From: an uncultured Chloroflexia bacterium
Lineage (GTDB): Bacteria; Chloroflexota; Anaerolineae; CG2-30-64-16
Assembly (NCBI GenBank): GCA_963774265.1
Contig: CAVZDU010000002.1
Span: forward strand, 736,001-800,000
Length of the DNA: 64,000 bases
Direction: 5' to 3'
The notes under the pieces are model-generated. The model made no database searches. It was given only the letters and a program-made list of their open reading frames with translations, and was not told the origin of the DNA. Made by a program: the position numbers and the translations under genes. Shown here piece after piece: positions 1 through 64,000 of this stretch. How positions within the stretch are numbered: position 1 is the stretch's first letter; each line of letters begins with the position of its first letter.

Positions 1-1722
1 ATCCCGCGCCCGGATCGCCTCGATGCTCTCCCGGGTCAGCGCGATGTCGCGTCCCAGCAGCGCCCGGCTGCGGCCCTCCCGGGTCCAGCCGTGCCAGAAA
101 TAGGAGAGCAGCACGCCGAGAAGGATGGCCAGGAAGGCGTAGGCCCACCCGTGCTTCACCTGAATCTCGATATCCTGCGTCACACTTTGGCTGTCCGGGC
201 CGGCGACGGTCACCTTGCCCTGGTATGTCCCGGCCTCCCCGATGCCGGTCAGGCGGTACACAAGTTGCAGGTCTCCGTTCACCACCAGGGTCGTCATCGG
301 GGAGGCAGGGGTTGGCAGGGGCTCCAGGTCGCCGGCGTCATTCCGCTGCAGGATCTCCACCCGGTCTGCGACCGCGCTCACCTTCCGGTTGTCGGGGGTG
401 TTGAGGACCAGGGATCCGGGGTCGGGATAGTAGATCGCCACCTGCTGCCCCTGGGCCTCGCGGATGTGGATGGGCACGCTGGCCGATGACGGCAGGACCC
501 CCCAGTTGACCACGGCGGCCGTCCCGGGCTCGTCCACCTGGATGTTGCCGGCCGGGGCCTCCCGCGTGATGGTCAGCGGCACGTCAAGGCTCAGGCCCTC
601 GTAGCCCAGCCGGAGGAAGGCCTTATAGGGGGACGGCTTGAAGCCTTCGCCCACGAGCGTGATGGTCCGGGACACGCCCGGCGCCAGGTCGAACCGTTCC
701 GCACCGCACGGCGAGCACGCCAGCGTTTCCCCACGGAGCACCTGGCCGTCCTGGCGCGACAGGCCGGTCACCTCCACCGCGAGGCCGGTGATAGCCGGCT
801 TGCCCGCGGGGACGCGCAAGGTGATTGCGGGCCGGAACGCAGGGCCGCGCACGTTGAGCGCCACATCGCCCGCGGGGCCGGCCTCCAACACCGCAAGGCG
901 CCCGCTCACCGAACGCGTGATCGCGACCGAATAGGGCTGGACCTGGCCGTCAACGTTCAGCGTCAACCAGCCACGGTACGCGGTCACGTCGGGCAAGCGG
1001 CCTGTCAAGGTGATGGTGCGGTAGCCTCCCGCGAGCAGGGGGAACGGCCCGGCCGGCGCGACCGACAGGTCGCCCGCACCGCCGGGCGCGCCGTCCGTGC
1101 GCAGGAGCTGGCCCACTTCGACGGAAAGGTCCTGGATCCCGGCCTCCCCGGTCGTTTCCCGCAGCGTCAGGGGATATGAAAACGCCTCGGCTGAGCTCTC
1201 GAAGGAGAGCGTGCGATCGGCTTTCTCCTCGCGGATCTCAACCTTGCCGGGATGAACGAGCCCAAACTGCGCCAGCACCTCCTCGACGGGGGGAGCTGTG
1301 CCCGCCTCGCCCGCCGCGCCGGGGCTCCGGAGGACGATCATCCCCGTGAACACGCCGTGCGCGGACAGGCCGCCGACCGCCAGGCGGATGGGGCGCACCT
1401 CGCCCGCGGCCAGGTTGAAGGCGCCCAACGCGGCGTCGTCCGCGGTCCTGAAGGCCACCGTGGCCGTCGACACCGGCTGGTTCGCGGCATCGTGCAGGAA
1501 CGCGAGCAACTCCAGGTTCGTGAGCCCGGTGTTCTCCGGGTTGCGAAGATAGAGGGTATAGGCGGCCTCGACCGCATCGGACGGCATGGTGAATTGGATC
1601 GGTTGGGGCTCTGCCGTTAGCCGGTCCAGGGTGATGACAACTCCGGAGGCGAAGGCCGTGATGGGCCATGCCGCCAGCACGGCAAAAAGCAACGCAGCAA
1701 TGAGTCTATGACCACGTCTCAT
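1..1722 (-). CDS. Secreted/membrane-anchored hypothetical protein with beta-rich (Ig-like) repeats; 3' end runs off the window
   Basis: Not in the ORF track because there is no stop inside the window. Read manually from ATG 1722 with GGAGG RBS: MRRGHRLIAALLFAVLAAWPITAFA (signal peptide), beta-rich segments, then hydrophobic HGWAYAFLAILLGVLLSYFW; open to position 1. Confidence 0.8.
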   Translation of the reverse strand, partial: MRRGHRLIAALLFAVLAAWPITAFASGVVITLDRLTAEPQPIQFTMPSDAVEAAYTLYLRNPENTGLTNLELLAFLHDAANQPVSTATVAFRTADDAALGAFNLAAGEVRPIRLAVGGLSAHGVFTGMIVLRSPGAAGEAGTAPPVEEVLAQFGLVHPGKVEIREEKADRTLSFESSAEAFSYPLTLRETTGEAGIQDLSVEVGQLLRTDGAPGGAGDLSVAPAGPFPLLAGGYRTITLTGRLPDVTAYRGWLTLNVDGQVQPYSVAITRSVSGRLAVLEAGPAGDVALNVRGPAFRPAITLRVPAGKPAITGLAVEVTGLSRQDGQVLRGETLACSPCGAERFDLAPGVSRTITLVGEGFKPSPYKAFLRLGYEGLSLDVPLTITREAPAGNIQVDEPGTAAVVNWGVLPSSASVPIHIREAQGQQVAIYYPDPGSLVLNTPDNRKVSAVADRVEILQRNDAGDLEPLPTPASPMTTLVVNGDLQLVYRLTGIGEAGTYQGKVTVAGPDSQSVTQDIEIQVKHGWAYAFLAILLGVLLSYFWHGWTREGRSRALLGRDIALTRESIEAIRARD

Positions 1723-1838
1723 GGCGCACCTCCGCTTTGCCTTTGTTCCAAAGCCTGCTGCAGACGAGGGGGACTGCCGTGATTGTAGCATCTTCCGGCC
1801 AAATGCAAAGTCCGCGCGCCGCCACGCGAGGCACGGCC

Positions 1839-2048
1839 TCACTCCCGGTCGGTCTCCGCGGGCTTGCCCGGCGCGCCGACCAGCCGCCGGAAGTCCTCCA
1901 CCCCCACCAGCACCGCCATGGCGTCCCCGTTGCGCATGATCAGGTAGCGCCGGCCGAAGTAGTGCGCGGTCTCGAGGATGCGCCGCAGGTCGACGCGCAG
2001 CTCGCTGATGTTCACCGGTTCCGGGGGGTTCATTTCGTCGATCGTCAT
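1839..2048 (-). CDS. Phd/YefM-family antitoxin-like DNA-binding protein (no adjacent toxin)
   Basis: 69 aa; VNISELRVDLRRIL...YLIMRNGDAMAVLVGVEDF fits the Phd/YefM pattern; start overlaps the upstream stop (ATGA). Confidence 0.7.
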   Translation of the reverse strand: MTIDEMNPPEPVNISELRVDLRRILETAHYFGRRYLIMRNGDAMAVLVGVEDFRRLVGAPGKPAETDRE

Positions 2049-3415
2049 GCCTGCCCTCCACCCGCCTCAAAACGCACGTCCAGGTCGCCCTGCCCCGTGA
2101 GCGCGACCAGGGTGGCCAGGACCTTCGGCTTCAGGCGCGCGGTCAACCACTCGGCCGCGCCGCGGTCCCGCACCTGCACCATCAGCGTCCGCCCCGCGCC
2201 GTTCACCCCGCTGCAGCAGCTCCCGGCCAGCCAGTTGTCGAAGGTGCTCCCCGGCAGTTGCAGGCGCAGGTGGGTCAGCGCCACGTCCCACAGCTCCCGG
2301 TGGCAGCAGGCCCGGCCCCCGCTCACGATCCACGGTCGCGCCTCCGGTTCGCGCGGCTCGCCGTCGCATGGCTCACCAGCGTGCGGCTCGCCGTCGCGCG
2401 GCTCGCCGTCGCGCAGCTCGCCGCCTGCCCGCGCGACCGGCCGAGCCCGAGGGGGAGGAGCGTCGTGGGCTTCGAGTGTCGCGGCGTCATCCGGTTCGCC
2501 CTGCTCACCATAATGGGGCTCATCGTCGCGCGGCTCGCCATCGCATGACTCGCGGCCGGTCGGCTCGCCGCCGGCCCCTCCCGCGCCCGCGGCCAGCACT
2601 TGCTCGGCCTCTCGCACGGCCCACGCGGGCGGGACCACCCCGTCCCGAAGCCGCGCCACCCAGCGGCCCCGCGCACGCTCCCCGCTGATGCGGCCGAGGC
2701 GCACGTCCGGGTCCGCCTCGATGGTCCGCAGAAGCGCCAGGCTGTGGGCCTGCGCCTCGGCCAGGGCCATCCGGCTCAACAGGTCCTGGGCCAGGCCCGC
2801 GGCCACGGGCGGGAACGCGCCATGGCCGGCCAGGAACGCGGCCAGGACCGCGGCGTCGCCCTCACCCTGCGGCGGACCTGCCGCGGCCTCACCCGGCGCG
2901 CACCGTTTGACCGGCAACACGTTTGGGGGGAACTGGTCTCCCGGGGGAGGAGGAGGATGATAATCAAGCTCAATCGCGTTAACCTCCTCCTCCTTTAAGG
3001 GCGCATTTCGGGTGAAATCGATCTCACCGGAAACTGGTTTCCCCTCCATGGCCGGCTGAGGCGCCAGCCAGCGCGCGGCGCCCCTTTCGCCGCCCTCGGT
3101 CATCAGCAGCCCGGCCTCGCTCAGCTCGACCCGCAGGTTGCGGATCTGCCGCACGCCCAGCCCGCCCATCCACACGGCCAGCTCCCGGTCGGTGAGGTCG
3201 CAGCGGCCGTCCTGCCACGCGTACGCGCGAATGACCGACCACAGGTGGCCGGCCGCGGGCGACACGCGGCCCTCCCGCACCGCGATCAGCGGCGCCAGGT
3301 GGCCCGCGTAGTAGCCCTTGGGCGGCAGGGTCGCGGTGGCGACCCGGGGTCTGCGGCCGCGCGGCACGGGGTGCTCCTCTCCTTTGGCCCTGGCGCTCCT
3401 GGCCTTCAAGCTCAC
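2045..3415 (-). CDS. Phage/ICE-type replication initiator-like protein: N-terminal winged HTH, C-terminal DnaA N-terminal-like domain
   Basis: HTH segment HLWSVIRAYAWQDGRCDLTDRELAVWMGGLGVRQIRNLRVELSEAGLL. C-terminus LWDVALTHLRLQLPGSTFDNWL...EWLTARL resembles DnaA domain I. Confidence 0.7.
   Translation of the reverse strand: MSLKARSARAKGEEHPVPRGRRPRVATATLPPKGYYAGHLAPLIAVREGRVSPAAGHLWSVIRAYAWQDGRCDLTDRELAVWMGGLGVRQIRNLRVELSEAGLLMTEGGERGAARWLAPQPAMEGKPVSGEIDFTRNAPLKEEEVNAIELDYHPPPPPGDQFPPNVLPVKRCAPGEAAAGPPQGEGDAAVLAAFLAGHGAFPPVAAGLAQDLLSRMALAEAQAHSLALLRTIEADPDVRLGRISGERARGRWVARLRDGVVPPAWAVREAEQVLAAGAGGAGGEPTGRESCDGEPRDDEPHYGEQGEPDDAATLEAHDAPPPRARPVARAGGELRDGEPRDGEPHAGEPCDGEPREPEARPWIVSGGRACCHRELWDVALTHLRLQLPGSTFDNWLAGSCCSGVNGAGRTLMVQVRDRGAAEWLTARLKPKVLATLVALTGQGDLDVRFEAGGGQA
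2351..2572. repeat. 15-bp coding tandem repeats (DGEPR-like pentapeptide); blocks at 2351-2425 (5 units) and 2513-2572 (4 units)
   Basis: gcgcggctcgccgtc and variants repeated in tandem. Confidence 0.85.
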
Positions 3416-3591
3416 ATCAATCGGCGCTCGGCCGAACGGCTATGCGTGAGCCAGGCTTTGTGCGGCCCGCCTGCGGCCGGTAGCGTCACGCCCACCCAAA
3501 ACAGCGGCCGGCCCGTGAGGGTCAGCACTCGCTGGGGCATGTGCGCCACACGGCCGCGCGTCGGACCGCGCATCTGCGCCTTTGCGGTCGA

Positions 3592-3843
3592 TCATCCCTT
3601 GCACGCAACGGAACTTCGCAGTCGATCCTTCCAGGCCGCGTAGCCGCGCGGGGGTTTGCCCACGGTGAACAGCGAGCGCCGCTCCTTGACCTCCGCCAGC
3701 TTGGGGCCGATCGCGATGATGTCCTCCGCGGTGCGCCGCATCAGCGCCCTGATCTCGCCGGTGCGCTGCCGAACCTCGGTGCTGGTTGCCCCATCCAGTG
3801 CGTCGTAGTCAAACAAGGCGATCCCTCCCTTCATCGTTCCCAT
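3592..3843 (-). pseudogene. Truncated DUF3102-like phage protein
   Basis: FDYDALD...EIRALMRRTAEDIIAIGPKLAEVKE resembles the DUF3102 N-terminus; similarity stops afterwards. Confidence 0.55.
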
Positions 3844-4007
3844 GCGCTGTGACGCGGCGCCGACTTCATGGTATGATGGCCCTTACCTGGTTCGGTCGTC
3901 CGGCCAGGCAGACGGCGCGCGGGTCGTCGTACTAAAGCCCGTACGATGCGTACGATTTGTCAGACGAACGACCTCCAAAAAAAGCCGTCGCTACGGCACG
4001 CCAGTAC

Positions 4008-4051
4008 GAACAACTGTTCAGTAGTATACATGACCTATTGCCCGGTGTCAA
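4008..4051 (-). promoter_or_regulatory. Sigma70 promoter with LexA (Cheo-type) box near the start site
   Basis: Minus strand TTGACA (4051-4046), 17 bp, TATACT (4028-4023); GAAC-AACT-GTTC at 4008-4019. Confidence 0.75.
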
Positions 4052-4142
4052 ATCTGACCAGACGTTCTAAACGTAAAAACAACATCCGAGATGCAGAGTT
4101 GACCATCCTAAAGGGATGTTCCCGGCGGAGGAGGTGACGCCC

Positions 4143-4508
4143 ATGTCTCAGTCGAAGTCCCTGCTGGCCGAATGGTTGATCCAGGCCTGCGAGGCGCGTA
4201 ACCTTTCCTGGGCCGAGGCCTCCCGGCGCGCGGGCTTGAGCCAGGGCGCCATCTCGGCCATCGTGCGCGGGGTGCAGCCGGGCCTGGAGATCTGCAAGGC
4301 GCTCGCCGCGTTCTTTGGCGTGCCGCCGGAGGAGGTGCTGCGCATGGCCGGCCACCTGGCGCCCGCGCGCGGCGAGGCATGGCCCCCCGAGTTGGTGGCC
4401 CTGGTGCAGGAAGTGGAACGACTACCCCCGCCGCTGCAACGCGCGGCGATCAAGGCCTGGCGCGCCGTGCTGGAGGGGATTGCCACAGGACGGAGTGCCG
4501 GCTCATAA
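4143..4508 (+). CDS. XRE-family HTH transcriptional regulator (phage-repressor-like)
   Basis: LSWAEASRRAGLSQGAISAIVRGVQPGLEICKALAAFFGV; GGAGGAGG RBS before ATG 4143; divergent from the Rep genes. Confidence 0.85.
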   Translation: MSQSKSLLAEWLIQACEARNLSWAEASRRAGLSQGAISAIVRGVQPGLEICKALAAFFGVPPEEVLRMAGHLAPARGEAWPPELVALVQEVERLPPPLQRAAIKAWRAVLEGIATGRSAGS

Positions 4509-4528
4509 GGAAAGGATTCAGGATACCA

Positions 4529-5878
4529 ATGGCTACAACACGCTGCATCGCACCCAATGCCTTGGGGATCGTGGGCTTATGCGCCCTGCTTCTGAGCCTC
4601 GCGGGTTGCAGGCCAGGCCAGGCGCCCGGGCCTGCCCTAACGCCGGTTTCACCAGGGGCCGCACCCGCGCCGCAACCGACACTCTCCCTGGATCAAACAT
4701 CCGCGAATGACTTCGTGATCTCGGATTTCGAAGCGGTGCATGCTCCGGTCGACGGCGATGCGAACAAGTATCTCATCTACGGCAATATCCCGGTTGCAAA
4801 GCCGGCGGCGGATCTTCCCCCCGAGTTGGCAGTCTTACTCGGCAGATGGGAGGGGTATGGCGACTCCCCCTCGGTCAAGAAAGATCAGAAAATCGTGATG
4901 GTCATTCAGGAGATCACGGCGCAGGGGGGCAAGGCGGTCGGCTGGTCGGCGCCAATCTCCAGTATCCCGCCTAGGTCCGGGAACTCCACTTCAGGGTCGT
5001 TTCGACTGAGCCCCCTGCCATTGAGTGGCAGTACAATTCACCTGATTTTGGCCCGCAAGTCACCACATTCACTTATGACCGCGAAAATGATCTTCTCCGG
5101 GGTTGGGTCAAAGCTCACGGCGACACAACTACACCGCCGGCCCCCAGGAGCTCCGTCGAGGCGCAATCTTTCTACGTCTACAAGGACTATGCCCGTTATT
5201 TGGCCGGCAAACGCATCTACGCCAAGACCTATCGAACAGCGAGCTGCAACACTACGGTGCGGGGTATCTGCTCTACCTCCCCGAAGGTTATGAAGATCAG
5301 CCAGAGAAAACCTGGCCGCTGATCTTGTTTCCTGCACGGTTACGGCGACCGGGGAGACAATGTGTTCCTGCTGGCAAAAGCCAGTCCCTTCATGTCTATC
5401 CGCGAAAAAGGACCCTTGCCGTTCGTCATCGCCGCGCCCCTGTTGAGCGCCTCGTCCGATTATTCGTCCTTTCCCGAAGCCTACCTGGATGGCGTGCTGG
5501 CAGAAATCCAGGCCGATTACCGGGTGGATGCGAAACGGATCTACGTGACCGGGCTGAGCATGGGCGGCGAGGCCACCTATCGCTTTGCCGTGCACCACCC
5601 GGAAACGTTCGCCGCGATCGCGCCCCTGTCTGCATATCGTCGATCCTGAGGCCTTATCCATGATCGAGCGCATCAAGGATCTGCCGGTGTGGGCGATCCA
5701 TGGCGCCGACGATACCGTCATCCCCGTAGCCAAGGGCCAAGAACCGGTGGATGCCTTGAAAGAAGCAGGCGGAAACGTCCGCTTTACCGTTCTGGCGGGC
5801 CACGATCACGACATCTGGACGGATACGTACTCGGACCCGGCGTTCTATGATTGGCTCCTACAGCACCAGAGACCGTAA
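4529..5878 (+). CDS. Lipoprotein alpha/beta hydrolase (predicted peptidase/esterase), several frameshifts
   Basis: Lipobox LSLAGC; YLLYLPEGY...WPLILF; GLSMGG nucleophile motif; WAIHGADD. Pieces lie in several frames. Confidence 0.75.
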
Positions 5879-5932
5879 AGGATAGGCCCGCTACATCACA
5901 GCGGTGCTACCTGGCGGGCATCCATCGAATCA

Positions 5933-6280
5933 TCATTCAGGCGAATACTCATTGGCCAGGATCTCCGCTATCTGTGCGTGCAAGACAAGCACATCTTCAG
6001 TTGCGGTTACCCAGACGATGGGCCAGCTCACCGAAAAATAGGCGTGAACAGCCAGATTGCGAAACCCTACGATGTCGGCCCATGCAATCTGCGGATGCGC
6101 GTCTTGAAAATCGCGAGGCAGTCTTGACGCGGCTTCGCCGATGATGATCAACTGGTGCATCACGGCACTCTGACGGACCTCGTCGTCGATCCACTCGTCT
6201 TCGCTCACGCCTGCAAGAAAACGGTCGATCGCATTCGCTGCCTCGACGATGTCCCTGAGGTAAAGCTCTTCATCTCGCAT
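5933..6280 (-). CDS. hepT: HEPN/DUF86 ribonuclease toxin
   Basis: IIGEAASRL...IAWADIVGFRNLAVHAYF (RX4HXY motif). Confidence 0.9.
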   Translation of the reverse strand: MRDEELYLRDIVEAANAIDRFLAGVSEDEWIDDEVRQSAVMHQLIIIGEAASRLPRDFQDAHPQIAWADIVGFRNLAVHAYFSVSWPIVWVTATEDVLVLHAQIAEILANEYSPE

Positions 6281-6572
6281 AGATGACCTCGGTGCTGTTC
6301 AGCACCTCTTGGCGGATTAGAGGCTTGAGTCCATCCTTGGGCACCAGGTCTACCGGGCGTTCCAGTAGCGCAGTCAGCTCGCGCTGCATCCGGCCCAGCG
6401 CCATGAATCCGATCCTCGCCTCAGGCTCGAACTCCACCAATAGATCGATATCGCTTTCCGGCCGGAAGTCGGCGCGCAAAACGGAGCCAAACAACGCCAG
6501 TGACTTCACTTGATTGCGACGACAGAAGTCGGTGATCTTCGCTTGCGGGATCGAGATTCGTGCTCGGCTCAT
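6270..6572 (-). CDS. mntA: Minimal nucleotidyltransferase antitoxin
   Basis: LALFGSVLRADFRPESDIDLLVEF (GS-X10-DXD); overlaps the HEPN gene. Confidence 0.9.
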   Translation of the reverse strand: MSRARISIPQAKITDFCRRNQVKSLALFGSVLRADFRPESDIDLLVEFEPEARIGFMALGRMQRELTALLERPVDLVPKDGLKPLIRQEVLNSTEVIYAR

Positions 6573-6657
6573 GCTGTTAACTCATCTCTTTCGGAAAGCA
6601 TTATATCACGATCTGAGCGGCGGCAGATTCAATTCGCCCAGGACGCGCGTCACCTCG

Positions 6658-6717
6658 TCCAGGTCAGCAGGACGCTCCAATAGCGCGGTCATCTCGCGCC
6701 GCATGCGGCCCAGCGCC
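6658..6717 (-). pseudogene. Short diverged duplicate of part of the MNT gene
   Basis: Encodes ALGRMRREMTALLERPADL versus MNT ALGRMQRELTALLERPVDL. Confidence 0.7.
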
Positions 6718-6718
6718 C

Positions 6719-7276
6719 TCAGATTAGCCCCAGGAGGTTCTGCGCGGCGTCCGCGACTTGCGCAGCGGGGTTGTCCGCGCCGAACAGGCGCACGGCCATG
6801 AACGCACCATCCATCAGCAGGAGGAGTTGGTCGGCGAGCTTTGCCGGCTCGGCGCAGCCTGCCGCCTCTGCCAACTCGCGGAAGCGACCTCGCACCGCGT
6901 TCTTGTGCGCCAGCGCGGCCTGATGGCCGGGGTGCGCCGGGTCGGGGAAGTCCACTGCGGCGTTCAGGAACGGGCAGCCGTGGCAGGCAGGTTGCGCGAC
7001 CAATCCTTCCAGCGCCCGAAAGAATGCTGTGATCTTATCACGCGGCGCGGCTGCCTCGGCGGTGGCGCCCTCGAACCAGCGCCAGAACGCTCGATCACTC
7101 TCCGCCAGGTAGGCCGCGATCAGGTCGTCCTTGCCGGGAAAATGGCGGTAGAGGGTCATCTTGCCCACACCAGACGCTGTGCATAGGGTGTCCACCCCGA
7201 CGGCGCGGAAACCGTCGCGGTAGAAGAGCTCGGCTGCGGTGTCCAGCAGCCGTTGACGCGGTGCGCTTTCAGCCAT
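6719..7276 (-). CDS. TetR/AcrR-family transcriptional regulator
   Basis: LLDTAAELFYRDGFRAVGVDTL...GVGKMTLYRHFPGKDDL; GCPFLN motif. Confidence 0.95.
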   Translation of the reverse strand: MAESAPRQRLLDTAAELFYRDGFRAVGVDTLCTASGVGKMTLYRHFPGKDDLIAAYLAESDRAFWRWFEGATAEAAAPRDKITAFFRALEGLVAQPACHGCPFLNAAVDFPDPAHPGHQAALAHKNAVRGRFRELAEAAGCAEPAKLADQLLLLMDGAFMAVRLFGADNPAAQVADAAQNLLGLI

Positions 7277-7287
7277 CAGTCTCTCGC

Positions 7288-7341
7288 TTGACAGGATACA
7301 GACCTATTTTGTATAATACTTGTACGATACAAGTCTGTATC
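7288..7341 (+). promoter_or_regulatory. Sigma70 promoter with palindromic operator (probable TetR site)
   Basis: TTGACA 7288-7293, 18 bp, TATAAT 7312-7317; GATACA-AGTC-TGTATC at 7326-7341. Confidence 0.7.
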
Positions 7342-7386
7342 AATTCTACTGCAACTCGCAGGGTTTTACCAGAAAGAGAGAGGCAC

Positions 7387-8025
7387 ATGAAAATCGGGAT
7401 CATCGGTTCGGGCACGGTGGGGCAGACGTTGGCGACGAAGTTGGCGGAGCAGGGGCAGGACGTGATGGTAGGCACGCGCAGTCCGGAGAAGGCGGCTGCG
7501 TGGGCGGTGGGCGCGGGGGTCAAGGTCGGCTCCTTAAGCGAGACGGCCGCGCACGGCGAGCTCGTGATCAACGCAACCAAGGGCGAGGCGTCGGTGGAGG
7601 CGCTTCAGGCCGCGGGCGAGGCCAACCTGGCCGGCAAGATCCTGGTGGACATCGCCAACCCGCTGGACTTCTCGCGCGGGATGCCGCCGACCCTGTGGGT
7701 CTCCAACACCGACTCGCTCGGCGAGCAGATTCAACGGGCCTTCCCGCGGGCGCAGGTCGTCAAGACCCTCAACACCCTCAACGCGGGGCTGATGGCCAAC
7801 CCCGGCGGACTGGCCGGCGGCGACCACACGATCTTCGTCAGCGGGAACGACGCCGCGGCGAAGGCTGAGGCCAGCCGACTGTTGGCCAAGTGGTTTGGCT
7901 GGCGCGACATCATCGACTTGGGCGACATCACCACGGCGCGCGGCACCGAGTCGCTGCTGCCGGTCTGGGTCCGCCTGATGATGGTGTTTGGCCACGCCAA
8001 CTTCCAGTTCAAGATCGTGAGGTAA
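7387..8025 (+). CDS. NADP oxidoreductase, F420-dependent family
   Basis: MKIGIIGSGTVG; GKILVDIANPL; VVKTLNT; DLGDI. Confidence 0.9.
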   Translation: MKIGIIGSGTVGQTLATKLAEQGQDVMVGTRSPEKAAAWAVGAGVKVGSLSETAAHGELVINATKGEASVEALQAAGEANLAGKILVDIANPLDFSRGMPPTLWVSNTDSLGEQIQRAFPRAQVVKTLNTLNAGLMANPGGLAGGDHTIFVSGNDAAAKAEASRLLAKWFGWRDIIDLGDITTARGTESLLPVWVRLMMVFGHANFQFKIVR

Positions 8026-8027
8026 GC

Positions 8028-8855
8028 ATGGCAGAGACGATCGCGCTGGTCACGGGCGCCACCGGTGCGCTGGGCAAAGCCACGGCCAGCGCGCTGGCGA
8101 AAGCCGGAGCGGTCGTCTTGATGGTGGCGCGCGACCCGGTCCGTGGGGAGGCGGCGCGCCGCGAGGTCGAGGTGGCAACCGGCCGGCGTGCGGCCGCCCA
8201 TCTGCTGCTGGCGGACCTGTCCGATCTTGCATCGGTCCGGGATTTGGCGTCGCAGGTCACAGGGCAATTTGGCCGGCTGGATGGCTTGATTCACACGGCT
8301 GCGGTCTACCGCTCGAACCGCGTGCTGACTCCTGCTGGTTTCGAGTTGATGTTCGCGACCAATCACCTCGGCCCATTCCTCCTGACCCATCTGCTGCTGG
8401 AGCGCCTGAGGGCCAGCGCGCCGGCGCGCGTGTTGGTCGTGAGCGCGCCCTCCACCACCCGCCTGGATTTCGATGACCTGCAAGGTGAGCGGCGCTTCCG
8501 ATCGCTGTGGGCCTTCGGCGCGACCAAGATGGCGAACCTCCTCACCACCTTCGAGCTCGCACGGCGGCTGACGGGCAGCGGCGTGACGGCAAACACGTTC
8601 CATCCGGGCATCGTCAAGTCCAGCCTTATGGCAGAGGCGCCCGCGGTCATGCGCTGGATGACCCGCATGATCGGCGTTGCGCCTGCGAAGCCTGCCGCGG
8701 ACCTGGTCTATCTCGCCACGGCTGCTGAGTTGGAGGGGGTCAGCGGGCAGTTCTTCCGAGGGCGGAAGGTCATCCGGCCGGACGGGTATGCGCTCGACGA
8801 GCGTGTTCAGCACCAGCTCTGGGACGTCAGCCTGAAGCTGCTGGGGGTCGGATGA
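8028..8855 (+). CDS. Short-chain dehydrogenase/reductase (retinol-dehydrogenase-like)
   Basis: ALVTGATGALG; FATNHLGPFLLT; FHPGIV. The YxxxK motif appears as FGATK. Confidence 0.9.
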   Translation: MAETIALVTGATGALGKATASALAKAGAVVLMVARDPVRGEAARREVEVATGRRAAAHLLLADLSDLASVRDLASQVTGQFGRLDGLIHTAAVYRSNRVLTPAGFELMFATNHLGPFLLTHLLLERLRASAPARVLVVSAPSTTRLDFDDLQGERRFRSLWAFGATKMANLLTTFELARRLTGSGVTANTFHPGIVKSSLMAEAPAVMRWMTRMIGVAPAKPAADLVYLATAAELEGVSGQFFRGRKVIRPDGYALDERVQHQLWDVSLKLLGVG

Positions 8856-9189
8856 TGCAACGTGTCGCTCTAGTCACAGGCGTAGCTGGCTAAGCGCAAG
8901 GGCTCCCAGAAGACCCGGGTCGACGTGCGCGGCCGCAGCTTCGAGTTGCTTTGCCGTGTGCTCGGCCCCTATCTGCGCGAACAAGCGCCGGCAAACGCGC
9001 ACCCAAACGGGCCCGGTGATTGCGTCGCGTTGCGGATATAACGAAGCCTCAGATCCCCCGGAGCGCCAGAGTGAATTGGGTCGGCGTGAGTGTTCGCCGG
9101 ACGCAAAGCGCGAAATTGGGTGTACAATCACTTCAGTTGACGTGTTCGCTCTTTGTGGAGACCCGCTTCATCACAAAGGAGACGCTCAC

Positions 9190-10776
9190 ATGGTCACCCG
9201 ACGCAAGATCCTCGTTTGTCTGCAGCTCGTCGTCGTCTTATTGATGGTATTGGGAGCGACTCCCGCATCCGCCGACCGCGTGATGCCGGAGAACAAAACA
9301 TCCGGAAAAGTCGACAACACCGCTCGTCACCTCAAGGCTGAGTTGAAGAAACGCGGCTTTGAGGTCGGCGAGGGCTATTTCCAGCTGTGGGGATCGAGGA
9401 CTGCCCGAAATCCTTCGCGGTGATGGGGACCTGCTACTTCAACAACCCCGACCGCGCCGTATGTGATGCCCGTCGTGCCCTACTGGCCGGATGAGTTCGT
9501 CGACCCGGCAACCCAGGGCGCATTCGGCGAGACCGACCCCGGCTACGGCACGACCTTCCGTTTTGACCCGAACGAAGCGATCGTCATCTTCGGGTTCCTG
9601 CCGCCGAAGGCCGCCTACTTCGGGCTACAGAGCTACCTGTTCACGCGCAAGGGCGAGTACCAGACGGACAACGATACGTACCGCTTCCTCGACTCAGATC
9701 GGCGCCAAGGACGTTTTCTTCCACACGGTCCCTCAAAATCCCGAGCGCATTGGGTCTTTCGACAGCCTGAGCAACAGCAACAACAACGTGGTCATCGAAC
9801 GGCAGTCAGGCGGAAGCTTGAACCAGTTCCGCTACTTCATCATCACGCCCGACCGGTACATGGATAAGCAGGTCCGCCAGGTCCTGCACAAGCTGTCGGT
9901 CGCGGATAAAGACATCTTCACCGAGGGCATCCCCTCGAACATGAGGATCGGTCTTGACGCAGACGCCGACGATTTCGCTGTCGGGCATTCGTTACTCGAT
10001 GCCGGACGACGGCGGCGAGGAAGGCACGCCCTCAGATGAGTGGAGACACAACCCGACCATGAGGCGTTCTGCGCATCCGCGACACCCGACCGCACCGGCC
10101 GCCTCAGCCTTACCCGGCTTGGGAGGACGACAGCCCCGAACCGAGGACAGCGGTACCCGAAGCGTACCTGAAGACCGATCTCACCCGTCTTGTGCAGAAA
10201 GTCAGCGAGGCATGGGGGCAACCTTGCGCCGACGCCAATTGCTCGGACAGAGGCCGTGTCCTTCATCGACACGCAGACCTACCCGTTCAACCTGGTTGGA
10301 CCGCTGTGCGACAATATCGGGATGGACTGTCTCGGCGACACGCAGGACGCAAGTTACCAGTTCCGGGGCGGCTTCGGGTTCGACAACGGCGAAGTCTATG
10401 CCGTGGTAGGAACCCTGGGCACGGCAACCGGAAATGCCACCTACGTGAGCTTGGGAGTCAACAACTTCCGCCTGAGGCTGGGCGCAGAGAACGTCGACGG
10501 CACGAAGCTCGTGGGCAGCGCGACCCGGAGTGGTACCCTGGAGTGGATAACCTGGACAAGCTCTACGTCTACTATTTCACCCGCCACTGTGAAGGCCTGG
10601 AAGAGCTGACCCACGGCTTCTGCTTGTCGGTGGAAGACACAGAGCTCGTGATCCCGCCCGGCGACAAGGCTTCGTTCGTCGAGCGTGATTACATGGGCGC
10701 GGGGACGCAGCGGGGGCCCGACTCGACGCTCACGCTGCCTTCCATGGTGCTCACACTTCAGAGGCCGGCGCAGTAA
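9190..10776 (+). CDS. Secreted hypothetical protein, several frameshifts
   Basis: Signal peptide MVTRRKILVCLQLVVVLLMVLGATPASA after an AAGGAG RBS; protein-like segments continue across frames to the stop at 10776. Confidence 0.6.
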
Positions 10777-10916
10777 GGAGCCCGGTTCCATCGCGCGGAG
10801 TGCGCTATGGCATGCGGGGGAGGGGGCGTCGCCGGATTGGACAGTGTCCCGTATTCGTGCTAGCATAGCTTATCAATTGTTCTGATATTAAAATCAATTG
10901 ATAGGCGCGGCGACGT

Positions 10917-13900
10917 ATGGCTACCGCTTCGGCAGGGACCGTCTCAGGCGTGCCTGCGGCGGGTTTCAGGCTCTCACTTCTTGGCCTGTTCAAACTGGAG
11001 CAGGACGGCAGGACAGTCCGCCTGCGGACGCGCAAAGAACAAGCCCTGCTCGCCTACCTGATCCTCCACCCCGACCGGCACACCCGTGAGGCGCTGGCAG
11101 AGATCTTCTGGGGCGACACACCCGAATTGCAGGCCAGGGCCTCGCTGCGCGCCGCGCTCGCCGACCTGCGCGGCGCCCTGGGTCCCGATATGCTGCTGAC
11201 CGACCGCGTGATCGCTCAGTTCAATCCTTCCGCTGCCATATCGGTCGACGTCCTCGAGTTCCAGAACCAGGCTGCGGCCTTTCTCAGCCAGGAGCAGCCC
11301 GATCCCTCCACCTTCAACCCCTGCGTGTACGAGGGCGAATTGCTGGTCGGCCATTATGACGACTGGGTGCTGATCGAGCGCGAGCGCCTGCACCAGCTCT
11401 ACATGGACACGCTGCTCCACCGCGTCACCTGCCTGCGCTCGTTGGCCCGCTACGACGAGGCCATTGCCGCCGCCCAGCAGGTCCTTACCCTGGACCGCGC
11501 CGAGGAGCGCGCGCACCAGCACCTGATCTTCCTTTATTCCGTCACCGGCAACCGGGCCGCCGCCCTGCGCCAGCTCGAAATCTGCCGCCGCAGCCTTAAG
11601 AAGAACTCGACGTGGAGCCGTCGCCTGAAACCCTGGCCCTCCTCGATTCCATCACCTCCGACCCTGCCAAGGAAGCGGTGCATGCCGGCTACACCAACCT
11701 GCCCAACCCGCTCACCAGCTTTGTCGGCCGCGAGTCCGAACTGGCCGCAGTCAGCCGCCTGTTCCTCGCCGGCTGCTTGCCTCAGAACGGCGCTCGGCTG
11801 GTGACCCTCACCGGAGCAGGCGGAAGCGGCAAGACGCGCCTGGCGATCCAGTTGGCTCGCTCTCTGCTCCCCAGCTACCGCCACGGCGCCTGGTGGGTCG
11901 ATCTGAGCTCGCTGGCCGACGCTTCGCTGGTGCCCGATACCGTCCTTGCCGCCCTGGGGGTCGCGCCACCGCCCGGCCTCCCGCCCACGCAGGCCCTGCT
12001 CGGCTACCTCCGCAGCCGCACGCTCCTCCTCGCGCTGGACAACTGCGAGCACCTAGCCGAGGCCTGCGCCCATCTGGTGGCGGCGATCCTGCAGGCAAGC
12101 CCCGGTGTCCAGGTGCTGGCGACCAGCCGTGAGCCGCTCGGGGTTCCCGGCGAGCAGTTGTGGCCCGTCCCCACCTTCGCGGTTCCGGCCGTTGGGGACA
12201 ACAGGCATCACACAGATGCGGAGACCCTGCTCAGCTACGACGCCGTCCGCCTTTTCGTGGAAAGGGCCAGGATGCACCGGCCCGCCTTCAGCCTCGGCGA
12301 GCAGAATGCCGACCAGGTGGCCGAGATCTGCCGCCGCCTCGACGGCATCCCCCTGGCCATCGAGCTGGCCGCCGCCCGCGTCCGCACGATGGAAGTCAGT
12401 GACGTCCTCGTCCGCCTGCAGAACCGGCTGCGCCTGCTGGCCGCCGGCAGCACCCTGGCTCCCCCACGCCAACAAACCCTGCGCGCCTCCATCGACTGGA
12501 GCTACAACCTGCTCTCGCCCGCCGAATGCCGCCTGCTCCAGCGTCTGGCCGTCTTTGTGGGCGGCTGCACGCTGGCCGCGGCCGAGGCCGTCTGCGCGGA
12601 TGACGCGCTGCCCGTGGACGAAATCGTCGACCTGCTGGGCCACCTGGTCGATCGCTCCCTGGTCATCGCGGAAGGCGGGCGCTACCGCTTCCTCGAGACG
12701 ATCCGTGAGTACGCGCTGGAGAGGCTGAACGACACGGGCGAAGCGGTTACCCTGCGCGAGCGGCATGCCGGCTATTTTGCCGGCTATCTCGAGGACCGGT
12801 ACGAGCGGATCCTGGGGGGCGAGCAATATCACGTGATCATGGATATCGAAGTCGAGATCGGCAACGTCCGAGCCGCCTGGGACTGGGCATTGACCGGCCG
12901 CCGCGGCGATCTCCTGCGCCGCTCGGCCGATAGCCTCCACTGGTATTACGAGATGCACAATCGGTTCAACGAGGGCGAAGCGCTGTTCGGCCGGACTGTG
13001 CAGACGCTGAAGGACGACCCGAGTTGCGACCGCACCCTGCTCGCCGGGCTGTGCGCCAGGCACGGCTACTACCTGGGCCGGCTGGGCAGGCTGGCGGATG
13101 CGCGCCAACAGCTCGAGTGGGCCAGCGCACACTTGCGCCAGGTAGACGAGCGCTCCGAACTGGCCCTGGCGCTGACGTTTCTGGGGACGATCGTCTGGCA
13201 AGAGGGCGATTTCCCCCAGGCTCGTGCGCTTCTGGAGGAGAGCCTGGGACTCAACCGGATAATAGGCGACCGGCATTGGATGTCGCTCAGCCTCTTCTTC
13301 CTCGCTCTGGTCGAGCACTCCAGCGGCAATGAGGCCCAGGCCGATCAGTACTTTGACGAGACCCTGGCCCTCGGTCACGCGACCGGCCAGCCCCGCATGA
13401 TCTCCATGACGTCAGTCTTCTCCGCGCCCACTCTCCTTGCGCTCGGCAGGTATGCAGAAGCCAGGGAGCGTCTGCAGGCAGGCCTGGAGCTGGCGCGCAC
13501 GAGCCACGATTGGTGGCTGGTGAGCACCACGTTGGCGAACCTCGGCATCCTCCTGCATACCCAGGGTGACCACGCCGGCGCCAAGACGGCTCTGCTCGAA
13601 GCCGTGTCGCTTACGCAAGAGAGCGGCAACCGCTGGGATCAGGCGTGGGTCGAGGTCAGTCTGGGCGATGTCTACCTGGCCCTGCATGACGCGGCGCAGG
13701 CTGAGAACCATTACCGCTCTGCCCTGCAGCTCGCGTTCGAGGGCGCTGCCATCCCCATCGCTCTGGATGCGCTGGCCGGTTTCGCCACCCTGCACGCGCA
13801 GGCCGGAGATCGCGAGTGGGCGCTGGAGATCGCCGGGCAGGTGGCGGCCCACCCGGCCAGCACCGGCAACGCCCGCGCCCGGGTAACCGAGGTGGTCCGC

Positions 13901-13996
13901 CTGCTGGATCCGGACTCCGCGACCCCGCTGCCCGCGGCCGCCACTGGAACTTTTGAGGATATGGTCCACCGCATTCTTGCCGCCACCACCTCGTGA
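10917..13996 (+). CDS. SARP/BTAD activator fused to a STAND ATPase and TPR repeats (AfsR-like), frameshift near 11600
   Basis: KEQALLAYLIL...EERAHQHLI (BTAD); NLPNPLTSFVGRE; GAGGSGKT; LDNCEH; LDGIPLAIELAAAR. Confidence 0.9.
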
Positions 13997-14161
13997 CGCG
14001 GCCCGCCCGGCCCCGACCCGAGCCCCCTTGCCTGCCCATTCCTGTGCATGACGGCGGGATGCTAACGAAGGATACGTGTCATTCGCTTTTTTTGTGGGGC
14101 GCACCAGGATCAGCGGAATTTCCCGTGTAGCCCGTTTCTATCTTGCGGCGCCCTATTTCGG

Positions 14162-14980
14162 TTAGCCGCCGGCTTTACGGCCCCATACCTGCGTGACGAT
14201 AAAACTCATAACGGTTGTGTCTGGATCCCCCGCAATTTGCTCGCACTCCGCCAGGGCTTCGTCCAGCGCCCGCTCGCTGAGGATCCCTGCGTCCAGGATC
14301 CGTCTGCGCAGCGACGTGGCCAACTGAATGGGCATGCGCCGGTAGGGGTGAGGCGCTGGCAGGGCCAACACCGCGGCGCGGATCTGGACGTCTTCCAGTC
14401 CGGCGCGACGCAGCATCGCAAACGTCCGGGTTCCTACGGAGAAGTCGCCTCCCGCTGCTGCAAACGCAGCCAAGATTGCGTCTCTTACCTGCGCCCATCC
14501 CGACCGGGCCGGATAGCAGTTCCACGAGCTGGCATCAGGCTCTTCAATGGCCACCACGCCGCCGGGACAGGTCAGGTCCAACATCTCATGTAGCAAACCC
14601 TCGTCTTGGCCTACCGGCGCGAAGACGAAGCGAACATGTGTCAGGTCAAAAGACCCGCAGGGCAGGCTGGTCCGATAGGCGTCCTGCTCAACGATTTCGA
14701 CATTGTGCAACTGCTTCTCACGAATGTAGTCCCGAGCGGCTACCAGTTGTTCGGCGTTGTTCTCCACTCCGATAACGCGACCGTGAATGCCCACGCGCCG
14801 GCTGAGGGCGCCCAGGACGCCCATGCCTCCGCACCCCAGGTCAGCACAGATCCATCCGGGCTGAATGCCGACCTGGTCGAACATGGCCTCTGCCGCCGGC
14901 TCCCACACGCGTGCTTGAAGACCGAGCCGCTCCAGTTCGGCTGTCCCTTCAGCCAAGAGGTAACTGCTTGCGTCGGACAT
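14162..14980 (-). CDS. Class I SAM-dependent methyltransferase
   Basis: ADLGCGGMG motif I; FDLTH; PGGVVAIEE. Confidence 0.9.
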   Translation of the reverse strand: MSDASSYLLAEGTAELERLGLQARVWEPAAEAMFDQVGIQPGWICADLGCGGMGVLGALSRRVGIHGRVIGVENNAEQLVAARDYIREKQLHNVEIVEQDAYRTSLPCGSFDLTHVRFVFAPVGQDEGLLHEMLDLTCPGGVVAIEEPDASSWNCYPARSGWAQVRDAILAAFAAAGGDFSVGTRTFAMLRRAGLEDVQIRAAVLALPAPHPYRRMPIQLATSLRRRILDAGILSERALDEALAECEQIAGDPDTTVMSFIVTQVWGRKAGG

Positions 14981-15016
14981 CGCGTTTTCTCCTTTGCTGG
15001 CCGTCCGTGTTACTCG

Positions 15017-16207
15017 TCAGTGCGGCCCGGCGAGCGCCTGCTTGATGCGCTGCAGCGCCTCCTCCAAGACAGCGCGCGGGCAGGCGAAATTCAGACGCAC
15101 ACAAGAAACTCCGCCTGGTCCATACGGAGCGCCGTCCGACAACGCCACTTTGGCTTTCTGGAGGAAGAACTCGGAGGGCGAACCTGAAATGATACCTGCG
15201 CGGATGTACTCTGCGCAGTCAAGCCACGCCAGGGTGGTGGCATCGGGGATCGTCGTGGCCAGGCCCGGAAGTTCTTGCTTGACGAAGGCGACCAACGCGT
15301 CGCGGTTTGCGGTCAGGTAGGCCCGCACCGCGGCCAGCCACTCGTCGCAAGCCCCGCTGTAGGCCACGCGTGCCGCGATCAGCCCTGCGGAGCTCGGAAA
15401 CAGCGAAAAGCGCCCAAGCTCTTGAGTGAAGCGTTCCCGGCGGACGGCATCGGGGATGACTGCGAAGGCACAGACCAAACCTGACATATTGTAGGCCTTG
15501 CCGGGACCGAACAGCGTGATCGTCCGCTCCCCAATCTGCGGCGCCAGGGCAGCGACGGGGGTGTAAGCTGCTCCCCCTAAGAGCAGTTCGTGGTGGATGT
15601 CGTCTGAGCAGAGCAAGATGTCTTTTTCCTCACAAAGGCTCGCCAGGCGCGTCAATTCATCCACCGACCAGAGCCGCCCGATGGGGTTGTGCGGGTTGCA
15701 GAGCAGGAACATGCCTGTTCTTGCGCCGTCATGGATCGCCCGCCTGACCAGATCGAGGTCAAGTTCGTAGTGGATGATTTGACCCTGATCGACGCGGCGC
15801 AGGGGAGCCATCTGCCGGACCAGGCCAAAGGCGGCGGGAAAGTCGACAAAATCGTAGAATACCGGCGGCTGCATCAGTACGCCTTCGCCCGCTCGGCAAG
15901 CGGTGGCCGCGGCCACCCGATAGCCGATATTGACATTGGGTAGCGCGACAATCGACTCCGGCGTTACCGTCCAGCCCCACATCAGCTGGAGTCGCCCTGC
16001 GATGAGCTCGAGCAAGGACGAGGAAGCGAACTCATAGCCCAGGATGCCGTGATCGAGGGCGGCGCGCAGCGCGCGAAGAATAGGCTCTGGTGTGCGAAAG
16101 TCCATGTCTGCGATCCACAGCGGAAGCACATCCTCAGGGTACCAGTTCCATTTGTTCAGGTTCGCGATCGAGCGACGGTCGATGCGAGAGTCAAAATCGT
16201 AGGACAT
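15017..16207 (-). CDS. patB: MalY/PatB-family PLP C-S lyase
   Basis: LPLWIADMDF; LCNPHNPIGR; SDDIH; KAYNMSGL; VRLNFACP. Confidence 0.9.
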   Translation of the reverse strand: MSYDFDSRIDRRSIANLNKWNWYPEDVLPLWIADMDFRTPEPILRALRAALDHGILGYEFASSSLLELIAGRLQLMWGWTVTPESIVALPNVNIGYRVAAATACRAGEGVLMQPPVFYDFVDFPAAFGLVRQMAPLRRVDQGQIIHYELDLDLVRRAIHDGARTGMFLLCNPHNPIGRLWSVDELTRLASLCEEKDILLCSDDIHHELLLGGAAYTPVAALAPQIGERTITLFGPGKAYNMSGLVCAFAVIPDAVRRERFTQELGRFSLFPSSAGLIAARVAYSGACDEWLAAVRAYLTANRDALVAFVKQELPGLATTIPDATTLAWLDCAEYIRAGIISGSPSEFFLQKAKVALSDGAPYGPGGVSCVRLNFACPRAVLEEALQRIKQALAGPH

Positions 16208-16599
16208 TAGGCTTGCCTCCTGTATAGTTGGCCCCATTGTAAAGACCACGGATGAGCCGAAATAAGGAGAGAGACAACAGCCATCATGCGAAATGCACCT
16301 CGACGGGGGTGCGGTAGTCCAAACCACGCTGCAATTACGGGCGAATCTTGGCCTGCGCGGCACCTTGGCTCGTGTAGGTGGTCCAGTTGTCAGAGCTAAC
16401 TATAGGTAGCATTTACGCAAGCCATGGATACAGAAAGCTGGTATTCCTGGCCAATCAGCTTTGAAAACAGACTTCTCTTTTATTATACACGACTGTTACC
16501 GGCTTTCAATTCAAAGATCCATCAGCCATAGTTGTGGAATTCGGCTCGATTTGGCTCTCTGTCTCGTCAGCGTTGTGTCGCTGCCGTGCAGGAAGGAGG

Positions 16600-16970
16600 G
16601 TGATCCCATTTCCGGCACGTATTCCAGGAGGCTTTCTCGTAAGGAGTTGTTCGCCCTTCAGCATCCCGAGGGTTATTGGGGCGACGATGAAACGAAACCA
16701 TACACTGCGCAGGGGGCTGTGGCCGCACTCAGCTTGCTGTACATGCTGGGCGTGACTCCCGACACGCGTACCGCGGCCGGCTGTGATTCCTTCCTGAAAT
16801 TCTGCCAGCATGAGAGCGGCGGCTTCTCATTGAAGACATGTCAACTGACGATGCACTGGATTGCGGACGCTACCAGCATCGCGATTGCTTATGGGGCTCA
16901 ATCGCGGCGCTCAATGGCTTGGCTGCGCTCCCCACCGGCATGCGATCGGCGCAGTCCAAACGAGTGGTGA
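16600..16970 (+). pseudogene. Fragment of an alpha/alpha-barrel (prenyltransferase-like) protein
   Basis: QW-like repeats LFALQHPEGYWG and CQHESGGFS; no clear start. Confidence 0.4.
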
Positions 16971-17081
16971 AGCACTTGGCGAGTGCCTTGCTCGATGCCA
17001 GGTAAGATTTTGAAGGTGAGCACAAACGCTGGCTGACGTTCGGTGTGCCTCACGTGTGGGACTTGCTGAGTGCGCTCAAGG

Positions 17082-17120
17082 CGCGGGCCGGCTGATGTTC
17101 GACACAAGAGCCGGCCCGCG
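17082..17120. terminator. GC-rich hairpin downstream of the cupin gene
   Basis: CGCGGGCCGGCT, 15-nt loop, AGCCGGCCCGCG (perfect 12-bp stem); no U-tract. Confidence 0.45.
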
Positions 17121-17133
17121 TACGGTCGCCGCC

Positions 17134-17610
17134 TCAGTCCGGACTCAACGGAGGTCCCAGCAACGACATATTGTATTTCTCGAACAGCGGCCCGAGCACC
17201 TTGGGATCGGGCGGGCCGTTGCGCGCAGCCGGGCCAAACTCCTCATAAAACTTGTGCCCGCCGCCCGGCGTATAGACCACGATGATCTCGCCCTGCTCAT
17301 CGGTCAGATTCAAGAAGGCGTGTGGGACTTTCGAGGGCAGATAGGCGAACCCTCCCTCGTCGCAGTAGTAAATCCCATCGCCGATCCGGACCTTGAACCG
17401 GCCCTTCAGCACGTGGATGGTTTCCTCTTGCCCGTGATGAACGTGCAGCGGAGGGCCGCCTTTCGGCGCGACCTGGACGATGAAGTAGTCGAACTGCCCG
17501 CCCGTATCATCGCCGGTGACCTTAAAGATCAGGTCTCTGCCCGGCCCTGAGTGCAAGATCAGACCCTCACCCGCGGCCAGGACCTTGTCTTGTCTGAGTG
17601 CGACTGCCAT
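17134..17610 (-). CDS. Cupin domain protein (quercetin-dioxygenase-like)
   Basis: GPPLHVHHGQEETIHVLKG...PSKVPHAF. Confidence 0.9.
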   Translation of the reverse strand: MAVALRQDKVLAAGEGLILHSGPGRDLIFKVTGDDTGGQFDYFIVQVAPKGGPPLHVHHGQEETIHVLKGRFKVRIGDGIYYCDEGGFAYLPSKVPHAFLNLTDEQGEIIVVYTPGGGHKFYEEFGPAARNGPPDPKVLGPLFEKYNMSLLGPPLSPD

Positions 17611-17657
17611 GACTGTGCCTCCCTTTCAAACACTGATCAATTCATACTGATGATTTG

Positions 17658-17712
17658 AGTATAGGACGGGGGGGTCAAAGGAACGTCAACGGTGGCGTCA
17701 AGGCTGCGTCAA
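17658..17712 (-). promoter_or_regulatory. Phased TTGAC direct repeats upstream of a -10 box (candidate SARP/BTAD binding site)
   Basis: Plus-strand GTCAA at 17674, 17685, 17697 and 17708 (11/12/11 spacing); minus-strand TATACT at 17663-17658. Confidence 0.55.
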
Positions 17713-20700
17713 GCATTCAGGCGTGTGAGAGCGACAGTTCCAGGTGGTCGATTTCCTCGAGCAGGCGCCCATAGCTGCCCTGCTCGGCTGCCCGGCGGGC
17801 TTCCTGCAGGCGGCGGCGCCCTTCGTCCGGCGGCAGTAGGGGGACAAGCCAGATGCGGATCCGTACGCCCAGATGCGAGGCGCCAATGCTGTCCGCGGCT
17901 GCGAGCCGCGTCGCGAAATCGCTGCCCGGCCAGCTCGTCCTGGCCGCGGCGTTTGGCCACGAGGCCCAGGTTGGCCGTCAAGCCCGCGATCCGCTCGGGG
18001 ACCGGCACCTGGCGGGCTAGATCGAGCCCCTGGATGAAGTAGTCGTCGGCAGCGTCTACATCGCCGCCGGCCAGCGCGATCTCGCCGGCGGTCGAGTACA
18101 GGTAGGCGAGATGCGACAACGAGCCCCGCTCCCGCGCCAGGCGAATGCCGGCCTGGATCTGCTCGCTGGCCTCGGGGTCACCGACCAGATGCAGGTAGTA
18201 GGCCAGATTGTTGTGCAGCAGGATCCGGCGCAAAAGATCCAGTTGGCGTTCATCGCTGCGCGCCAGGTCGAAAGCCGAGCGGTAGAGGGCTATCGCCTCG
18301 GCAAAACGACCCTGCTGGCCCAGGGCGCCCGCCAACGCGTATTTGACCTGCGGCCGGGTGATTGCGCTGGCAAACGCCGAAGGCCCATCGAGCAGCTTCT
18401 CGGCCTCACGCAGGTGGTATTCGGCCTCAACGGGATGGGCGCTGTCCAGCACCAGGCTGCTGCCCCAGATGAATTCCGCGCAGGCCGCAAGCTCGGGCGG
18501 GCCTGCAGCGCGCAGCTGACGGCCCAGGGCGATTGAATCGGCATAGCGGGTCTGCGGAAAAAGCGACATGCTCAGCGCAAGATAGGCGGCCTCCTCAACG
18601 GAAAGCGAGCCAATCGCGCCGGCCAGGCGTACGGCGGTTTGGAAGTCCGCTGTCGCCGAAGCAAAGTCGCCCTTATGAAAGCGGGCAAAGCCCAGGTCAA
18701 GGTAGATCAAGGCCTGCTGCGACGGGCTGGGAGCGGCCGCAAGCGCGCTTTCGTAGTGGGCCATGGCTTCTACCCATGCTGCTAGGCTGGCAGCGTACTG
18801 TCCGGCCCGATAAGCGTGAGGCGCGGCACGTTCCGGTGCATGACCGTCCAGGAAGTGCCGTGCGATCAACCCCGCCGCATCAGGCCGGTCGCGATGGGTC
18901 CGTTCCAGCACCTCCGCCACCCGGCGGTGTAGGTGCCGTAGGCGCATCTCCCCCATGTCCTGGACCACGACCTGCAAGGTCAGGTTGTGGTCGAACGTGA
19001 GGACCTCGGGAGCATACGGTCGGAGCAGCCCGACGCCCTGCAACTGCTCGAGCGCCTCGAGAGCCTCGTCCTCGGACGCGAACGCTACCTGCCGTACCAG
19101 CTCGAAATCGAAATGCTGGCCCACCGCCGCCGCACTGCGCAGCAGATGGCGCGCGTTCTCCGGCAGCCGGAGCAGACGTGACTGGATCAGGCTTTGGATT
19201 GTGGGTGGCAGCACGAGTTGGGCGGCCAAGACCGCGGGGTCGATCTTGCCATCGCTGCTCAAGGAACCGTTCTGGCGCGCAAGGCGGACGAGTTCGGTCA
19301 GGAAATAGGGATTGCCTTCCGCATGCAGGTTCAGCCACTCCGCAAGCGCTTTGCTCTGCGTGGGGCTCAGATGCTCTGCTACCCGGTGCACTTCGGACGG
19401 CGGCAAGGCCTCCAGCGATAACTGCGCCAGCAGGTCATGGCGCAGGAGGTCACGGACCAGGGTCGCCAGACGCGACCTATCGTCGACCGGCCGGGTCGTG
19501 GCCAGCAAGATGGGCCCGGCCGCCGCGGCTTGTTGGCTGCGCGCTGCGTACCCCAGCCAGCCAATTGTCGCCTCGTCTGCCCAGTGAAGATCGTCGAGAA
19601 AGAGGCAAACCATACAGCGCCGGCCAAGAGCTTGCAGGAAGCGCAGGAGACTTGCCCAGACGCGTGTCTCATCGGCGGGCTGGGCCTGTGGCGGTACTGC
19701 AGGGAAACTGGTCTGCAGCTCGGGCACCAGGCGGATCACATCGGCGAGCCACAGCGGAGCGAGGTCGAGTTCGCGGCGCCAGGCCGGCCACTCGGGAAGC
19801 GCCAACAGGGTGCGCAGGGCGTCCATGATAGGGTGGTAGGGGAGACCTTGCTCCAGCTCGTGACCTATGCCGCGCAGCACTGCTACCGGAGGCGCGTCCT
19901 GCACCGATCTGCCGATGAATTCCTCGGCCAGGCGCGTCTTGCCGATGCCGGGTTCGCCCGCGATGAGAATCAGCTTGCCGCTGCCGGCGAGACCCCTCAA
20001 AGTGCTCAGCTCGGCGCTGCGGCCGACGAACGGCAGGGCGTCGGGAGTTGCGGCAGCACGGCGCCCTGTGGGAGCGCGGAGGCGTTCCGCAGCTCGTGCC
20101 GCAGGCGCTGCCTGCGGCACGGCGGGCGAGGCTGCCAGGGTATCCGTGATGATGGCGTCGTAGAGCGCCCGGGTCTCCGGCATGGGCGGTACACCCAGCT
20201 CGTCGCCCAGCACCTTGCACAGCGCTTCGAAGCGGCGGACCGCGCCCGCTCGATCGCCGTTCAGGTAATGCAGGCGCATGGCGTCCCGCTGGAGGTCCTC
20301 TTGCATCGGATCGAAGGCGAGCCCACGTTCAAGGGCCTGCAGCGAGGCGCCGTAATCGCGTAGACCTTCATGAATATGCGCGGCGCGCACGAAGCCGCGG
20401 ATGGCCATGATCCGGTAGCGATCCCGTTCCGACGCCGTCCAATCGTCGAACTCAGGCGAATCGGCCAGTGTGAAGCCTTCCAGGAAGGGGCCACGATAGA
20501 GGTCGAGGGCTGCCAGCAATGCCGGCGCATCGGCTTCTCCCAGGGCGCGGCCGTGCGGCGACTCCAGTGCTGCGGCAAAGGTTCGGGCGTCGACAAAGGT
20601 GTCGCTCGCCAGCCGCAACGTCTCGTCTTCCACATAAAGACGCTCGCCGGTCGCCTTGCGCAGATCGCTGAGCATGGTCCGCAGAATGTGCTGCGCCGCG

Positions 20701-20894
20701 GCCCGATCGTGGTCGGGCCAGAAGAGGGCCAGCAGGTGATCACGGGTCAGCGGACGGTCATGCGCGGCAAGATAGAAGACGAGCGCCCGGTTCTTGCGGC
20801 GCACTTTCGCCAGCGGTTGGCCGGCCATGCATAATTGCGGCGCGCCGAAGAGTGTAATGGAAAATAGCTGCGATTCCTGTGTCACCCTTTTCAC
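17709..20894 (-). CDS. BTAD-AAA ATPase-TPR transcriptional regulator (C-terminus probably frameshifted)
   Basis: RKNRALVFYLA; DPMQEDL; LPFVGRSAEL; GEPGIGKT; LDDLHWAD; EGNPYFL. Confidence 0.9.
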   Translation of the reverse strand: MKRVTQESQLFSITLFGAPQLCMAGQPLAKVRRKNRALVFYLAAHDRPLTRDHLLALFWPDHDRAAAQHILRTMLSDLRKATGERLYVEDETLRLASDTFVDARTFAAALESPHGRALGEADAPALLAALDLYRGPFLEGFTLADSPEFDDWTASERDRYRIMAIRGFVRAAHIHEGLRDYGASLQALERGLAFDPMQEDLQRDAMRLHYLNGDRAGAVRRFEALCKVLGDELGVPPMPETRALYDAIITDTLAASPAVPQAAPAARAAERLRAPTGRRAAATPDALPFVGRSAELSTLRGLAGSGKLILIAGEPGIGKTRLAEEFIGRSVQDAPPVAVLRGIGHELEQGLPYHPIMDALRTLLALPEWPAWRRELDLAPLWLADVIRLVPELQTSFPAVPPQAQPADETRVWASLLRFLQALGRRCMVCLFLDDLHWADEATIGWLGYAARSQQAAAAGPILLATTRPVDDRSRLATLVRDLLRHDLLAQLSLEALPPSEVHRVAEHLSPTQSKALAEWLNLHAEGNPYFLTELVRLARQNGSLSSDGKIDPAVLAAQLVLPPTIQSLIQSRLLRLPENARHLLRSAAAVGQHFDFELVRQVAFASEDEALEALEQLQGVGLLRPYAPEVLTFDHNLTLQVVVQDMGEMRLRHLHRRVAEVLERTHRDRPDAAGLIARHFLDGHAPERAAPHAYRAGQYAASLAAWVEAMAHYESALAAAPSPSQQALIYLDLGFARFHKGDFASATADFQTAVRLAGAIGSLSVEEAAYLALSMSLFPQTRYADSIALGRQLRAAGPPELAACAEFIWGSSLVLDSAHPVEAEYHLREAEKLLDGPSAFASAITRPQVKYALAGALGQQGRFAEAIALYRSAFDLARSDERQLDLLRRILLHNNLAYYLHLVGDPEASEQIQAGIRLARERGSLSHLAYLYSTAGEIALAGGDVDAADDYFIQGLDLARQVPVPERIAGLTANLGLVAKRRGQDELAGQRFRDAARSRGQHWRLASGRTDPHLACPPTAAGRRAPPPAGSPPGSRAGQLWAPARGNRPPGTVALTRLNA

Positions 20895-21031
20895 CCGGTC
20901 AAGCAGTCACGCTGGCTCGATTGTCCACCTACCGGGCGCTGGAGGCTGTGGCTGGGCATACCGTCCGCCGTATCAGACTCGAAGCAATGCGCTGGTACGA
21001 GCATTCTTGAGGAAACGCCCCACAAGCTCGC

Positions 21032-21114
21032 GTCCGCTCCTGCGCGCAGCGCTTAGTTCAAGTCCAGCTTAGGGAAAGCTGTACAGCGGCGGCGCGTTTC
21101 TTGTCCTCCAAGGG
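21032..21114 (+). repeat. ~80-bp dispersed repeat, copy 1 (copy 2 at 24142-24223, partial copy at ~27370-27403, core only at ~24446)
   Basis: gtccgct..ctgcgc...gcgcttagttcaa...cggcggcgcgtt...tgtcc...aaggg is shared between copies. Confidence 0.8.
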
Positions 21115-21275
21115 TGCGCCGCGCGATACTTAGCGGAAGCTGCCCCCGGCTCCTGTTGATGGTATGATGTCTTAATTATTACGCGGCGGCAGATCTACGG
21201 ACATAGGACTGTCTCAAGCCCTTCTCTTTTTCGGTCGTCCCGGCAAGCACCGTGGTCACCATAGGAGGTTTTACC

Positions 21276-21926
21276 ATGAGAGGTCAAATCCTGAGACTGC
21301 TCCCCGTCGCGACTATGTGCCTCTTGATCGTTGCCGGCTGTGCGACATCCCCGCAGCTAGCTCCATCCGCTCCGACCTTGTTGTCACCTTCACCGACGCC
21401 GACACCCACCCTCGACCCGCGCATGAAACTCGCCCAGGCGTTCCAAGACGGGTTGAACCGAGGCGACGGTGCAGCGGTCGCCTCGCTCTTTGTGGATGAG
21501 GGGATGGGCTACATGGATTCCGGCTACCTGATCAAGGACAGGGCCGGAGTGGCCGACTATGTCGACGAAGGCGCCCCTCGGCATTGGAGCCTGCAGCTCA
21601 GCGAGTGCGCAGCGCAAGGCGCCCTGTGGCATTGCAGGGCGGTGGAGCGCGAGGATTGTATGAAGGCCGCAACGGGCAAGGAAGAATTGCGGACCGACAT
21701 GACGCTCATACCGAAGGATGGCCAAATTCAGTACATCGAGTTCAAGCCCTCGGCGGAGGACAGCGAGGCGACCGGGAAGGCAAGCGAGAAGTTCTGGACC
21801 TGGGTCCAGGCCGAGCGGGCCGCTGAGTGGCCAAAGATCGCCACGCCCGAGACCGCGCTGAAGGGGCGCGAGCGCGGCGAGCTGCTCTCAACGCTCTGCA
21901 AGGAGTACATGGAGACCCACAAGTAG
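21276..21926 (+). CDS. Lipoprotein with a probable SnoaL/NTF2-like domain
   Basis: Lipobox IVAGC; PT-rich linker; AFQDGLNRGDGAAVASLFVDE; GGAGG RBS. Confidence 0.7.
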   Translation: MRGQILRLLPVATMCLLIVAGCATSPQLAPSAPTLLSPSPTPTPTLDPRMKLAQAFQDGLNRGDGAAVASLFVDEGMGYMDSGYLIKDRAGVADYVDEGAPRHWSLQLSECAAQGALWHCRAVEREDCMKAATGKEELRTDMTLIPKDGQIQYIEFKPSAEDSEATGKASEKFWTWVQAERAAEWPKIATPETALKGRERGELLSTLCKEYMETHK

Positions 21927-22057
21927 CGTTTGAGGCAGGGGGAGGCCGGCGCCGCGCACGACCAAGCCGTATGATCGCACCAGCGACGCCATCAGGGCTG
22001 AGGCTAGGCCTCAGCTTGGCGGAATGGATTCCGCATAATAACGAGATGTCTTAGCAA

Positions 22058-22837
22058 ATGGAGGATGACATCATTACCAGGCGAGGTTCTCTAAAGGAAT
22101 CAAGTTCGGCTAAGCCCCGCACCTTCATCCTGGTGCATGGTGCGTGGCACGGGGGCTGGTGCTGGCGCCGTGTAACCGATATTCTCACGACTCGCGGGCA
22201 CAGGGTATTCGCGCCCAGCCTCACCGGATTGGGGGATCGTGCGCATCTCTTCTCCAAGGACATATCTCTGCAGACTCATGTGGAAGACATCCTTTCCGTG
22301 ATTGAAACTGAGGAGTTGAGCGACTTCGTTCTCGTTGGACATAGCTATGGAGGCTTTGTGATCTCCGGCGTCGCAGACACACTCCGGAAGCGCGTTTCTC
22401 GCTATGTTTACTTGGATGGTAGTGTTCCACCCGATATGTCGCCAGGCGCATCCTTCAGTTGGGCTGGCTTTAATCCCCCCGACGCATGTGAAGCACGATT
22501 GAAGTCGGTACGAGAAGAGGGTAAAGGTGTGGCGCTCCCGGCACCTCCGCCCAGTGCCTTCGCTGTGACCAAGCCCTCGGACGCCGCTTGGCTGCAGCGG
22601 CGCTTGCGGCCTATGCCAGTCGGCACCTATATCGGAACCTTTACGTTCAAGAACTCTGGGAGCAATGGATTGAAGCGCACTTACATTGCTTCGATCAAAC
22701 CGCTTTATGCTTTGCTCGTCCCTACCCATAACCGGATAAGGGCGGACAATACCTGGTCGTTCACGACCATAGAGGCAGGTCACGACTCAATGGTGACAGC
22801 CCCCGACGAGCTGGCTTCCCTGTTAATGGTGGTCTGA
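22058..22837 (+). CDS. Alpha/beta hydrolase (esterase); probable gene cassette
   Basis: FILVHGAWHGGWCW; VGHSYGG; AGHDSM; followed by an attC. Confidence 0.9.
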   Translation: MEDDIITRRGSLKESSSAKPRTFILVHGAWHGGWCWRRVTDILTTRGHRVFAPSLTGLGDRAHLFSKDISLQTHVEDILSVIETEELSDFVLVGHSYGGFVISGVADTLRKRVSRYVYLDGSVPPDMSPGASFSWAGFNPPDACEARLKSVREEGKGVALPAPPPSAFAVTKPSDAAWLQRRLRPMPVGTYIGTFTFKNSGSNGLKRTYIASIKPLYALLVPTHNRIRADNTWSFTTIEAGHDSMVTAPDELASLLMVV

Positions 22838-22872
22838 AACGCATGCGGTTAAGTCCGCCATGGGCCGGCATC

Positions 22873-23996
22873 TAAGTAGGTAACAGAAAATTCGGGGCAC
22901 TTCTTCGTTGCCTGATATACTGGGGTTACGGAGGGTGCCATGATCTATGTACGAACACCAACGGATGCTGAACTGCAAGAGCTCAAGCGAATGACCCGCC
23001 ATGAGATCGGGCGGGTTAGCCAACGAGCGCAGATGGTTCTGCTCTCAGCGCAGCAGCGCACGGTGCCTGAGATCGCCGTCATCTTTGGCGTCAAGTACAA
23101 GACCGTGCGCAAATGGCTCCGCCGCTTCAATGCGGCCGGGCCGGCCGGACTGTATGATGAGCCGCGCAGTGGGCGGCCGCGGACGCTGACCGACCGTGTC
23201 CGTGACACTTTGGTCGACATGAGCGAGCAGGATCCCGAGCAGTCGGACTATCCCGCGACCTTGTGGACGGTTGCGATGCTGGCCTTAGCCTTGGCCGAGA
23301 AGATCGGCGTGTATCTGAGCCATAGCACCCTGCGTCAGACGCTGCATGCGGCCGGCCTGGCCTGGAGCCGCCCACGACTCGCCATGCCCCGCAAGACTGA
23401 TCCGCAGAAGGCGGCCAAGCAGTGGGCAATAGTGCAGGCCGTGATTGGGGCTGGCCCAGCTGCAGTCGTGCTGTACGCCGACGAATCGCGCATCCAGATG
23501 CTACCGTTGATTCGAGCAATGTGGCATCGGCTGGGCCAGCAGATCCGTGTCCCGACGCCCGGCAGCAATCAGACGCGCAGCCTATTTGGAGCGCTCAACA
23601 TTCGCACGGGCCAGTGGACGTGGTTGATCCGCGAGCATATGCACAAAGAAGACTTCATCACTTTCCTGGAACACCTGTTGACGGTGTATGCCAGCGGTCC
23701 GATCATTCTGATCGTCGATAACTACTCCAGCCATACGGCTAAGGCCATCGATGCCTGGCTGACTGAGCACCCGCGACTCCAGTTGCACTACCTGCCGAAG
23801 TACTGCTCGCATCTGAATCCGGTTGAGAACATCTGGCTGCGTCTCAAAGGCCAGACCGCCGCTGACCGCTTGTACGGTTCGCTGCATGGTCTGCTGGACG
23901 CCGTCACACGCTTCTTCGACCATATGACGCCAGCGATGGCGTTGACCTGGGCCAGTCTCGACTGAAAAGTGACCCGTACTTTTTGTGACATACTTA
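22873..23996 (+). mobile_element. IS630-family element, copy 1
   Basis: Imperfect IRs TAAGTAGGTAACAGAAAA / TTTTTGTGACATACTTA; duplicated TA inside a CTAG target; 1124 bp, same length as copy 2. Confidence 0.95.
22940..23965 (+). CDS. IS630 transposase
   Basis: HTH; YADES; IVDNYSSH; LPKYCSHLNPVENIW (DDE). Confidence 0.95.
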   Translation: MIYVRTPTDAELQELKRMTRHEIGRVSQRAQMVLLSAQQRTVPEIAVIFGVKYKTVRKWLRRFNAAGPAGLYDEPRSGRPRTLTDRVRDTLVDMSEQDPEQSDYPATLWTVAMLALALAEKIGVYLSHSTLRQTLHAAGLAWSRPRLAMPRKTDPQKAAKQWAIVQAVIGAGPAAVVLYADESRIQMLPLIRAMWHRLGQQIRVPTPGSNQTRSLFGALNIRTGQWTWLIREHMHKEDFITFLEHLLTVYASGPIILIVDNYSSHTAKAIDAWLTEHPRLQLHYLPKYCSHLNPVENIWLRLKGQTAADRLYGSLHGLLDAVTRFFDHMTPAMALTWASLD

Positions 23997-24087
23997 GCCA
24001 CCGCATGGAGCCGACGCAACCGCTTTGCGGCAAGCGTCGACTCTGAAGCCAGTCATGCGGTTGCGCGGCTCATGCGGCACGTTGGGT
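23997..24087 (+). other. Integron attC site with its R'' end interrupted by IS630
   Basis: CCGCATG(G)AGCCG(A)CGCAACCGC pairs with GCGGTTGCGCGGCTCATGCGG, leaving two extrahelical bases; followed by R' GTTGGGT. Confidence 0.85.
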
Positions 24088-24141
24088 AATCAAGTGACTC
24101 GCACCTGCGCCCTCACAGAAGTGTTGCGGAGGCTACCGGCA

Positions 24142-24223
24142 GTCCGCTCTGCGCTTTGCGCTTAGTTCAATACCTGGTTGGGAGAAGCCGAACGACGGCG
24201 GCGCGTTGCCTGTCCGCTAAGGG
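24142..24223 (+). repeat. ~80-bp dispersed repeat, copy 2
   Basis: Aligns with 21032-21114. Confidence 0.8.
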
Positions 24224-24229
24224 CCAGTT

Positions 24230-24320
24230 GCCTTGATCGGGGTGATGGTCTACTCATTCGCGCGGGTGGGAGCGGTGGTCGGCATGAGTGTGGAGGACTA
24301 CTTTCAGGAAGGCAAGCGGC
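24230..24320 (+). pseudogene. Tyrosine recombinase fragment (box I region)
   Basis: ALIGVMVYSFARVGAVVGMSVEDYFQEGKR resembles the catalytic-Arg box of a phage-integrase family. Confidence 0.7.
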
Positions 24321-24683
24321 ATCAATTTTCACTTGACGTACCTGTCATGCGGCGCGACAATGATTCTGCTACGTCCATTGTGGCAGGCGGTCGGCACGGC
24401 AGCGACTGTTTGAATCGCCATATAGATGACACTCTCTTCTTCCCGGCTTAGTTCAACTTGAGATCATGTAGCGGCTTCCGCCTCGACCGACCAGTTCTCG
24501 TCAATACCCGTGCGTCGGCTGGGCAGCGTGTCGCGTTAACTACGGCGCGCCACATGAATCCTTAATCCGTTAATCCGTTAGGCCGCACGCGTTTTCTGAA
24601 TCTTTGGCTGAGCAAATCGTCTTGTCGTGCAGCTCACGTGGCGGCCATCGCGCTCCATTTCCTTGCAAGAAAGGAGAATTGAA

Positions 24684-25529
24684 ATGAACATCTCGTCTTT
24701 CATCAAACGTCACCCGGTCTTGACCTACTTCGCCCTCACGTTCGCTCTCTCGTGGGGCAGCTGGCTCCTGCTCACCGGCGGCGCTCCGATGCGGTCCGAT
24801 CCGCGGTTCATGTTCATAGTCCTGGCGGCGCCCGTCGCCCCCGCTATCGCCGGCCTCCTGATGACCGGTCTCACAGCTGGAAGGGCCGGCTATCGCGAGT
24901 TGCTCGCCCGGCTGTTCCGGTGGCGCGTACAAGCGCGCTGGTACGGAGTGGCACTCTTGCCGGCTCCGCTCGTGGCGATAATGACAGGCGTACTCCTTTC
25001 ACTGTCGCTGCGTTCCCCTGAGTTCCTCCCTGTCATCTTCACAACGGCCGACCCAGTTGGACTGCTTCTGCCCGGTGTTATCGGGGGACTCCTGGTCGGT
25101 TTGTGCGAGGAACTAGGGTGGACAGGGTTCGCCATCCCCCGCCTGCGACTGCGGTACAGCGTCCTGGCCACCGGGCTGCTCGTGGGCGTTGTGTGGGGCG
25201 CGTGGCACGCCCCGTTGTTCGCGAGAAGCGACAGCTTCGCAGGAGCGCTTCCTCTGGCCCTCTTGCTCCTTCAGCTCTTCTCCTGGTTGCCGGCCTACCG
25301 GGTGCTGATGGTGTGGGCGTACGACCGCACGGGGAGCCTGCTCGTCGCGATGCTCATGCACGTCAGTCTAGCGGCCACCTCGATCATCCTTCCCCCGCCG
25401 GAGATGTCCGATATGCAGTCTTTGACCAGCATTCTCGTGTCGGCGGCCACCTGGTGGCTCCTCGTTGCAGCGGTCGCCGTGGCCAACCGGCGGCAGACTA
25501 AAGGGGTTGCAGTGGGTCAAACTCGCTAG
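24684..25529 (+). CDS. CPBP (CAAX/Abi) intramembrane metalloprotease; gene cassette
   Basis: EELGWTG; WGAWH; AMLMH; multiple TM segments. Bounded by GTTAGGCCGC (24577) and its reverse complement GCGGCCTAAC (25534). Confidence 0.9.
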   Translation: MNISSFIKRHPVLTYFALTFALSWGSWLLLTGGAPMRSDPRFMFIVLAAPVAPAIAGLLMTGLTAGRAGYRELLARLFRWRVQARWYGVALLPAPLVAIMTGVLLSLSLRSPEFLPVIFTTADPVGLLLPGVIGGLLVGLCEELGWTGFAIPRLRLRYSVLATGLLVGVVWGAWHAPLFARSDSFAGALPLALLLLQLFSWLPAYRVLMVWAYDRTGSLLVAMLMHVSLAATSIILPPPEMSDMQSLTSILVSAATWWLLVAAVAVANRRQTKGVAVGQTR

Positions 25530-25536
25530 AATTGCG

Positions 25537-25647
25537 GCCTAACATGGCGTGCAGTTGATCTGCTGATTTTTCCTCGGCCCGAAATTGGGTCACACTTCCT
25601 TCTGTCGGTATCTCATTCCCTTCACGACAAGCTCGAGGCCGTTGGGC
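25537..25647 (+). other. Degenerate attC site
   Basis: R'' GCCTAAC just after the stop; R' GTTGGGC at 25641; inner arms pair poorly. Confidence 0.65.
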
Positions 25648-25693
25648 GGCCCCTGACACGATCTCCCAGTGAGCATTCTGGAAAGGACGATAA

Positions 25694-26704
25694 ATGACGA
25701 TTCGCCCACCCACACTCGATCCCATAGCAAGGCTTTACAATATCTCGCTTTCTCAATTGCAGCCGGTGGCGGGAGGTCATTTTACACATGTCTACGAGTA
25801 TACTGATAACAATCGGGCTTGCATCTTAAGAATCACGCCACCTAACACGCATGTCGATCTACTTTCTATGCGAGCCACGTTAGAGTGGCTGGCTTTTTTG
25901 TCAGCTCATGCGGGGCCCGTTCCTCGCCCGATACATTCTCGGAATGGCAACTTGATCGAGGTGGTGAAGTTTGAAGATCAAGCCTACATCGCCGGCGCCT
26001 TTGAAAAAGCGCCTGGGGTATTGGCGGAAGGCATGTCGCCTGCCGATTGGCACGATGAACTCTTTCAAGCGTTGGGACGCACGGTGGGTCATTGTCATCG
26101 AGTGGCCCAACTCTATGTTCCGGCACATGCGGACTTCAGACGCCCGGAATGGGATTGCACCGACAGCCTCTTCAATCCCGAAGAAGAGCTGCTGAGGGCT
26201 GATGGCCTCCTTTTGGAGAGACGCGCCCAAGTGTTATCAGTCATCCAATCGCTGCCGAAAAATCGCGACAGTTACGGGTTAGCGCACCTGGACTTGCACT
26301 TTGGGAACTTTTTTGTTGATATGGCCCAGCAACGGATCCTGCTTTTTGACTTTGATAATTGTGCATATGGCTGGTATATCATGGACCTCGCCATGCTGTT
26401 GTTTGATGTGCTGGTAGTCTACGCCGGTTTAGATCGGTTGCAGTTTGGCGAGCGATTCTTGGAGAATGTGCTACGTGGTTATCACACACAGGTGCCGCTT
26501 AGCCGATTTTGGGTCAGCCAGTTGCCGCACTTTCTGAAGCTGCTGGAAATCGGTGTATACCTGACGCTATATCAGACTTATGATCCGGTAACGGCAGACG
26601 AGTGGGTGAGTAAGTTCATGCCGGAGCGGCGTTATCGGATTGAGCATAAGATACCGTATGTGGATTTGGACTTTGAAGCCCTGTATAGCAGGGCCACGTC
26701 ATAA
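25694..26704 (+). CDS. APH/homoserine-kinase-like phosphotransferase; gene cassette
   Basis: HLDLHFGNF and FDFDN motifs; lower GC. Starts after GTTGGGCGGCC and is followed by the near-complement GGCCGCCCAGA (26710). Confidence 0.85.
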   Translation: MTIRPPTLDPIARLYNISLSQLQPVAGGHFTHVYEYTDNNRACILRITPPNTHVDLLSMRATLEWLAFLSAHAGPVPRPIHSRNGNLIEVVKFEDQAYIAGAFEKAPGVLAEGMSPADWHDELFQALGRTVGHCHRVAQLYVPAHADFRRPEWDCTDSLFNPEEELLRADGLLLERRAQVLSVIQSLPKNRDSYGLAHLDLHFGNFFVDMAQQRILLFDFDNCAYGWYIMDLAMLLFDVLVVYAGLDRLQFGERFLENVLRGYHTQVPLSRFWVSQLPHFLKLLEIGVYLTLYQTYDPVTADEWVSKFMPERRYRIEHKIPYVDLDFEALYSRATS

Positions 26705-26820
26705 ATTAAGGCCGCCCAGAGTAGAATTGGGCTAAGAATGGAACCGACTCTGCCGCCTTCAGAAGATTATGAGCATGGCTGCTTCTCAAGCGCTGCGACA
26801 GGCGACCAGGATACGACTTG

Positions 26821-27282
26821 ATGGCCTCTGAAGATATCTACAACTACATCAAGGTCAGTGACGAGATCGTTACCGCTGGACAACCAACTGCGGAGCAACT
26901 CAAATCGTTGGCGGCGGAAGGCTTTTCGGCAGTCGTCAACCTTGCCACCGTCGATCCTGCTCGCTCGCCGGCGAATGAAGCCGATCTGATACGCTCGCTG
27001 GGTATAACCTACTACCATATCCCCGTGGATTGGGAAAACCCGAAAGACACGGACTTTGCGACATTTGAGCAAACCATGTTGCAAATTCCGGGGGGCAGAA
27101 CTCTGATACATTGCACCGCCAACTTCCGGGCGACTGCCTTTTACTCGCTGTACGCCCAGAAGCATCTCGGATGGTCGGCATCCCAAGCCGACGAGTTTCG
27201 CGCGGCCATCTGGAAAGGCAGTGATTACCCTATTTGGCGTGAGTTTATCGCTCGCATGCAGGCTCGGATTGTGACCCGGTAA
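26821..27282 (+). CDS. Cys-based phosphatase/sulfurtransferase-like protein (DUF442-like)
   Basis: TAGQPT; YYHIPV; LIHCTANFRA. Followed by an attC-like left arm GTCCAACCCGCGGTTGCAGGCGAC (27313-27336). Confidence 0.8.
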   Translation: MASEDIYNYIKVSDEIVTAGQPTAEQLKSLAAEGFSAVVNLATVDPARSPANEADLIRSLGITYYHIPVDWENPKDTDFATFEQTMLQIPGGRTLIHCTANFRATAFYSLYAQKHLGWSASQADEFRAAIWKGSDYPIWREFIARMQARIVTR

Positions 27283-27428
27283 CTTGGATGCGCCACGCAA
27301 TTGGTTGGGGCCGTCCAACCCGCGGTTGCAGGCGACTCACACCAGCGCTCTTGCAGCACCGTTATTCAAGCTTCTGGCAGCCCTGCGCTTTGCGCTTAGT
27401 TCAGCTCGTGAAGGAGTAGCTTACCTTA

Positions 27429-27960
27429 TCAGTTCGTCTTCTGCACCGCGGGCGGCAGCCACGGCTTCTCCGCATCGAACAACGCGTCCCCAGGCCAGTA
27501 CATCCTCAGATCCACCATGAAGTTGTCCTCCGGCGCCGGGAGCCAGTTGCACTCCGTCTCGTCTGTTGGACGCTCGACTTGGAGGTACAACGTCAGCGAA
27601 CCATCCGGGTTGAGGCATGGGATGCGGCCCTGGCTTCCCGGCAGACCCAGGGCATACCGGTTGCTCGAGTTGTCCACGAGCCCGTAGCCGGGTATCTGGT
27701 ACATGGTCACCGACCAGAAGCCGTTGATGTTCACAGGCGGCAACTGGCCCGTGGGGAATGTGATCTGGTAGCGGTTGTTGTTGGCGCCGGTCAAGGGCTG
27801 GCCCGTCGCATCCTCGCTAGCCGTCGCATACACGGCGTCCTTGTAATAGTTTGCACCTAGCCCGAGGTAGCGGTCGCGTAGAGCGTATCGACGTTGGGCT
27901 GCACCACATACTTGAAGCTGGCGTCCGGCAGTTTCGTCGCCATTGCGAACCGGTTGATTG
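27429..27960 (-). pseudogene. DUF1254/DUF1214 protein with a large internal deletion
   Basis: INRFAMATKLPDASFKYVVQPNVDTLY (DUF1254-like) joins directly, out of frame, to GLGANYYKDAVY...GFWSVTMY...NWLPAP...LRMYWP (DUF1214-like). Confidence 0.75.
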
Positions 27961-28253
27961 GAGCGCGGAGAGCCACGCTTATGGCGTCTGAGACGTTGGT
28001 AGCCGCTCGCAATGACGCTCATCATATGTTGGGTAGCAGAATTCATCGCAAGCGGGACACGGCATGATGCCCCGCGATCCGGTGCGGGTTGATGGGCTGG
28101 TCAACGCCGGCAGAAAAGTGGGAGAGGATATTGGGTTGATCTACAATAATTCGTTAGCCCGCCTCGCGCTCCGACCACGCATCTACCGACTTGCTCGTCC
28201 GCATCACTCACCCTATACTGGGGTCAATCGCTGGCTTACGTCAAGGAGGAACC

Positions 28254-29084
28254 ATGCCGCTGACGGATCAGATCATCCTCATTACCGGCGGTGGCCGCGG
28301 GCTCGGGCACGCCTTTGCGGACGCACTTGCGGCTGCAGGTGCCCATGTCGTCGTGACGGCCCGATCCGTTCCTGAACTCCAGCGCACGGTGGATGCTATC
28401 ACGCAGCGTGGTGGACGGGCCACGGCCATGCCCGCCGACGTCACCGATCCGGCGGCGATCCAGCGGGTGGTCATGACCATTGAAGCCCATGTCGGGCCGA
28501 TTGATCTGCTGATCAACAGTGCCGGGACCTTTCGCGCCTTTGGAGCGATAGCGACCGTTGACCCCGACGACTGGTGGCGTGAGGTCGAGATCAATGTGCG
28601 CGGCCCCTTCTTGTGTACGCATGCCGTCCTGCCGGCCATGATCCAACGCGGCCGTGGGCGCATTATCAACCTCGCGAGCGGGGCGGGACTCCAACCGTTT
28701 GAAACCATCTCAGCCTACAGTCTGAGCAAGACAGCGGTGATTCGCCTCACGGAGAGCACCGCCCTCGAAACCCAGCCCTATGGCATTGCTGTGTTTGCGA
28801 TCGATCCGGGGACGGTGCGGACCCCGATGACCGCCCATGTCGTCGAGTCGCCCGCGGTGGCGCAGCAGGCACCGCTCGTCCGCCAGTGGTTTGATCAGTT
28901 GTATGCGACCAATGGGGATACGCCGATCACCCAGGCGGTGGAGCTGGTGCTGGCGTTAGCCACCGGACAGGCCGATGCGTTGACAGGCTGTTATCTCAGC
29001 GTTGAGGACAATCTGGCAGCATTGATCCAGCAGGCTGGTCAGATTCAGCAGACGAGCCGGCGGAAACTGCGGGTCACCCTCTGA
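28254..29084 (+). CDS. Short-chain dehydrogenase/reductase
   Basis: TGGGRGLG; INSAG; YSLSK; GGAGG RBS. Confidence 0.95.
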   Translation: MPLTDQIILITGGGRGLGHAFADALAAAGAHVVVTARSVPELQRTVDAITQRGGRATAMPADVTDPAAIQRVVMTIEAHVGPIDLLINSAGTFRAFGAIATVDPDDWWREVEINVRGPFLCTHAVLPAMIQRGRGRIINLASGAGLQPFETISAYSLSKTAVIRLTESTALETQPYGIAVFAIDPGTVRTPMTAHVVESPAVAQQAPLVRQWFDQLYATNGDTPITQAVELVLALATGQADALTGCYLSVEDNLAALIQQAGQIQQTSRRKLRVTL

Positions 29085-29128
29085 ACCCAGCCGGGGCGCG
29101 GTGGGTCAAGCGGGGGCGAGCCGGCGTC

Positions 29129-29176
29129 TTTGGTCGCAGGAAACGGCTTTGCGGTCATAGTGGCTTGTGGTAACAT
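29129..29176 (+). repeat. Conserved ~48-bp motif, copy A (B at 35560, C at 35938); candidate promoter/operator of the TIR operon
   Basis: 22/30 identity to the B and C cores; TTTGCG, 17 bp, TAACAT. Confidence 0.55.
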
Positions 29177-29268
29177 TTATCCCAGCCAGCCTAAAGCCCC
29201 AGCTATCTGACCACCACCGAGGTCTGATCAGATCGCGGTTTCTCTCGACTTTCCGCCAGGATCGGGTC

Positions 29269-30000
29269 ATGAGTGCCGAAAACACCCAGTTCGACATCTT
29301 CCTCTCCCACAACGGTGCGGACAAGCCCGCCGTTGAGGCGCTCGCGCAACGACTGCTGGCGGCCGGGTTCAAGCCCTGGCTGGACTCCTGGAACCTGATC
29401 CCCGGCGACCCCTGGCAGGAAGGACTTGAGGAGGCGCTGGACACCTGCGGCACTTGCGCCGTGTTCCTGGGCCCCTCCGGCGTCGGCCCCTGGCACAACG
29501 AGGAAATGCGCGTCGCGCTGGACCGCCGCGCCCACGACCCCACCCGCAGCTTCCGGGTGATCCCCGTCCTGCTCCCGGGCGCCAACCCTGCTGACTCGGC
29601 TACACTCCCGCGTTTCCTGAGCCGAATGACCTGGGTGGATTTCCGCGGCGGGCTGGATGATGCCGAAGCGTTTCGCCGCCTGGTGGCAGGCATACGCGGC
29701 GTCGCACCCGGCCCCGGCGCATCCACCGGCGCCAGGGCAACGCCGCCAGCATCAGCCAGCGCGCCCACCTCGCAAGCCCTGACCTCCACCCCGCGCTGGC
29801 TGCTGGAAGCAGAGCTGACCCGTCTTCGGGCCCAATACGACACCTGGAGCCGGCGCATTGCGGCCCTCGACGCCGACATCGGCCGGGCGTTGGGCAACCT
29901 GGAGAAGCAAGTGTTGGAAGAACGCCGGGCCGAAGTGGCTGCCGAGCGCCAGAAGGTCGCCGACCAGATGCAGGAGATCGAGGCTAAACTGAACACCTGA
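29269..30000 (+). CDS. TIR domain + C-terminal coiled-coil (EAD-like) adaptor protein
   Basis: FDIFLSHN...WHNEE...VIPVLLPG...TWVDFR (TIR); C-terminus LRAQYDTWSRRIAALDADIGRAL...LEERRAEVAAERQKV. Confidence 0.85.
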   Translation: MSAENTQFDIFLSHNGADKPAVEALAQRLLAAGFKPWLDSWNLIPGDPWQEGLEEALDTCGTCAVFLGPSGVGPWHNEEMRVALDRRAHDPTRSFRVIPVLLPGANPADSATLPRFLSRMTWVDFRGGLDDAEAFRRLVAGIRGVAPGPGASTGARATPPASASAPTSQALTSTPRWLLEAELTRLRAQYDTWSRRIAALDADIGRALGNLEKQVLEERRAEVAAERQKVADQMQEIEAKLNT

Positions 30001-30015
30001 TAGTGACGAGCTGCC

Positions 30016-33000
30016 ATGCCGGACCAAGCGCCACGCTACGAAGTCTTCCTGTCGCACAACAGCGCCGATAAAGCGGCCGTTGAGGACATCGCGCGCCGGC
30101 TGATCGCGGCTGGCCTCCAGCCTTTTCTGGACCAGTGGCACCTGATCCCTGGCCAGCCGTGGATGGAAAGTGTAGAGAACGCACTGGCGGATAGCGCGAG
30201 CGTAGCCATCTTCGTTGGACCGTCGGGGATCAGCCCGTGGCACAACGAGGAGATGCGCGCGGCGCTCGATGAAGCGGTCCGCACGCGCGACGACTATCGG
30301 GTGATTCCTGTGCTCCTGCCCGGCGCTGACGAGACTGCGGTGGCACGTTTCCTGGCGCGACGGACATGGGTGGATTTCCGCGCCGGGCTCGACGACACCG
30401 AAGCCTTTCAACGCCTGGTCGCGGGCATCCAGGGCCAGGCTATTGACATCGGCCAATACCGGCTGCCCGATGAGCCGGCACCCTACCGCGGCCTGCTCCC
30501 CTTTGAGGCAGAGCACGCCCGCTTCTTCTTCGGCCGCGACGCTGATATTGCGAGACTGATAGAGAAGCTAGGGCGGCAGTCCTTCGTTGCTGTCGTAGGT
30601 GCGTCGGGCAGCGGCAAATCCTCCCTGGTCAAAGCTGGTCTGTTGCCCAGACTGAAAGCCAACGCCTTGACCGACAGTGGACGCTGGCATGTATTGACGA
30701 TGACTCCAGGCAGCCAGCCGCTCCCGCGCGTTGGCCGGTCAGCTTGCCACCTTCGTGCCCCCGCTCGACCGGCCGGACGCGGCCGACAAACTGGCCAGCC
30801 GCCTGGCCGAGCGGACAGACGGCTTGCGCACAACCCTGACCGCCTTGCTGGCCGATAAGCCGCGCCCTGCCCTGCTCTTCGTGGACCAGTTCGAGGAGCT
30901 TTTCACCCTCTGCCGCGGACGGGCCGGAGCACTGCCGAATGGCGGCCGAGCAGTTCATCGCCAACCTGGCCGATGCCGCGGAGCGGGGCGACGGCCAGAT
31001 TCGAGTCGTCCTCACCCTCCGCGCCGATTTCCTCGACCGCTGCCTGGCCTACCCTGACCTGCGTAAGTTGTTGGAAGATCGCCAACTGCTGCTGGGTCCC
31101 CTGGCCCAAGCCGATCTGCGCGACGCCATCGTGCGTCCCGCCCAACAGGTCGGCGCGTTCCTGGAAAAGGGCCTGGTCAATGCCATCCTGGCTGACGTCG
31201 GCGACGAGCCGGGCAACCTGCCACTGGTGCAGCACGCCCTCCACGAGCTGTGGCTGGCCCGCCGCGGCCCGTGGCTGACCCTGGACGCCTACGAGGCCAG
31301 CGGCGGCGTGGCGGGGGCGCTCGGTCGCCGCGCTCAGGCCACCTACGATGCCCTGCCACCAGAACAGCAGATCATCGCGCGCAACATCCTCCTGCGCCTT
31401 GCCACGCTAGGCGAAGGAGTCAGCGACACCCGGCGGCGGGCCGAGCGCGCGGAACTCTACCCGGTTGGCGTCGATCCGGCGCAGGTCAATGCCGTCATCC
31501 AAGCACTCTCGGGGCCGGACGCGCGCCTGCTTGTGACCGATGAAGACACCGTTGACATGGCCCACGAGGCGCTGATCCAGGGGTGGAGCGCCTTACGCGG
31601 CTGGCTCGAGGCGAGTCGTGAAGCGTTGCGCACGCAGCACCGGCTGACGGAGGCGGCCAACGAGTGGGGACGCGATCGAGACGAAAGCTACCTCTACCGT
31701 GGCGTACGGTTGGCAGAGATTGAGGAATGGGCCGCAGTGCACGGCCGCGGGATGAACGCGCTGGAAGCGGAATTTGTCCGGATAAGCGTTGCGATGCGTG
31801 ATCGCGAAGCCCTGCGTGAAGATGAACGTCGGCGACGCGAATTGGAGCAGGCGCAAGCCCTGGCCCGTGAGCAACAGCAACGGGCAGAGGCCCAGAAAGC
31901 TTCAGCGATACGCCTGCGCCAGCGCGCCTTGCTGGCGGGCATGATCGGCTTAGTCGCATTGGTCTTTGCGTTCTTTGCGATCAGATTTGGTCTGCAGGCG
32001 CAGGCCAATGCCAACCGAGCGCGCACGCTTGAGCAATATGCAAATGAAAAAGCGGATGACTTGCAAGTCGCCCTCGTCGGAGAGCGGGAAGCTCTCATTC
32101 GAGAGCAGGATGCTCTCTCCCAGACAGTGAAGACTCTGGACCTCCTCAGCACTCGTGAAGTTGAGGCGCGCGCGGCGCAAGCGACTGCTGAATTCGCGAG
32201 AGTTGAGGAGGCTGAGGCCCGTGAGATGGCGGTAGACGAGCGCAACCGCGCCGAAGAACAGGTGCGCGTGGCCCGCAGCCGCCAGTTCGCCACCTATGCT
32301 GAAGCGGCATGGCCGGCTCTGCCCCAGCGCAGCCTGCTGCTCGGGGTCGAGGCGCTCCGCCAGACGCTGGATGCGGGGGAGCCGTCCGTCCCCGCGGCCG
32401 AAGACGTGGTGCGCCAGGCGCTGGTTAGCTTTAGCGGCCAGACCCTGGGCGGCCACCAGGGCGGCGTTACCGTCGCGGCCATTAGCCCTGACGGCCGCTG
32501 GTTGGCGTCCGGCGGCGGCAGCTTGTTCAGTCAAAAGGGTGATACTAACCTTCACTGGTGGGACCTTGAGGCCCCCGATCCGGCAGTCAGCCACCAGGTG
32601 ATCCCTTTGGGCGACGGTTTCCTGTATCATGCTCGCTTCAGCCCGGACGCGCATTGGCTGGTGGGCAGCACGTTGGAACGGCAGGAGAATGAGCTGCGTG
32701 TGGCATCGCATCTATGGAAAGTCAGCGCCGCCGGCCTGCGGTCCACGTCGTGGCTCTCGTCGACCCTACCGATCGCCTTTAGCGCCGACGGCCGATGGTT
32801 GGTCAGCAGCCAGGGCGGGCTGCTGGGCGGAGAATCCTCTGGCCTGCTCCTGTGGGACATGATGGCGGTACCCCCCACCTCCAACACGTTGATGTCAGCT
32901 CCCCTGACGGTCTTGTCCGGGTTTGAGACAGACCAGCGTTGGCTTGTGGCCAGCGGCGCGGACGGCCGGCTCTACCTGTGGGACCTCCTCGCGCTGAGCC

Positions 33001-34889
33001 CCACGGCTGCTCCGGTCTCGCTGCCGGCTATGGGGGAAGTGAAGCAGGTTGCGGCCAGCCGCGATGGCCGGTGGCTGGCCGCGAGCCGTGCGGCTGGTCC
33101 GGTACACGTCTGGAATCTGGCCCGGCCGGATGCTCCCCCGACTGCCCTGGATGCCGGCATAGAAGTGGATAAGCTCGCGTTCAGCCCGAACGGCCGTTGG
33201 CTGCTCGTCCAGCCGCAGGAAGGCAGCATCTCGCTGTGGCGCCTGGAAGATCCTGGCCCCGTCTCGCCATCGCTGCTGCTATCCGGCCGGTTCTATGGCA
33301 GCCTCCAGATTGCCTTCAGCCCTGATAGCCGCTGGCTGGCGGTAGCCGTCATGGGGGTCGCGCCTCGCGTCTTGGATATGAGAGCCCCGGACCCGCCTGC
33401 CAGCGAGCTCGTGCTGACCGGCCAGTCGTGCGGGGGGCTGCTCGTCATCAGCGCGGACAGCCGTTGGTTGGTGGCTGTCGACGGCGCCCAAACCTGCATC
33501 TGGGACCTTGCCGCGAACCTCTCCGGCCAGGACCCGGTCGTCCTGCGCGGCCGGGAATCCAGCAACATGTCGCCATCGATCAGCCAGGCTGGTCGATGGC
33601 TGGCGGTCGGCGGCAGTGGGATGGTGCAACTGCACGATCTCACGCAGCCTTTGCCTGTGCCGCCGGGCACACTGCGCAGCACCCACCGCTCGGATATCGA
33701 ATGGTTCGGCGTCACCCAGGACGGCCACTGGCTGGTCACGGCCGACGACTATGACACGCGGCTTTGGGATTTGACCGGCCCGGCCATCTCGCGCGTCATC
33801 ACCACCACCACCGGCTACGGCAATAAGTCCCCCACCCTCAGCCCGGATCGCCGCTGGCTGATCTTCGAGGGGGCCGACGGCGCCATCTATCGCACGGACA
33901 TGCAGGCAGCCGATCCGGTTGCCGGCATAGGTAAGCTCTCCGGCCCCGTCAGCAACGTCCAGCGCATCCACGTCGACCGTGATAGCCGGGAGATCGTGGC
34001 TCTGGCGGCCGACGCGAAGCTCTATCGCTGGCGGCTCGCCGAGCCCGACCGTCAGCCCGAGGTCCAGGCCCTGCCCGGCGGTGACAGCAGCATCGGTGAC
34101 TCGCGGATAAGCCCCGACAACCGCTGGGTCGTCATGGGATTCCGCGTGCCCGTGCTCTTCGTCGGCGTCGCCAATCAGACGCTGCTGTGGGATACGGACG
34201 CCGCGGCGGGCGCTGGCCCCTACAATGTCAAGGCGGAGCAATCGGCCACCAGCGCCGTGGCCTTCAGCGCCGACAGCCGCACCCTGTTCACCGCCAGCAC
34301 CGACGGCGCCGTGCGTGCCTGGGACTTGGCTGCGCCTGATCCAACGGTCGATCCGCGGCTGCTCCGGGGCAATCCCTACCTGGTGACCGCCCTGGCCGCC
34401 AGTCCCGACGGGCGCTGGCTGGTAGCCGGCACGGGCTGCCCGCTCATCATCGGGGAGTGCGATCACTCGGTTCGCCTCTGGGACCTGGCACTGGCTGATC
34501 CAGGCGCGCCGCCGCTGATCCTGCGGGGGCACGCGGCCGATATCCGGGGTCTGGCGTTCAGCAGCGACGGTCGCTGGCTGGTCACGGGAGATAGTAGCAG
34601 TGTTCTGCGCTTGTGGGACCTGGCCGCTGCGCAGCCCAGCGCCACCGTGCGCCAACTGCCGGGTGACGCGGGCGACGTGTCCTATTTTGCCTTCAGCGCG
34701 GACGATCTGACACTGATCAGCGCGAGCCAGGATGGCATCATCCGTTTTGCGCCCCTGCGCGCCGAATCTCTCCTCGCCGCGGCCTGCCGCGCTGTGGGCC
34801 GCAACCTGTCGGTCGAGGAGTGGCAGCGCTATTTCCCTAGCGAGGACTATCGTCCCACCTGCAGCCAATGGCCTGACGCGTTGTGGTGA
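30016..34889 (+). CDS. TIR - nSTAND1 NTPase - TM - WD40 repeat protein (frameshifts near 30728 and 30935)
   Basis: TIR (FLSHN, WHNEE); PYRGLLPF; GASGSGKSS; VDQFEELF; TLRADF; GNLPL; AHEAL; TM ALLAGMIGLVALVFAFFA; many xSPDGRWL/WD repeats; C-terminal CRAVGRNLSVEEWQRY. Confidence 0.9.
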
Positions 34890-34952
34890 TCTACCGCGGT
34901 GACGGTGGCGGAGAGGATCAGGCTACGAACCATCAACTGAGAGGGTCCGAAT

Positions 34953-35523
34953 ATGCCTATCGACCAGGGGTCAGCCGAGGATATGCACCTGAGGACGCAA
35001 CTGGACGAGCTGCAGCGGCGCTATGATGTCCTGACAAGACGCATCGCGGCTCTTGACATCGACATAGGTCGCGAATTGGACTCCGAGCGCAAGCTTATCC
35101 TTCAAGAGCGTCGAGCGGATCTGGAGGCTGAACGGGATCAAATCCTAAACGACCTGGTAGAATTGGATTCCGCCGTCCGCGATTCGCGACGGAGTGACAC
35201 GGTCGCGCCGCCGCGTCCTCACCCAACCTCTGCGCCAACAACTCGTGGACGCGGTTCTGCGGATTCCGGCATCCGATTCCTTTGAGGGAAGAACAGCGTT
35301 CGTGCTGGGCCTACCTGCATCACTGAGTCGCAGTCCCACCAACGCACGCGCGGACCTCGATGCGATCTTCGGGCAACTCGATGGACTGGGCCGGTTGGAT
35401 TCGGGTCAGTGGCCGCTGCTTGTGGTGATCGACAACATTCTGACCTATGCCCGTGGTTTCGAAGTTCACGGGATCATCAGCCAGGTCAGGCAGGGCCTGG
35501 AAGACGCCTACCGCGGCCATTGA
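34953..35523 (+). CDS. Coiled-coil + effector-associated-domain-like two-domain adaptor (probable frameshift near 35210)
   Basis: N-terminus LQRRYDVLTRRIAALDIDIGREL...LQERRADLEAERDQI is homologous to the C-terminus of 29269-30000. A second frame gives LRQQLVDAVLRIP...GRLDSGQWPLLVVIDN (helical, EAD-like). Confidence 0.65.
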
Positions 35524-35559
35524 TGTACGGTCAGCGGCGCGTACGCCTCCCGCCCGCGG

Positions 35560-35606
35560 TTGTATCGCACGATACGACTTCACGGTCATCCCACCTGGGC
35601 TATCAT
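35560..35606 (+). repeat. Conserved motif, copy B
   Basis: ttgtatcgcacgatacgacttcacggtcat, 27/30 identical to copy C. Confidence 0.75.
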
Positions 35607-35763
35607 GGCGACACTAATGTCGCCGCAGTCGGACGCCATCACACCCTGCACCTAACGTTGAGCCCAGGGCCACGTCCGCAAGGGCGGCGCCGCAGGCTCC
35701 CTGCGCATCGCCTGCCCAGATGCCTTTGTCAGCACCGCGACCCGCCCCCTGTGTATTCCCGTC

Positions 35764-35967
35764 TTAGTCGATGCCGTATCGGCGCAGGGTGCGGCGGACG
35801 GTGTTCGTGTGGACGCGTTCGGAGAGCGCGATTTGGCTGAGGGTGCGGCCGGCGGCGAAGGCGGCGAGGATCTGGCTCGGCTGCAGGAGGCCGGCGCGGG
35901 TGGCGAATGAGGGGGTGAGGGTGTAGGTGAACGAGAATTGTATCGTACGATACGCCTTTACGGTCAT
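35764..35967 (-). CDS. Small HTH protein
   Basis: ILAAFAAGRTLSQIALSERVHTNTVRRTLRRYGI. Confidence 0.55.
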   Translation of the reverse strand: MTVKAYRTIQFSFTYTLTPSFATRAGLLQPSQILAAFAAGRTLSQIALSERVHTNTVRRTLRRYGID

Positions 35968-35980
35968 AACGAGCTGTGAT
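35938..35980 (+). repeat. Conserved motif, copy C (interrupted by IS66)
   Basis: ttgtatcgtacgatacgcctttacggtcat, containing the palindrome GTATCGTACGATAC. Confidence 0.75.
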
Positions 35981-37429
35981 GTAACTGTTCAGCGTTGGGG
36001 TAAGGGAGTTTAGATGGGTGCGGGTGCGCAGGCGGTCTGGGGTAGTTGGAGGGCGCGCAGACACTCGGTCAGCGGATTCAGGCGGCGGGCCTGCCAGGTA
36101 CCGAACACACTGGCCAAGGTGAAGCGGGTATCGGTGCCGGCGGCGGAGCGCGAGCCGCCGCTGATTTTGCGCAGCACGACCAAGGGCCGAATGCTGCGCT
36201 CAGCCAGATTATTATCGGCTGGCACCTCCGGCAGGAGTACAAACTGAAATAACTCGTCTTGGTGGCGCAGCAGGCGTTTCGCCAGGACCGCACAGGGCTG
36301 GGCGGGCTCCAGCGCATACTGCTGACCCAGGACACAGGCGCGGGTGTGCAGGCGCAGATACTGCTGGGTCCGGGCCGCGGCGCTGGGCGTCGGGTGCTCG
36401 TGGAGCCAGGTCTGGGCGTCCTCGTAGAGTTGGCGGACGGCCGCGGCCCACGCCAGCACCTCCGCCGTCGCCCCGTGGGCCTCTTTGAGGGCATGCAGGT
36501 CGCGCAACAGATGCACCCAGCAGCGCTGATGGTGGCCGGGGATCGGGTTGTAGGCCGCATAGAAATCCGTGACCAGACAACCCCGCCAGTCGGGACCCAA
36601 GACCCGCTGCGGCACGAAGTGGCTGCGGCCGGGATCGTACGCGTAGTAGCGCACGGCCGCCGGACCTGCGGTCACAAAAGCCCAGGCCCAACCGTTCTGA
36701 CCGCACTCGCGCCAGCTCGTTTCGTCGCCATGCACTACCGGGCTGGCCTGTACGGCCCGTTTGAGTTGCTCCGCGAGCGGCTGCAAGTGCTGCTGGACAT
36801 CGTGCGCCAATTCGGCGATCTCCCCAATGCTGAGGTGCAGGCCATGCAGCGTCTGCAAGTAACTCTGCACCAGCCGCACCGGCAGTCGCAACGTCGTGCG
36901 CAAGTACGCCACCACGCTGGCGATGCGCACCCCAATCCGCCCCTGCCCAAATACCTGACCGCTCAGATCCAGTTGGGGGCTGCGCCAGCGCACACAGTGC
37001 GGACACCAGCGCTTCACCACCTGATGCTCGATCACTTCCACCGGCTGCGGCGGCGGCAACTCCACCACTTCACGGCTATAGTCGAGGCTCTCGCCGTGCA
37101 AAGGATACTGGCAGTCCGGACAGCGCGCCAACGCATGCCGCTCGACACGCGTCGCAACCATCCGCTTGCGCGACGTGTTGTGCTCGGCCGCGCGCTTCTT
37201 ACGCGGCGCGGGCGGGGTCTGAGCCTTCTGGCGATTCGGCTTTACGAACGCCGGCGGATCACCCCGCTGCTGCAGCTGCGCTTCCAGCTCATTGATCCGC
37301 GCTAGGGCGAGCGCTAACTGCTCCCGCAACTCGGCATTCGCCGCTCTCAGGCGCTCGAATGCCTGCTCTTCATCAAGGGTCATGCCCTAATCATGCCATA
37401 GCCTGTCAAGGGTAACGCTGAACAGTTAC
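35981..37429 (-). mobile_element. IS66-family element (single-ORF, ISBst12-like)
   Basis: Perfect 16-bp IRs GTAACTGTTCAGCGTT; 8-bp target duplication GCTGTGAT (35973-35980 and 37430-37437). Confidence 0.95.
36010..37383 (-). CDS. IS66 transposase
   Basis: Leucine zipper; CPDC/CPHC zinc finger; HGDET; QRCWVHLLR; DNNLAERSIR. Confidence 0.95.
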   Translation of the reverse strand: MTLDEEQAFERLRAANAELREQLALALARINELEAQLQQRGDPPAFVKPNRQKAQTPPAPRKKRAAEHNTSRKRMVATRVERHALARCPDCQYPLHGESLDYSREVVELPPPQPVEVIEHQVVKRWCPHCVRWRSPQLDLSGQVFGQGRIGVRIASVVAYLRTTLRLPVRLVQSYLQTLHGLHLSIGEIAELAHDVQQHLQPLAEQLKRAVQASPVVHGDETSWRECGQNGWAWAFVTAGPAAVRYYAYDPGRSHFVPQRVLGPDWRGCLVTDFYAAYNPIPGHHQRCWVHLLRDLHALKEAHGATAEVLAWAAAVRQLYEDAQTWLHEHPTPSAAARTQQYLRLHTRACVLGQQYALEPAQPCAVLAKRLLRHQDELFQFVLLPEVPADNNLAERSIRPLVVLRKISGGSRSAAGTDTRFTLASVFGTWQARRLNPLTECLRALQLPQTACAPAPI

Positions 37430-38086
37430 GCTGTGATAGCATGCCTAAGGTCGGACGATGTCATGTCTTGCACACAACCTCGATGCCCGGGGCAAGATCC
37501 TTGCGTGTGTGCCGCGCAACGTGCAGATTGAGGTTGACGAGCAGCTCATCACGGCCGTCAATTTCGTGATCGAAGCGAGAGAGTGGACACCGGCCGAGGA
37601 TGGAGGGCGAGCCGGCGCCGGACACAGCGAGACTGGGGACTAGTCAGGGAAACACCCTGCAAAATCCTGCGCTATGGTGGAGCGGAGAATCGCTCGCACG
37701 CAGATCGCTATGCCATAGCTCCTGCAAAAAGCGCCGGCCGACCTACGCGCCCGGCTGGAAGCCGTCACTACCAAGATGCCGCCAGACAGGACCGTAGTCA
37801 AGGGGATCCATGATGGCTACGACTTGATGCTGAATTGTTGCGGCAGGGCTGCACGCTTTCCACGACCGAACGCATCACATATCCGGGAACGGTATTCATG
37901 CCGAGGATTGATTGCTAAATCCGCGCTGGGTTTGTATCGGGAATCCAGCACTTCCCGGCCTGCATCAGGGGTGAGCGCGGACCACAGATTACCCCTGAGG
38001 ACGCGGTTGTCGCGGTGCAGAAAGCAGAAGCGGTTTCCGAATCGGCGCGAACGTGTCAGCCCATTGAACTCGGCAGGGCTTGACCC

Positions 38087-38121
38087 GCTGCTGGGGGCTG
38101 CTTCCATCAGCCCCCAGCAGC
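38087..38121. other. Perfect 14-bp hairpin
   Basis: GCTGCTGGGGGCTG-cttccat-CAGCCCCCAGCAGC, 7 bp before the next start codon. Confidence 0.7.
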
Positions 38122-38128
38122 TAAACAC

Positions 38129-38672
38129 GTGATCATTGACATAGACACAGTATTTGGCTTCTGGCCATCTCGGAACGTAGATATATCCCTGGTTCGTTTG
38201 ATCCAGGTGATGGAACAGCATGCCATCGGCTCTGCCTGCACTTGCTCAGCGCGTGGCGTGTGCTACCTCTACCTGGCTGGCAATGAAGAGACCATCGCCC
38301 AAACCCATGATAGGCCAGGACTGCTTCCAGTCCTGACTGTCGACCCTCGGCGTTACCTGGGCGTCCGTGATGAGATCCGGCGTCGCAAAGCAGAGGGTTA
38401 CCGGCTTTTTCGGCTCTTTCCGCAGTATCGCGGAGCACATTTATATCTCGACGCGTTTTATGATCGGCCCGGGATCGTTGGAGATCGCGGCTTCCGCACT
38501 CGGCTGGGAGCGACTGGTTTTTGGGTCGCATGCACCACTCGAGTATGTCGGTGCGGCATTGGACCTTGTCACCCATTCCGATCTGCCGGACATGCAAAAG
38601 CGAGCGATCTTGGGCGACAATGTGGCCAGGCTCCTGAATTCGGAAGGAGGAACCGCCAGTGAAGATCATTGA
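38129..38672 (+). pseudogene. Amidohydrolase-like paralog of 62377-63105 with an internal deletion
   Basis: Aligns to the paralog up to RLFRLFPQY, then resumes out of frame at HIYISTRF; about 60 codons missing. Confidence 0.8.
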
Positions 38673-39254
38673 TACTCACGGGCACCTTGGCCTGTGGCCA
38701 TTTCCTCAGGTCGATGTCTCGCCCGAACAAATGGTAGCAGGTCTAAAGAGGTCGGAAATCGCTCAGATCATTATCTCCTCCGGCTTGGCTATCGTCTATG
38801 ATTTTCGCGAAGGGAACCGTCGCTTAGCCGATGAAATAGAGCCACATCCTGAGCTCTTTGGGTACGTCACGCTCAATATGAACTACCCGAAGGAGGGTGA
38901 AGGTGAGCTAGACTTGTACCTTGAGCGATCCAAGTTCGTGGGGGCCGAGATCCATCCTATGTGCGCGCAATGGCGCACATGGGCGGAGATGTCTGGGCCG
39001 AGGGGATAGCAGTAGCGAGCGAAGCGCCCAACATCTATCTGGATCCTTGCGCGTCCTGGGCCGATGCCGACAAGATCAGTTTGGCTGTCAAATCGCTTGG
39101 CGCTGACCGCATGCTCTTCGGGTCGGATTATACCCTTTTCGATCCTAACCAAACCCTTGGTATGCTGCGAGATGCTGATCTGACACCACAGCAGCGAGAT
39201 GCGATTGCGCATGGTAATGCCGAGCGTCTTTTCACGCTGCCTGATGTAGGTTGA
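38659..39254 (+). pseudogene. Amidohydrolase paralog of 61653-62390 with an internal deletion
   Basis: IIDTHGHLG...GAEIHPM jumps out of frame to MAHMGGD; about 50 codons missing. Confidence 0.8.
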
Positions 39255-39273
39255 GGGAGAGTCCTGAGAATCC

Positions 39274-40558
39274 ATGACAAGCATCGATCTGCCGTATACC
39301 CCTGATCGTCACATCAACTTCACTCTGCCAAGCGGAATTCATGCCACAATCTGCGCACCCCATGTGCCATCGGTGCCTACAAATCCGAGGGCGCTTGTGG
39401 AACACGCGCTGGATAACCCGCTGCAAAGCAGTCGACTTGAGGCGCTGGTTTCGGCGCATGACCGGGTGCTGATTATCTGCGATGACAACACACGTCCCCT
39501 GCCAGCGCGTCTTGTACTGCTTCCCGTGTTGGCTCGCCTGAATAAGGCGGGGGTGCCTGATCGGCAGATAGAAGTTCTTTTTGCAGCCGGAACCCACCGG
39601 CCAATGTCGCCTCTTGAGATGCAGGACAAAGTGGGTGCCGAGGTCTTCGGGCGGACAGCGTGTCACAACCATGACGCGTTTGACCGTTCGCAGTTGCGAC
39701 ACTACGGCAGATTCTCTGGAAGGAGTGGATGTTTGGCTCAACAGCCGTGTGAGTGAGGCGTCGTTTGTGATGGCTGTTGGCAACATTGCCCCCCATGCGA
39801 TTGTCGGTTATGGGGGTGGAGCAAAAATCCTCTACCCGGGCGTGGCTGGCAGTGATACGATTGCAGGGTTCCACGTTACCTTCAGCCTAGATCCAATCAA
39901 CTATTATGGTTTTTTCCCGACACCGGCCCGAACCAGTATCCGTCATCTAGCCGACGTGGCTGGGCTTGAGTTTACTGTCAATACAGTGTTGACGGATAAC
40001 CGCGAGGTCGTAGATGTCTTTGCGGGCCAACATGAAGCTGTGCTCACGGCAGGTGTGGGGGTTGCGCGACATATCTACGGCATTCCTTCTTCCCGCCTGC
40101 ATGATGTGGTCGTAGTCAGCTCCTATCCCGGCTGGATCGATTTCTGGCAAGGCTGCCGCGGTGCCTTTGCCGGCGCCACCCTGGCGAAACCCGGGGGAGA
40201 CATTATAGTCGTCACAGCATGTCCTGAGGGTTCCTCCCATACTTATCCCAATCATCCAGACTATGTCGGAATGCCCACAGCCTTACTTGCAGACCATCTC
40301 CGATCTGGCGACTTGCCAGATCCAGTCTGCGCAGCTGGAGCGATCAAGGTTGGATACCTCCGCGAGCAGTACCGGGTATCGATTGTATCTGAGGGCTTGA
40401 AATCGGATGAGGTACGGCGCATGGGCTTTGATCGGTACCCCACCGTTGAAGCGGCGCTAGAGGTCGTTCTCTCCCGCCGAACCGACTTGAAGGAGATTGG
40501 AGTGATGCCTTATGGCGGCGCGTTCTGCTATCGCAATGCCTCGAACCCAAATCAGTAA
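39274..40558 (+). CDS. LarA-family nickel-pincer racemase/epimerase (frameshift near 39710)
   Basis: ALDNPL; DDNTRP; AAGTHRPM; PHAIVGYGGGAKILYPGVAG; CPEG; MPYGG. Confidence 0.85.
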
Positions 40559-40763
40559 AAGAGGAGTGTGTGATGGCAGCTGTCACGGCTTTGCTCCCTC
40601 TGAATGCATGGAAGATTGACCGCTCCAAGCCAGGCAGCGCCAGGACGCGAAGGTCGAGCTCTTGTGTGGTGAGATACTTGCACATCGCTGGCCCATGATG
40701 CGCCGGACCGTTGTTCCAGGACAGAGCGCCGTTTCAGCGCTTCAAAGTTCCGAAACAACCGTC

Positions 40764-41887
40764 TAAGTAGGTAACAGAAAATTCGGGGCACTTCTTCGTT
40801 GCCTGATATACTGGGGTTACGGAGGGTGCCATGATCTATGTACGAACACCAACGGATGCTGAACTGCAAGAGCTCAAGCGAATGACCCGCCATGAGATCG
40901 GGCGGGTTAGCCAACGAGCGCAGATGGTTCTGCTCTCAGCGCAGCAGCGCACGGTGCCTGAGATCGCCGTCATCTTTGGCGTCAAGTACAAGACCGTGCG
41001 CAAATGGCTCCGCCGCTTCAATGCGGCCGGGCCGGCCGGACTGTATGATGAGCCGCGCAGTGGGCGGCCGCGGACGCTGACCGACCGTGTCCGTGACACT
41101 TTGGTCGACATGAGCGAGCAGGATCCCGAGCAGTCGGACTATCCCGCGACCTTGTGGACGGTTGCGATGCTGGCCTTAGCCTTGGCCGAGAAGATCGGCG
41201 TGTATCTGAGCCATAGCACCCTGCGTCAGACGCTGCATGCGGCCGGCCTGGCCTGGAGCCGCCCACGACTCGCCATGCCCCGCAAGACTGATCCGCAGAA
41301 GGCGGCCAAGCAGTGGGCAATAGTGCAGGCCGTGATTGGGGCTGGCCCAGCTGCAGTCGTGCTGTACGCCGACGAATCGCGCATCCAGATGCTACCGTTG
41401 ATTCGAGCAATGTGGCATCGGCTGGGCCAGCAGATCCGTGTCCCGACGCCCGGCAGCAATCAGACGCGCAGCCTATTTGGAGCGCTCAACATTCGCACGG
41501 GCCAGTGGACGTGGTTGATCCGCGAGCATATGCACAAAGAAGACTTCATCACTTTCCTGGAACACCTGTTGACGGTGTATGCCAGCGGTCCGATCATTCT
41601 GATCGTCGATAACTACTCCAGCCATACGGCTAAGGCCATCGATGCCTGGCTGACTGAGCACCCGCGACTCCAGTTGCACTACCTGCCGAAGTACTGCTCG
41701 CATCTGAATCCGGTTGAGAACATCTGGCTGCGTCTCAAAGGCCAGACCGCCGCTGACCGCTTGTACGGTTCGCTGCATGGTCTGCTGGACGCCGTCACAC
41801 GCTTCTTCGACCATATGACGCCAGCGATGGCGTTGACCTGGGCCAGTCTCGACTGAAAAGTGACCCGTACTTTTTGTGACATACTTA
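40764..41887 (+). mobile_element. IS630-family element, copy 2
   Basis: Same IRs, length and CTAG target as copy 1. Confidence 0.95.
40831..41856 (+). CDS. IS630 transposase
   Basis: Protein identical to 22940-23965. Confidence 0.95.
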   Translation: MIYVRTPTDAELQELKRMTRHEIGRVSQRAQMVLLSAQQRTVPEIAVIFGVKYKTVRKWLRRFNAAGPAGLYDEPRSGRPRTLTDRVRDTLVDMSEQDPEQSDYPATLWTVAMLALALAEKIGVYLSHSTLRQTLHAAGLAWSRPRLAMPRKTDPQKAAKQWAIVQAVIGAGPAAVVLYADESRIQMLPLIRAMWHRLGQQIRVPTPGSNQTRSLFGALNIRTGQWTWLIREHMHKEDFITFLEHLLTVYASGPIILIVDNYSSHTAKAIDAWLTEHPRLQLHYLPKYCSHLNPVENIWLRLKGQTAADRLYGSLHGLLDAVTRFFDHMTPAMALTWASLD

Positions 41888-41965
41888 GAGCCGACTGAAG
41901 GCAGATTACCACCTGTCCAGTCAGCCATCCAACGCTCTCAACTTGCGGTATCGGACCGCTTTCAA

Positions 41966-43121
41966 CTAGTCCAGCCCTATTCCACGATTGTTTCGGTAGT
42001 GCCGGCGAGCGAGCGCAGCCTGGTAGGCGGCGTCGAGTCGCTCGGGCGACACGTCGGCTTGGATATTGTGCGATGGGGCAAACACGAACCCGCCGCCAGG
42101 CGCAAGGATATCGATCGCTTGGCGCACTTGGTCCCCGATCTCGGCTGGGGTAGAGAACGGCAAGGTTTTCTGTACATCGATGCCGCCGCCCCAGAACGTG
42201 AGATCTTTGCCGAACTCCCGCTTGAGCCGTGCGAGGTCCATCTTGGCCGCGGTTGCTTGCACCGGGTTCAAGATTTCGACTCCGGTTTCGATCAGATCGG
42301 GGAGCAAGTCATACACAGATCCGCACGAGTGCAGGAATAAGTGGGCATTTGTATGCGCGTGGATGAAGCCGAACAAGCGCCGGTGACACGGCTTGATAAA
42401 GCGCCGGTACATGCGCGGCGAGATAAACGGCCCAGTCTGCATTCCCAGATCGTCTCCGTGCGCAACCACCTGTACATAGCTGCCCACAGCGGTTAGGAAC
42501 GCGTCCCAGAAGCCAATCAAGTTATCGGTGATCAACTCGAGAAGAGTGCTGGCAAATGGCGGGTCAGAGGCTAGGTCGATACAGAACTGATCGTAGCCAC
42601 GCATAATGCACGCCTGCTCAAAGGGTCCGCCAAGAACGCCGGCCACCAGGGCATAATCCGTGGTATCGTGCAGATGCTGTGCGGCCTCAGCCAGACCGAC
42701 CACCCGACCAGGATCGTTGGGATCGGGCCATTTGTATTTTGCCAGATCAGCCAACGTAGCATGACTTAGTGGACGTTCCACCACATCATAGTAGTAGGCT
42801 GCATGCCGCCAGCGTACGTCGTATTCGTCATAGTAGCTGTCGCCGTCTGCAGGGCGAAGCGCGATGCGCTCCGTCGACCCCAGGCGCAGCGACCGACAGT
42901 CGATTTTATAGTACTTAAGCAGATACCTCTGGAAGCCCAACGGTCCCCATTGCCCGGTTGGAGATAACGGGATCCGGGTCCGGGGGCATCCGCAGATAAG
43001 CGCGCAGGTTGACGTAAGCTACCTGCGTCACGGACGTGACTGTGGTGCCGCCCATGTCGAGCGGTACCTGGTCGGGCTCATTATGACTCAGGGCTACCTG
43101 CACGCGTTCGCGCGAGTTCAT
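41966..43121 (-). CDS. Uroporphyrinogen-decarboxylase/MtaA-family protein (frameshift near 42935)
   Basis: MNSRERV...EPDQVPLD; GDDLG; LHSCG; FWGGGIDVQ; GGGFVFAPSHNIQ. Confidence 0.9.
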
Positions 43122-43136
43122 CCTATCCTGATCCTC

Positions 43137-43865
43137 CTATAATGGGCGGTAGTCATGAGGAGCTGTGGACCCGCGCAGCGCGGCTACAAAGCGGCTGGCG
43201 ATGTGGCCCGGATTTGTGATGGCGGTGCCAACGACGACCGCATGCGCGCCAGCGTCGAGCGCGGCGCGAGCGAGCTCGGGCGTACCAAAGCGCCCCTCAG
43301 CAATCACCGGAGTGTGCACTGCCCGCGACAGGGCCCGTACCAGGCTCAGATCGGGTAGGTCGTCGGGCGATACCGGCAGTTCAGCGGTGTAACCGGCCAA
43401 CGTTGTGGCCACGATATCGGCACCGACGCGCTCTGCTGACAGAGCTTCGTCCAGCGTCGCAATGTCGGCCATGACTGGCAAGCCTAGCTCATCGTGGATT
43501 CGCGAAATCAACCGATCCACAGTGTCGTCCGGCGGCCTCGACCGGTCGGTCGCGTCAATGGCGATAATGTCCGCACCGGCCTCGGCTAGCTCGCGGCAGG
43601 CTCTGAAGGTAGGGGTGATGTAGACGGCATAGCCGGGGATATGGATCTTATGGATGCCCAAGATCACCAAGGCGCTGACGCGCCGCACGGCACGAACGTG
43701 CTCGGGGCTGTTGATACGCAGCCCTGCACATCCGGGTACGTTTACGGCCTGCGCGAGAGCTGCAATGATTTCGGGCCGATTCAGCGGGCTTTCGGGTGTT
43801 GCCTGGCAGGAGACGATCAAGCTCCCTGCCAGGGCCTCTATCTGCTGCGAGGCGAATGGTGGCAT
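43137..43865 (-). CDS. nanE: N-acetylmannosamine-6-phosphate 2-epimerase
   Basis: LIVSCQA; VYITPT; MADIAT; TTLAGYT; IAEGR; VVGTAITNP. Confidence 0.9.
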   Translation of the reverse strand: MPPFASQQIEALAGSLIVSCQATPESPLNRPEIIAALAQAVNVPGCAGLRINSPEHVRAVRRVSALVILGIHKIHIPGYAVYITPTFRACRELAEAGADIIAIDATDRSRPPDDTVDRLISRIHDELGLPVMADIATLDEALSAERVGADIVATTLAGYTAELPVSPDDLPDLSLVRALSRAVHTPVIAEGRFGTPELARAALDAGAHAVVVGTAITNPGHIASRFVAALRGSTAPHDYRPL

Positions 43866-43893
43866 AGTACCCCCTGGGCTAGCACATAATCCA

Positions 43894-44940
43894 TCAAGCC
43901 ACCCATGCCTCCGTGGGCAAGTACGGGTAGCGGCAGGGCAGGCCGTCGGCGATCAACAATTGGAACTGTGCGGGAACCATGATGTGCGAGTGCGACGTGT
44001 ACATGCCAGCCTGGCCCGGGCCACTATGCTGGCATAGACCCCCGGGTTGGGCATGGTCGCGCAGCGCCATTTGGAGCCCGTCCATATCCCAAGGCCAGGC
44101 GGAGTCTGCAACAATCGTCTCCAGTCGCTCCCAGCGGTCATGACTGTCACGCAGAAGCTCCGCTGGCGCGGCCATGACCTCCCGCATCTCAGGCAGACAG
44201 AAATGATTGGTGGACCACAACGCGCGGCCCTCGAGATAGCGAACACCGCATCGCGTTGGCGAGCGCTCTACCACCGCGGCCTTGCTACTGGCGTCGGTCA
44301 ACAAGAAGTTGTACCCAAAGTTGATAGGCGCGATCTCGTTAAGGAGCTCCACCGCCTCATCTACCGTTGCGCAGCGGCGAGTGGGAAGCGTCGTGAGTGT
44401 GTTGATTGGGATACCATGATCCCAGTTCGTGTCAGTGACCCAAACATCGGCTACCGAACTTGTCAAGCCCTGGGCATTGACCGCGGCGGCAGTCCAGACG
44501 GTCCCTGTCCATACAACGCGCTTTACTGGCTCACCACAGTCAGGCCTCGCGTGTTCGGCTACGACGAATGGAACTGCCAAAGAGGGGGCGACGTCGTGGT
44601 TATGTCCGTGCAGGACGCCATGAGGGGTGCCAGCGAATGCAACGTTTGTGCAGTGTGCATGATCATCGATGGCGCCGAATTCGACCGAACCATTTAGCAG
44701 AAGTACATCCTGGTAGGCCATCCCCGCGCCATCCGCGATGCCCCGCAGTTCCTCCAAGATATCGGGGCAAACCGCGGCCATGTTGTCCTCCATGCGCTGC
44801 AGGCCCTCTCTGAGACGCTCCTGCGGGATCTTCAGTGCGCCGCAGTAGCACCGAAACAAGTCGTGCGCACCTCGCGCGAAAGCCCGGCCATGACTACGAC
44901 CTAGTTCAACCGGATCGCCTTCAACACGGATTACTCGCAT
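43894..44940 (-). CDS. C45-family Ntn hydrolase/acyltransferase
   Basis: EELRGIADGAG; HCTN nucleophile; HGHNHD; STNHF. Confidence 0.85.
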   Translation of the reverse strand: MRVIRVEGDPVELGRSHGRAFARGAHDLFRCYCGALKIPQERLREGLQRMEDNMAAVCPDILEELRGIADGAGMAYQDVLLLNGSVEFGAIDDHAHCTNVAFAGTPHGVLHGHNHDVAPSLAVPFVVAEHARPDCGEPVKRVVWTGTVWTAAAVNAQGLTSSVADVWVTDTNWDHGIPINTLTTLPTRRCATVDEAVELLNEIAPINFGYNFLLTDASSKAAVVERSPTRCGVRYLEGRALWSTNHFCLPEMREVMAAPAELLRDSHDRWERLETIVADSAWPWDMDGLQMALRDHAQPGGLCQHSGPGQAGMYTSHSHIMVPAQFQLLIADGLPCRYPYLPTEAWVA

Positions 44941-44979
44941 GCTGTCCTCCCTGCACGAATCAAGCTAGACGGCAACGCC

Positions 44980-45714
44980 CTAGCGCTCGCCAATGAGACG
45001 CAACAGATTATTGCCGAATACTGCTGCGGCGGCCTCGCCTTCTAGACCTAGCAACCTAACCTTGGCCAACTCCACATCCATCATGGAGATGGGCGTGCCG
45101 GAGCCGAACAGCACGTGATCGGCACCCAACTCATCAACTGCCTGGCGCAGGGTACGGATGCCCGAGCGGAATGACGTCTCGACGTAGATATTCCGATGCA
45201 TTCTGGCAGCCGGGACGGCGTCGATCCAGAAGTCAGCAGCGGCAACGTGTCCCATGATGAACGCCACCTCGGGGAAGCGGTCGGCGAGCTCAGCCAGTTG
45301 TAGTGGCAAGGCGTAGATTGGAGTCGCTGTATGGAAGTAGACCGGCAGCCCGACTTCTTGCGCGACTGCGATTACTGGATCGACCAGATCGTCGTGGATG
45401 AAGTAGCCCTGAATGCTCGAGTTGAGGTAGAGCCCGCGCAACCCAGTCGCCACCGCCCGGCGCAACTCCGCGACTGCGGCCGCGCCGTACCAGGGATTGA
45501 CCGTGGCGAAGCCAAACAGCCGGCCAGGAAAGGCGCGCATGGCAGCCACCAGGTAGTCGTTGCCTTCACGGTTGTAGACGGTTACGCAGTCTTCCACAGG
45601 GCAAACCACAGCCTGGTCCACGCCAGCGGCGTCCATCATAGCGATGAGATCCTCAGGCAGTAGCTTAGTGTAGTGACCCTCTCCCAAAAAGCAATTGGCA
45701 TCGACAATCGGCAT
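44980..45714 (-). CDS. Amidohydrolase-family protein (degenerate metal motif)
   Basis: IVDANC in place of HxH; PVYFHT; MGH; VLFGSG. Confidence 0.85.
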   Translation of the reverse strand: MPIVDANCFLGEGHYTKLLPEDLIAMMDAAGVDQAVVCPVEDCVTVYNREGNDYLVAAMRAFPGRLFGFATVNPWYGAAAVAELRRAVATGLRGLYLNSSIQGYFIHDDLVDPVIAVAQEVGLPVYFHTATPIYALPLQLAELADRFPEVAFIMGHVAAADFWIDAVPAARMHRNIYVETSFRSGIRTLRQAVDELGADHVLFGSGTPISMMDVELAKVRLLGLEGEAAAAVFGNNLLRLIGER

Positions 45715-45730
45715 GCGCTTGTACTCCTAC

Positions 45731-46480
45731 TCAATCGGCCAACGCCGGTATGATGCGCAGCACGCTCCCACTGAAAATGAGCTTGCGTTCGTCTTCACTC
45801 ACTGGCAGGCGGTCGATCTTTAGCTTGTAGTACTCCAGGCTCTCAGGACCACCCCATGGAAAATCCGATCCGAATATGACCCGTTCCGCTCCGATGGCCT
45901 CTACGTACCTGGTGATAGCGGACATGGGTGCGCCACAGGGGCACGCAACCAGATTTGGGCAACGCTTGAGCGCTGCCAGCGCCTCGCGCGGGAAGTCAGA
46001 CAACCCGCTGTGCCCGAGCACGATGGTCGCTTCGGGATACTGCTGGGCCAAGTGAGCGATTTGAAGCGGGGTACAATAGGGCGGCGTACCGTCGTGAAAG
46101 ATGACCGGAATGTGCAGGTCGATCGCCGTCTCGATGATTGGGTAGAGCAGAGGATCGAGCACAGAAAACGCCTGCAGCCACGGGTGAAGCTTGAGTCCCA
46201 CCATGCCCAGCTGAGTCACGCACCGCCGCAGTTCGTCGATTGCTAGCTTTCCCGCACGAGGATCTACTGTGGCACAAGAGTAGAGTATCCTAGGATAGGG
46301 CCTAGTCAGCTCGGCCAGCGCGTCGTTCCACTGCTTCTGGTTGCCGAAAAAGCCCTCAGTGGTAAAGGCGAGAGCCTTGCTGATGCCATGCGCCTGCAAC
46401 GAATCTACGAACTCGCCGACGGGCACCCCGCGCTGGGTCACATAGGCTTCGAAGAGATGTGTGTGCGCGTCTATGATCAC
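45731..46480 (-). CDS. Amidohydrolase-family protein
   Basis: IIDAHTH; GLKLHP; FHDG; LGHSG; FGSDFP. Confidence 0.9.
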   Translation of the reverse strand: MIIDAHTHLFEAYVTQRGVPVGEFVDSLQAHGISKALAFTTEGFFGNQKQWNDALAELTRPYPRILYSCATVDPRAGKLAIDELRRCVTQLGMVGLKLHPWLQAFSVLDPLLYPIIETAIDLHIPVIFHDGTPPYCTPLQIAHLAQQYPEATIVLGHSGLSDFPREALAALKRCPNLVACPCGAPMSAITRYVEAIGAERVIFGSDFPWGGPESLEYYKLKIDRLPVSEDERKLIFSGSVLRIIPALAD

Positions 46481-46502
46481 CGATCATGTCTCCTCTCTGC
46501 GG

Positions 46503-47240
46503 CTAAAGGCTGCGTAGACGCCGCCGATAAGATGCCAGCACCTCATTGTTGAGCTCATCGCCGCCATCCACGTTAGCGCTTCTCAGGACCGGTGGCCGTC
46601 TGCCGCGCTCTAGCAGCCGGGTTATGATCTCGCCGGCAAGCGCTTGCAGTATAGCCGCGCCAGCGATCGTAGAGGTGGCCCCTACCCGGCCTGGCATGCC
46701 CTGGATTTCGATGGCTGCGTCACCCTCGATGCCGCAGTTATCGATCACGATGTCCGCCACCTCAAAAAGGCGCAAACCACTATCATGCCGTGAGGTAACT
46801 GCCTGCGAGTGTTGGAGCGAGGTGAGAGCGACCACGGTTAGCCCGCGTTGACGCGCCGCCAGCGCTGCTTCGACTGGGGCTACGTTGCGGCCAGAATTGG
46901 AGGCGATTATCAGCACCTCGCCTGCCCGCAGGTCATATTGCTCGAGCACAAGGGTAGCATAGCCTGGCGTCCTCTCGAGCAAAGTGCTGGCCTGCGCGCT
47001 GTCGTGGAGCATGAGGCCTGGCGCAAGGATCGCGTTAACGGGCGCCAACCCACCTGCCCGGTAGAAGAGTTCCTCGGCCAGTAGATGGCCGTGGCCAGTG
47101 CCGAATATGTGCAAGACACCTCCAGCCGCCAGCGAATCCGCGATCACGTCGGCAGTCCGACCGATCACGCCAGCTTGTGACATCTCAATCTGGTCAAGCA
47201 GAATCCGGAGTGTCTCAAAATAGGCAAAAGTCATATTCAT
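46503..47240 (-). CDS. SIS-domain sugar isomerase-like protein (UPF0309)
   Basis: FGTGHGHLLAEELFYRAGGL; SNSGRN; GATST; SANVDGG. Confidence 0.9.
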   Translation of the reverse strand: MNMTFAYFETLRILLDQIEMSQAGVIGRTADVIADSLAAGGVLHIFGTGHGHLLAEELFYRAGGLAPVNAILAPGLMLHDSAQASTLLERTPGYATLVLEQYDLRAGEVLIIASNSGRNVAPVEAALAARQRGLTVVALTSLQHSQAVTSRHDSGLRLFEVADIVIDNCGIEGDAAIEIQGMPGRVGATSTIAGAAILQALAGEIITRLLERGRRPPVLRSANVDGGDELNNEVLASYRRRLRSL

Positions 47241-47244
47241 CCCC

Positions 47245-48231
47245 CTACGAATCCTTGAGCTGGGCGGCGACGTGTTCTGTGGCCCGCATGCGCTCCATGA
47301 CTTGCGCACCAGTTGTGATGCCGGCGTTTTGCAGTGCCAGCAGCAAGGCGCCCATTACCTGATCGAACAACGGCTGTGCGACCCTGGCCGTCGGGTCGCG
47401 GGCCCGGATCATCGCGGTGAACGGCCCACGCAACGGTGGCCCCGCCCCGAACACACCGCCAGCCGTATAGACGGTTGCGCCCGTACCGGTCATGTCAAGC
47501 CGGGCCAAAACCGTCAGTGCGGCGAGCGCCAACTCCTCCCCCGCCTCCCGCAGAATGTTAAGCGCCACGACATCGCCCCGGGTGGCAGCCTCGCTGACGA
47601 GTTGGGCTACATCCGCGAGATCCGCCCGAGAGTGGGTCCCGGAGTAAAATGCCCCGCGTAGCGCCCATAGATCTGAAGCCGCAAAACGCAAAAGCAGTAG
47701 CTGTCCCAGGACTGTGGGAGGGCCACGGCCGTCGTCGGCGCGACATGCCGCTCTCAGGGCGCGCACCCCGATATCGTATCCGCTGCCCTCGTCACCCGCT
47801 AGATACCCCCAACCCGAAGAGCGTGCCGTTCGCCCGGCAACGTTGCGGCCATAGGCGATGGCACCACCGCCGGCAATAACCACCACGCCCGGCCCACCGC
47901 CCCCTGCGCCAGCAAGTGCAGTGGCCGCGTCATGATCCACCAGCAGCCGCTGGCAAGGCAGGATGCTAGCCGCCACCGCGGGCACCGCCTCCATGCCACC
48001 GGTCATGCCAAAGCAGGCACTCACTACAGGGCCGACCGGTAGGCCACAGCTGGCGAAAGCCGCGGTGATCGCCTGTCGCAGCGATCGCTCCATCCTTGCG
48101 AGTCCGCCCGCCTCGTGAATATGATTGGCAGGACCACCCCGGCCAGCGCCGACCACAGTGCCGTCAAGAAGCGCAAGCGCCGCAACCGTGCTCGTCTGCC
48201 CGCCGTCCACAGCAAGAATTAAGGGCGTCAT
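47245..48231 (-). CDS. BadF/BadG-family N-acetylhexosamine kinase
   Basis: AVDGGQTST; IAGGGAI; GWGYLAGDEGSG. Confidence 0.9.
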   Translation of the reverse strand: MTPLILAVDGGQTSTVAALALLDGTVVGAGRGGPANHIHEAGGLARMERSLRQAITAAFASCGLPVGPVVSACFGMTGGMEAVPAVAASILPCQRLLVDHDAATALAGAGGGGPGVVVIAGGGAIAYGRNVAGRTARSSGWGYLAGDEGSGYDIGVRALRAACRADDGRGPPTVLGQLLLLRFAASDLWALRGAFYSGTHSRADLADVAQLVSEAATRGDVVALNILREAGEELALAALTVLARLDMTGTGATVYTAGGVFGAGPPLRGPFTAMIRARDPTARVAQPLFDQVMGALLLALQNAGITTGAQVMERMRATEHVAAQLKDS

Positions 48232-48344
48232 CGTTACGCTGATCTTCCAGCCCTCCACAATCCAACGGAGCAACGCTGGCCGGACTCAAGGGCTTGCCGA
48301 CCAGCAAGCTCCAATGTGTACAGATCTGCGTCACGCGATGGGGA

Positions 48345-49358
48345 CTAGCTCAGGACCACAGGCTGGTGCGTCCGCGCCGACTCCATCACCGCTTCAGCGA
48401 TCTCCATAGCCAGGATCGCATCGGCCGCATTGGTGAGTGGCTCCCGTCCGGTGAGAATGCAATTCGCGAAGTGCTCGATCTCGTACACGAACGACGAGCG
48501 CAGTTCGCCGTAGGCCCGCGGCATGAAGGTGGTGTCCGGGAATACAGTGCCTGCATCGGTGCTCAGTTTGATTCCCTGGTCGTTGAGCTGCATGTCAAGG
48601 CGACCCGTAGTGCCTTGGACAGCCACGCCCCCGTCAAAACCGCTCGGGTGACCACCGGGTAGGATCCAGCCGGTCTCGCAGACCGCCAACACGCCATTCT
48701 CGAAGTTGATCATGGCCCAGTTGGTATCTTCTACGTTATAGCCCAGGCCTTTGAGGACAGTCCACTGTGACTCAGCATATACCCGGGTCGGTTTGCTATT
48801 CGCAAACCAATGTGCCACGTCATAGTCGTGTACGCCGAGGAACACCGGCAGTGGTGAGCGGCCGTGCAACCGGTTCTGTGCCCCCCTGCCATTGAGGCGA
48901 CGGGTGTAAACACACTGCACCTGGCCGATACTGCCTGAGTCGACGGCCTGCTTCATGAGGCAGTAATGAGTCGCGTACCTTAGCACATGCCCAACCATCA
49001 GAGTAGCCTTGCCCCCAGCATTGGCTGCAGCGATCTTGCGGCCATTAGCAACTGTGTCGGCAATCGGCTTCTCCACCATCACCGACTTGCCGTGCTCCAG
49101 CGCACAGACGCTCGGGTCCACATGCGCGTCTTCTGAGGTAGCGACAATGATCGCCTGCAGCTCGGGACGGGCGATCAGATCGGCGAAGTTGTTGTAGAAC
49201 GGTACGGAGAACTGATTGGCGGCGGCTTCGCCCGTCTGCTCGTCGATGTCGGATACGCCAACCAGTTGCGTGCCCGGAAGTTGGGTGCAGATCTGGGCGA
49301 ACGCCCGTCCCATGAACCCCATGCCAACTACACCGATACCCAGACGCGAATTTGTCAT
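48345..49358 (-). CDS. Gfo/Idh/MocA oxidoreductase
   Basis: VVGMGFMG; VEKPIA; GVHDYD. Confidence 0.9.
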   Translation of the reverse strand: MTNSRLGIGVVGMGFMGRAFAQICTQLPGTQLVGVSDIDEQTGEAAANQFSVPFYNNFADLIARPELQAIIVATSEDAHVDPSVCALEHGKSVMVEKPIADTVANGRKIAAANAGGKATLMVGHVLRYATHYCLMKQAVDSGSIGQVQCVYTRRLNGRGAQNRLHGRSPLPVFLGVHDYDVAHWFANSKPTRVYAESQWTVLKGLGYNVEDTNWAMINFENGVLAVCETGWILPGGHPSGFDGGVAVQGTTGRLDMQLNDQGIKLSTDAGTVFPDTTFMPRAYGELRSSFVYEIEHFANCILTGREPLTNAADAILAMEIAEAVMESARTHQPVVLS

Positions 49359-49427
49359 TTTGTTCCTCCTGTGCATGAATGGATCGGTTGAGAGCTGCCA
49401 AGGCTCTCATGACGACCGCAGGGATGG

Positions 49428-50330
49428 TTACTGCATTTTGCCGTGACTCATTTGTTTCTGCATCGCATCGGCCATGATGTTGAGGCACAGCACGAGTAGC
49501 GTCAAGAAGATTCCAGGGAACAGGCCATACCAAGGCGCGCGGTAGAGCAGCTCGCGTCCGGTATTGAGCATCTGGCCCCAGGATGGCGTGGGCGGTTTCG
49601 CACCAACACCCAGGAAGCTGAGCGCGGCTTCGAGCAGAACCGCCCAACTGGCGTTGACCGCGACCTGCACCAGGAGCGGTGGCAGGCAGTTGGGTAGAAT
49701 CGTGCGTAGCATAATACGAACGTCCCGGCAACCAATCACGCGCGCTGCCTCGACGTACTCCAAGTTTTTTTGCTGCAGCGTAGTGGCGCGCACCAAGCGC
49801 GCGAAGGCGGGCACGCTGACGATGATTACGGCGATCATGCCATTGGTGGATGACTGGCCAAGTACAGCCACAAGCCCAAGTGCCAGCAGAATCGCCGGAA
49901 AGGCCAAAATGGTATCCACCAGGCGCATGATGAAGGCATCGGTCAGGCCGCCAAAGTACCCTGCGAGCAGTCCCATCGGAATGCCGATAGCGCTGGCCAC
50001 GATCACTACCACGGCTGCGGTCAGCACCGAGATACGAGCACCGAAGATGACCCGACTGAGGATGTCACGACCGAACTCATCGGTCCCAAACGGGTGCGAA
50101 GCTGAGGGCGCTTGCAGCGCCTCCTTTGGGGCCATGACGAGGGGATCATAGGGAGCCACGAACGGGGCAGCGACCGTCATGAGTACCATTGCTAGCAGCA
50201 CTATCGCAGCGGCCGTCCCGGCGATGCCACCTAGTAGGGGTTCGCGGCGACGGGTCCGCTTCCGATCTCCACCCCCGGCGGACTTGCTGATGCGACTAAC
50301 CTGTGAGGCTAGCCCGCTACTCTCGCTCAT
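49428..50330 (-). CDS. ABC transporter permease (DppC/OppC type)
   Basis: HPFGTDEFGRD; EYVEAAR; PSWG. Confidence 0.95.
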   Translation of the reverse strand: MSESSGLASQVSRISKSAGGGDRKRTRRREPLLGGIAGTAAAIVLLAMVLMTVAAPFVAPYDPLVMAPKEALQAPSASHPFGTDEFGRDILSRVIFGARISVLTAAVVVIVASAIGIPMGLLAGYFGGLTDAFIMRLVDTILAFPAILLALGLVAVLGQSSTNGMIAVIIVSVPAFARLVRATTLQQKNLEYVEAARVIGCRDVRIMLRTILPNCLPPLLVQVAVNASWAVLLEAALSFLGVGAKPPTPSWGQMLNTGRELLYRAPWYGLFPGIFLTLLVLCLNIMADAMQKQMSHGKMQ

Positions 50331-51271
50331 TGGGCCCGAATCCTCGGATCTAGCACACCGTACACCAGATCCGTGGCGAGGTTCACCAGCATGTACACGA
50401 CAACAGCCATCAGGGTCACGGCCTGTACGACACTATAGTCGCGGGACAGGATCGAAGTGATCAGCAGACGCCCGACTCCGGGCCAGTTGAAAATCGATTC
50501 GACGATGACGGTCCCACCCAGCAGTCCCCCAAATTGGATCCCAAACACCGTCACGACCGGAATAAGGGCGTTCTTTAGGATGTGACGCCAGACCACGGAA
50601 GAGCGTGCCAGGCCTTTGGCATATGCAGTGCGCACGTATTCTTGTTGCATGGTTTCCAGCATCGACGACCTAACAAAACGCGTGAAAATCGCTGACAGAT
50701 ATAGCGCCTCCGTCACAGTTGGCAGAATGATTGCTTTGAGTCCCGCGACTGGATTTTCAGTAATCGAGACATAACCTGAAGGAGGGAGCAGTTTCAGGGT
50801 GAGGGAGAAAAGCAACACCAGGAGCATCGCCAGCCAGAAGTTGGGCACGCCCAAGCCGAGGCTGGTATAAACGCTGATCAGGTGATCAAGCCAGCTTCCG
50901 CGCTTCATCGCGGCCAGCGCGCCGAGTGGAATCGAGATGACGATGGCAGACAGCAGTGCGGCGCTGGCTAGTTGGATCGTGGCAGGTAGTTTCTGCGAGA
51001 TCAAGTCGCTGACCGGGAAGCCGTTAAGGAACGATTCACCCATGTCGCCACGTGCCAAGTTACCAAGCCAGATCAGGTACTGCGTGTAGACAGGTTGGTC
51101 GAGGCCCATTTGAATACGCAGACGGGCGATCTGATCTGCCGAGGCATTCGGGCCCAACAGAACCACCGCGGGATCGCCCGGAATGGCTCGTATCATGGCA
51201 AACACGAGAACCGAGACCAGGATAAGGACCGGGATGGTCTGTAAAAGCCGTTTCCCGATGTACTGACCCAT
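50327..51271 (-). CDS. ABC transporter permease (DppB/OppB type)
   Basis: PGDP; EYVRTAYAKGL; ESIFNWPGVG; DPRIR. Confidence 0.95.
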   Translation of the reverse strand: MGQYIGKRLLQTIPVLILVSVLVFAMIRAIPGDPAVVLLGPNASADQIARLRIQMGLDQPVYTQYLIWLGNLARGDMGESFLNGFPVSDLISQKLPATIQLASAALLSAIVISIPLGALAAMKRGSWLDHLISVYTSLGLGVPNFWLAMLLVLLFSLTLKLLPPSGYVSITENPVAGLKAIILPTVTEALYLSAIFTRFVRSSMLETMQQEYVRTAYAKGLARSSVVWRHILKNALIPVVTVFGIQFGGLLGGTVIVESIFNWPGVGRLLITSILSRDYSVVQAVTLMAVVVYMLVNLATDLVYGVLDPRIRAQ

Positions 51272-51369
51272 CAGCTCTCCTTCGCAGCATGCTTGGGCGT
51301 TAGCTGGCCGCCGGGAGATCGCCTGAGGCTAACCCTCGGCGGCCTGAGTCTATCCGTGTCCTATCAGGG

Positions 51370-52992
51370 CTACGCCTTGAACGCGTTGATCAACCGCAAC
51401 TGATCGTAGACGCCGAAGCCGAACCCCTGGACGGACTTCTGTAGAGCAAACAGATCGTAACGGAAGGCAATGGGGGCAGCCCACATCTCTTCCATGAAGG
51501 TGGTGGCAGCTAACTTCATAGCAGCCTTCTGCTTTTCGACATCAAACAATGCATCGGTCTGGGTGATGCCGTCTACCCAACCTTTCGGCGGGATGCCGTC
51601 GGGGAAGACAGAGTTGTCGCTGACTGCGAAGTTGTTGCTCAACGTGATGCGAGTCGGGAACCACTGCGTGCCGCCAGCGAAGGAGAAAGTGGCCGTGTAC
51701 GTGCCATCGATTAGGATGGGGATCCACTGTGCCGCATCCATCGGCTGGATGGTGACCGTGCTGCCTATCTGAGCGAGGCTGGCCTTGAGTATCTCGGCGA
51801 ACTTGGCCAACTCCGGGAAGCTGTTGGGCGTCTCGATGTTGAACTCGATACCGTTCGGATAGCCGGCCTTGGTCAGCAGTTCCTTGGCTTTATCCAAGTT
51901 GTAGTCATACATTCCGTCGAATTCGGGGAAGTAGCCGGGAGAGAACTTCGGCCAGGGCGAAGTGATGGGATCAGAGAGATTGAAGAGAACGTTCTGACAC
52001 ATCGTCTCTCGGTCGAGCGCAAATGCCATGGCCTGACGCACTTCCTTCTTATCGAATGGCGGTTTCTTGGTCTGCATGCTCAGGAAGTAGAAGTTGGCCG
52101 CGTCCTGACCGCGCACGATGGTGAACTTATCCTTCAAGCGCTCGGTGTCGCTGGGCGGGATGTTCATGGCAATGTCGAGGGTGCCGCCTTCCAGTGCAGA
52201 GACCATGGCGGCGGCATCGCTGAAAATGTTGATGCGTGCAGTATCGAGCAATGGCTTGCCCTTGTCCCAGTAGTCAGGATTCTTGACCAGCGCAAGGTGG
52301 TCGTTGGGCACCCATTCCTTGACCTTGAAGGGGCCACTGCCGGCTGCCTGGCCTTTCAGGGAATCAAAGGCGCTGGGTTTGATCAAGGACATGAAGCCCA
52401 TCGCAGGCACGATGTACGCAGGCGGGCTAGAGAAGACGACGTCGATAATGTCGTTGCCACTCGCAGTGGCGCTCTTGACCGCCTTCCAGCTCTGATACTG
52501 GTGGCCAGCAGTGTCGATATTGGTCGCGCGCATTATGCACTTCACAACGTCGTCGGTCGTTGCCACCGTGCCATCATGGTACTTGATGCCCTGGCGCACC
52601 TTAAGCTTCATGCTCAAACCGTCGGCGCTGGGCGTCCATTCGGTGATGACACCCGGCGAGGGCTGCACGTTATTGTCCAAGCGCAGGAATTGATCGTAGA
52701 CGTTCTCGGTCATCGGGTAGTTAGCGAACGTCATCACAAAGGGATCGAGGTTGGTGAGATCACCCACAGTGCCCACGACAAGATTACCACCGCTGGTCGC
52801 GGCGACAGGTGCTGCAGTTGCGGCGGGAACAGCAGGAACAGTGGTCGCGGCTGCCGCCGGGGCCGAGGTGGCCTGGACGGCTGGAGCGGGAGCAGATGGT
52901 GCACAGGCGGCCACGACGGTCGTGGCCGCGAGAGCCGCACCCCCCTTCAGGAACTGTCGGCGACTGATCTTCGAACGTTGACTGAATGACAT
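51370..52992 (-). CDS. ABC substrate-binding lipoprotein, family 5, Tat signal
   Basis: SRRQFLK twin-arginine; VAAC lipobox; GSGPFK; VRQAMAFALDR. Confidence 0.95.
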   Translation of the reverse strand: MSFSQRSKISRRQFLKGGAALAATTVVAACAPSAPAPAVQATSAPAAAATTVPAVPAATAAPVAATSGGNLVVGTVGDLTNLDPFVMTFANYPMTENVYDQFLRLDNNVQPSPGVITEWTPSADGLSMKLKVRQGIKYHDGTVATTDDVVKCIMRATNIDTAGHQYQSWKAVKSATASGNDIIDVVFSSPPAYIVPAMGFMSLIKPSAFDSLKGQAAGSGPFKVKEWVPNDHLALVKNPDYWDKGKPLLDTARINIFSDAAAMVSALEGGTLDIAMNIPPSDTERLKDKFTIVRGQDAANFYFLSMQTKKPPFDKKEVRQAMAFALDRETMCQNVLFNLSDPITSPWPKFSPGYFPEFDGMYDYNLDKAKELLTKAGYPNGIEFNIETPNSFPELAKFAEILKASLAQIGSTVTIQPMDAAQWIPILIDGTYTATFSFAGGTQWFPTRITLSNNFAVSDNSVFPDGIPPKGWVDGITQTDALFDVEKQKAAMKLAATTFMEEMWAAPIAFRYDLFALQKSVQGFGFGVYDQLRLINAFKA

Positions 52993-53079
52993 AGGCCTCC
53001 TCCTAGAGAACCCTTGAATCTGCCGTTAAGCCGCCGTCAAGCGATGGCGGCCCCTGGACTCCGGATCGGCGAGTCACGG

Positions 53080-53847
53080 CTAATCGAAGCAGTTGTAGGC
53101 GTTGTACCCACCGTCAATTAGCAAACTGGCACCGGTTACGAAGCTACACTCGTCGGACGCAAAAAACACTGCTGCCGCTGCAACCTCACTAGGCTTGCCA
53201 GGCCGGCCAACTGGCGTCTCTCTGGCGATGGCAGTACTGACCTGTGCGGTGTCGAACAGATCCGAATTCTTCTCGACGCGCACGGGTCCCGGCGCCAGGC
53301 AGTTGACAACGATGCCGTATTCTGCGAGGTCTGCGGCCATGGCCTTGGTTAATAGCAGTACACCTCCTTTTGCCGCTACATAGGCGGCCGATGAACGCTC
53401 GGCAGCGAAGCTGTTGATCGAGCCAATGTTGATGATGCGACCCTGAATGCCTTGATCGACCATGGCGCGCGCTGCGGCCTGCCCGCAGAGAAACATCGAC
53501 GTCAGATTAGTCTCTATGACGCGGCCCCATGTCTCGAACGGCATATCCAGAAAATGTCCGTTGGCGCCCGTGATTCCCGCATTATTTACAAGGACATCCA
53601 CCCGTCCGAAGTGCTGTAAAGTGGTCTTGATCAGGGCCTCGGCCTCATCTGGTCGGCTGACGTCGGTCCGGACGAATATGGCCGTCCCGCCCTGTGCTCG
53701 GATGTCCATCGCGGTGGCCTCTCCCGAGGGACCATCGCGCTGGACGATAACGACGCGTGCTCCCTCGGCGCCAAACCGCAGCGAAATCCCGCGGCCGATA
53801 CCACGGCCACCGCCCGTCACGATCGCGACCTTGCCTTGCAGTCTCAT
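53080..53847 (-). CDS. Short-chain dehydrogenase/reductase
   Basis: TGGGRGIG; NNAG; YVAAK; IDGG. Confidence 0.95.
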   Translation of the reverse strand: MRLQGKVAIVTGGGRGIGRGISLRFGAEGARVVIVQRDGPSGEATAMDIRAQGGTAIFVRTDVSRPDEAEALIKTTLQHFGRVDVLVNNAGITGANGHFLDMPFETWGRVIETNLTSMFLCGQAAARAMVDQGIQGRIINIGSINSFAAERSSAAYVAAKGGVLLLTKAMAADLAEYGIVVNCLAPGPVRVEKNSDLFDTAQVSTAIARETPVGRPGKPSEVAAAAVFFASDECSFVTGASLLIDGGYNAYNCFD

Positions 53848-55346
53848 GTGTTCTCCTGCGGGTGAGCAGACGCCATCGACTCAGATAGCGCCAGGGCGTA
53901 TTCGCCAACCTGACGATAGAGCCGATACAGGCTGTCGTAGCGATCCGAAAGCTGCTCTTCGGGCAATATCACCTCGCCATCGGTGACTAGCTCCTGCATC
54001 CCATCCCGAATGCACGAGTAGATGCCACCAGCCACAGCCGCCACGATCATTGTGCCCAAGGCTGTCGGATCCGCCTGCCGCAAGACAATCAGGGGCAGCC
54101 GGTAAATCGATGCTCGCATCGCTGCCCAGCCGCGGTCATCGACGGTACCTGCGGCAACTCGCACCTCAGTTGGGCGCACGCCGACGCTCGCTAGAGTGTC
54201 CAGCAGGTGACGCAAAGAGAATGCCACGCCTTCATAGACCGCTCGCAGCATATCAGCCCGCTTGTGGCCCATATTCAGACCCGCAAACGCGCCGCGCAAC
54301 CCAGGTGCCCAGGTAGGAGAGCGTTCACCCGCCAGGTAGGGTAGGAATAGCAGGGGCTCGCCATTGCGAGTACCCTCCGGGACCTGCCCTGGCTCATCCA
54401 GCTCCGTAAAGATACGAGTGGCCCACCTCAGCGCGCTTCCCGCACTGCTGGTGGAACCTCCCAATACCCAGCAGCCTGGAACCAGGTACGGGTAAAGCTC
54501 GAGTCCAGCAGCCCAGTTCATCTGAACCCTATCAGTGCACATCAGCAGCGAGCCGGTGCTGCCCAGATGTTCGTATGCGATGCCCGGCGAGAGCAGACCA
54601 GCACCGACCAGTTCGATATCGTCTCCGGCACCGACGGCTACTGGTGTGCCGGCACGCAATCCGAGCGCCTGCGCAGGCTCGGCGAGCAGAGCTCCGGCTA
54701 CCGTCTCGGCGGGCAGCACGGGCGGCAATCGGTCAAGATCAACTCCTGCGGCATCCACTAACTCGGACGACCACTGTGCGGTGCGGACATCAGCCAGCCC
54801 GGTGGCTGCGGCGTCCAGAGGATCGGTCGCCGCCTGGCCCGTGAGACATAACCGAACATAGTCCTTACATGCCAGGAAATAGCGCGTCTGGCTGAAAAGC
54901 TTCGCCTCATGGCGTTGCAGCCACAGCAGCTTTGCTATCGGCAGGCTGGCGTCCAGCCACTCGCCGCTGATGGCGTAAATCTTCGCGCCGCCCTCCCAGT
55001 CTCTGGACAGGGTACGCGCCTCAGCCACGCTCCGTCGGTCGTTGAGGGTCATACACGGTCGTAAAGGCTGACCCCACGCATCCACGCACACCAACCCGTG
55101 CATCTGACCAGTGACGCCGATAATGGCCAGCCGGCCCGCGATATCGTCAATTCGCTGATGCAGCTGGCCCACGGAACTAATCACGGCCTCCCACCACTCC
55201 TCGGGCGACTGCTCGGCCTGATCAGTCGCGGGATAGTACGTCTCATACGGCGCCGTCGCACGCGCCAGTTCCTCACCTCGCAGAGTGAACAAGGTGCTCT
55301 TGCAACTGCTTGTGCCCAGGTCAATCGTTAAAATCAGCTTGGTCAT
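53844..55346 (-). CDS. FGGY-family carbohydrate kinase (xylulokinase-like)
   Basis: IDLGTSSCK; TGQMHG; FLPYLAGERSP; RAVYEGVAF. Confidence 0.9.
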   Translation of the reverse strand: MTKLILTIDLGTSSCKSTLFTLRGEELARATAPYETYYPATDQAEQSPEEWWEAVISSVGQLHQRIDDIAGRLAIIGVTGQMHGLVCVDAWGQPLRPCMTLNDRRSVAEARTLSRDWEGGAKIYAISGEWLDASLPIAKLLWLQRHEAKLFSQTRYFLACKDYVRLCLTGQAATDPLDAAATGLADVRTAQWSSELVDAAGVDLDRLPPVLPAETVAGALLAEPAQALGLRAGTPVAVGAGDDIELVGAGLLSPGIAYEHLGSTGSLLMCTDRVQMNWAAGLELYPYLVPGCWVLGGSTSSAGSALRWATRIFTELDEPGQVPEGTRNGEPLLFLPYLAGERSPTWAPGLRGAFAGLNMGHKRADMLRAVYEGVAFSLRHLLDTLASVGVRPTEVRVAAGTVDDRGWAAMRASIYRLPLIVLRQADPTALGTMIVAAVAGGIYSCIRDGMQELVTDGEVILPEEQLSDRYDSLYRLYRQVGEYALALSESMASAHPQENT

Positions 55347-56587
55347 CACAACATCCACGTGTAGTGAATCATCTGAAAAGATCCGCTCAACTCGGCCACG
55401 CGTGGCGTTATCTCCTGCGGCGTACGCTCCCCCCTGACGACGGAGGTAATGCAATCGGCTACTTCGGCCATCTCGGCCTCACGCATGCCAAGCCTCGTAA
55501 CCTCTTGAACGCCAACACGAATGCCTTCACCGCCGCGCTCTGTCGGCAGGTGCATGGAAGTGGTTATGATGTTGGCTGCTTCAAGCCGCGCCGCCACATC
55601 GACACCGGTACCAAACTGCCCAACCTCCAGCAGCAAGGTGTGCGACAGTGTGGACTGGTGATCGAATGTGAGCACCGGCACCCCGAGCTGCTTTAGCTCG
55701 CTCGCCAATGCTTGGGCGTTGGCAATAATCTGGTCTGCATACGCACCGCCCCATTGCAGCATCTCAAGTAGGGCCAGCCCCAGCGCAGGAATGCGAAACG
55801 GATGATGGTTGGTCACGATGGCCGGATAGACGGCCCGGCTGATTTGATCCATCAGCATCCGGTCGTTCGATACAATCAGCCCGCCTTGGGGACCGGGAAA
55901 GGTTTTGTGCGTGCTACCGAACATCACCTGTGCACCCTCGCGCAGCGGGTCCTGAAAACGACCAGCCGCAATCAGGCCCAGCACATGGGAGGCGTCGTAG
56001 ACGAGCAGTGTGTCAGGTAACGCGCGCGTGACTTCGGCTAACGCCCGCACCGGATGGGGGAAGAGGAAGGCGGACGAGCCGATGATCACGAGCCGCGGTT
56101 GAACCCGGCGGATCATGTCGCAGGTCCGTTGAAGGTCCAGGTTGAAACGAGCGCCGGAAAAGGGTAGAAACTGCACGTCGAGGGAGATGAGCTTGGCATA
56201 GCACAGCTTGGATGCCAGCCGATGTCCCCCGCCGTCGCTGCCGATCTCCAGCACCACATCGCCGGGCTTGGCCAGCCCCATCACCACCCCGGCGCCTGCC
56301 ACATGGCCCGAGATCGCGCGCAGCTCTACTTCCGACGCGCCAAACACCTGCGTGGCCAAATCGGTCACACCTTCTTCAAGGGTCTGCAGATAGCGATTGC
56401 CTCGATACTTGCGCGCCGCCGGGTCGCGACCGTTGTAGTCGCCGTAGCGCTGGATCAGGTCACTGTTGAGAGCGCCGCGCACTGCCGGGCTCAGGCGGTT
56501 TTCGGATGCGATCAGATTGAGACTTTGGTAGCGCAAATGCTCGTGCAGATTGAGCAGACCATAGATATCATCGTGCGTGAGAGCCAT
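55346..56587 (-). CDS. Divergent SHMT-fold PLP enzyme (possible folate-independent aldolase/transaldolase)
   Basis: LNLIASEN; DASH; STHKTFPGPQGG; GIRVG. Has YGDY where canonical SHMT has YAEG. Confidence 0.8.
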   Translation of the reverse strand: MALTHDDIYGLLNLHEHLRYQSLNLIASENRLSPAVRGALNSDLIQRYGDYNGRDPAARKYRGNRYLQTLEEGVTDLATQVFGASEVELRAISGHVAGAGVVMGLAKPGDVVLEIGSDGGGHRLASKLCYAKLISLDVQFLPFSGARFNLDLQRTCDMIRRVQPRLVIIGSSAFLFPHPVRALAEVTRALPDTLLVYDASHVLGLIAAGRFQDPLREGAQVMFGSTHKTFPGPQGGLIVSNDRMLMDQISRAVYPAIVTNHHPFRIPALGLALLEMLQWGGAYADQIIANAQALASELKQLGVPVLTFDHQSTLSHTLLLEVGQFGTGVDVAARLEAANIITTSMHLPTERGGEGIRVGVQEVTRLGMREAEMAEVADCITSVVRGERTPQEITPRVAELSGSFQMIHYTWML

Positions 56588-56601
56588 GGTGTATATCCTC
56601 G

Positions 56602-57343
56602 TCAGAGTGCGCTGGGAGGGATGCGCAGGCTACGCACCACTTCAGCGGCCCGGTGAATATGATGTTGCCCTTCACGCATTGTGAACATCAAGTGACCGGG
56701 CAAGAGCGCATCCACAGCTAAACCGTCCAACTGGAGGATGGTGGTACAGTATTCCTCCAAATCGCAGTCAGGAAGATTCTGCAGCAGGATTCGGCCCTCG
56801 CAGAAGACGCTGTCGCCGGCAAACAGACAACTCAACCCGCCTACCTCACCGTACCATGCTACGTGGCCGCGGCTGTGACCAGGGCTGGACAGCGCGGTCA
56901 GGCCGACACTGCCTACGTGGATCATATTCCCTTGGGGCACTATCTGAACGGTCGGGCAGGACTGAAGCACATAATCGGGAGGATAAACTCCCGCCGCGCG
57001 CGGCGGCCAAACCGGTGGCATTTTCGTCCGCCGTCCGAATTGCCTGTGCAACATGTGGCGATGCTACGACAGCTGCCCCTGTAGCCGCGTGCCAACCCGC
57101 TGCGCCGCCCGCATGGTCAGCATGAGCATGAGTTAAGAGGACATAGCGAATGCTGCCTGGGTCGAGTCCGTCGGCCAGCAGATTCGCTACGACCTGAGCC
57201 TGCCCCAGTCCGCATCCGGCATCGATCAGAGCGATCTCGCCCTGATCGGCAACCGCGTAGATATGACAATCGAGCGCATTCGATAGCCCGAAACCAAGCG
57301 GCGTACCACTGCCTACCAGGTACAGACTTGCGCTGAGTCGCAT
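56602..57343 (-). CDS. Metallo-beta-lactamase-fold hydrolase (frameshift near 57000)
   Basis: THAHADH; PGHSRGH; FAGD; LPGH, split over two frames. Confidence 0.85.
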
Positions 57344-57356
57344 GCCTCGTAGCCCT

Positions 57357-58349
57357 CTAAACTGCGGCCGGAACAGCCGGCATATCGCCCGCGGCCAGCA
57401 CAAACGTCGCGGGGTCCCCCGCATACACCGGCGGGTAAGTGCGCAGGCCCAGTACCCAGCCATCGCACGGCGCAGCCAGACAGGCCAGCGAGCGGCCCTG
57501 CCAGTCGTACACCTGCGCCAGTTCGTCGCCTGCTCGCACTGACTGATTTAGTGCCACATGGTTCTCGAGGTAACCTGACACGGGTGCCTGAAGCCAGTCG
57601 CCCGTCACCCGCCGCGGCGCAGGAAAATCCGTCGCCCTGCCGGGAAGCACACCCCAGACGCGCAACACATTCAGCGCGGACTGTCGGTAGCGTTCCACAT
57701 TGTCGGCTTCGCAACGGGCACCCCCACCAAGCTCGGCGCCGACCGCGGGTATCCCCGCCTCAATGGCTGCGTAGCTCAGCACGCCGTGGCGATGAGGCAC
57801 GCTCCAGGCGTTATCCAGTCCTAACGCTACGGCCGCACTCAGGCTAAGGCGGTTGATCTCACCACTGCCGGCGTAATAGCAGGCCAGCGGTGAGTGCAGC
57901 AGGCGGACGCCGCCCGTATGAAAATCGACCAGAAGGTCGGCGCCAGGCAAAAGGTAGTGCGTCACCTGGAAAGCCAGGCGCTCACTGAACGATCCGTCAG
58001 GGTTGCCCGGGAAGAGCCGGTTGAGATTCTGCGCGTCGATTGGGCTGCTACGCCAGGCGCCGTTGTAGGCGGGTGGATTGAGCAGCGGGACAATCACTGC
58101 AGTGCCTGATAGCTCTGCCGCGTCCAACTCGTGGCAAATCCGCGTCAGAGCGCGCACCCCCTCAAACTCGTCGCCATGCACACCTGCCGTGAATAACACA
58201 CGGGGGTGGCGGGCACGACCGGAAAGAATAGACACCGGGATTTCGATAGGCATGCCATCTGGTGCACGTCCCACAGACAGCCGCAGGTGGGTGGCGCGAT
58301 TCAGTGGCAGGGCGTCGGTGTCCAGGGCTGACAAGGGCATTTCGGTCAT
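57357..58349 (-). CDS. Succinylglutamate desuccinylase/aspartoacylase-family deacylase
   Basis: GVHGDE; NLNRLFPG; DFHTG; ELGG. Confidence 0.9.
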   Translation of the reverse strand: MTEMPLSALDTDALPLNRATHLRLSVGRAPDGMPIEIPVSILSGRARHPRVLFTAGVHGDEFEGVRALTRICHELDAAELSGTAVIVPLLNPPAYNGAWRSSPIDAQNLNRLFPGNPDGSFSERLAFQVTHYLLPGADLLVDFHTGGVRLLHSPLACYYAGSGEINRLSLSAAVALGLDNAWSVPHRHGVLSYAAIEAGIPAVGAELGGGARCEADNVERYRQSALNVLRVWGVLPGRATDFPAPRRVTGDWLQAPVSGYLENHVALNQSVRAGDELAQVYDWQGRSLACLAAPCDGWVLGLRTYPPVYAGDPATFVLAAGDMPAVPAAV

Positions 58350-59155
58350 CTCAGATGCACCTGATGATCAATGCGCTGCTGCTCAGACAAGGCACGGAAC
58401 TCAGTCGCTACCTGCACCAACGCATCAACTGCATAACCGACGATGCGCTCGCCCTTAGCCGGTGTAGCCAGCGAAGGACGGCCGTTGACGCCTGAGTCCG
58501 ACATCCTGCTCCACCAGTTCATAAACTGTACCGCGTTGCTGCCGCCCATTTGCGGGTAGAGCCAGGTGGGTCCGCCCCGGTCGCGGGCGACCTCATCGCG
58601 AATCTGATCCAGCTTAACCAGGTCGCCGGCCAAGTATTCATACACCGAGGTTTCAAACTCGCATGCGTGGTCCACGCTCTCGGGCAACCCTTGACACACC
58701 TCTTCAATAACAGGCCAAGCCAAGTCCCACCAGTTGATGGTGGCAGCCAGCAACGATGTGCGATTGGTTATCTTGCGCGCAGCCAGATTATAGACCGGGC
58801 CATTACTCCCATGCCCATTGAAGAACAGTAGACGCTCGAAACCTTGTGCTGCGAAGCTTTGTCCCACTTCAAACGCATAGTTGAGCAAAGTTTCGATCTG
58901 CACCGTGATCGTGCCGGGAAAATCCATATTGTGCTCGTTGAAACCGTAGTGAATAGGTGGTGCGCAAAGAAGAATACCGGAGGCTTTCGCGGCGGCTAGT
59001 TCCGCTACGCTATTGACGGCAAGATTGTCGGTGTTGATCGGGAGATGCGGGCCGTGCTGCTCGATGGCACCCACGGGGATGACGACGACTCGCCGATCGG
59101 CGACAGCTTCGGCCACCTCCTCCCAGGTCATGTTGGCATATAGGTGTTTTTTCAC
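58346..59155 (-). CDS. Creatininase-family amidohydrolase
   Basis: GAIEQHGPHLP..TD; NGHGSN; HACEFETS. Confidence 0.9.
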   Translation of the reverse strand: MKKHLYANMTWEEVAEAVADRRVVVIPVGAIEQHGPHLPINTDNLAVNSVAELAAAKASGILLCAPPIHYGFNEHNMDFPGTITVQIETLLNYAFEVGQSFAAQGFERLLFFNGHGSNGPVYNLAARKITNRTSLLAATINWWDLAWPVIEEVCQGLPESVDHACEFETSVYEYLAGDLVKLDQIRDEVARDRGGPTWLYPQMGGSNAVQFMNWWSRMSDSGVNGRPSLATPAKGERIVGYAVDALVQVATEFRALSEQQRIDHQVHLR

Positions 59156-59193
59156 GCATTGCTCCTCTGCAATTGGAAATTCACCCTAACACG

Positions 59194-59946
59194 TTATCTG
59201 GGCAGAATTACTCCTCGGGGGGCATTGCCGGAGGATCGAGGGTCACCTCGCAAAGCCTCGGCTCGCGCATCGGACTCCTCCATTTGATGAGCCGCGACGA
59301 CATCCAGATGTTCCAGCATCAAGCGGCGTGCCCTCTCAGGATCACAGTCACGCACTGCCTGGTAGATCGCGTCATGTTGGGCTACATCGCCCTCGTCCGG
59401 CAGGTGGGGGTCGTTACGGTAAAAACGCCCGATCATGCCGGAAACATCAGCGAGCGCTGTGTTGCGGGCGGCGCGCGCCAGCGCAGTGTGGAAACCAAGG
59501 TCTTCGGCGGGCCGCACGTGGCGAAGGATGCCGGCCGCCAGAGCGACGACACAGCGCTGAAGTTCCGCCAGATCCGAATCGTTGCGGCGAACAGCGGCCA
59601 GAGCCGCTACCTCAGGCTCAATAATTCGGCGGAACTCGATCAAATCGAGGAGGAGCGTGTTGCGATCCTCGCTCATTAGGCCGTCCAAATTGCGCAGGGG
59701 GCCCAGCAACATGTCCTGCACGTAGATGCCTTTGCCCGGGAGCACCTGTACGGCGCCCAGGGCGGCGAGGGTTTTGATGGCTTCTCGGATGGGGGTGCGG
59801 CTCACGCAAAACAACGTCGCAAGTTCGCCTTCGGGTGGCACCTGGTCTCCGGGGGCGAGGCCGCGCTCGGCGACCATCATCATGATCTGTTCAGCGATTT
59901 CTTGCGAGAGCTTCTTGCGTTTGATACCGCTTGTGGTCTGTATCAT
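59194..59946 (-). CDS. FadR/GntR-family transcriptional regulator
   Basis: PPEGELATLFCVSRTPIREA; FCD domain with FHTALA. Confidence 0.95.
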   Translation of the reverse strand: MIQTTSGIKRKKLSQEIAEQIMMMVAERGLAPGDQVPPEGELATLFCVSRTPIREAIKTLAALGAVQVLPGKGIYVQDMLLGPLRNLDGLMSEDRNTLLLDLIEFRRIIEPEVAALAAVRRNDSDLAELQRCVVALAAGILRHVRPAEDLGFHTALARAARNTALADVSGMIGRFYRNDPHLPDEGDVAQHDAIYQAVRDCDPERARRLMLEHLDVVAAHQMEESDARAEALRGDPRSSGNAPRGVILPR

Positions 59947-60038
59947 AGGATCTCGCTCATAGGGGCGTTCAGATTTAACGAATCTCGCGGGCCACATCGA
60001 ACAAATGCGAGTTTGATGATAAACGGATTCCCACGAAT

Positions 60039-60077
60039 GCTGTATGATATCATACAGCCAAACCTCCCTTTTGTCAA
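60039..60077 (-). promoter_or_regulatory. Promoter overlapped by a perfect 20-bp palindromic operator
   Basis: Minus strand TTGACA, 17 bp, TATGAT; GCTGTATGATATCATACAGC at 60039-60058. Confidence 0.8.
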
Positions 60078-60082
60078 GAGGG

Positions 60083-61258
60083 TTACGATCCCAAAAGCAT
60101 AAAAGGCTTCCGGAATTGGACGCCTTGCGAGCGGCCGCCATATCGATGACCGGCTTCGACAAGGGCTAGTATGTTTTCCGGAGGCACCTCGGGCAGAACG
60201 TTATGGACCGGCGCGACGACGTAGCCGCCATCCGTGGCTAACGTTTCTATCAGACTACGTACCGCGTTGGCCACGTCGCTCGGGCTGCCGTGCGGCAGCA
60301 GTTGCTGCGTATCTACACCACCCCAGAAACACACATAGCCGCCAAACTCGCGCTTGAGTCGCGTGGGTTCCATGTGTGCAGCAGACACCTGCACAGGGTT
60401 CAGGCCGTCAATGCCAATGTCGATTAGATCGGGGATGGCCCAGTCAACCGAGCCACAACTGTGGAAGAGGATCTTAGCTTGGCTGCATCTGCGGATTTCG
60501 GCTAGCAACCGGGCGTGGCACGGCTTGATCAGGCGGCGGTAGGTCTCAGGCCGCAGCAACGGTCCATCCTGCCCCGAGAAATCATCGGCAATCAGTACCA
60601 GATCAACATCCGCCGCCAGAGCAGTCATGAGGGGTGCTATCGTAGCTAGGTAGATATCGGTGACGCGATCCAGCAAGGCGGCAAACAGACGTTGGTTGCC
60701 GGCCGCATCCATCAGCCAGTTTTCAAAGCCGCGCAGGTTCTGTGCAGTATGGACAATAGAAGCCGCGGAGTTGAGGCAGATAGCGCAGCTGCTAGTGGCA
60801 CGCAAATCGTGGGCACTGGCTGCTAGCGCGGCTACCGGCTCGAGGATGGAGGGGTCAGGCCAATTGTGCTGCTGCAGATCCGCCGGAGCTTCCGCGTTGG
60901 CGAGTGGTGAGCGATGTACATAATACAGCCCGGTCGCGCCCTGATGCCACTCCACCCCGAAAGCATCGATAAGGTGCGGAGCGCTCAGTTCTGCCGGCAT
61001 GGGAGAGGGATAGGGTGCGCAGATGTAGCGAACGTCCGGCTCAATGAAGCGGTACAGCCATTCGGGCATCTTCGCGAGCTGGCCCAGGTAATAGCTCCAT
61101 TCGAGAGGGCCGGGCCTACCCAGGTAGTTCACTAGGCGGGTACACGCGATCATGTTGAGCCCGCTGACGTTCGTGCCGCCAATGTCCAGCGGCACGATGT
61201 CGGTTGTCCGGCAGGAGAGCGCGGCCAGGATGCGCTCGCGTGGCGTTTGCGATTTCAT
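60083..61258 (-). CDS. Uroporphyrinogen-decarboxylase/MtaA-family protein
   Basis: TPRERI; ADDF; FHSCG; FWGGVDTQ; PVHNV. Confidence 0.9.
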   Translation of the reverse strand: MKSQTPRERILAALSCRTTDIVPLDIGGTNVSGLNMIACTRLVNYLGRPGPLEWSYYLGQLAKMPEWLYRFIEPDVRYICAPYPSPMPAELSAPHLIDAFGVEWHQGATGLYYVHRSPLANAEAPADLQQHNWPDPSILEPVAALAASAHDLRATSSCAICLNSAASIVHTAQNLRGFENWLMDAAGNQRLFAALLDRVTDIYLATIAPLMTALAADVDLVLIADDFSGQDGPLLRPETYRRLIKPCHARLLAEIRRCSQAKILFHSCGSVDWAIPDLIDIGIDGLNPVQVSAAHMEPTRLKREFGGYVCFWGGVDTQQLLPHGSPSDVANAVRSLIETLATDGGYVVAPVHNVLPEVPPENILALVEAGHRYGGRSQGVQFRKPFMLLGS

Positions 61259-61652
61259 AGAGCATACTCCTCGCGTGGTGGGCGCGAACAGCTGTGATGC
61301 CGCACAACGAACTAGGACCAGCCGGCGCGGCAAAGCGGGCAGCCGTATTAGATTGAGTGACCTCTCTGATCGTCGGCTGGGGTCTCGACCAGCAGGCCTA
61401 GTTGGCGGGCGCTCAACTCAGGAACGGTGTATAGCGAGCCGCCGAGGCCGTCGCGACCGGCCAGCACCGAGCTTGCCATAATAATGACACTCTCGACCAA
61501 AGGCGTAGGCCAGTCGCGATCAGAGAGACGCGCGTAAACCATGTCGCCGACTGGCCGCCGGCTGCGCGGGTAGGAGACGCCGTGCCGCCCCGGTCACCCT
61601 TACCGGTCTACGGGGACGAGGCAGCGCAAACAGCGGGTGGGAGGAAGCTGGA

Positions 61653-62390
61653 TCAGTCGAAACCGAAGATTCGCTGAGCGTTACCATGCAGAATCAACGC
61701 CCGCTCTTCCTCGGCGATCGCCGCGTCCTCGATCATCCCAAGCGTGTATCCGGCATTGAAGAGCGGGTAATCCGAGCCAAACAGGACTCGGTCAGCGCCG
61801 AGTTCGCGCACCGCACAAGCCACCTTGTCTGCATCTGCCCACGTCGCGCACGGGTCGACGTACAGATTCGGTGATTCTCGTGCCGCTTCGAGTCCCTCCC
61901 ACCATCGGTCGCCCCCCATGTGCGCCATGATGATCGGCAGATCCGGATGCTCCCTGGCAACCGACACCACGGCCCACGGGCTCTCCACGGCGCTGCTGTA
62001 CGTGTGCACCAGCAGGGGATACTGTCGCTCCGCAAGCGCAGCCACTACCTCACGCCCCGCCGGCGAGCTCAATGGCTGCCGGGAGTACATTGGATGGATT
62101 TTGGCGCCCACAAAGCCCGGCTGCCCTCGGTAGTGATCCACTTCGGCAATGCCTTCGGCTGCGTAGTTCAGGTTGATCGTTACGTAGCCGAACAGCCCCG
62201 GGTGCGCGGCGACGGCAGCGGCCAGCACCCGGTTTCCCTCTCGGAAGTCGTACACGATCGCCAGCCCCGACGAGCAGATGCCCTTGCTGATGCCAGCGGA
62301 CCGCAGCCCGGCCGCGAGTTCAGCGGCTGAGAGGTTGTCCTGGGGGAAAGGCCAGTTTCCAAGATGACAGTGACTATCAATGATTTCCAT
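61653..62390 (-). CDS. Amidohydrolase-family protein
   Basis: IIDSHCH; KIHP; LVHT; AHMGG; FGSDYP. Confidence 0.9.
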   Translation of the reverse strand: MEIIDSHCHLGNWPFPQDNLSAAELAAGLRSAGISKGICSSGLAIVYDFREGNRVLAAAVAAHPGLFGYVTINLNYAAEGIAEVDHYRGQPGFVGAKIHPMYSRQPLSSPAGREVVAALAERQYPLLVHTYSSAVESPWAVVSVAREHPDLPIIMAHMGGDRWWEGLEAARESPNLYVDPCATWADADKVACAVRELGADRVLFGSDYPLFNAGYTLGMIEDAAIAEEERALILHGNAQRIFGFD

Positions 62391-63105
62391 GTTTGCCTCC
62401 CAACAACCGCTGCAGATTGCCGCCCAGGACGCCGGTGCGTGCCTCATCAGACAGTCCGACGCCCTGCACGACGCGAAGTGCCGACGCGAGGTAGGCGACC
62501 GGCGCGTGCGAGCCGAAGATCAGCCGTTCTGCGCCGAACTCGCGAGCAGCGAGATCCAGAGAGCCAGGCGCGATCAGGAAGCGCGTGCTAAAGTACACGT
62601 GGCCCAGGGCGTCCACGCTTGCCAGGGCTTCGCTCAACTGGTAGAAGTGACAGCCGAGCAGTATGACTGGCGTCTGGAGTTCGCGGACCACCGGGATAGT
62701 TGCGTCTGCTGGTCCGCCAAGCATTACCACGGCGCCCTCCTCCTCCAGGAAACCGAGCAGCCGCCGTACAGAGGTCAGTCCTAGTGACCAGCCCTGGTAT
62801 TCAGGGAAGAGGCGAAACAGGCGGTGTCCTTCCGCCACCCGCCGCCGGATCTCATCTCGACAGCCAAGCCAACGTCGAGGATCGAGGGTCATCACCGGAA
62901 TAAAGCTAGGATCCGCCTGCGCAAATTGCACCGTCTCTTCGTTACCCTCCAAGTAATCATACCAAATGCCGCGCGCAGAGCATATGCACGCGCGGGAAAC
63001 CCCATGGCGCATCATGCAGCGCTGGAGCTGAGCGGGTGAAATGTCGACCTTGCGGATGGGCCAGAAGCCGACGATGGTGTCAGCATCCACGATTGGCGGA
63101 GTCAT
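62377..63105 (-). CDS. Amidohydrolase-fold protein lacking metal-binding His residues
   Basis: IVDADT in place of HxH; RLFP; FGSHAP. Confidence 0.85.
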   Translation of the reverse strand: MTPPIVDADTIVGFWPIRKVDISPAQLQRCMMRHGVSRACICSARGIWYDYLEGNEETVQFAQADPSFIPVMTLDPRRWLGCRDEIRRRVAEGHRLFRLFPEYQGWSLGLTSVRRLLGFLEEEGAVVMLGGPADATIPVVRELQTPVILLGCHFYQLSEALASVDALGHVYFSTRFLIAPGSLDLAAREFGAERLIFGSHAPVAYLASALRVVQGVGLSDEARTGVLGGNLQRLLGGKHGNH

Positions 63106-63141
63106 CTCATCTCTCCTGCGAGTGAGTTACCGGAGGCCTTT

Positions 63142-63335
63142 GTTCGGAACGTGAACCTATATTATACCGCCCGGCAGCTAATGTCAATGATCTGCGCGTT
63201 CTGCTTCTTGTTGAAGATGGCAGGACCAGATTTGGACCGCTAAGTGCCTTTTTGGAAGCTTAATCACGGCGAATAGCGAAAAATACCCCGTTGACAGGAG
63301 TCTGCATATGTGCTAGAATTGTTCTGAATCCGAAC
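63142..63335. promoter_or_regulatory. Divergent promoters, each followed by a GTTC-N7-GAAC operator
   Basis: Plus: TTGACA 63291, 17 bp, TAGAAT 63314. Minus: TTGACA 63187-63182 with TATAAT/TAATAT. Operators at 63142-63156 and 63321-63335. Confidence 0.7.
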
Positions 63336-63371
63336 AAAATGACCGACCCAACAATTCCCCGGGGAGGTGAG

Positions 63372-63986
63372 ATGGAAATCATCAGATGGGATCAGCGAGA
63401 TCTCGCAACCCAAAAGTCAGAGTACGATAAGCAGCGGTTGGCTTGGCGTTTCAGGGAGGCAAAGGGACAATGGGCCCGGAATTATGCACGCTTGGCGCGA
63501 GCGATGGTAGATGCCTTCGGCGAAGAAGAGGTGCTCGATCTGCTTGAACAAACGTGGTGGGACCTCGAATTTGAGGGGGGCTCTACCTGGCGAGAGGAAT
63601 CGCTTAAGGCACCTGTTGAGACACTCGAACTCGCCTATCATGCGCAGCACGACGGTTCACAGAGTCTCACCACCGGTCCCCAAGATGTTCGCTTCATCGA
63701 GGAGCGCTGGGAACTGATCCACTACTTCTGCTACCTCAAAGAAGTCTTCATGAGCCTGAACGAGCGAAAAATCGGCATCAGCTGGTGCATGGGCGATGCG
63801 GCCGCTGTCCGGGGACTGCACCCGAATCTGGTTCTAGACTTCGTAAACTCGCAGCTGCGTGGTGACCCTTTCTGCTATCATGTTCGACGTTACGTGGAGA
63901 ACCCTGATCCGAGCTGGGACCATTGGTCCAGGGATCTGTCCGAGAAAATCGGCTGGCGCAGCATCAAAAAGCTGGAGGAAACATGA
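63372..63986 (+). CDS. Hypothetical protein, possibly ATC-hydrolase/V4R-like
   Basis: GGAGG RBS; Cys pattern FCYL...WCMGD...GDPFC. A further ORF starts at 63983. Confidence 0.6.
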   Translation: MEIIRWDQRDLATQKSEYDKQRLAWRFREAKGQWARNYARLARAMVDAFGEEEVLDLLEQTWWDLEFEGGSTWREESLKAPVETLELAYHAQHDGSQSLTTGPQDVRFIEERWELIHYFCYLKEVFMSLNERKIGISWCMGDAAAVRGLHPNLVLDFVNSQLRGDPFCYHVRRYVENPDPSWDHWSRDLSEKIGWRSIKKLEET

Positions 63987-64000
63987 AAGAGTGGCACCAG

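Follow-up and report, generated by a model that had tools for sequence, protein, structure and literature searches.

A candidate EAD-coupled STAND module with paired TIR domains in an uncultured Chloroflexia genome

Within a 64,000-nt stretch of DNA from an uncultured Chloroflexia bacterium (the window), three neighbouring forward-strand genes join a TIR domain to a helical hairpin (gene 1), a TIR domain to an nSTAND1 NTPase, a membrane helix and WD40 propellers (gene 2), and a related hairpin to a second all-helical domain, termed Cdom here (gene 3). We are inclined, by a modest degree, to regard the locus as a STAND conflict module of the anti-invader or cell-suicide type, coupled by effector-associated domains (EADs), in which a like-with-like chain would link the only TIR-STAND protein of the genome to dispersed peptidase and membrane effectors. 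The domains and pairwise homologies that an earlier note had read from this DNA were recovered, but its clean layout of three ORFs was not. The assembly comprises 5.5 Mb and is 84% complete, and statements about an only copy are therefore provisional.

Locus layout and frame breaks

The features are as follows (all on the + strand).

29269..30000, +: gene 1, 243 aa; TIR_2, Pro/Ala/Ser linker and C-terminal EAD9-type helical hairpin
~29296-29685, +: gene-1 TIR_2 (Pfam TIR_2, 96.7 bits)
~29803-29985, +: gene-1 hairpin, homologous to the gene-3 hairpin
30016..34889, +: gene 2, TIR-nSTAND1-TM-WD40, ~1620 aa if read through
30016-~30723, ~30724-~30913 and ~30914-34889, +: the three frames of gene 2 as assembled
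30043..30420, +: gene-2 TIR (Pfam TIR_2, residues 10-135, 96.8 bits)
30481..31679, +: nSTAND1 NTPase module, including both frame breaks
30722..30724, +: frame break 1, a single surplus base within a CCC run
30912..30914, +: frame break 2, a single surplus base
31920..32000, +: single predicted TM helix, ALLAGMIGLVALVFAFFAIRFGL (Kyte-Doolittle scan), between the NTPase and the WD40 region
32436..34889, +: coiled-coil stalk, then WD40 beta-propeller repeats (Pfam WD40, 140.8 bits; many beta-propeller families)
34953..35216, +: gene 3, first frame; EAD9-type hairpin (residues 13-73) and linker; the assembled ORF stops at 35285
35217..35523, +: gene 3, second frame; all-helical EAD-like domain (Cdom)

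Only 15 nt separate genes 1 and 2. The earlier note had described three uninterrupted genes, silently bridging the breaks; gene 2 is in fact spread over three frames and gene 3 over two. The nSTAND1 model is matched across all three frames of gene 2, at positions 1-88 in ORF 30016-30858, 95-133 in 30731-31057 and 137-375 in 30939-34889 (109.2, 25.3 and 265.7 bits; positions 1-375 of 379 covered), so that two +1 frame changes are required, near 30723 and 30913. In gene 3 a single frame change is required near 35216, Cdom being in the next frame after the helical ORF; the switch comes immediately after CCGCCGCGT (35208-35216), where 2 nt are missing in a nucleotide alignment with a paralogue on contig C6 of the same genome.

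These breaks are most likely indel errors of the assembly, because rpoB and rpoC are frame-split in it too (the rpoC break lies within the conserved stretch around KGKQGRFR), because short-read contigs ~98% identical to the locus have one base fewer at exactly both gene-2 breaks (X1 record 4, 290 nt with 5 mismatches, at 30723; X2 record 10, 151 nt with 3 mismatches, at 30913), and because the gene 2 orthologue in a metagenome contig (L019) is one intact ORF of 1434 aa, reading PGSQPLRSLANQLA across the first break and LFTLCADGPERCRM across the second. No short-read contig covers the gene-3 break; the two frames of gene 3 presumably form one fused protein. It is very improbable that the frameshifts are real and that the segment is decaying and non-functional, with genes 2 and 3 reduced to pseudogenes. 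Three frame breaks do occur within 6.3 kb, and identical 1127-bp IS copies flank the segment, inside which there is an IS66 transposase; yet the split rpoB and rpoC genes and the missing bases of the short-read contigs argue against decay, as do the long frames, which contain no in-frame stops or other damage (the 1316-aa frame is fully open). As a more general caution, indel-rich assemblies fragment multi-domain defence genes, and gene callers miss fusions; the only database entry for the gene-3 domain, P0001, is a truncated 73-aa ORF.

Paired TIRs and the helical adaptor domains

The TIRs of genes 1 and 2 are as closely related as the earlier note had estimated by eye (87 of 148 residues identical, 59%, E 1e-58), and they are the only TIR_2 copies in the whole 5.5-Mb assembly. 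Both join the TIR fold to the conserved WxxxE glutamate, the combination that marks TIR NAD+ hydrolases, and this glutamate we take to be the catalytic residue. The motif reads WHNEE in both and aligns to WTEYE of PDB 7uxr. Since both retain the glutamate, they resemble enzymes and not inert adaptors; the gene-2 TIR is probably, judging from its sequence, itself an effector that cleaves NAD+, and a contact between it and the gene-1 TIR is purely conjectural. Gene 1 has orthologues in L019 (TIR 85% identical) and in P0061. The comparison with L019 gives identities of 85% and 73% between orthologues against 59-62% between paralogues; the TIR duplication thus predates the split of the lineages, and both copies have been kept.

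Pfam domain matches and a hydrophobic-helix scan bore out the TIR-nSTAND1-TM-WD40 architecture proposed for gene 2. The translation contains GASGSGKSS and DQFEELF by direct reading, which we take to be the P-loop and Walker B motifs, respectively, and its nSTAND1 (PF20703) match is full-length against a 27.1-bit cut-off. The WD40 repeats span ~800 aa, and the propellers are presumed to be the sensor. Of 11 proteins examined, 10 have an equivalent membrane helix (L054 does not), and some STAND sensors might conceivably respond to extracellular signals; if true, this would broaden the view of STAND receptors as cytoplasmic phage-protein sensors. Such an extracytoplasmic placement of the propellers would also suit a signalling role outside defence built from the same parts, for example in cell-cell recognition or in developmental cell death of a filamentous bacterium. 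No phage or defence genes adjoin the locus, and in the main text of Kaur et al. systems of this kind are tied to a multicellular habit and apoptosis-like processes. However, TIR-STAND proteins studied to date act in immunity, as a 2026 Nature paper (PMC13581612) also indicates, and we consider a role outside defence quite unlikely.

In the main text of two papers (Kaur, Burroughs, Iyer, Aravind, eLife 2020, PMC7159879; Kaur, Iyer, Burroughs, Aravind, eLife 2021, PMC8195603), which set out the EAD principle, EADs are small non-catalytic helical domains that occur terminally, a single genome encoding several of them; they are joined to core NTPases as well as to effectors such as TIR, trypsin and caspase. 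Some copies are encoded beside the core and others at separate genomic sites, and homotypic coupling was proposed by analogy with Death-fold adaptors. The helical domain that the earlier note had recognized in genes 1 and 3 fits much of this description. Its two copies, the only ones in the whole 5.5-Mb assembly, are homologous (gene 1 residues 179-239 against residues 13-73 of ORF 34953-35285; 27 of 61 identical, 44%, E 8e-16), and at the sequence level both the hairpin-hairpin and the TIR-TIR similarities far exceed chance. It is small (~70 aa), non-catalytic and mostly alpha-helical, with two helices in the AlphaFold2 model (5-40 and 44-79, pLDDT 90.0). A profile search (E<=1e-3) collected 310 cluster representatives, for the best 150 of which Pfam matches were counted: EAD9 16 (at E<=1e-3, best 4.4e-15), CHAT 9, TIR_2 7, EAD1 6, EAD7 5 and FGE-sulfatase 5, with EAD8, caspase, kinase and nSTAND2 at 2 each and AAA_16 and AAA_22 also present. 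Fusions are thus varied, and almost all matches listed have the hairpin terminally or close to an end of the protein, so that the view of this coiled coil as an EAD-type adaptor gained support. Both copies miss the 25-bit gathering cut-off of Pfam EAD9 (PF19962), with 16.9 bits (E 0.0053) for gene 3 and 14.0 bits (E 0.042) for gene 1; we read the domain as a divergent branch of EAD9. Small two-EAD proteins containing it include P0076 (with EAD5), P0027 (with EAD7), P0029 and P0033 (with EAD1), and P0080 and L018 (after EAD8).

In two respects the hairpins depart from EADs as described. The neighbouring copies are not mutual closest relatives: those of genes 1 and 3 are 38-44% identical, while gene 3 shares 60-67% with the copies in G004 and G005, relatives from the same genus, and gene 1 shares 73% with L019. 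Moreover, in the window the copies sit on the TIR protein and the adaptor and none on gene 2; neither being fused to an NTPase, the usual EAD arrangement is not present here. A core-fused form exists elsewhere, as hairpin-NB-ARC in L021 and with the AAA_16, AAA_22 and nSTAND2 partners counted above.

The further small helical domain announced for gene 3 was located in 35194-35523, and its EAD-like character was upheld by an all-helical model (AlphaFold2 pLDDT 91.4, 5-6 helices) and by paralogues fused to EAD1 and peptidases. Five Cdom copies occur in the genome, in gene 3 and four times on contig C6, the gene-3 copy being 77% identical to a C6 paralogue. The window copy has no Pfam match at E<=10, and hence none to Pfam EAD8 (PF19961); among 22 family members, EAD8 was matched by 3 (best 1.2e-4) and EAD2 and EAD5 by 1 each at E<=0.1, and hhalign against two true EAD8 sequences gave a probability of 0.8%. 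In the ESM Atlas, the closest clusters all belong to EAD2, EAD5 or EAD8 (0.91-0.94), which serves as a lead only. Cdom is EAD-like, stays below every Pfam threshold and appears to be a lineage-specific, previously unmodelled EAD. All 16 of its longer database homologues are EAD1+Cdom proteins; no hairpin+Cdom fusion was found among database proteins, and BLASTP matched Cdom to none of the 150 hairpin representatives.

Dispersed partners, gene neighbourhoods and a possible chain

The four C6 paralogues of Cdom form one cluster and are fused to EAD1 (twice), to a zincin (HAFGHVLGLTHEH) and to Trypsin_2. With these Cdom-peptidase fusions, the unlinked effectors that the earlier note had predicted do exist. 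At E<=0.01 the genome yields 8 matches to EAD1 itself, of which 7 also exceed the Pfam cut-off, and EAD1 tags at least six further proteins, some with sensor-like domains (EAD1-TM-FGE-sulfatase, EAD1-TM-TPR).

From the domains, pairwise homologies, copy numbers and fusion partners observed, we infer the binding steps, the direction of the signal and the NADase activity as follows. Gene 2 would be both sensor and switch, with WD40 propellers that bind a ligand and one membrane helix between them and the rest of the protein. Ligand binding would cause the nSTAND1 NTPase to oligomerise and the N-terminal TIRs to cluster. As the NTPase carries no hairpin, the chain would be linked to gene 2 through TIR-TIR contact alone, by gene 1, a paralogous TIR bearing the EAD9-type hairpin. 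Gene 3 would serve as a two-EAD adaptor (hairpin and Cdom), and the homotypic contacts would run in the order TIR-TIR, hairpin-hairpin, Cdom-Cdom and EAD1-EAD1, ending at the C6 zincin and trypsin-like peptidase and, via EAD1, at further membrane proteins. With two hairpins, five Cdom copies, two TIRs and two peptidase end points, the genome makes a small and self-contained system in which a few constructs would be enough to probe the rule that like binds like, the specificity of paralogues and the direction of the signal.

The neighbourhoods in relatives bear on how closely these genes belong together. EAD-type adaptors and unlinked effectors are the parts of the earlier interpretation that stood. 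The three genes were not found as a set anywhere else, only genes 1 and 2 recurring together, in the single metagenome contig L019, where the gene following gene 2 encodes a TIR-NB-ARC protein and no adaptor. Of the TIR-nSTAND1 homologues, 22 have 800 nt or more of upstream sequence, and 21 of these lack a TIR-hairpin neighbour, so that gene 2 is evidently able to work alone. This would fit two modules that act independently and adjoin only because a TIR was duplicated long ago, namely a self-contained gene 2 and a separate EAD network in which EAD1-tagged sensors or membrane proteins would signal through EAD1-Cdom and Cdom-hairpin proteins to the gene-1 TIR as terminal effector, not bridge. 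The glutamate retained in both TIRs and the sensor-like EAD1 proteins of the genome agree with such a network. So do L021 and L018, whose TIR-hairpin proteins adjoin hairpin-bearing STAND or adaptor genes in the manner of tagged effectors (in L021, an NB-ARC STAND), and Kaur et al. 2020 (PMC7159879) describe how enzymatic domains that bear an EAD are recruited to a core. Nevertheless, genes 1 and 2 remain next to each other, 15 nt apart, in two lineages despite divergence of the paralogues to ~60% identity; no EAD-bearing NTPase core to drive the network was seen in the assembly; and in G004 and G005, of the same genus, a pair of hairpin genes immediately precedes an nSTAND1-TM gene. On the N-termini of seven other nSTAND1-like NTPases no EAD was seen in an inspection by eye only, without a domain-library scan. 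On balance two modules seem rather unlikely, though less so than the other alternatives to a single EAD-coupled module.

Relation to known systems

The proteins of the locus match no system model of PADLOC-DB v2.0.0. The matches are partial, at the level of the TIR (PDC-S66, bSEFIR, SAVED_TIR, Aga_TIR and ThsB; E 2e-9 to 0.08) or, for the TIR-P-loop piece of gene 2, of the P-loop only (mad3, E 1.1e-5, residues 188-211; mad8; AbiLi); PADLOC gave nothing for the Walker-B piece or the NTPase/WD40 piece of gene 2, nor for gene 3. The claim that this is not a named system thus holds as far as PADLOC is concerned, but the design principle is already in print, in the main text of Kaur et al. (2020, PMC7159879; 2021, PMC8195603). 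As in the EAD systems set out there, the locus uses small terminal helical domains that are multi-copy, fused to effectors and partly dispersed. Unlike in those systems, the NTPase here is without an EAD and TIR is the only domain common with the core; the chain would run through stand-alone two-EAD adaptors, hairpin-Cdom and then Cdom-EAD1; and Cdom falls under all Pfam EAD thresholds. Neither stand-alone EAD-EAD adaptors nor multi-step chains were found in the passages of the two papers that were consulted. What would be new, then, is a three-tier and unusually long adaptor chain, an unmodelled EAD and, as pure conjecture, the TIR-TIR link. In the literature searched, the terms EAD8 and EAD9 occur in this sense only in the two Aravind-group papers, and no experimental test of any EAD interaction was found.

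The name nSTAND1 comes from Kaur et al. 2021 (PMC8195603), whose main text has TIR or EADs on STAND N-termini, and the STAND phylogeny in Nature 2026 (PMC13581612) lists WD40 propeller sensors and nSTAND clades. Gene 2 has the order of the single-protein TIR-STAND sensors (antiviral STANDs of the Avs and bNACHT types), with an N-terminal effector, a central STAND NTPase and a C-terminal repeat sensor; it differs in the conserved membrane helix between NTPase and propellers and in the adjacent paralogous TIR-adaptor gene.

It is doubtful, and somewhat less probable than two modules, that the locus works as the bacterial equivalent of a Toll-like receptor pathway, with extracytoplasmic WD40 propellers, a membrane helix, a cytoplasmic nSTAND1-TIR part, a MyD88-like gene 1 and a three-tier homotypic cascade to peptidases and membrane proteins on other contigs. 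In the animal TLR-MyD88-IRAK pathway, a repeat sensor lies across the membrane from a TIR domain, and a second protein combines a TIR with a helical homotypic adaptor that recruits further proteins. The order of sensor, membrane and TIR, the TIR plus helical adaptor protein and recruitment through the adaptor are alike in both, as an analogy only. Here, however, the TIR is separated from the membrane helix by an NTPase, each of the two TIRs appears to be catalytic, the adaptors have no PDB fold match and are not Death-fold, and the end points would be peptidases, not kinases.

Paired domains and broken reading frames in the TIR locus

The locus consists of three genes in the same orientation (positions are those of the window).

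29269-30000, plus strand: gene 1, a 243-aa ORF whose TIR_2 domain (96.7 bits) precedes a helical segment at the C-terminus
From 30016, plus strand: gene 2, encoding in succession TIR_2 (96.8 bits), the nSTAND1 NTPase, one hydrophobic helix and WD40 repeats spanning ~800 aa
34953-35285, plus strand: gene 3, first frame, an ORF with the gene-1-type helical segment, 63 nt after gene 2
35194-35523, plus strand: gene 3, second frame, overlapping the first ORF in the next frame and encoding a further small domain

Pairwise alignment of the TIR domains of genes 1 and 2, which lie 15 nt apart, gives 87 identical residues out of 148 (59%, E 1e-58), and the helical segments of genes 1 and 3 are identical at 27 of 61 positions (44%, E 8e-16). 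The closely related TIRs, the common helical domain and the extra small domain on gene 3, all claimed in an earlier note made from the sequence alone, are therefore borne out. The domain content and pairing of its three genes stand; it did not mention that genes 2 and 3 are frame-split in the window. A scan of 28900-36100 for promoters and terminators gave counts of 1 and 6, close to the 0.8 and 3.6 obtained for shuffled sequence.

In gene 2, the nSTAND1 model is matched across three successive frames (positions 1-88, 95-133 and 137-375), with switches near 30723 and 30913, while gene 3 changes frame near 35216. Judging from the sequences, the most likely origin of all three breaks, which fragment two of the three genes, is assembly error, on the following evidence. 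First, the assembly consists of 10 contigs, yet its marker completeness is only 84%; its rpoB is divided between two frames, and the frame of its rpoC breaks at model position 312, within the conserved region surrounding KGKQGRFR, in a manner that reads as one extra base (both genes at G000:C7:822-8551, G000 being the window's own assembly). Second, soil metagenome runs account for shares of 0.13, 0.05 and 0.00 of the stretch; their short-read contigs, which match it at 98% identity over the aligned pieces, span both gene-2 breaks, not the gene-3 break, and leave out exactly one base at 30723 (X1 record 4) and exactly one at 30913 (X2 record 10). Third, the gene-2 orthologue on metagenome contig L019 is a single 1434-aa frame with PGSQPLRSLANQLA and LFTLCADGPERCRM at the two break sites, and dropping one base per site in the window yields the same readings. 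Fourth, in a nucleotide alignment of gene 3 with its closest paralogue, on contig C6 of the same assembly, homology continues through the switch: CCGCCGCGT (Pro-Pro-Arg) lies in the first frame, 2 nt are next missing relative to the CGTGTTCTCAC of the paralogue, and VLTQPLRQQLVDAVL follows in the second frame. Programmed frameshifting was rejected, as rpoB and rpoC are broken in like manner. With its frames joined, gene 2 is most likely a TIR-nSTAND1-TM-WD40 protein of ~1620 aa; for gene 3 we infer a two-domain protein of ~190 aa. Since the assembly has indel errors, a broken gene anywhere in it is suspect.

The two small domains and their copies elsewhere

The helical domain common to genes 1 and 3, here called the hairpin, was modelled by AlphaFold2 from an eight-sequence alignment as two helices (5-40 and 44-79, pLDDT 90.0). 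Its profile matches 310 proteins of 59-887 aa at E<=1e-3, 190 of them at E<=1e-10, among 1.84 billion cluster representatives, and the domain is almost always found at one terminus. Among the best 150 of these 310, the Pfam EAD9 model matches 16 (top 4.4e-15; all Pfam matches at E<=1e-3), and the partner domains include CHAT (9), TIR_2 (7), EAD1, AAA_16 and AAA_22 (6 each), EAD7 and FGE-sulfatase (5 each), and EAD8, caspase, protein kinase and nSTAND2 (2 each). Because the window copies score 16.9 and 14.0 bits, under the EAD9 cut-off of 25, the hairpin is, by profile comparison, an EAD9-type effector-associated domain (EAD) and not a certified EAD9 member. The top match of the profile, the database protein P0020 (620 aa), combines, in this order, a ParA/CbiA-like P-loop region, the hairpin and a TIR. 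A 2026 preprint reportedly deals with ParA-like NTPases in immunity, to which P0020 may relate.

In relatives, the hairpin is also found on a caspase (G006) and on an EAD1 protein (G031). Two neighbouring hairpin genes lie immediately upstream of an nSTAND1-TM gene in the same-genus relatives G004 and G005; BLASTP and the hairpin HMM detected no significant common domain between these hairpin proteins and the adjoining nSTAND1 protein (best E 0.13). Metagenome contig L021 has a hairpin-NB-ARC STAND gene after a TIR-hairpin gene. Three genes follow one another on a MAG contig (L018:7800-12748) and encode an adaptor made of EAD8 and the hairpin (246 aa), a KAP NTPase joined to FGE-sulfatase (~1010 aa) and a TIR-hairpin protein (516 aa), which is the logic of the window with another NTPase; an EAD8 at the N-terminus of the KAP-FGE-sulfatase protein, which would complete a relay there, was not found. 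Small proteins composed only of a hairpin and a second EAD (EAD5, EAD7, EAD1 or EAD8) recur, so that the architecture proposed for gene 3 is ordinary for the hairpin family. Scanning of genome contigs with the hairpin alignment, which rested on one peptide pattern, returned 3 loci, 2 of them already known.

The C-terminal domain of gene 3 (Cdom) was modelled by AlphaFold2 as a bundle of 5-6 helices (pLDDT 91.4). A fold search with this model found no PDB structure at E<=0.001 (best TM 0.38-0.39) and lends no support to a Death-like or other solved fold. No Pfam model reaches the gene-3 Cdom; sub-threshold matches within its family are to EAD8 (3 of 22, best 1.2e-4), EAD2 (1 of 22) and EAD5 (1 of 22). 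Its identification as EAD8 was rejected, with an hhalign probability of 0.8% against an alignment of two true EAD8 sequences. In the ESM Atlas, the closest clusters are without exception EAD2, EAD5 or EAD8 (0.91-0.94), a proximity that is a lead and not proof. The longer Cdom homologues in the database are, in 16 cases out of 16, EAD1+Cdom proteins of ~206 aa. Operationally, as far as sequence comparison goes, the Cdom behaves as an EAD.

Exactly four other Cdom copies exist in the window's own genome, and they are grouped in one cluster, all in the same orientation, on contig C6.

L001:8640-12526 (G000:C6:242639-246525), four co-oriented genes, in order:
EAD1-Cdom
EAD1-Cdom, 77% identical to gene 3
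Zincin peptidase-Cdom (HAFGHVLGLTHEH)
Cdom-Trypsin_2

The earlier note's prediction of an unlinked effector bearing the same EAD is borne out by this cluster. The cluster is flanked by a glycyl-radical enzyme with its activase on one side and a HAD hydrolase on the other, and no NTPase was found near it. A search of the genome for EAD1 yields 8 matches at E<=0.01, of which 7 exceed the Pfam cut-off; beyond the two C6 adaptors, EAD1 occurs in six proteins or fragments, joined to trypsin, FGE-sulfatase or TPR domains or to membrane-anchored ones whose type is not recognised. A second EAD1 cluster (G000:C5:438016-442007) encodes EAD1-TM-unknown and EAD1-trypsin proteins and, on the opposite strand, EAD1-TM-TPR, whose EAD1 part lies in a different frame from the remainder, probably through another assembly frameshift. 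An EAD1-TM-FGE-sulfatase protein encoded 32 kb past the end of the window (G000:C2:832023-833360) could belong to the EAD1 network as a sensor-type protein.

The assembly contains two hairpins, two TIR_2 domains and five Cdoms. Inspection by eye of the N-termini of seven other nSTAND1-like NTPases revealed HTH/regulator-type regions, or the NTPase directly, and no EAD. Given these copy numbers and N-termini, gene 2 is, by elimination, the sole NTPase within reach of the EAD network, and only via TIR-TIR contact, a conclusion weakened by the 84% completeness. A 1729-aa paralogue (G000:C5:360433-365620; L099:2934-8120) has an XRE-type helix-turn-helix before a complete nSTAND1 (427.5 bits) and is a STAND with a DNA-binding head in place of the TIR.

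Conservation of the gene pair and a proposed relay

No match to gene 1 spanning both domains was found in 41 relatives or 401 class-level genomes, where the longest match (G233:C88) covers residues 9-223 at 27% identity; its orthologues come from metagenome contigs only (L019, L020, L021 and L076). There are 36 metagenome TIR-nSTAND1 loci, 22 of which extend at least 800 nt upstream. Of these 22, L019 alone carries a TIR-hairpin gene upstream, adjacent to gene 2; the other 21 have none. The earlier note made the co-occurrence of all three genes a test, and only genes 1 and 2 were found together. This rarity favours the main rival explanation, namely that gene 2 acts alone and gene 1 is an EAD-tagged TIR effector belonging to a separate EAD1-centred network. 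On the other hand, the orthologues in L019 are 85% and 73% identical, as opposed to 59-62% between the paralogues, which, together with their adjacency, implies that the two copies were both kept next to each other from a time before the lineages diverged and argues against pure coincidence. In L019, a TIR-NB-ARC gene (L019:5900-7630) is the third TIR gene in the row, after the TIR-nSTAND1-WD40 gene.

In the window, two direct copies of an IS630-type element (1127 bp, 100% identical, 22871-23997 and 40762-41888), each encoding a 341-aa DDE_3/HTH transposase, enclose ~16.8 kb with a CAAX protease, an APH-type kinase, DUF1214, an SDR, the TIR locus and an IS66 transposase (36010-37383, minus strand), a layout like that of a composite transposon.

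Eleven proteins were compared: gene 2, nine metagenome TIR-nSTAND1 homologues and the nSTAND1 protein of G004. Ten of them have a single hydrophobic helix (31920-32000 in the window) at one common position directly after nSTAND1; the exception is L054, one of the nine metagenome homologues. One membrane pass would place the TIR-NTPase part and the propellers on opposite sides, and the gene-2 sensor may face outward. We favour, as the probable working of the locus, a relay whose contacts and direction of signalling we infer from the observed domains, homologies, copy numbers and fusions. The gene-2 propellers would sense and nSTAND1 would oligomerise, bringing the gene-2 TIRs into contact; gene 1 would add its paralogous TIR to this assembly; the gene-1 hairpin would pair with that of gene 3 (a complex prediction for the two hairpins, run without controls, scored 0.00 and counts neither for nor against this step); and the gene-3 Cdom would pair with its counterparts in the C6 peptidases and EAD1 adaptors. 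The WxxxE glutamate is present in both TIRs; it aligns with that of the AbTir-like structure 7uxr and we take it to be catalytic, so NAD+ cleavage is likely to be part of the output.

Comparison with published EAD systems

The earlier note recognised no named system here, and PADLOC indeed gives no system-level match for the locus; however, its design follows the 'EAD principle' set out by Kaur et al. 2020 (PMC7159879) and 2021 (PMC8195603), who named nSTAND1, so that the conceptual claim is not new. The available portions of these two papers describe STANDs that begin with TIR or EADs, and EAD copies attached to trypsin, caspase and TIR, some in the neighbourhood and some at other genomic sites. 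Measured against those portions, the locus differs in four respects: its NTPase (gene 2) carries no EAD; its predicted chain has up to four like-with-like steps via stand-alone two-EAD adaptors, an architecture that the supplements may list; one of its EADs falls outside current Pfam models; and, unlike in the published rule, its hairpins are not mutual nearest relatives (38-44%, versus 60-73% to copies from other organisms). In the literature searched, EAD8 and EAD9 appear in the EAD sense only in these two papers, and no experimental test of any EAD was found. The closed set of matched domains described here makes the EAD hypothesis directly testable. The locus is real and well defined, of a published kind, and unusual in its multi-tier arrangement.
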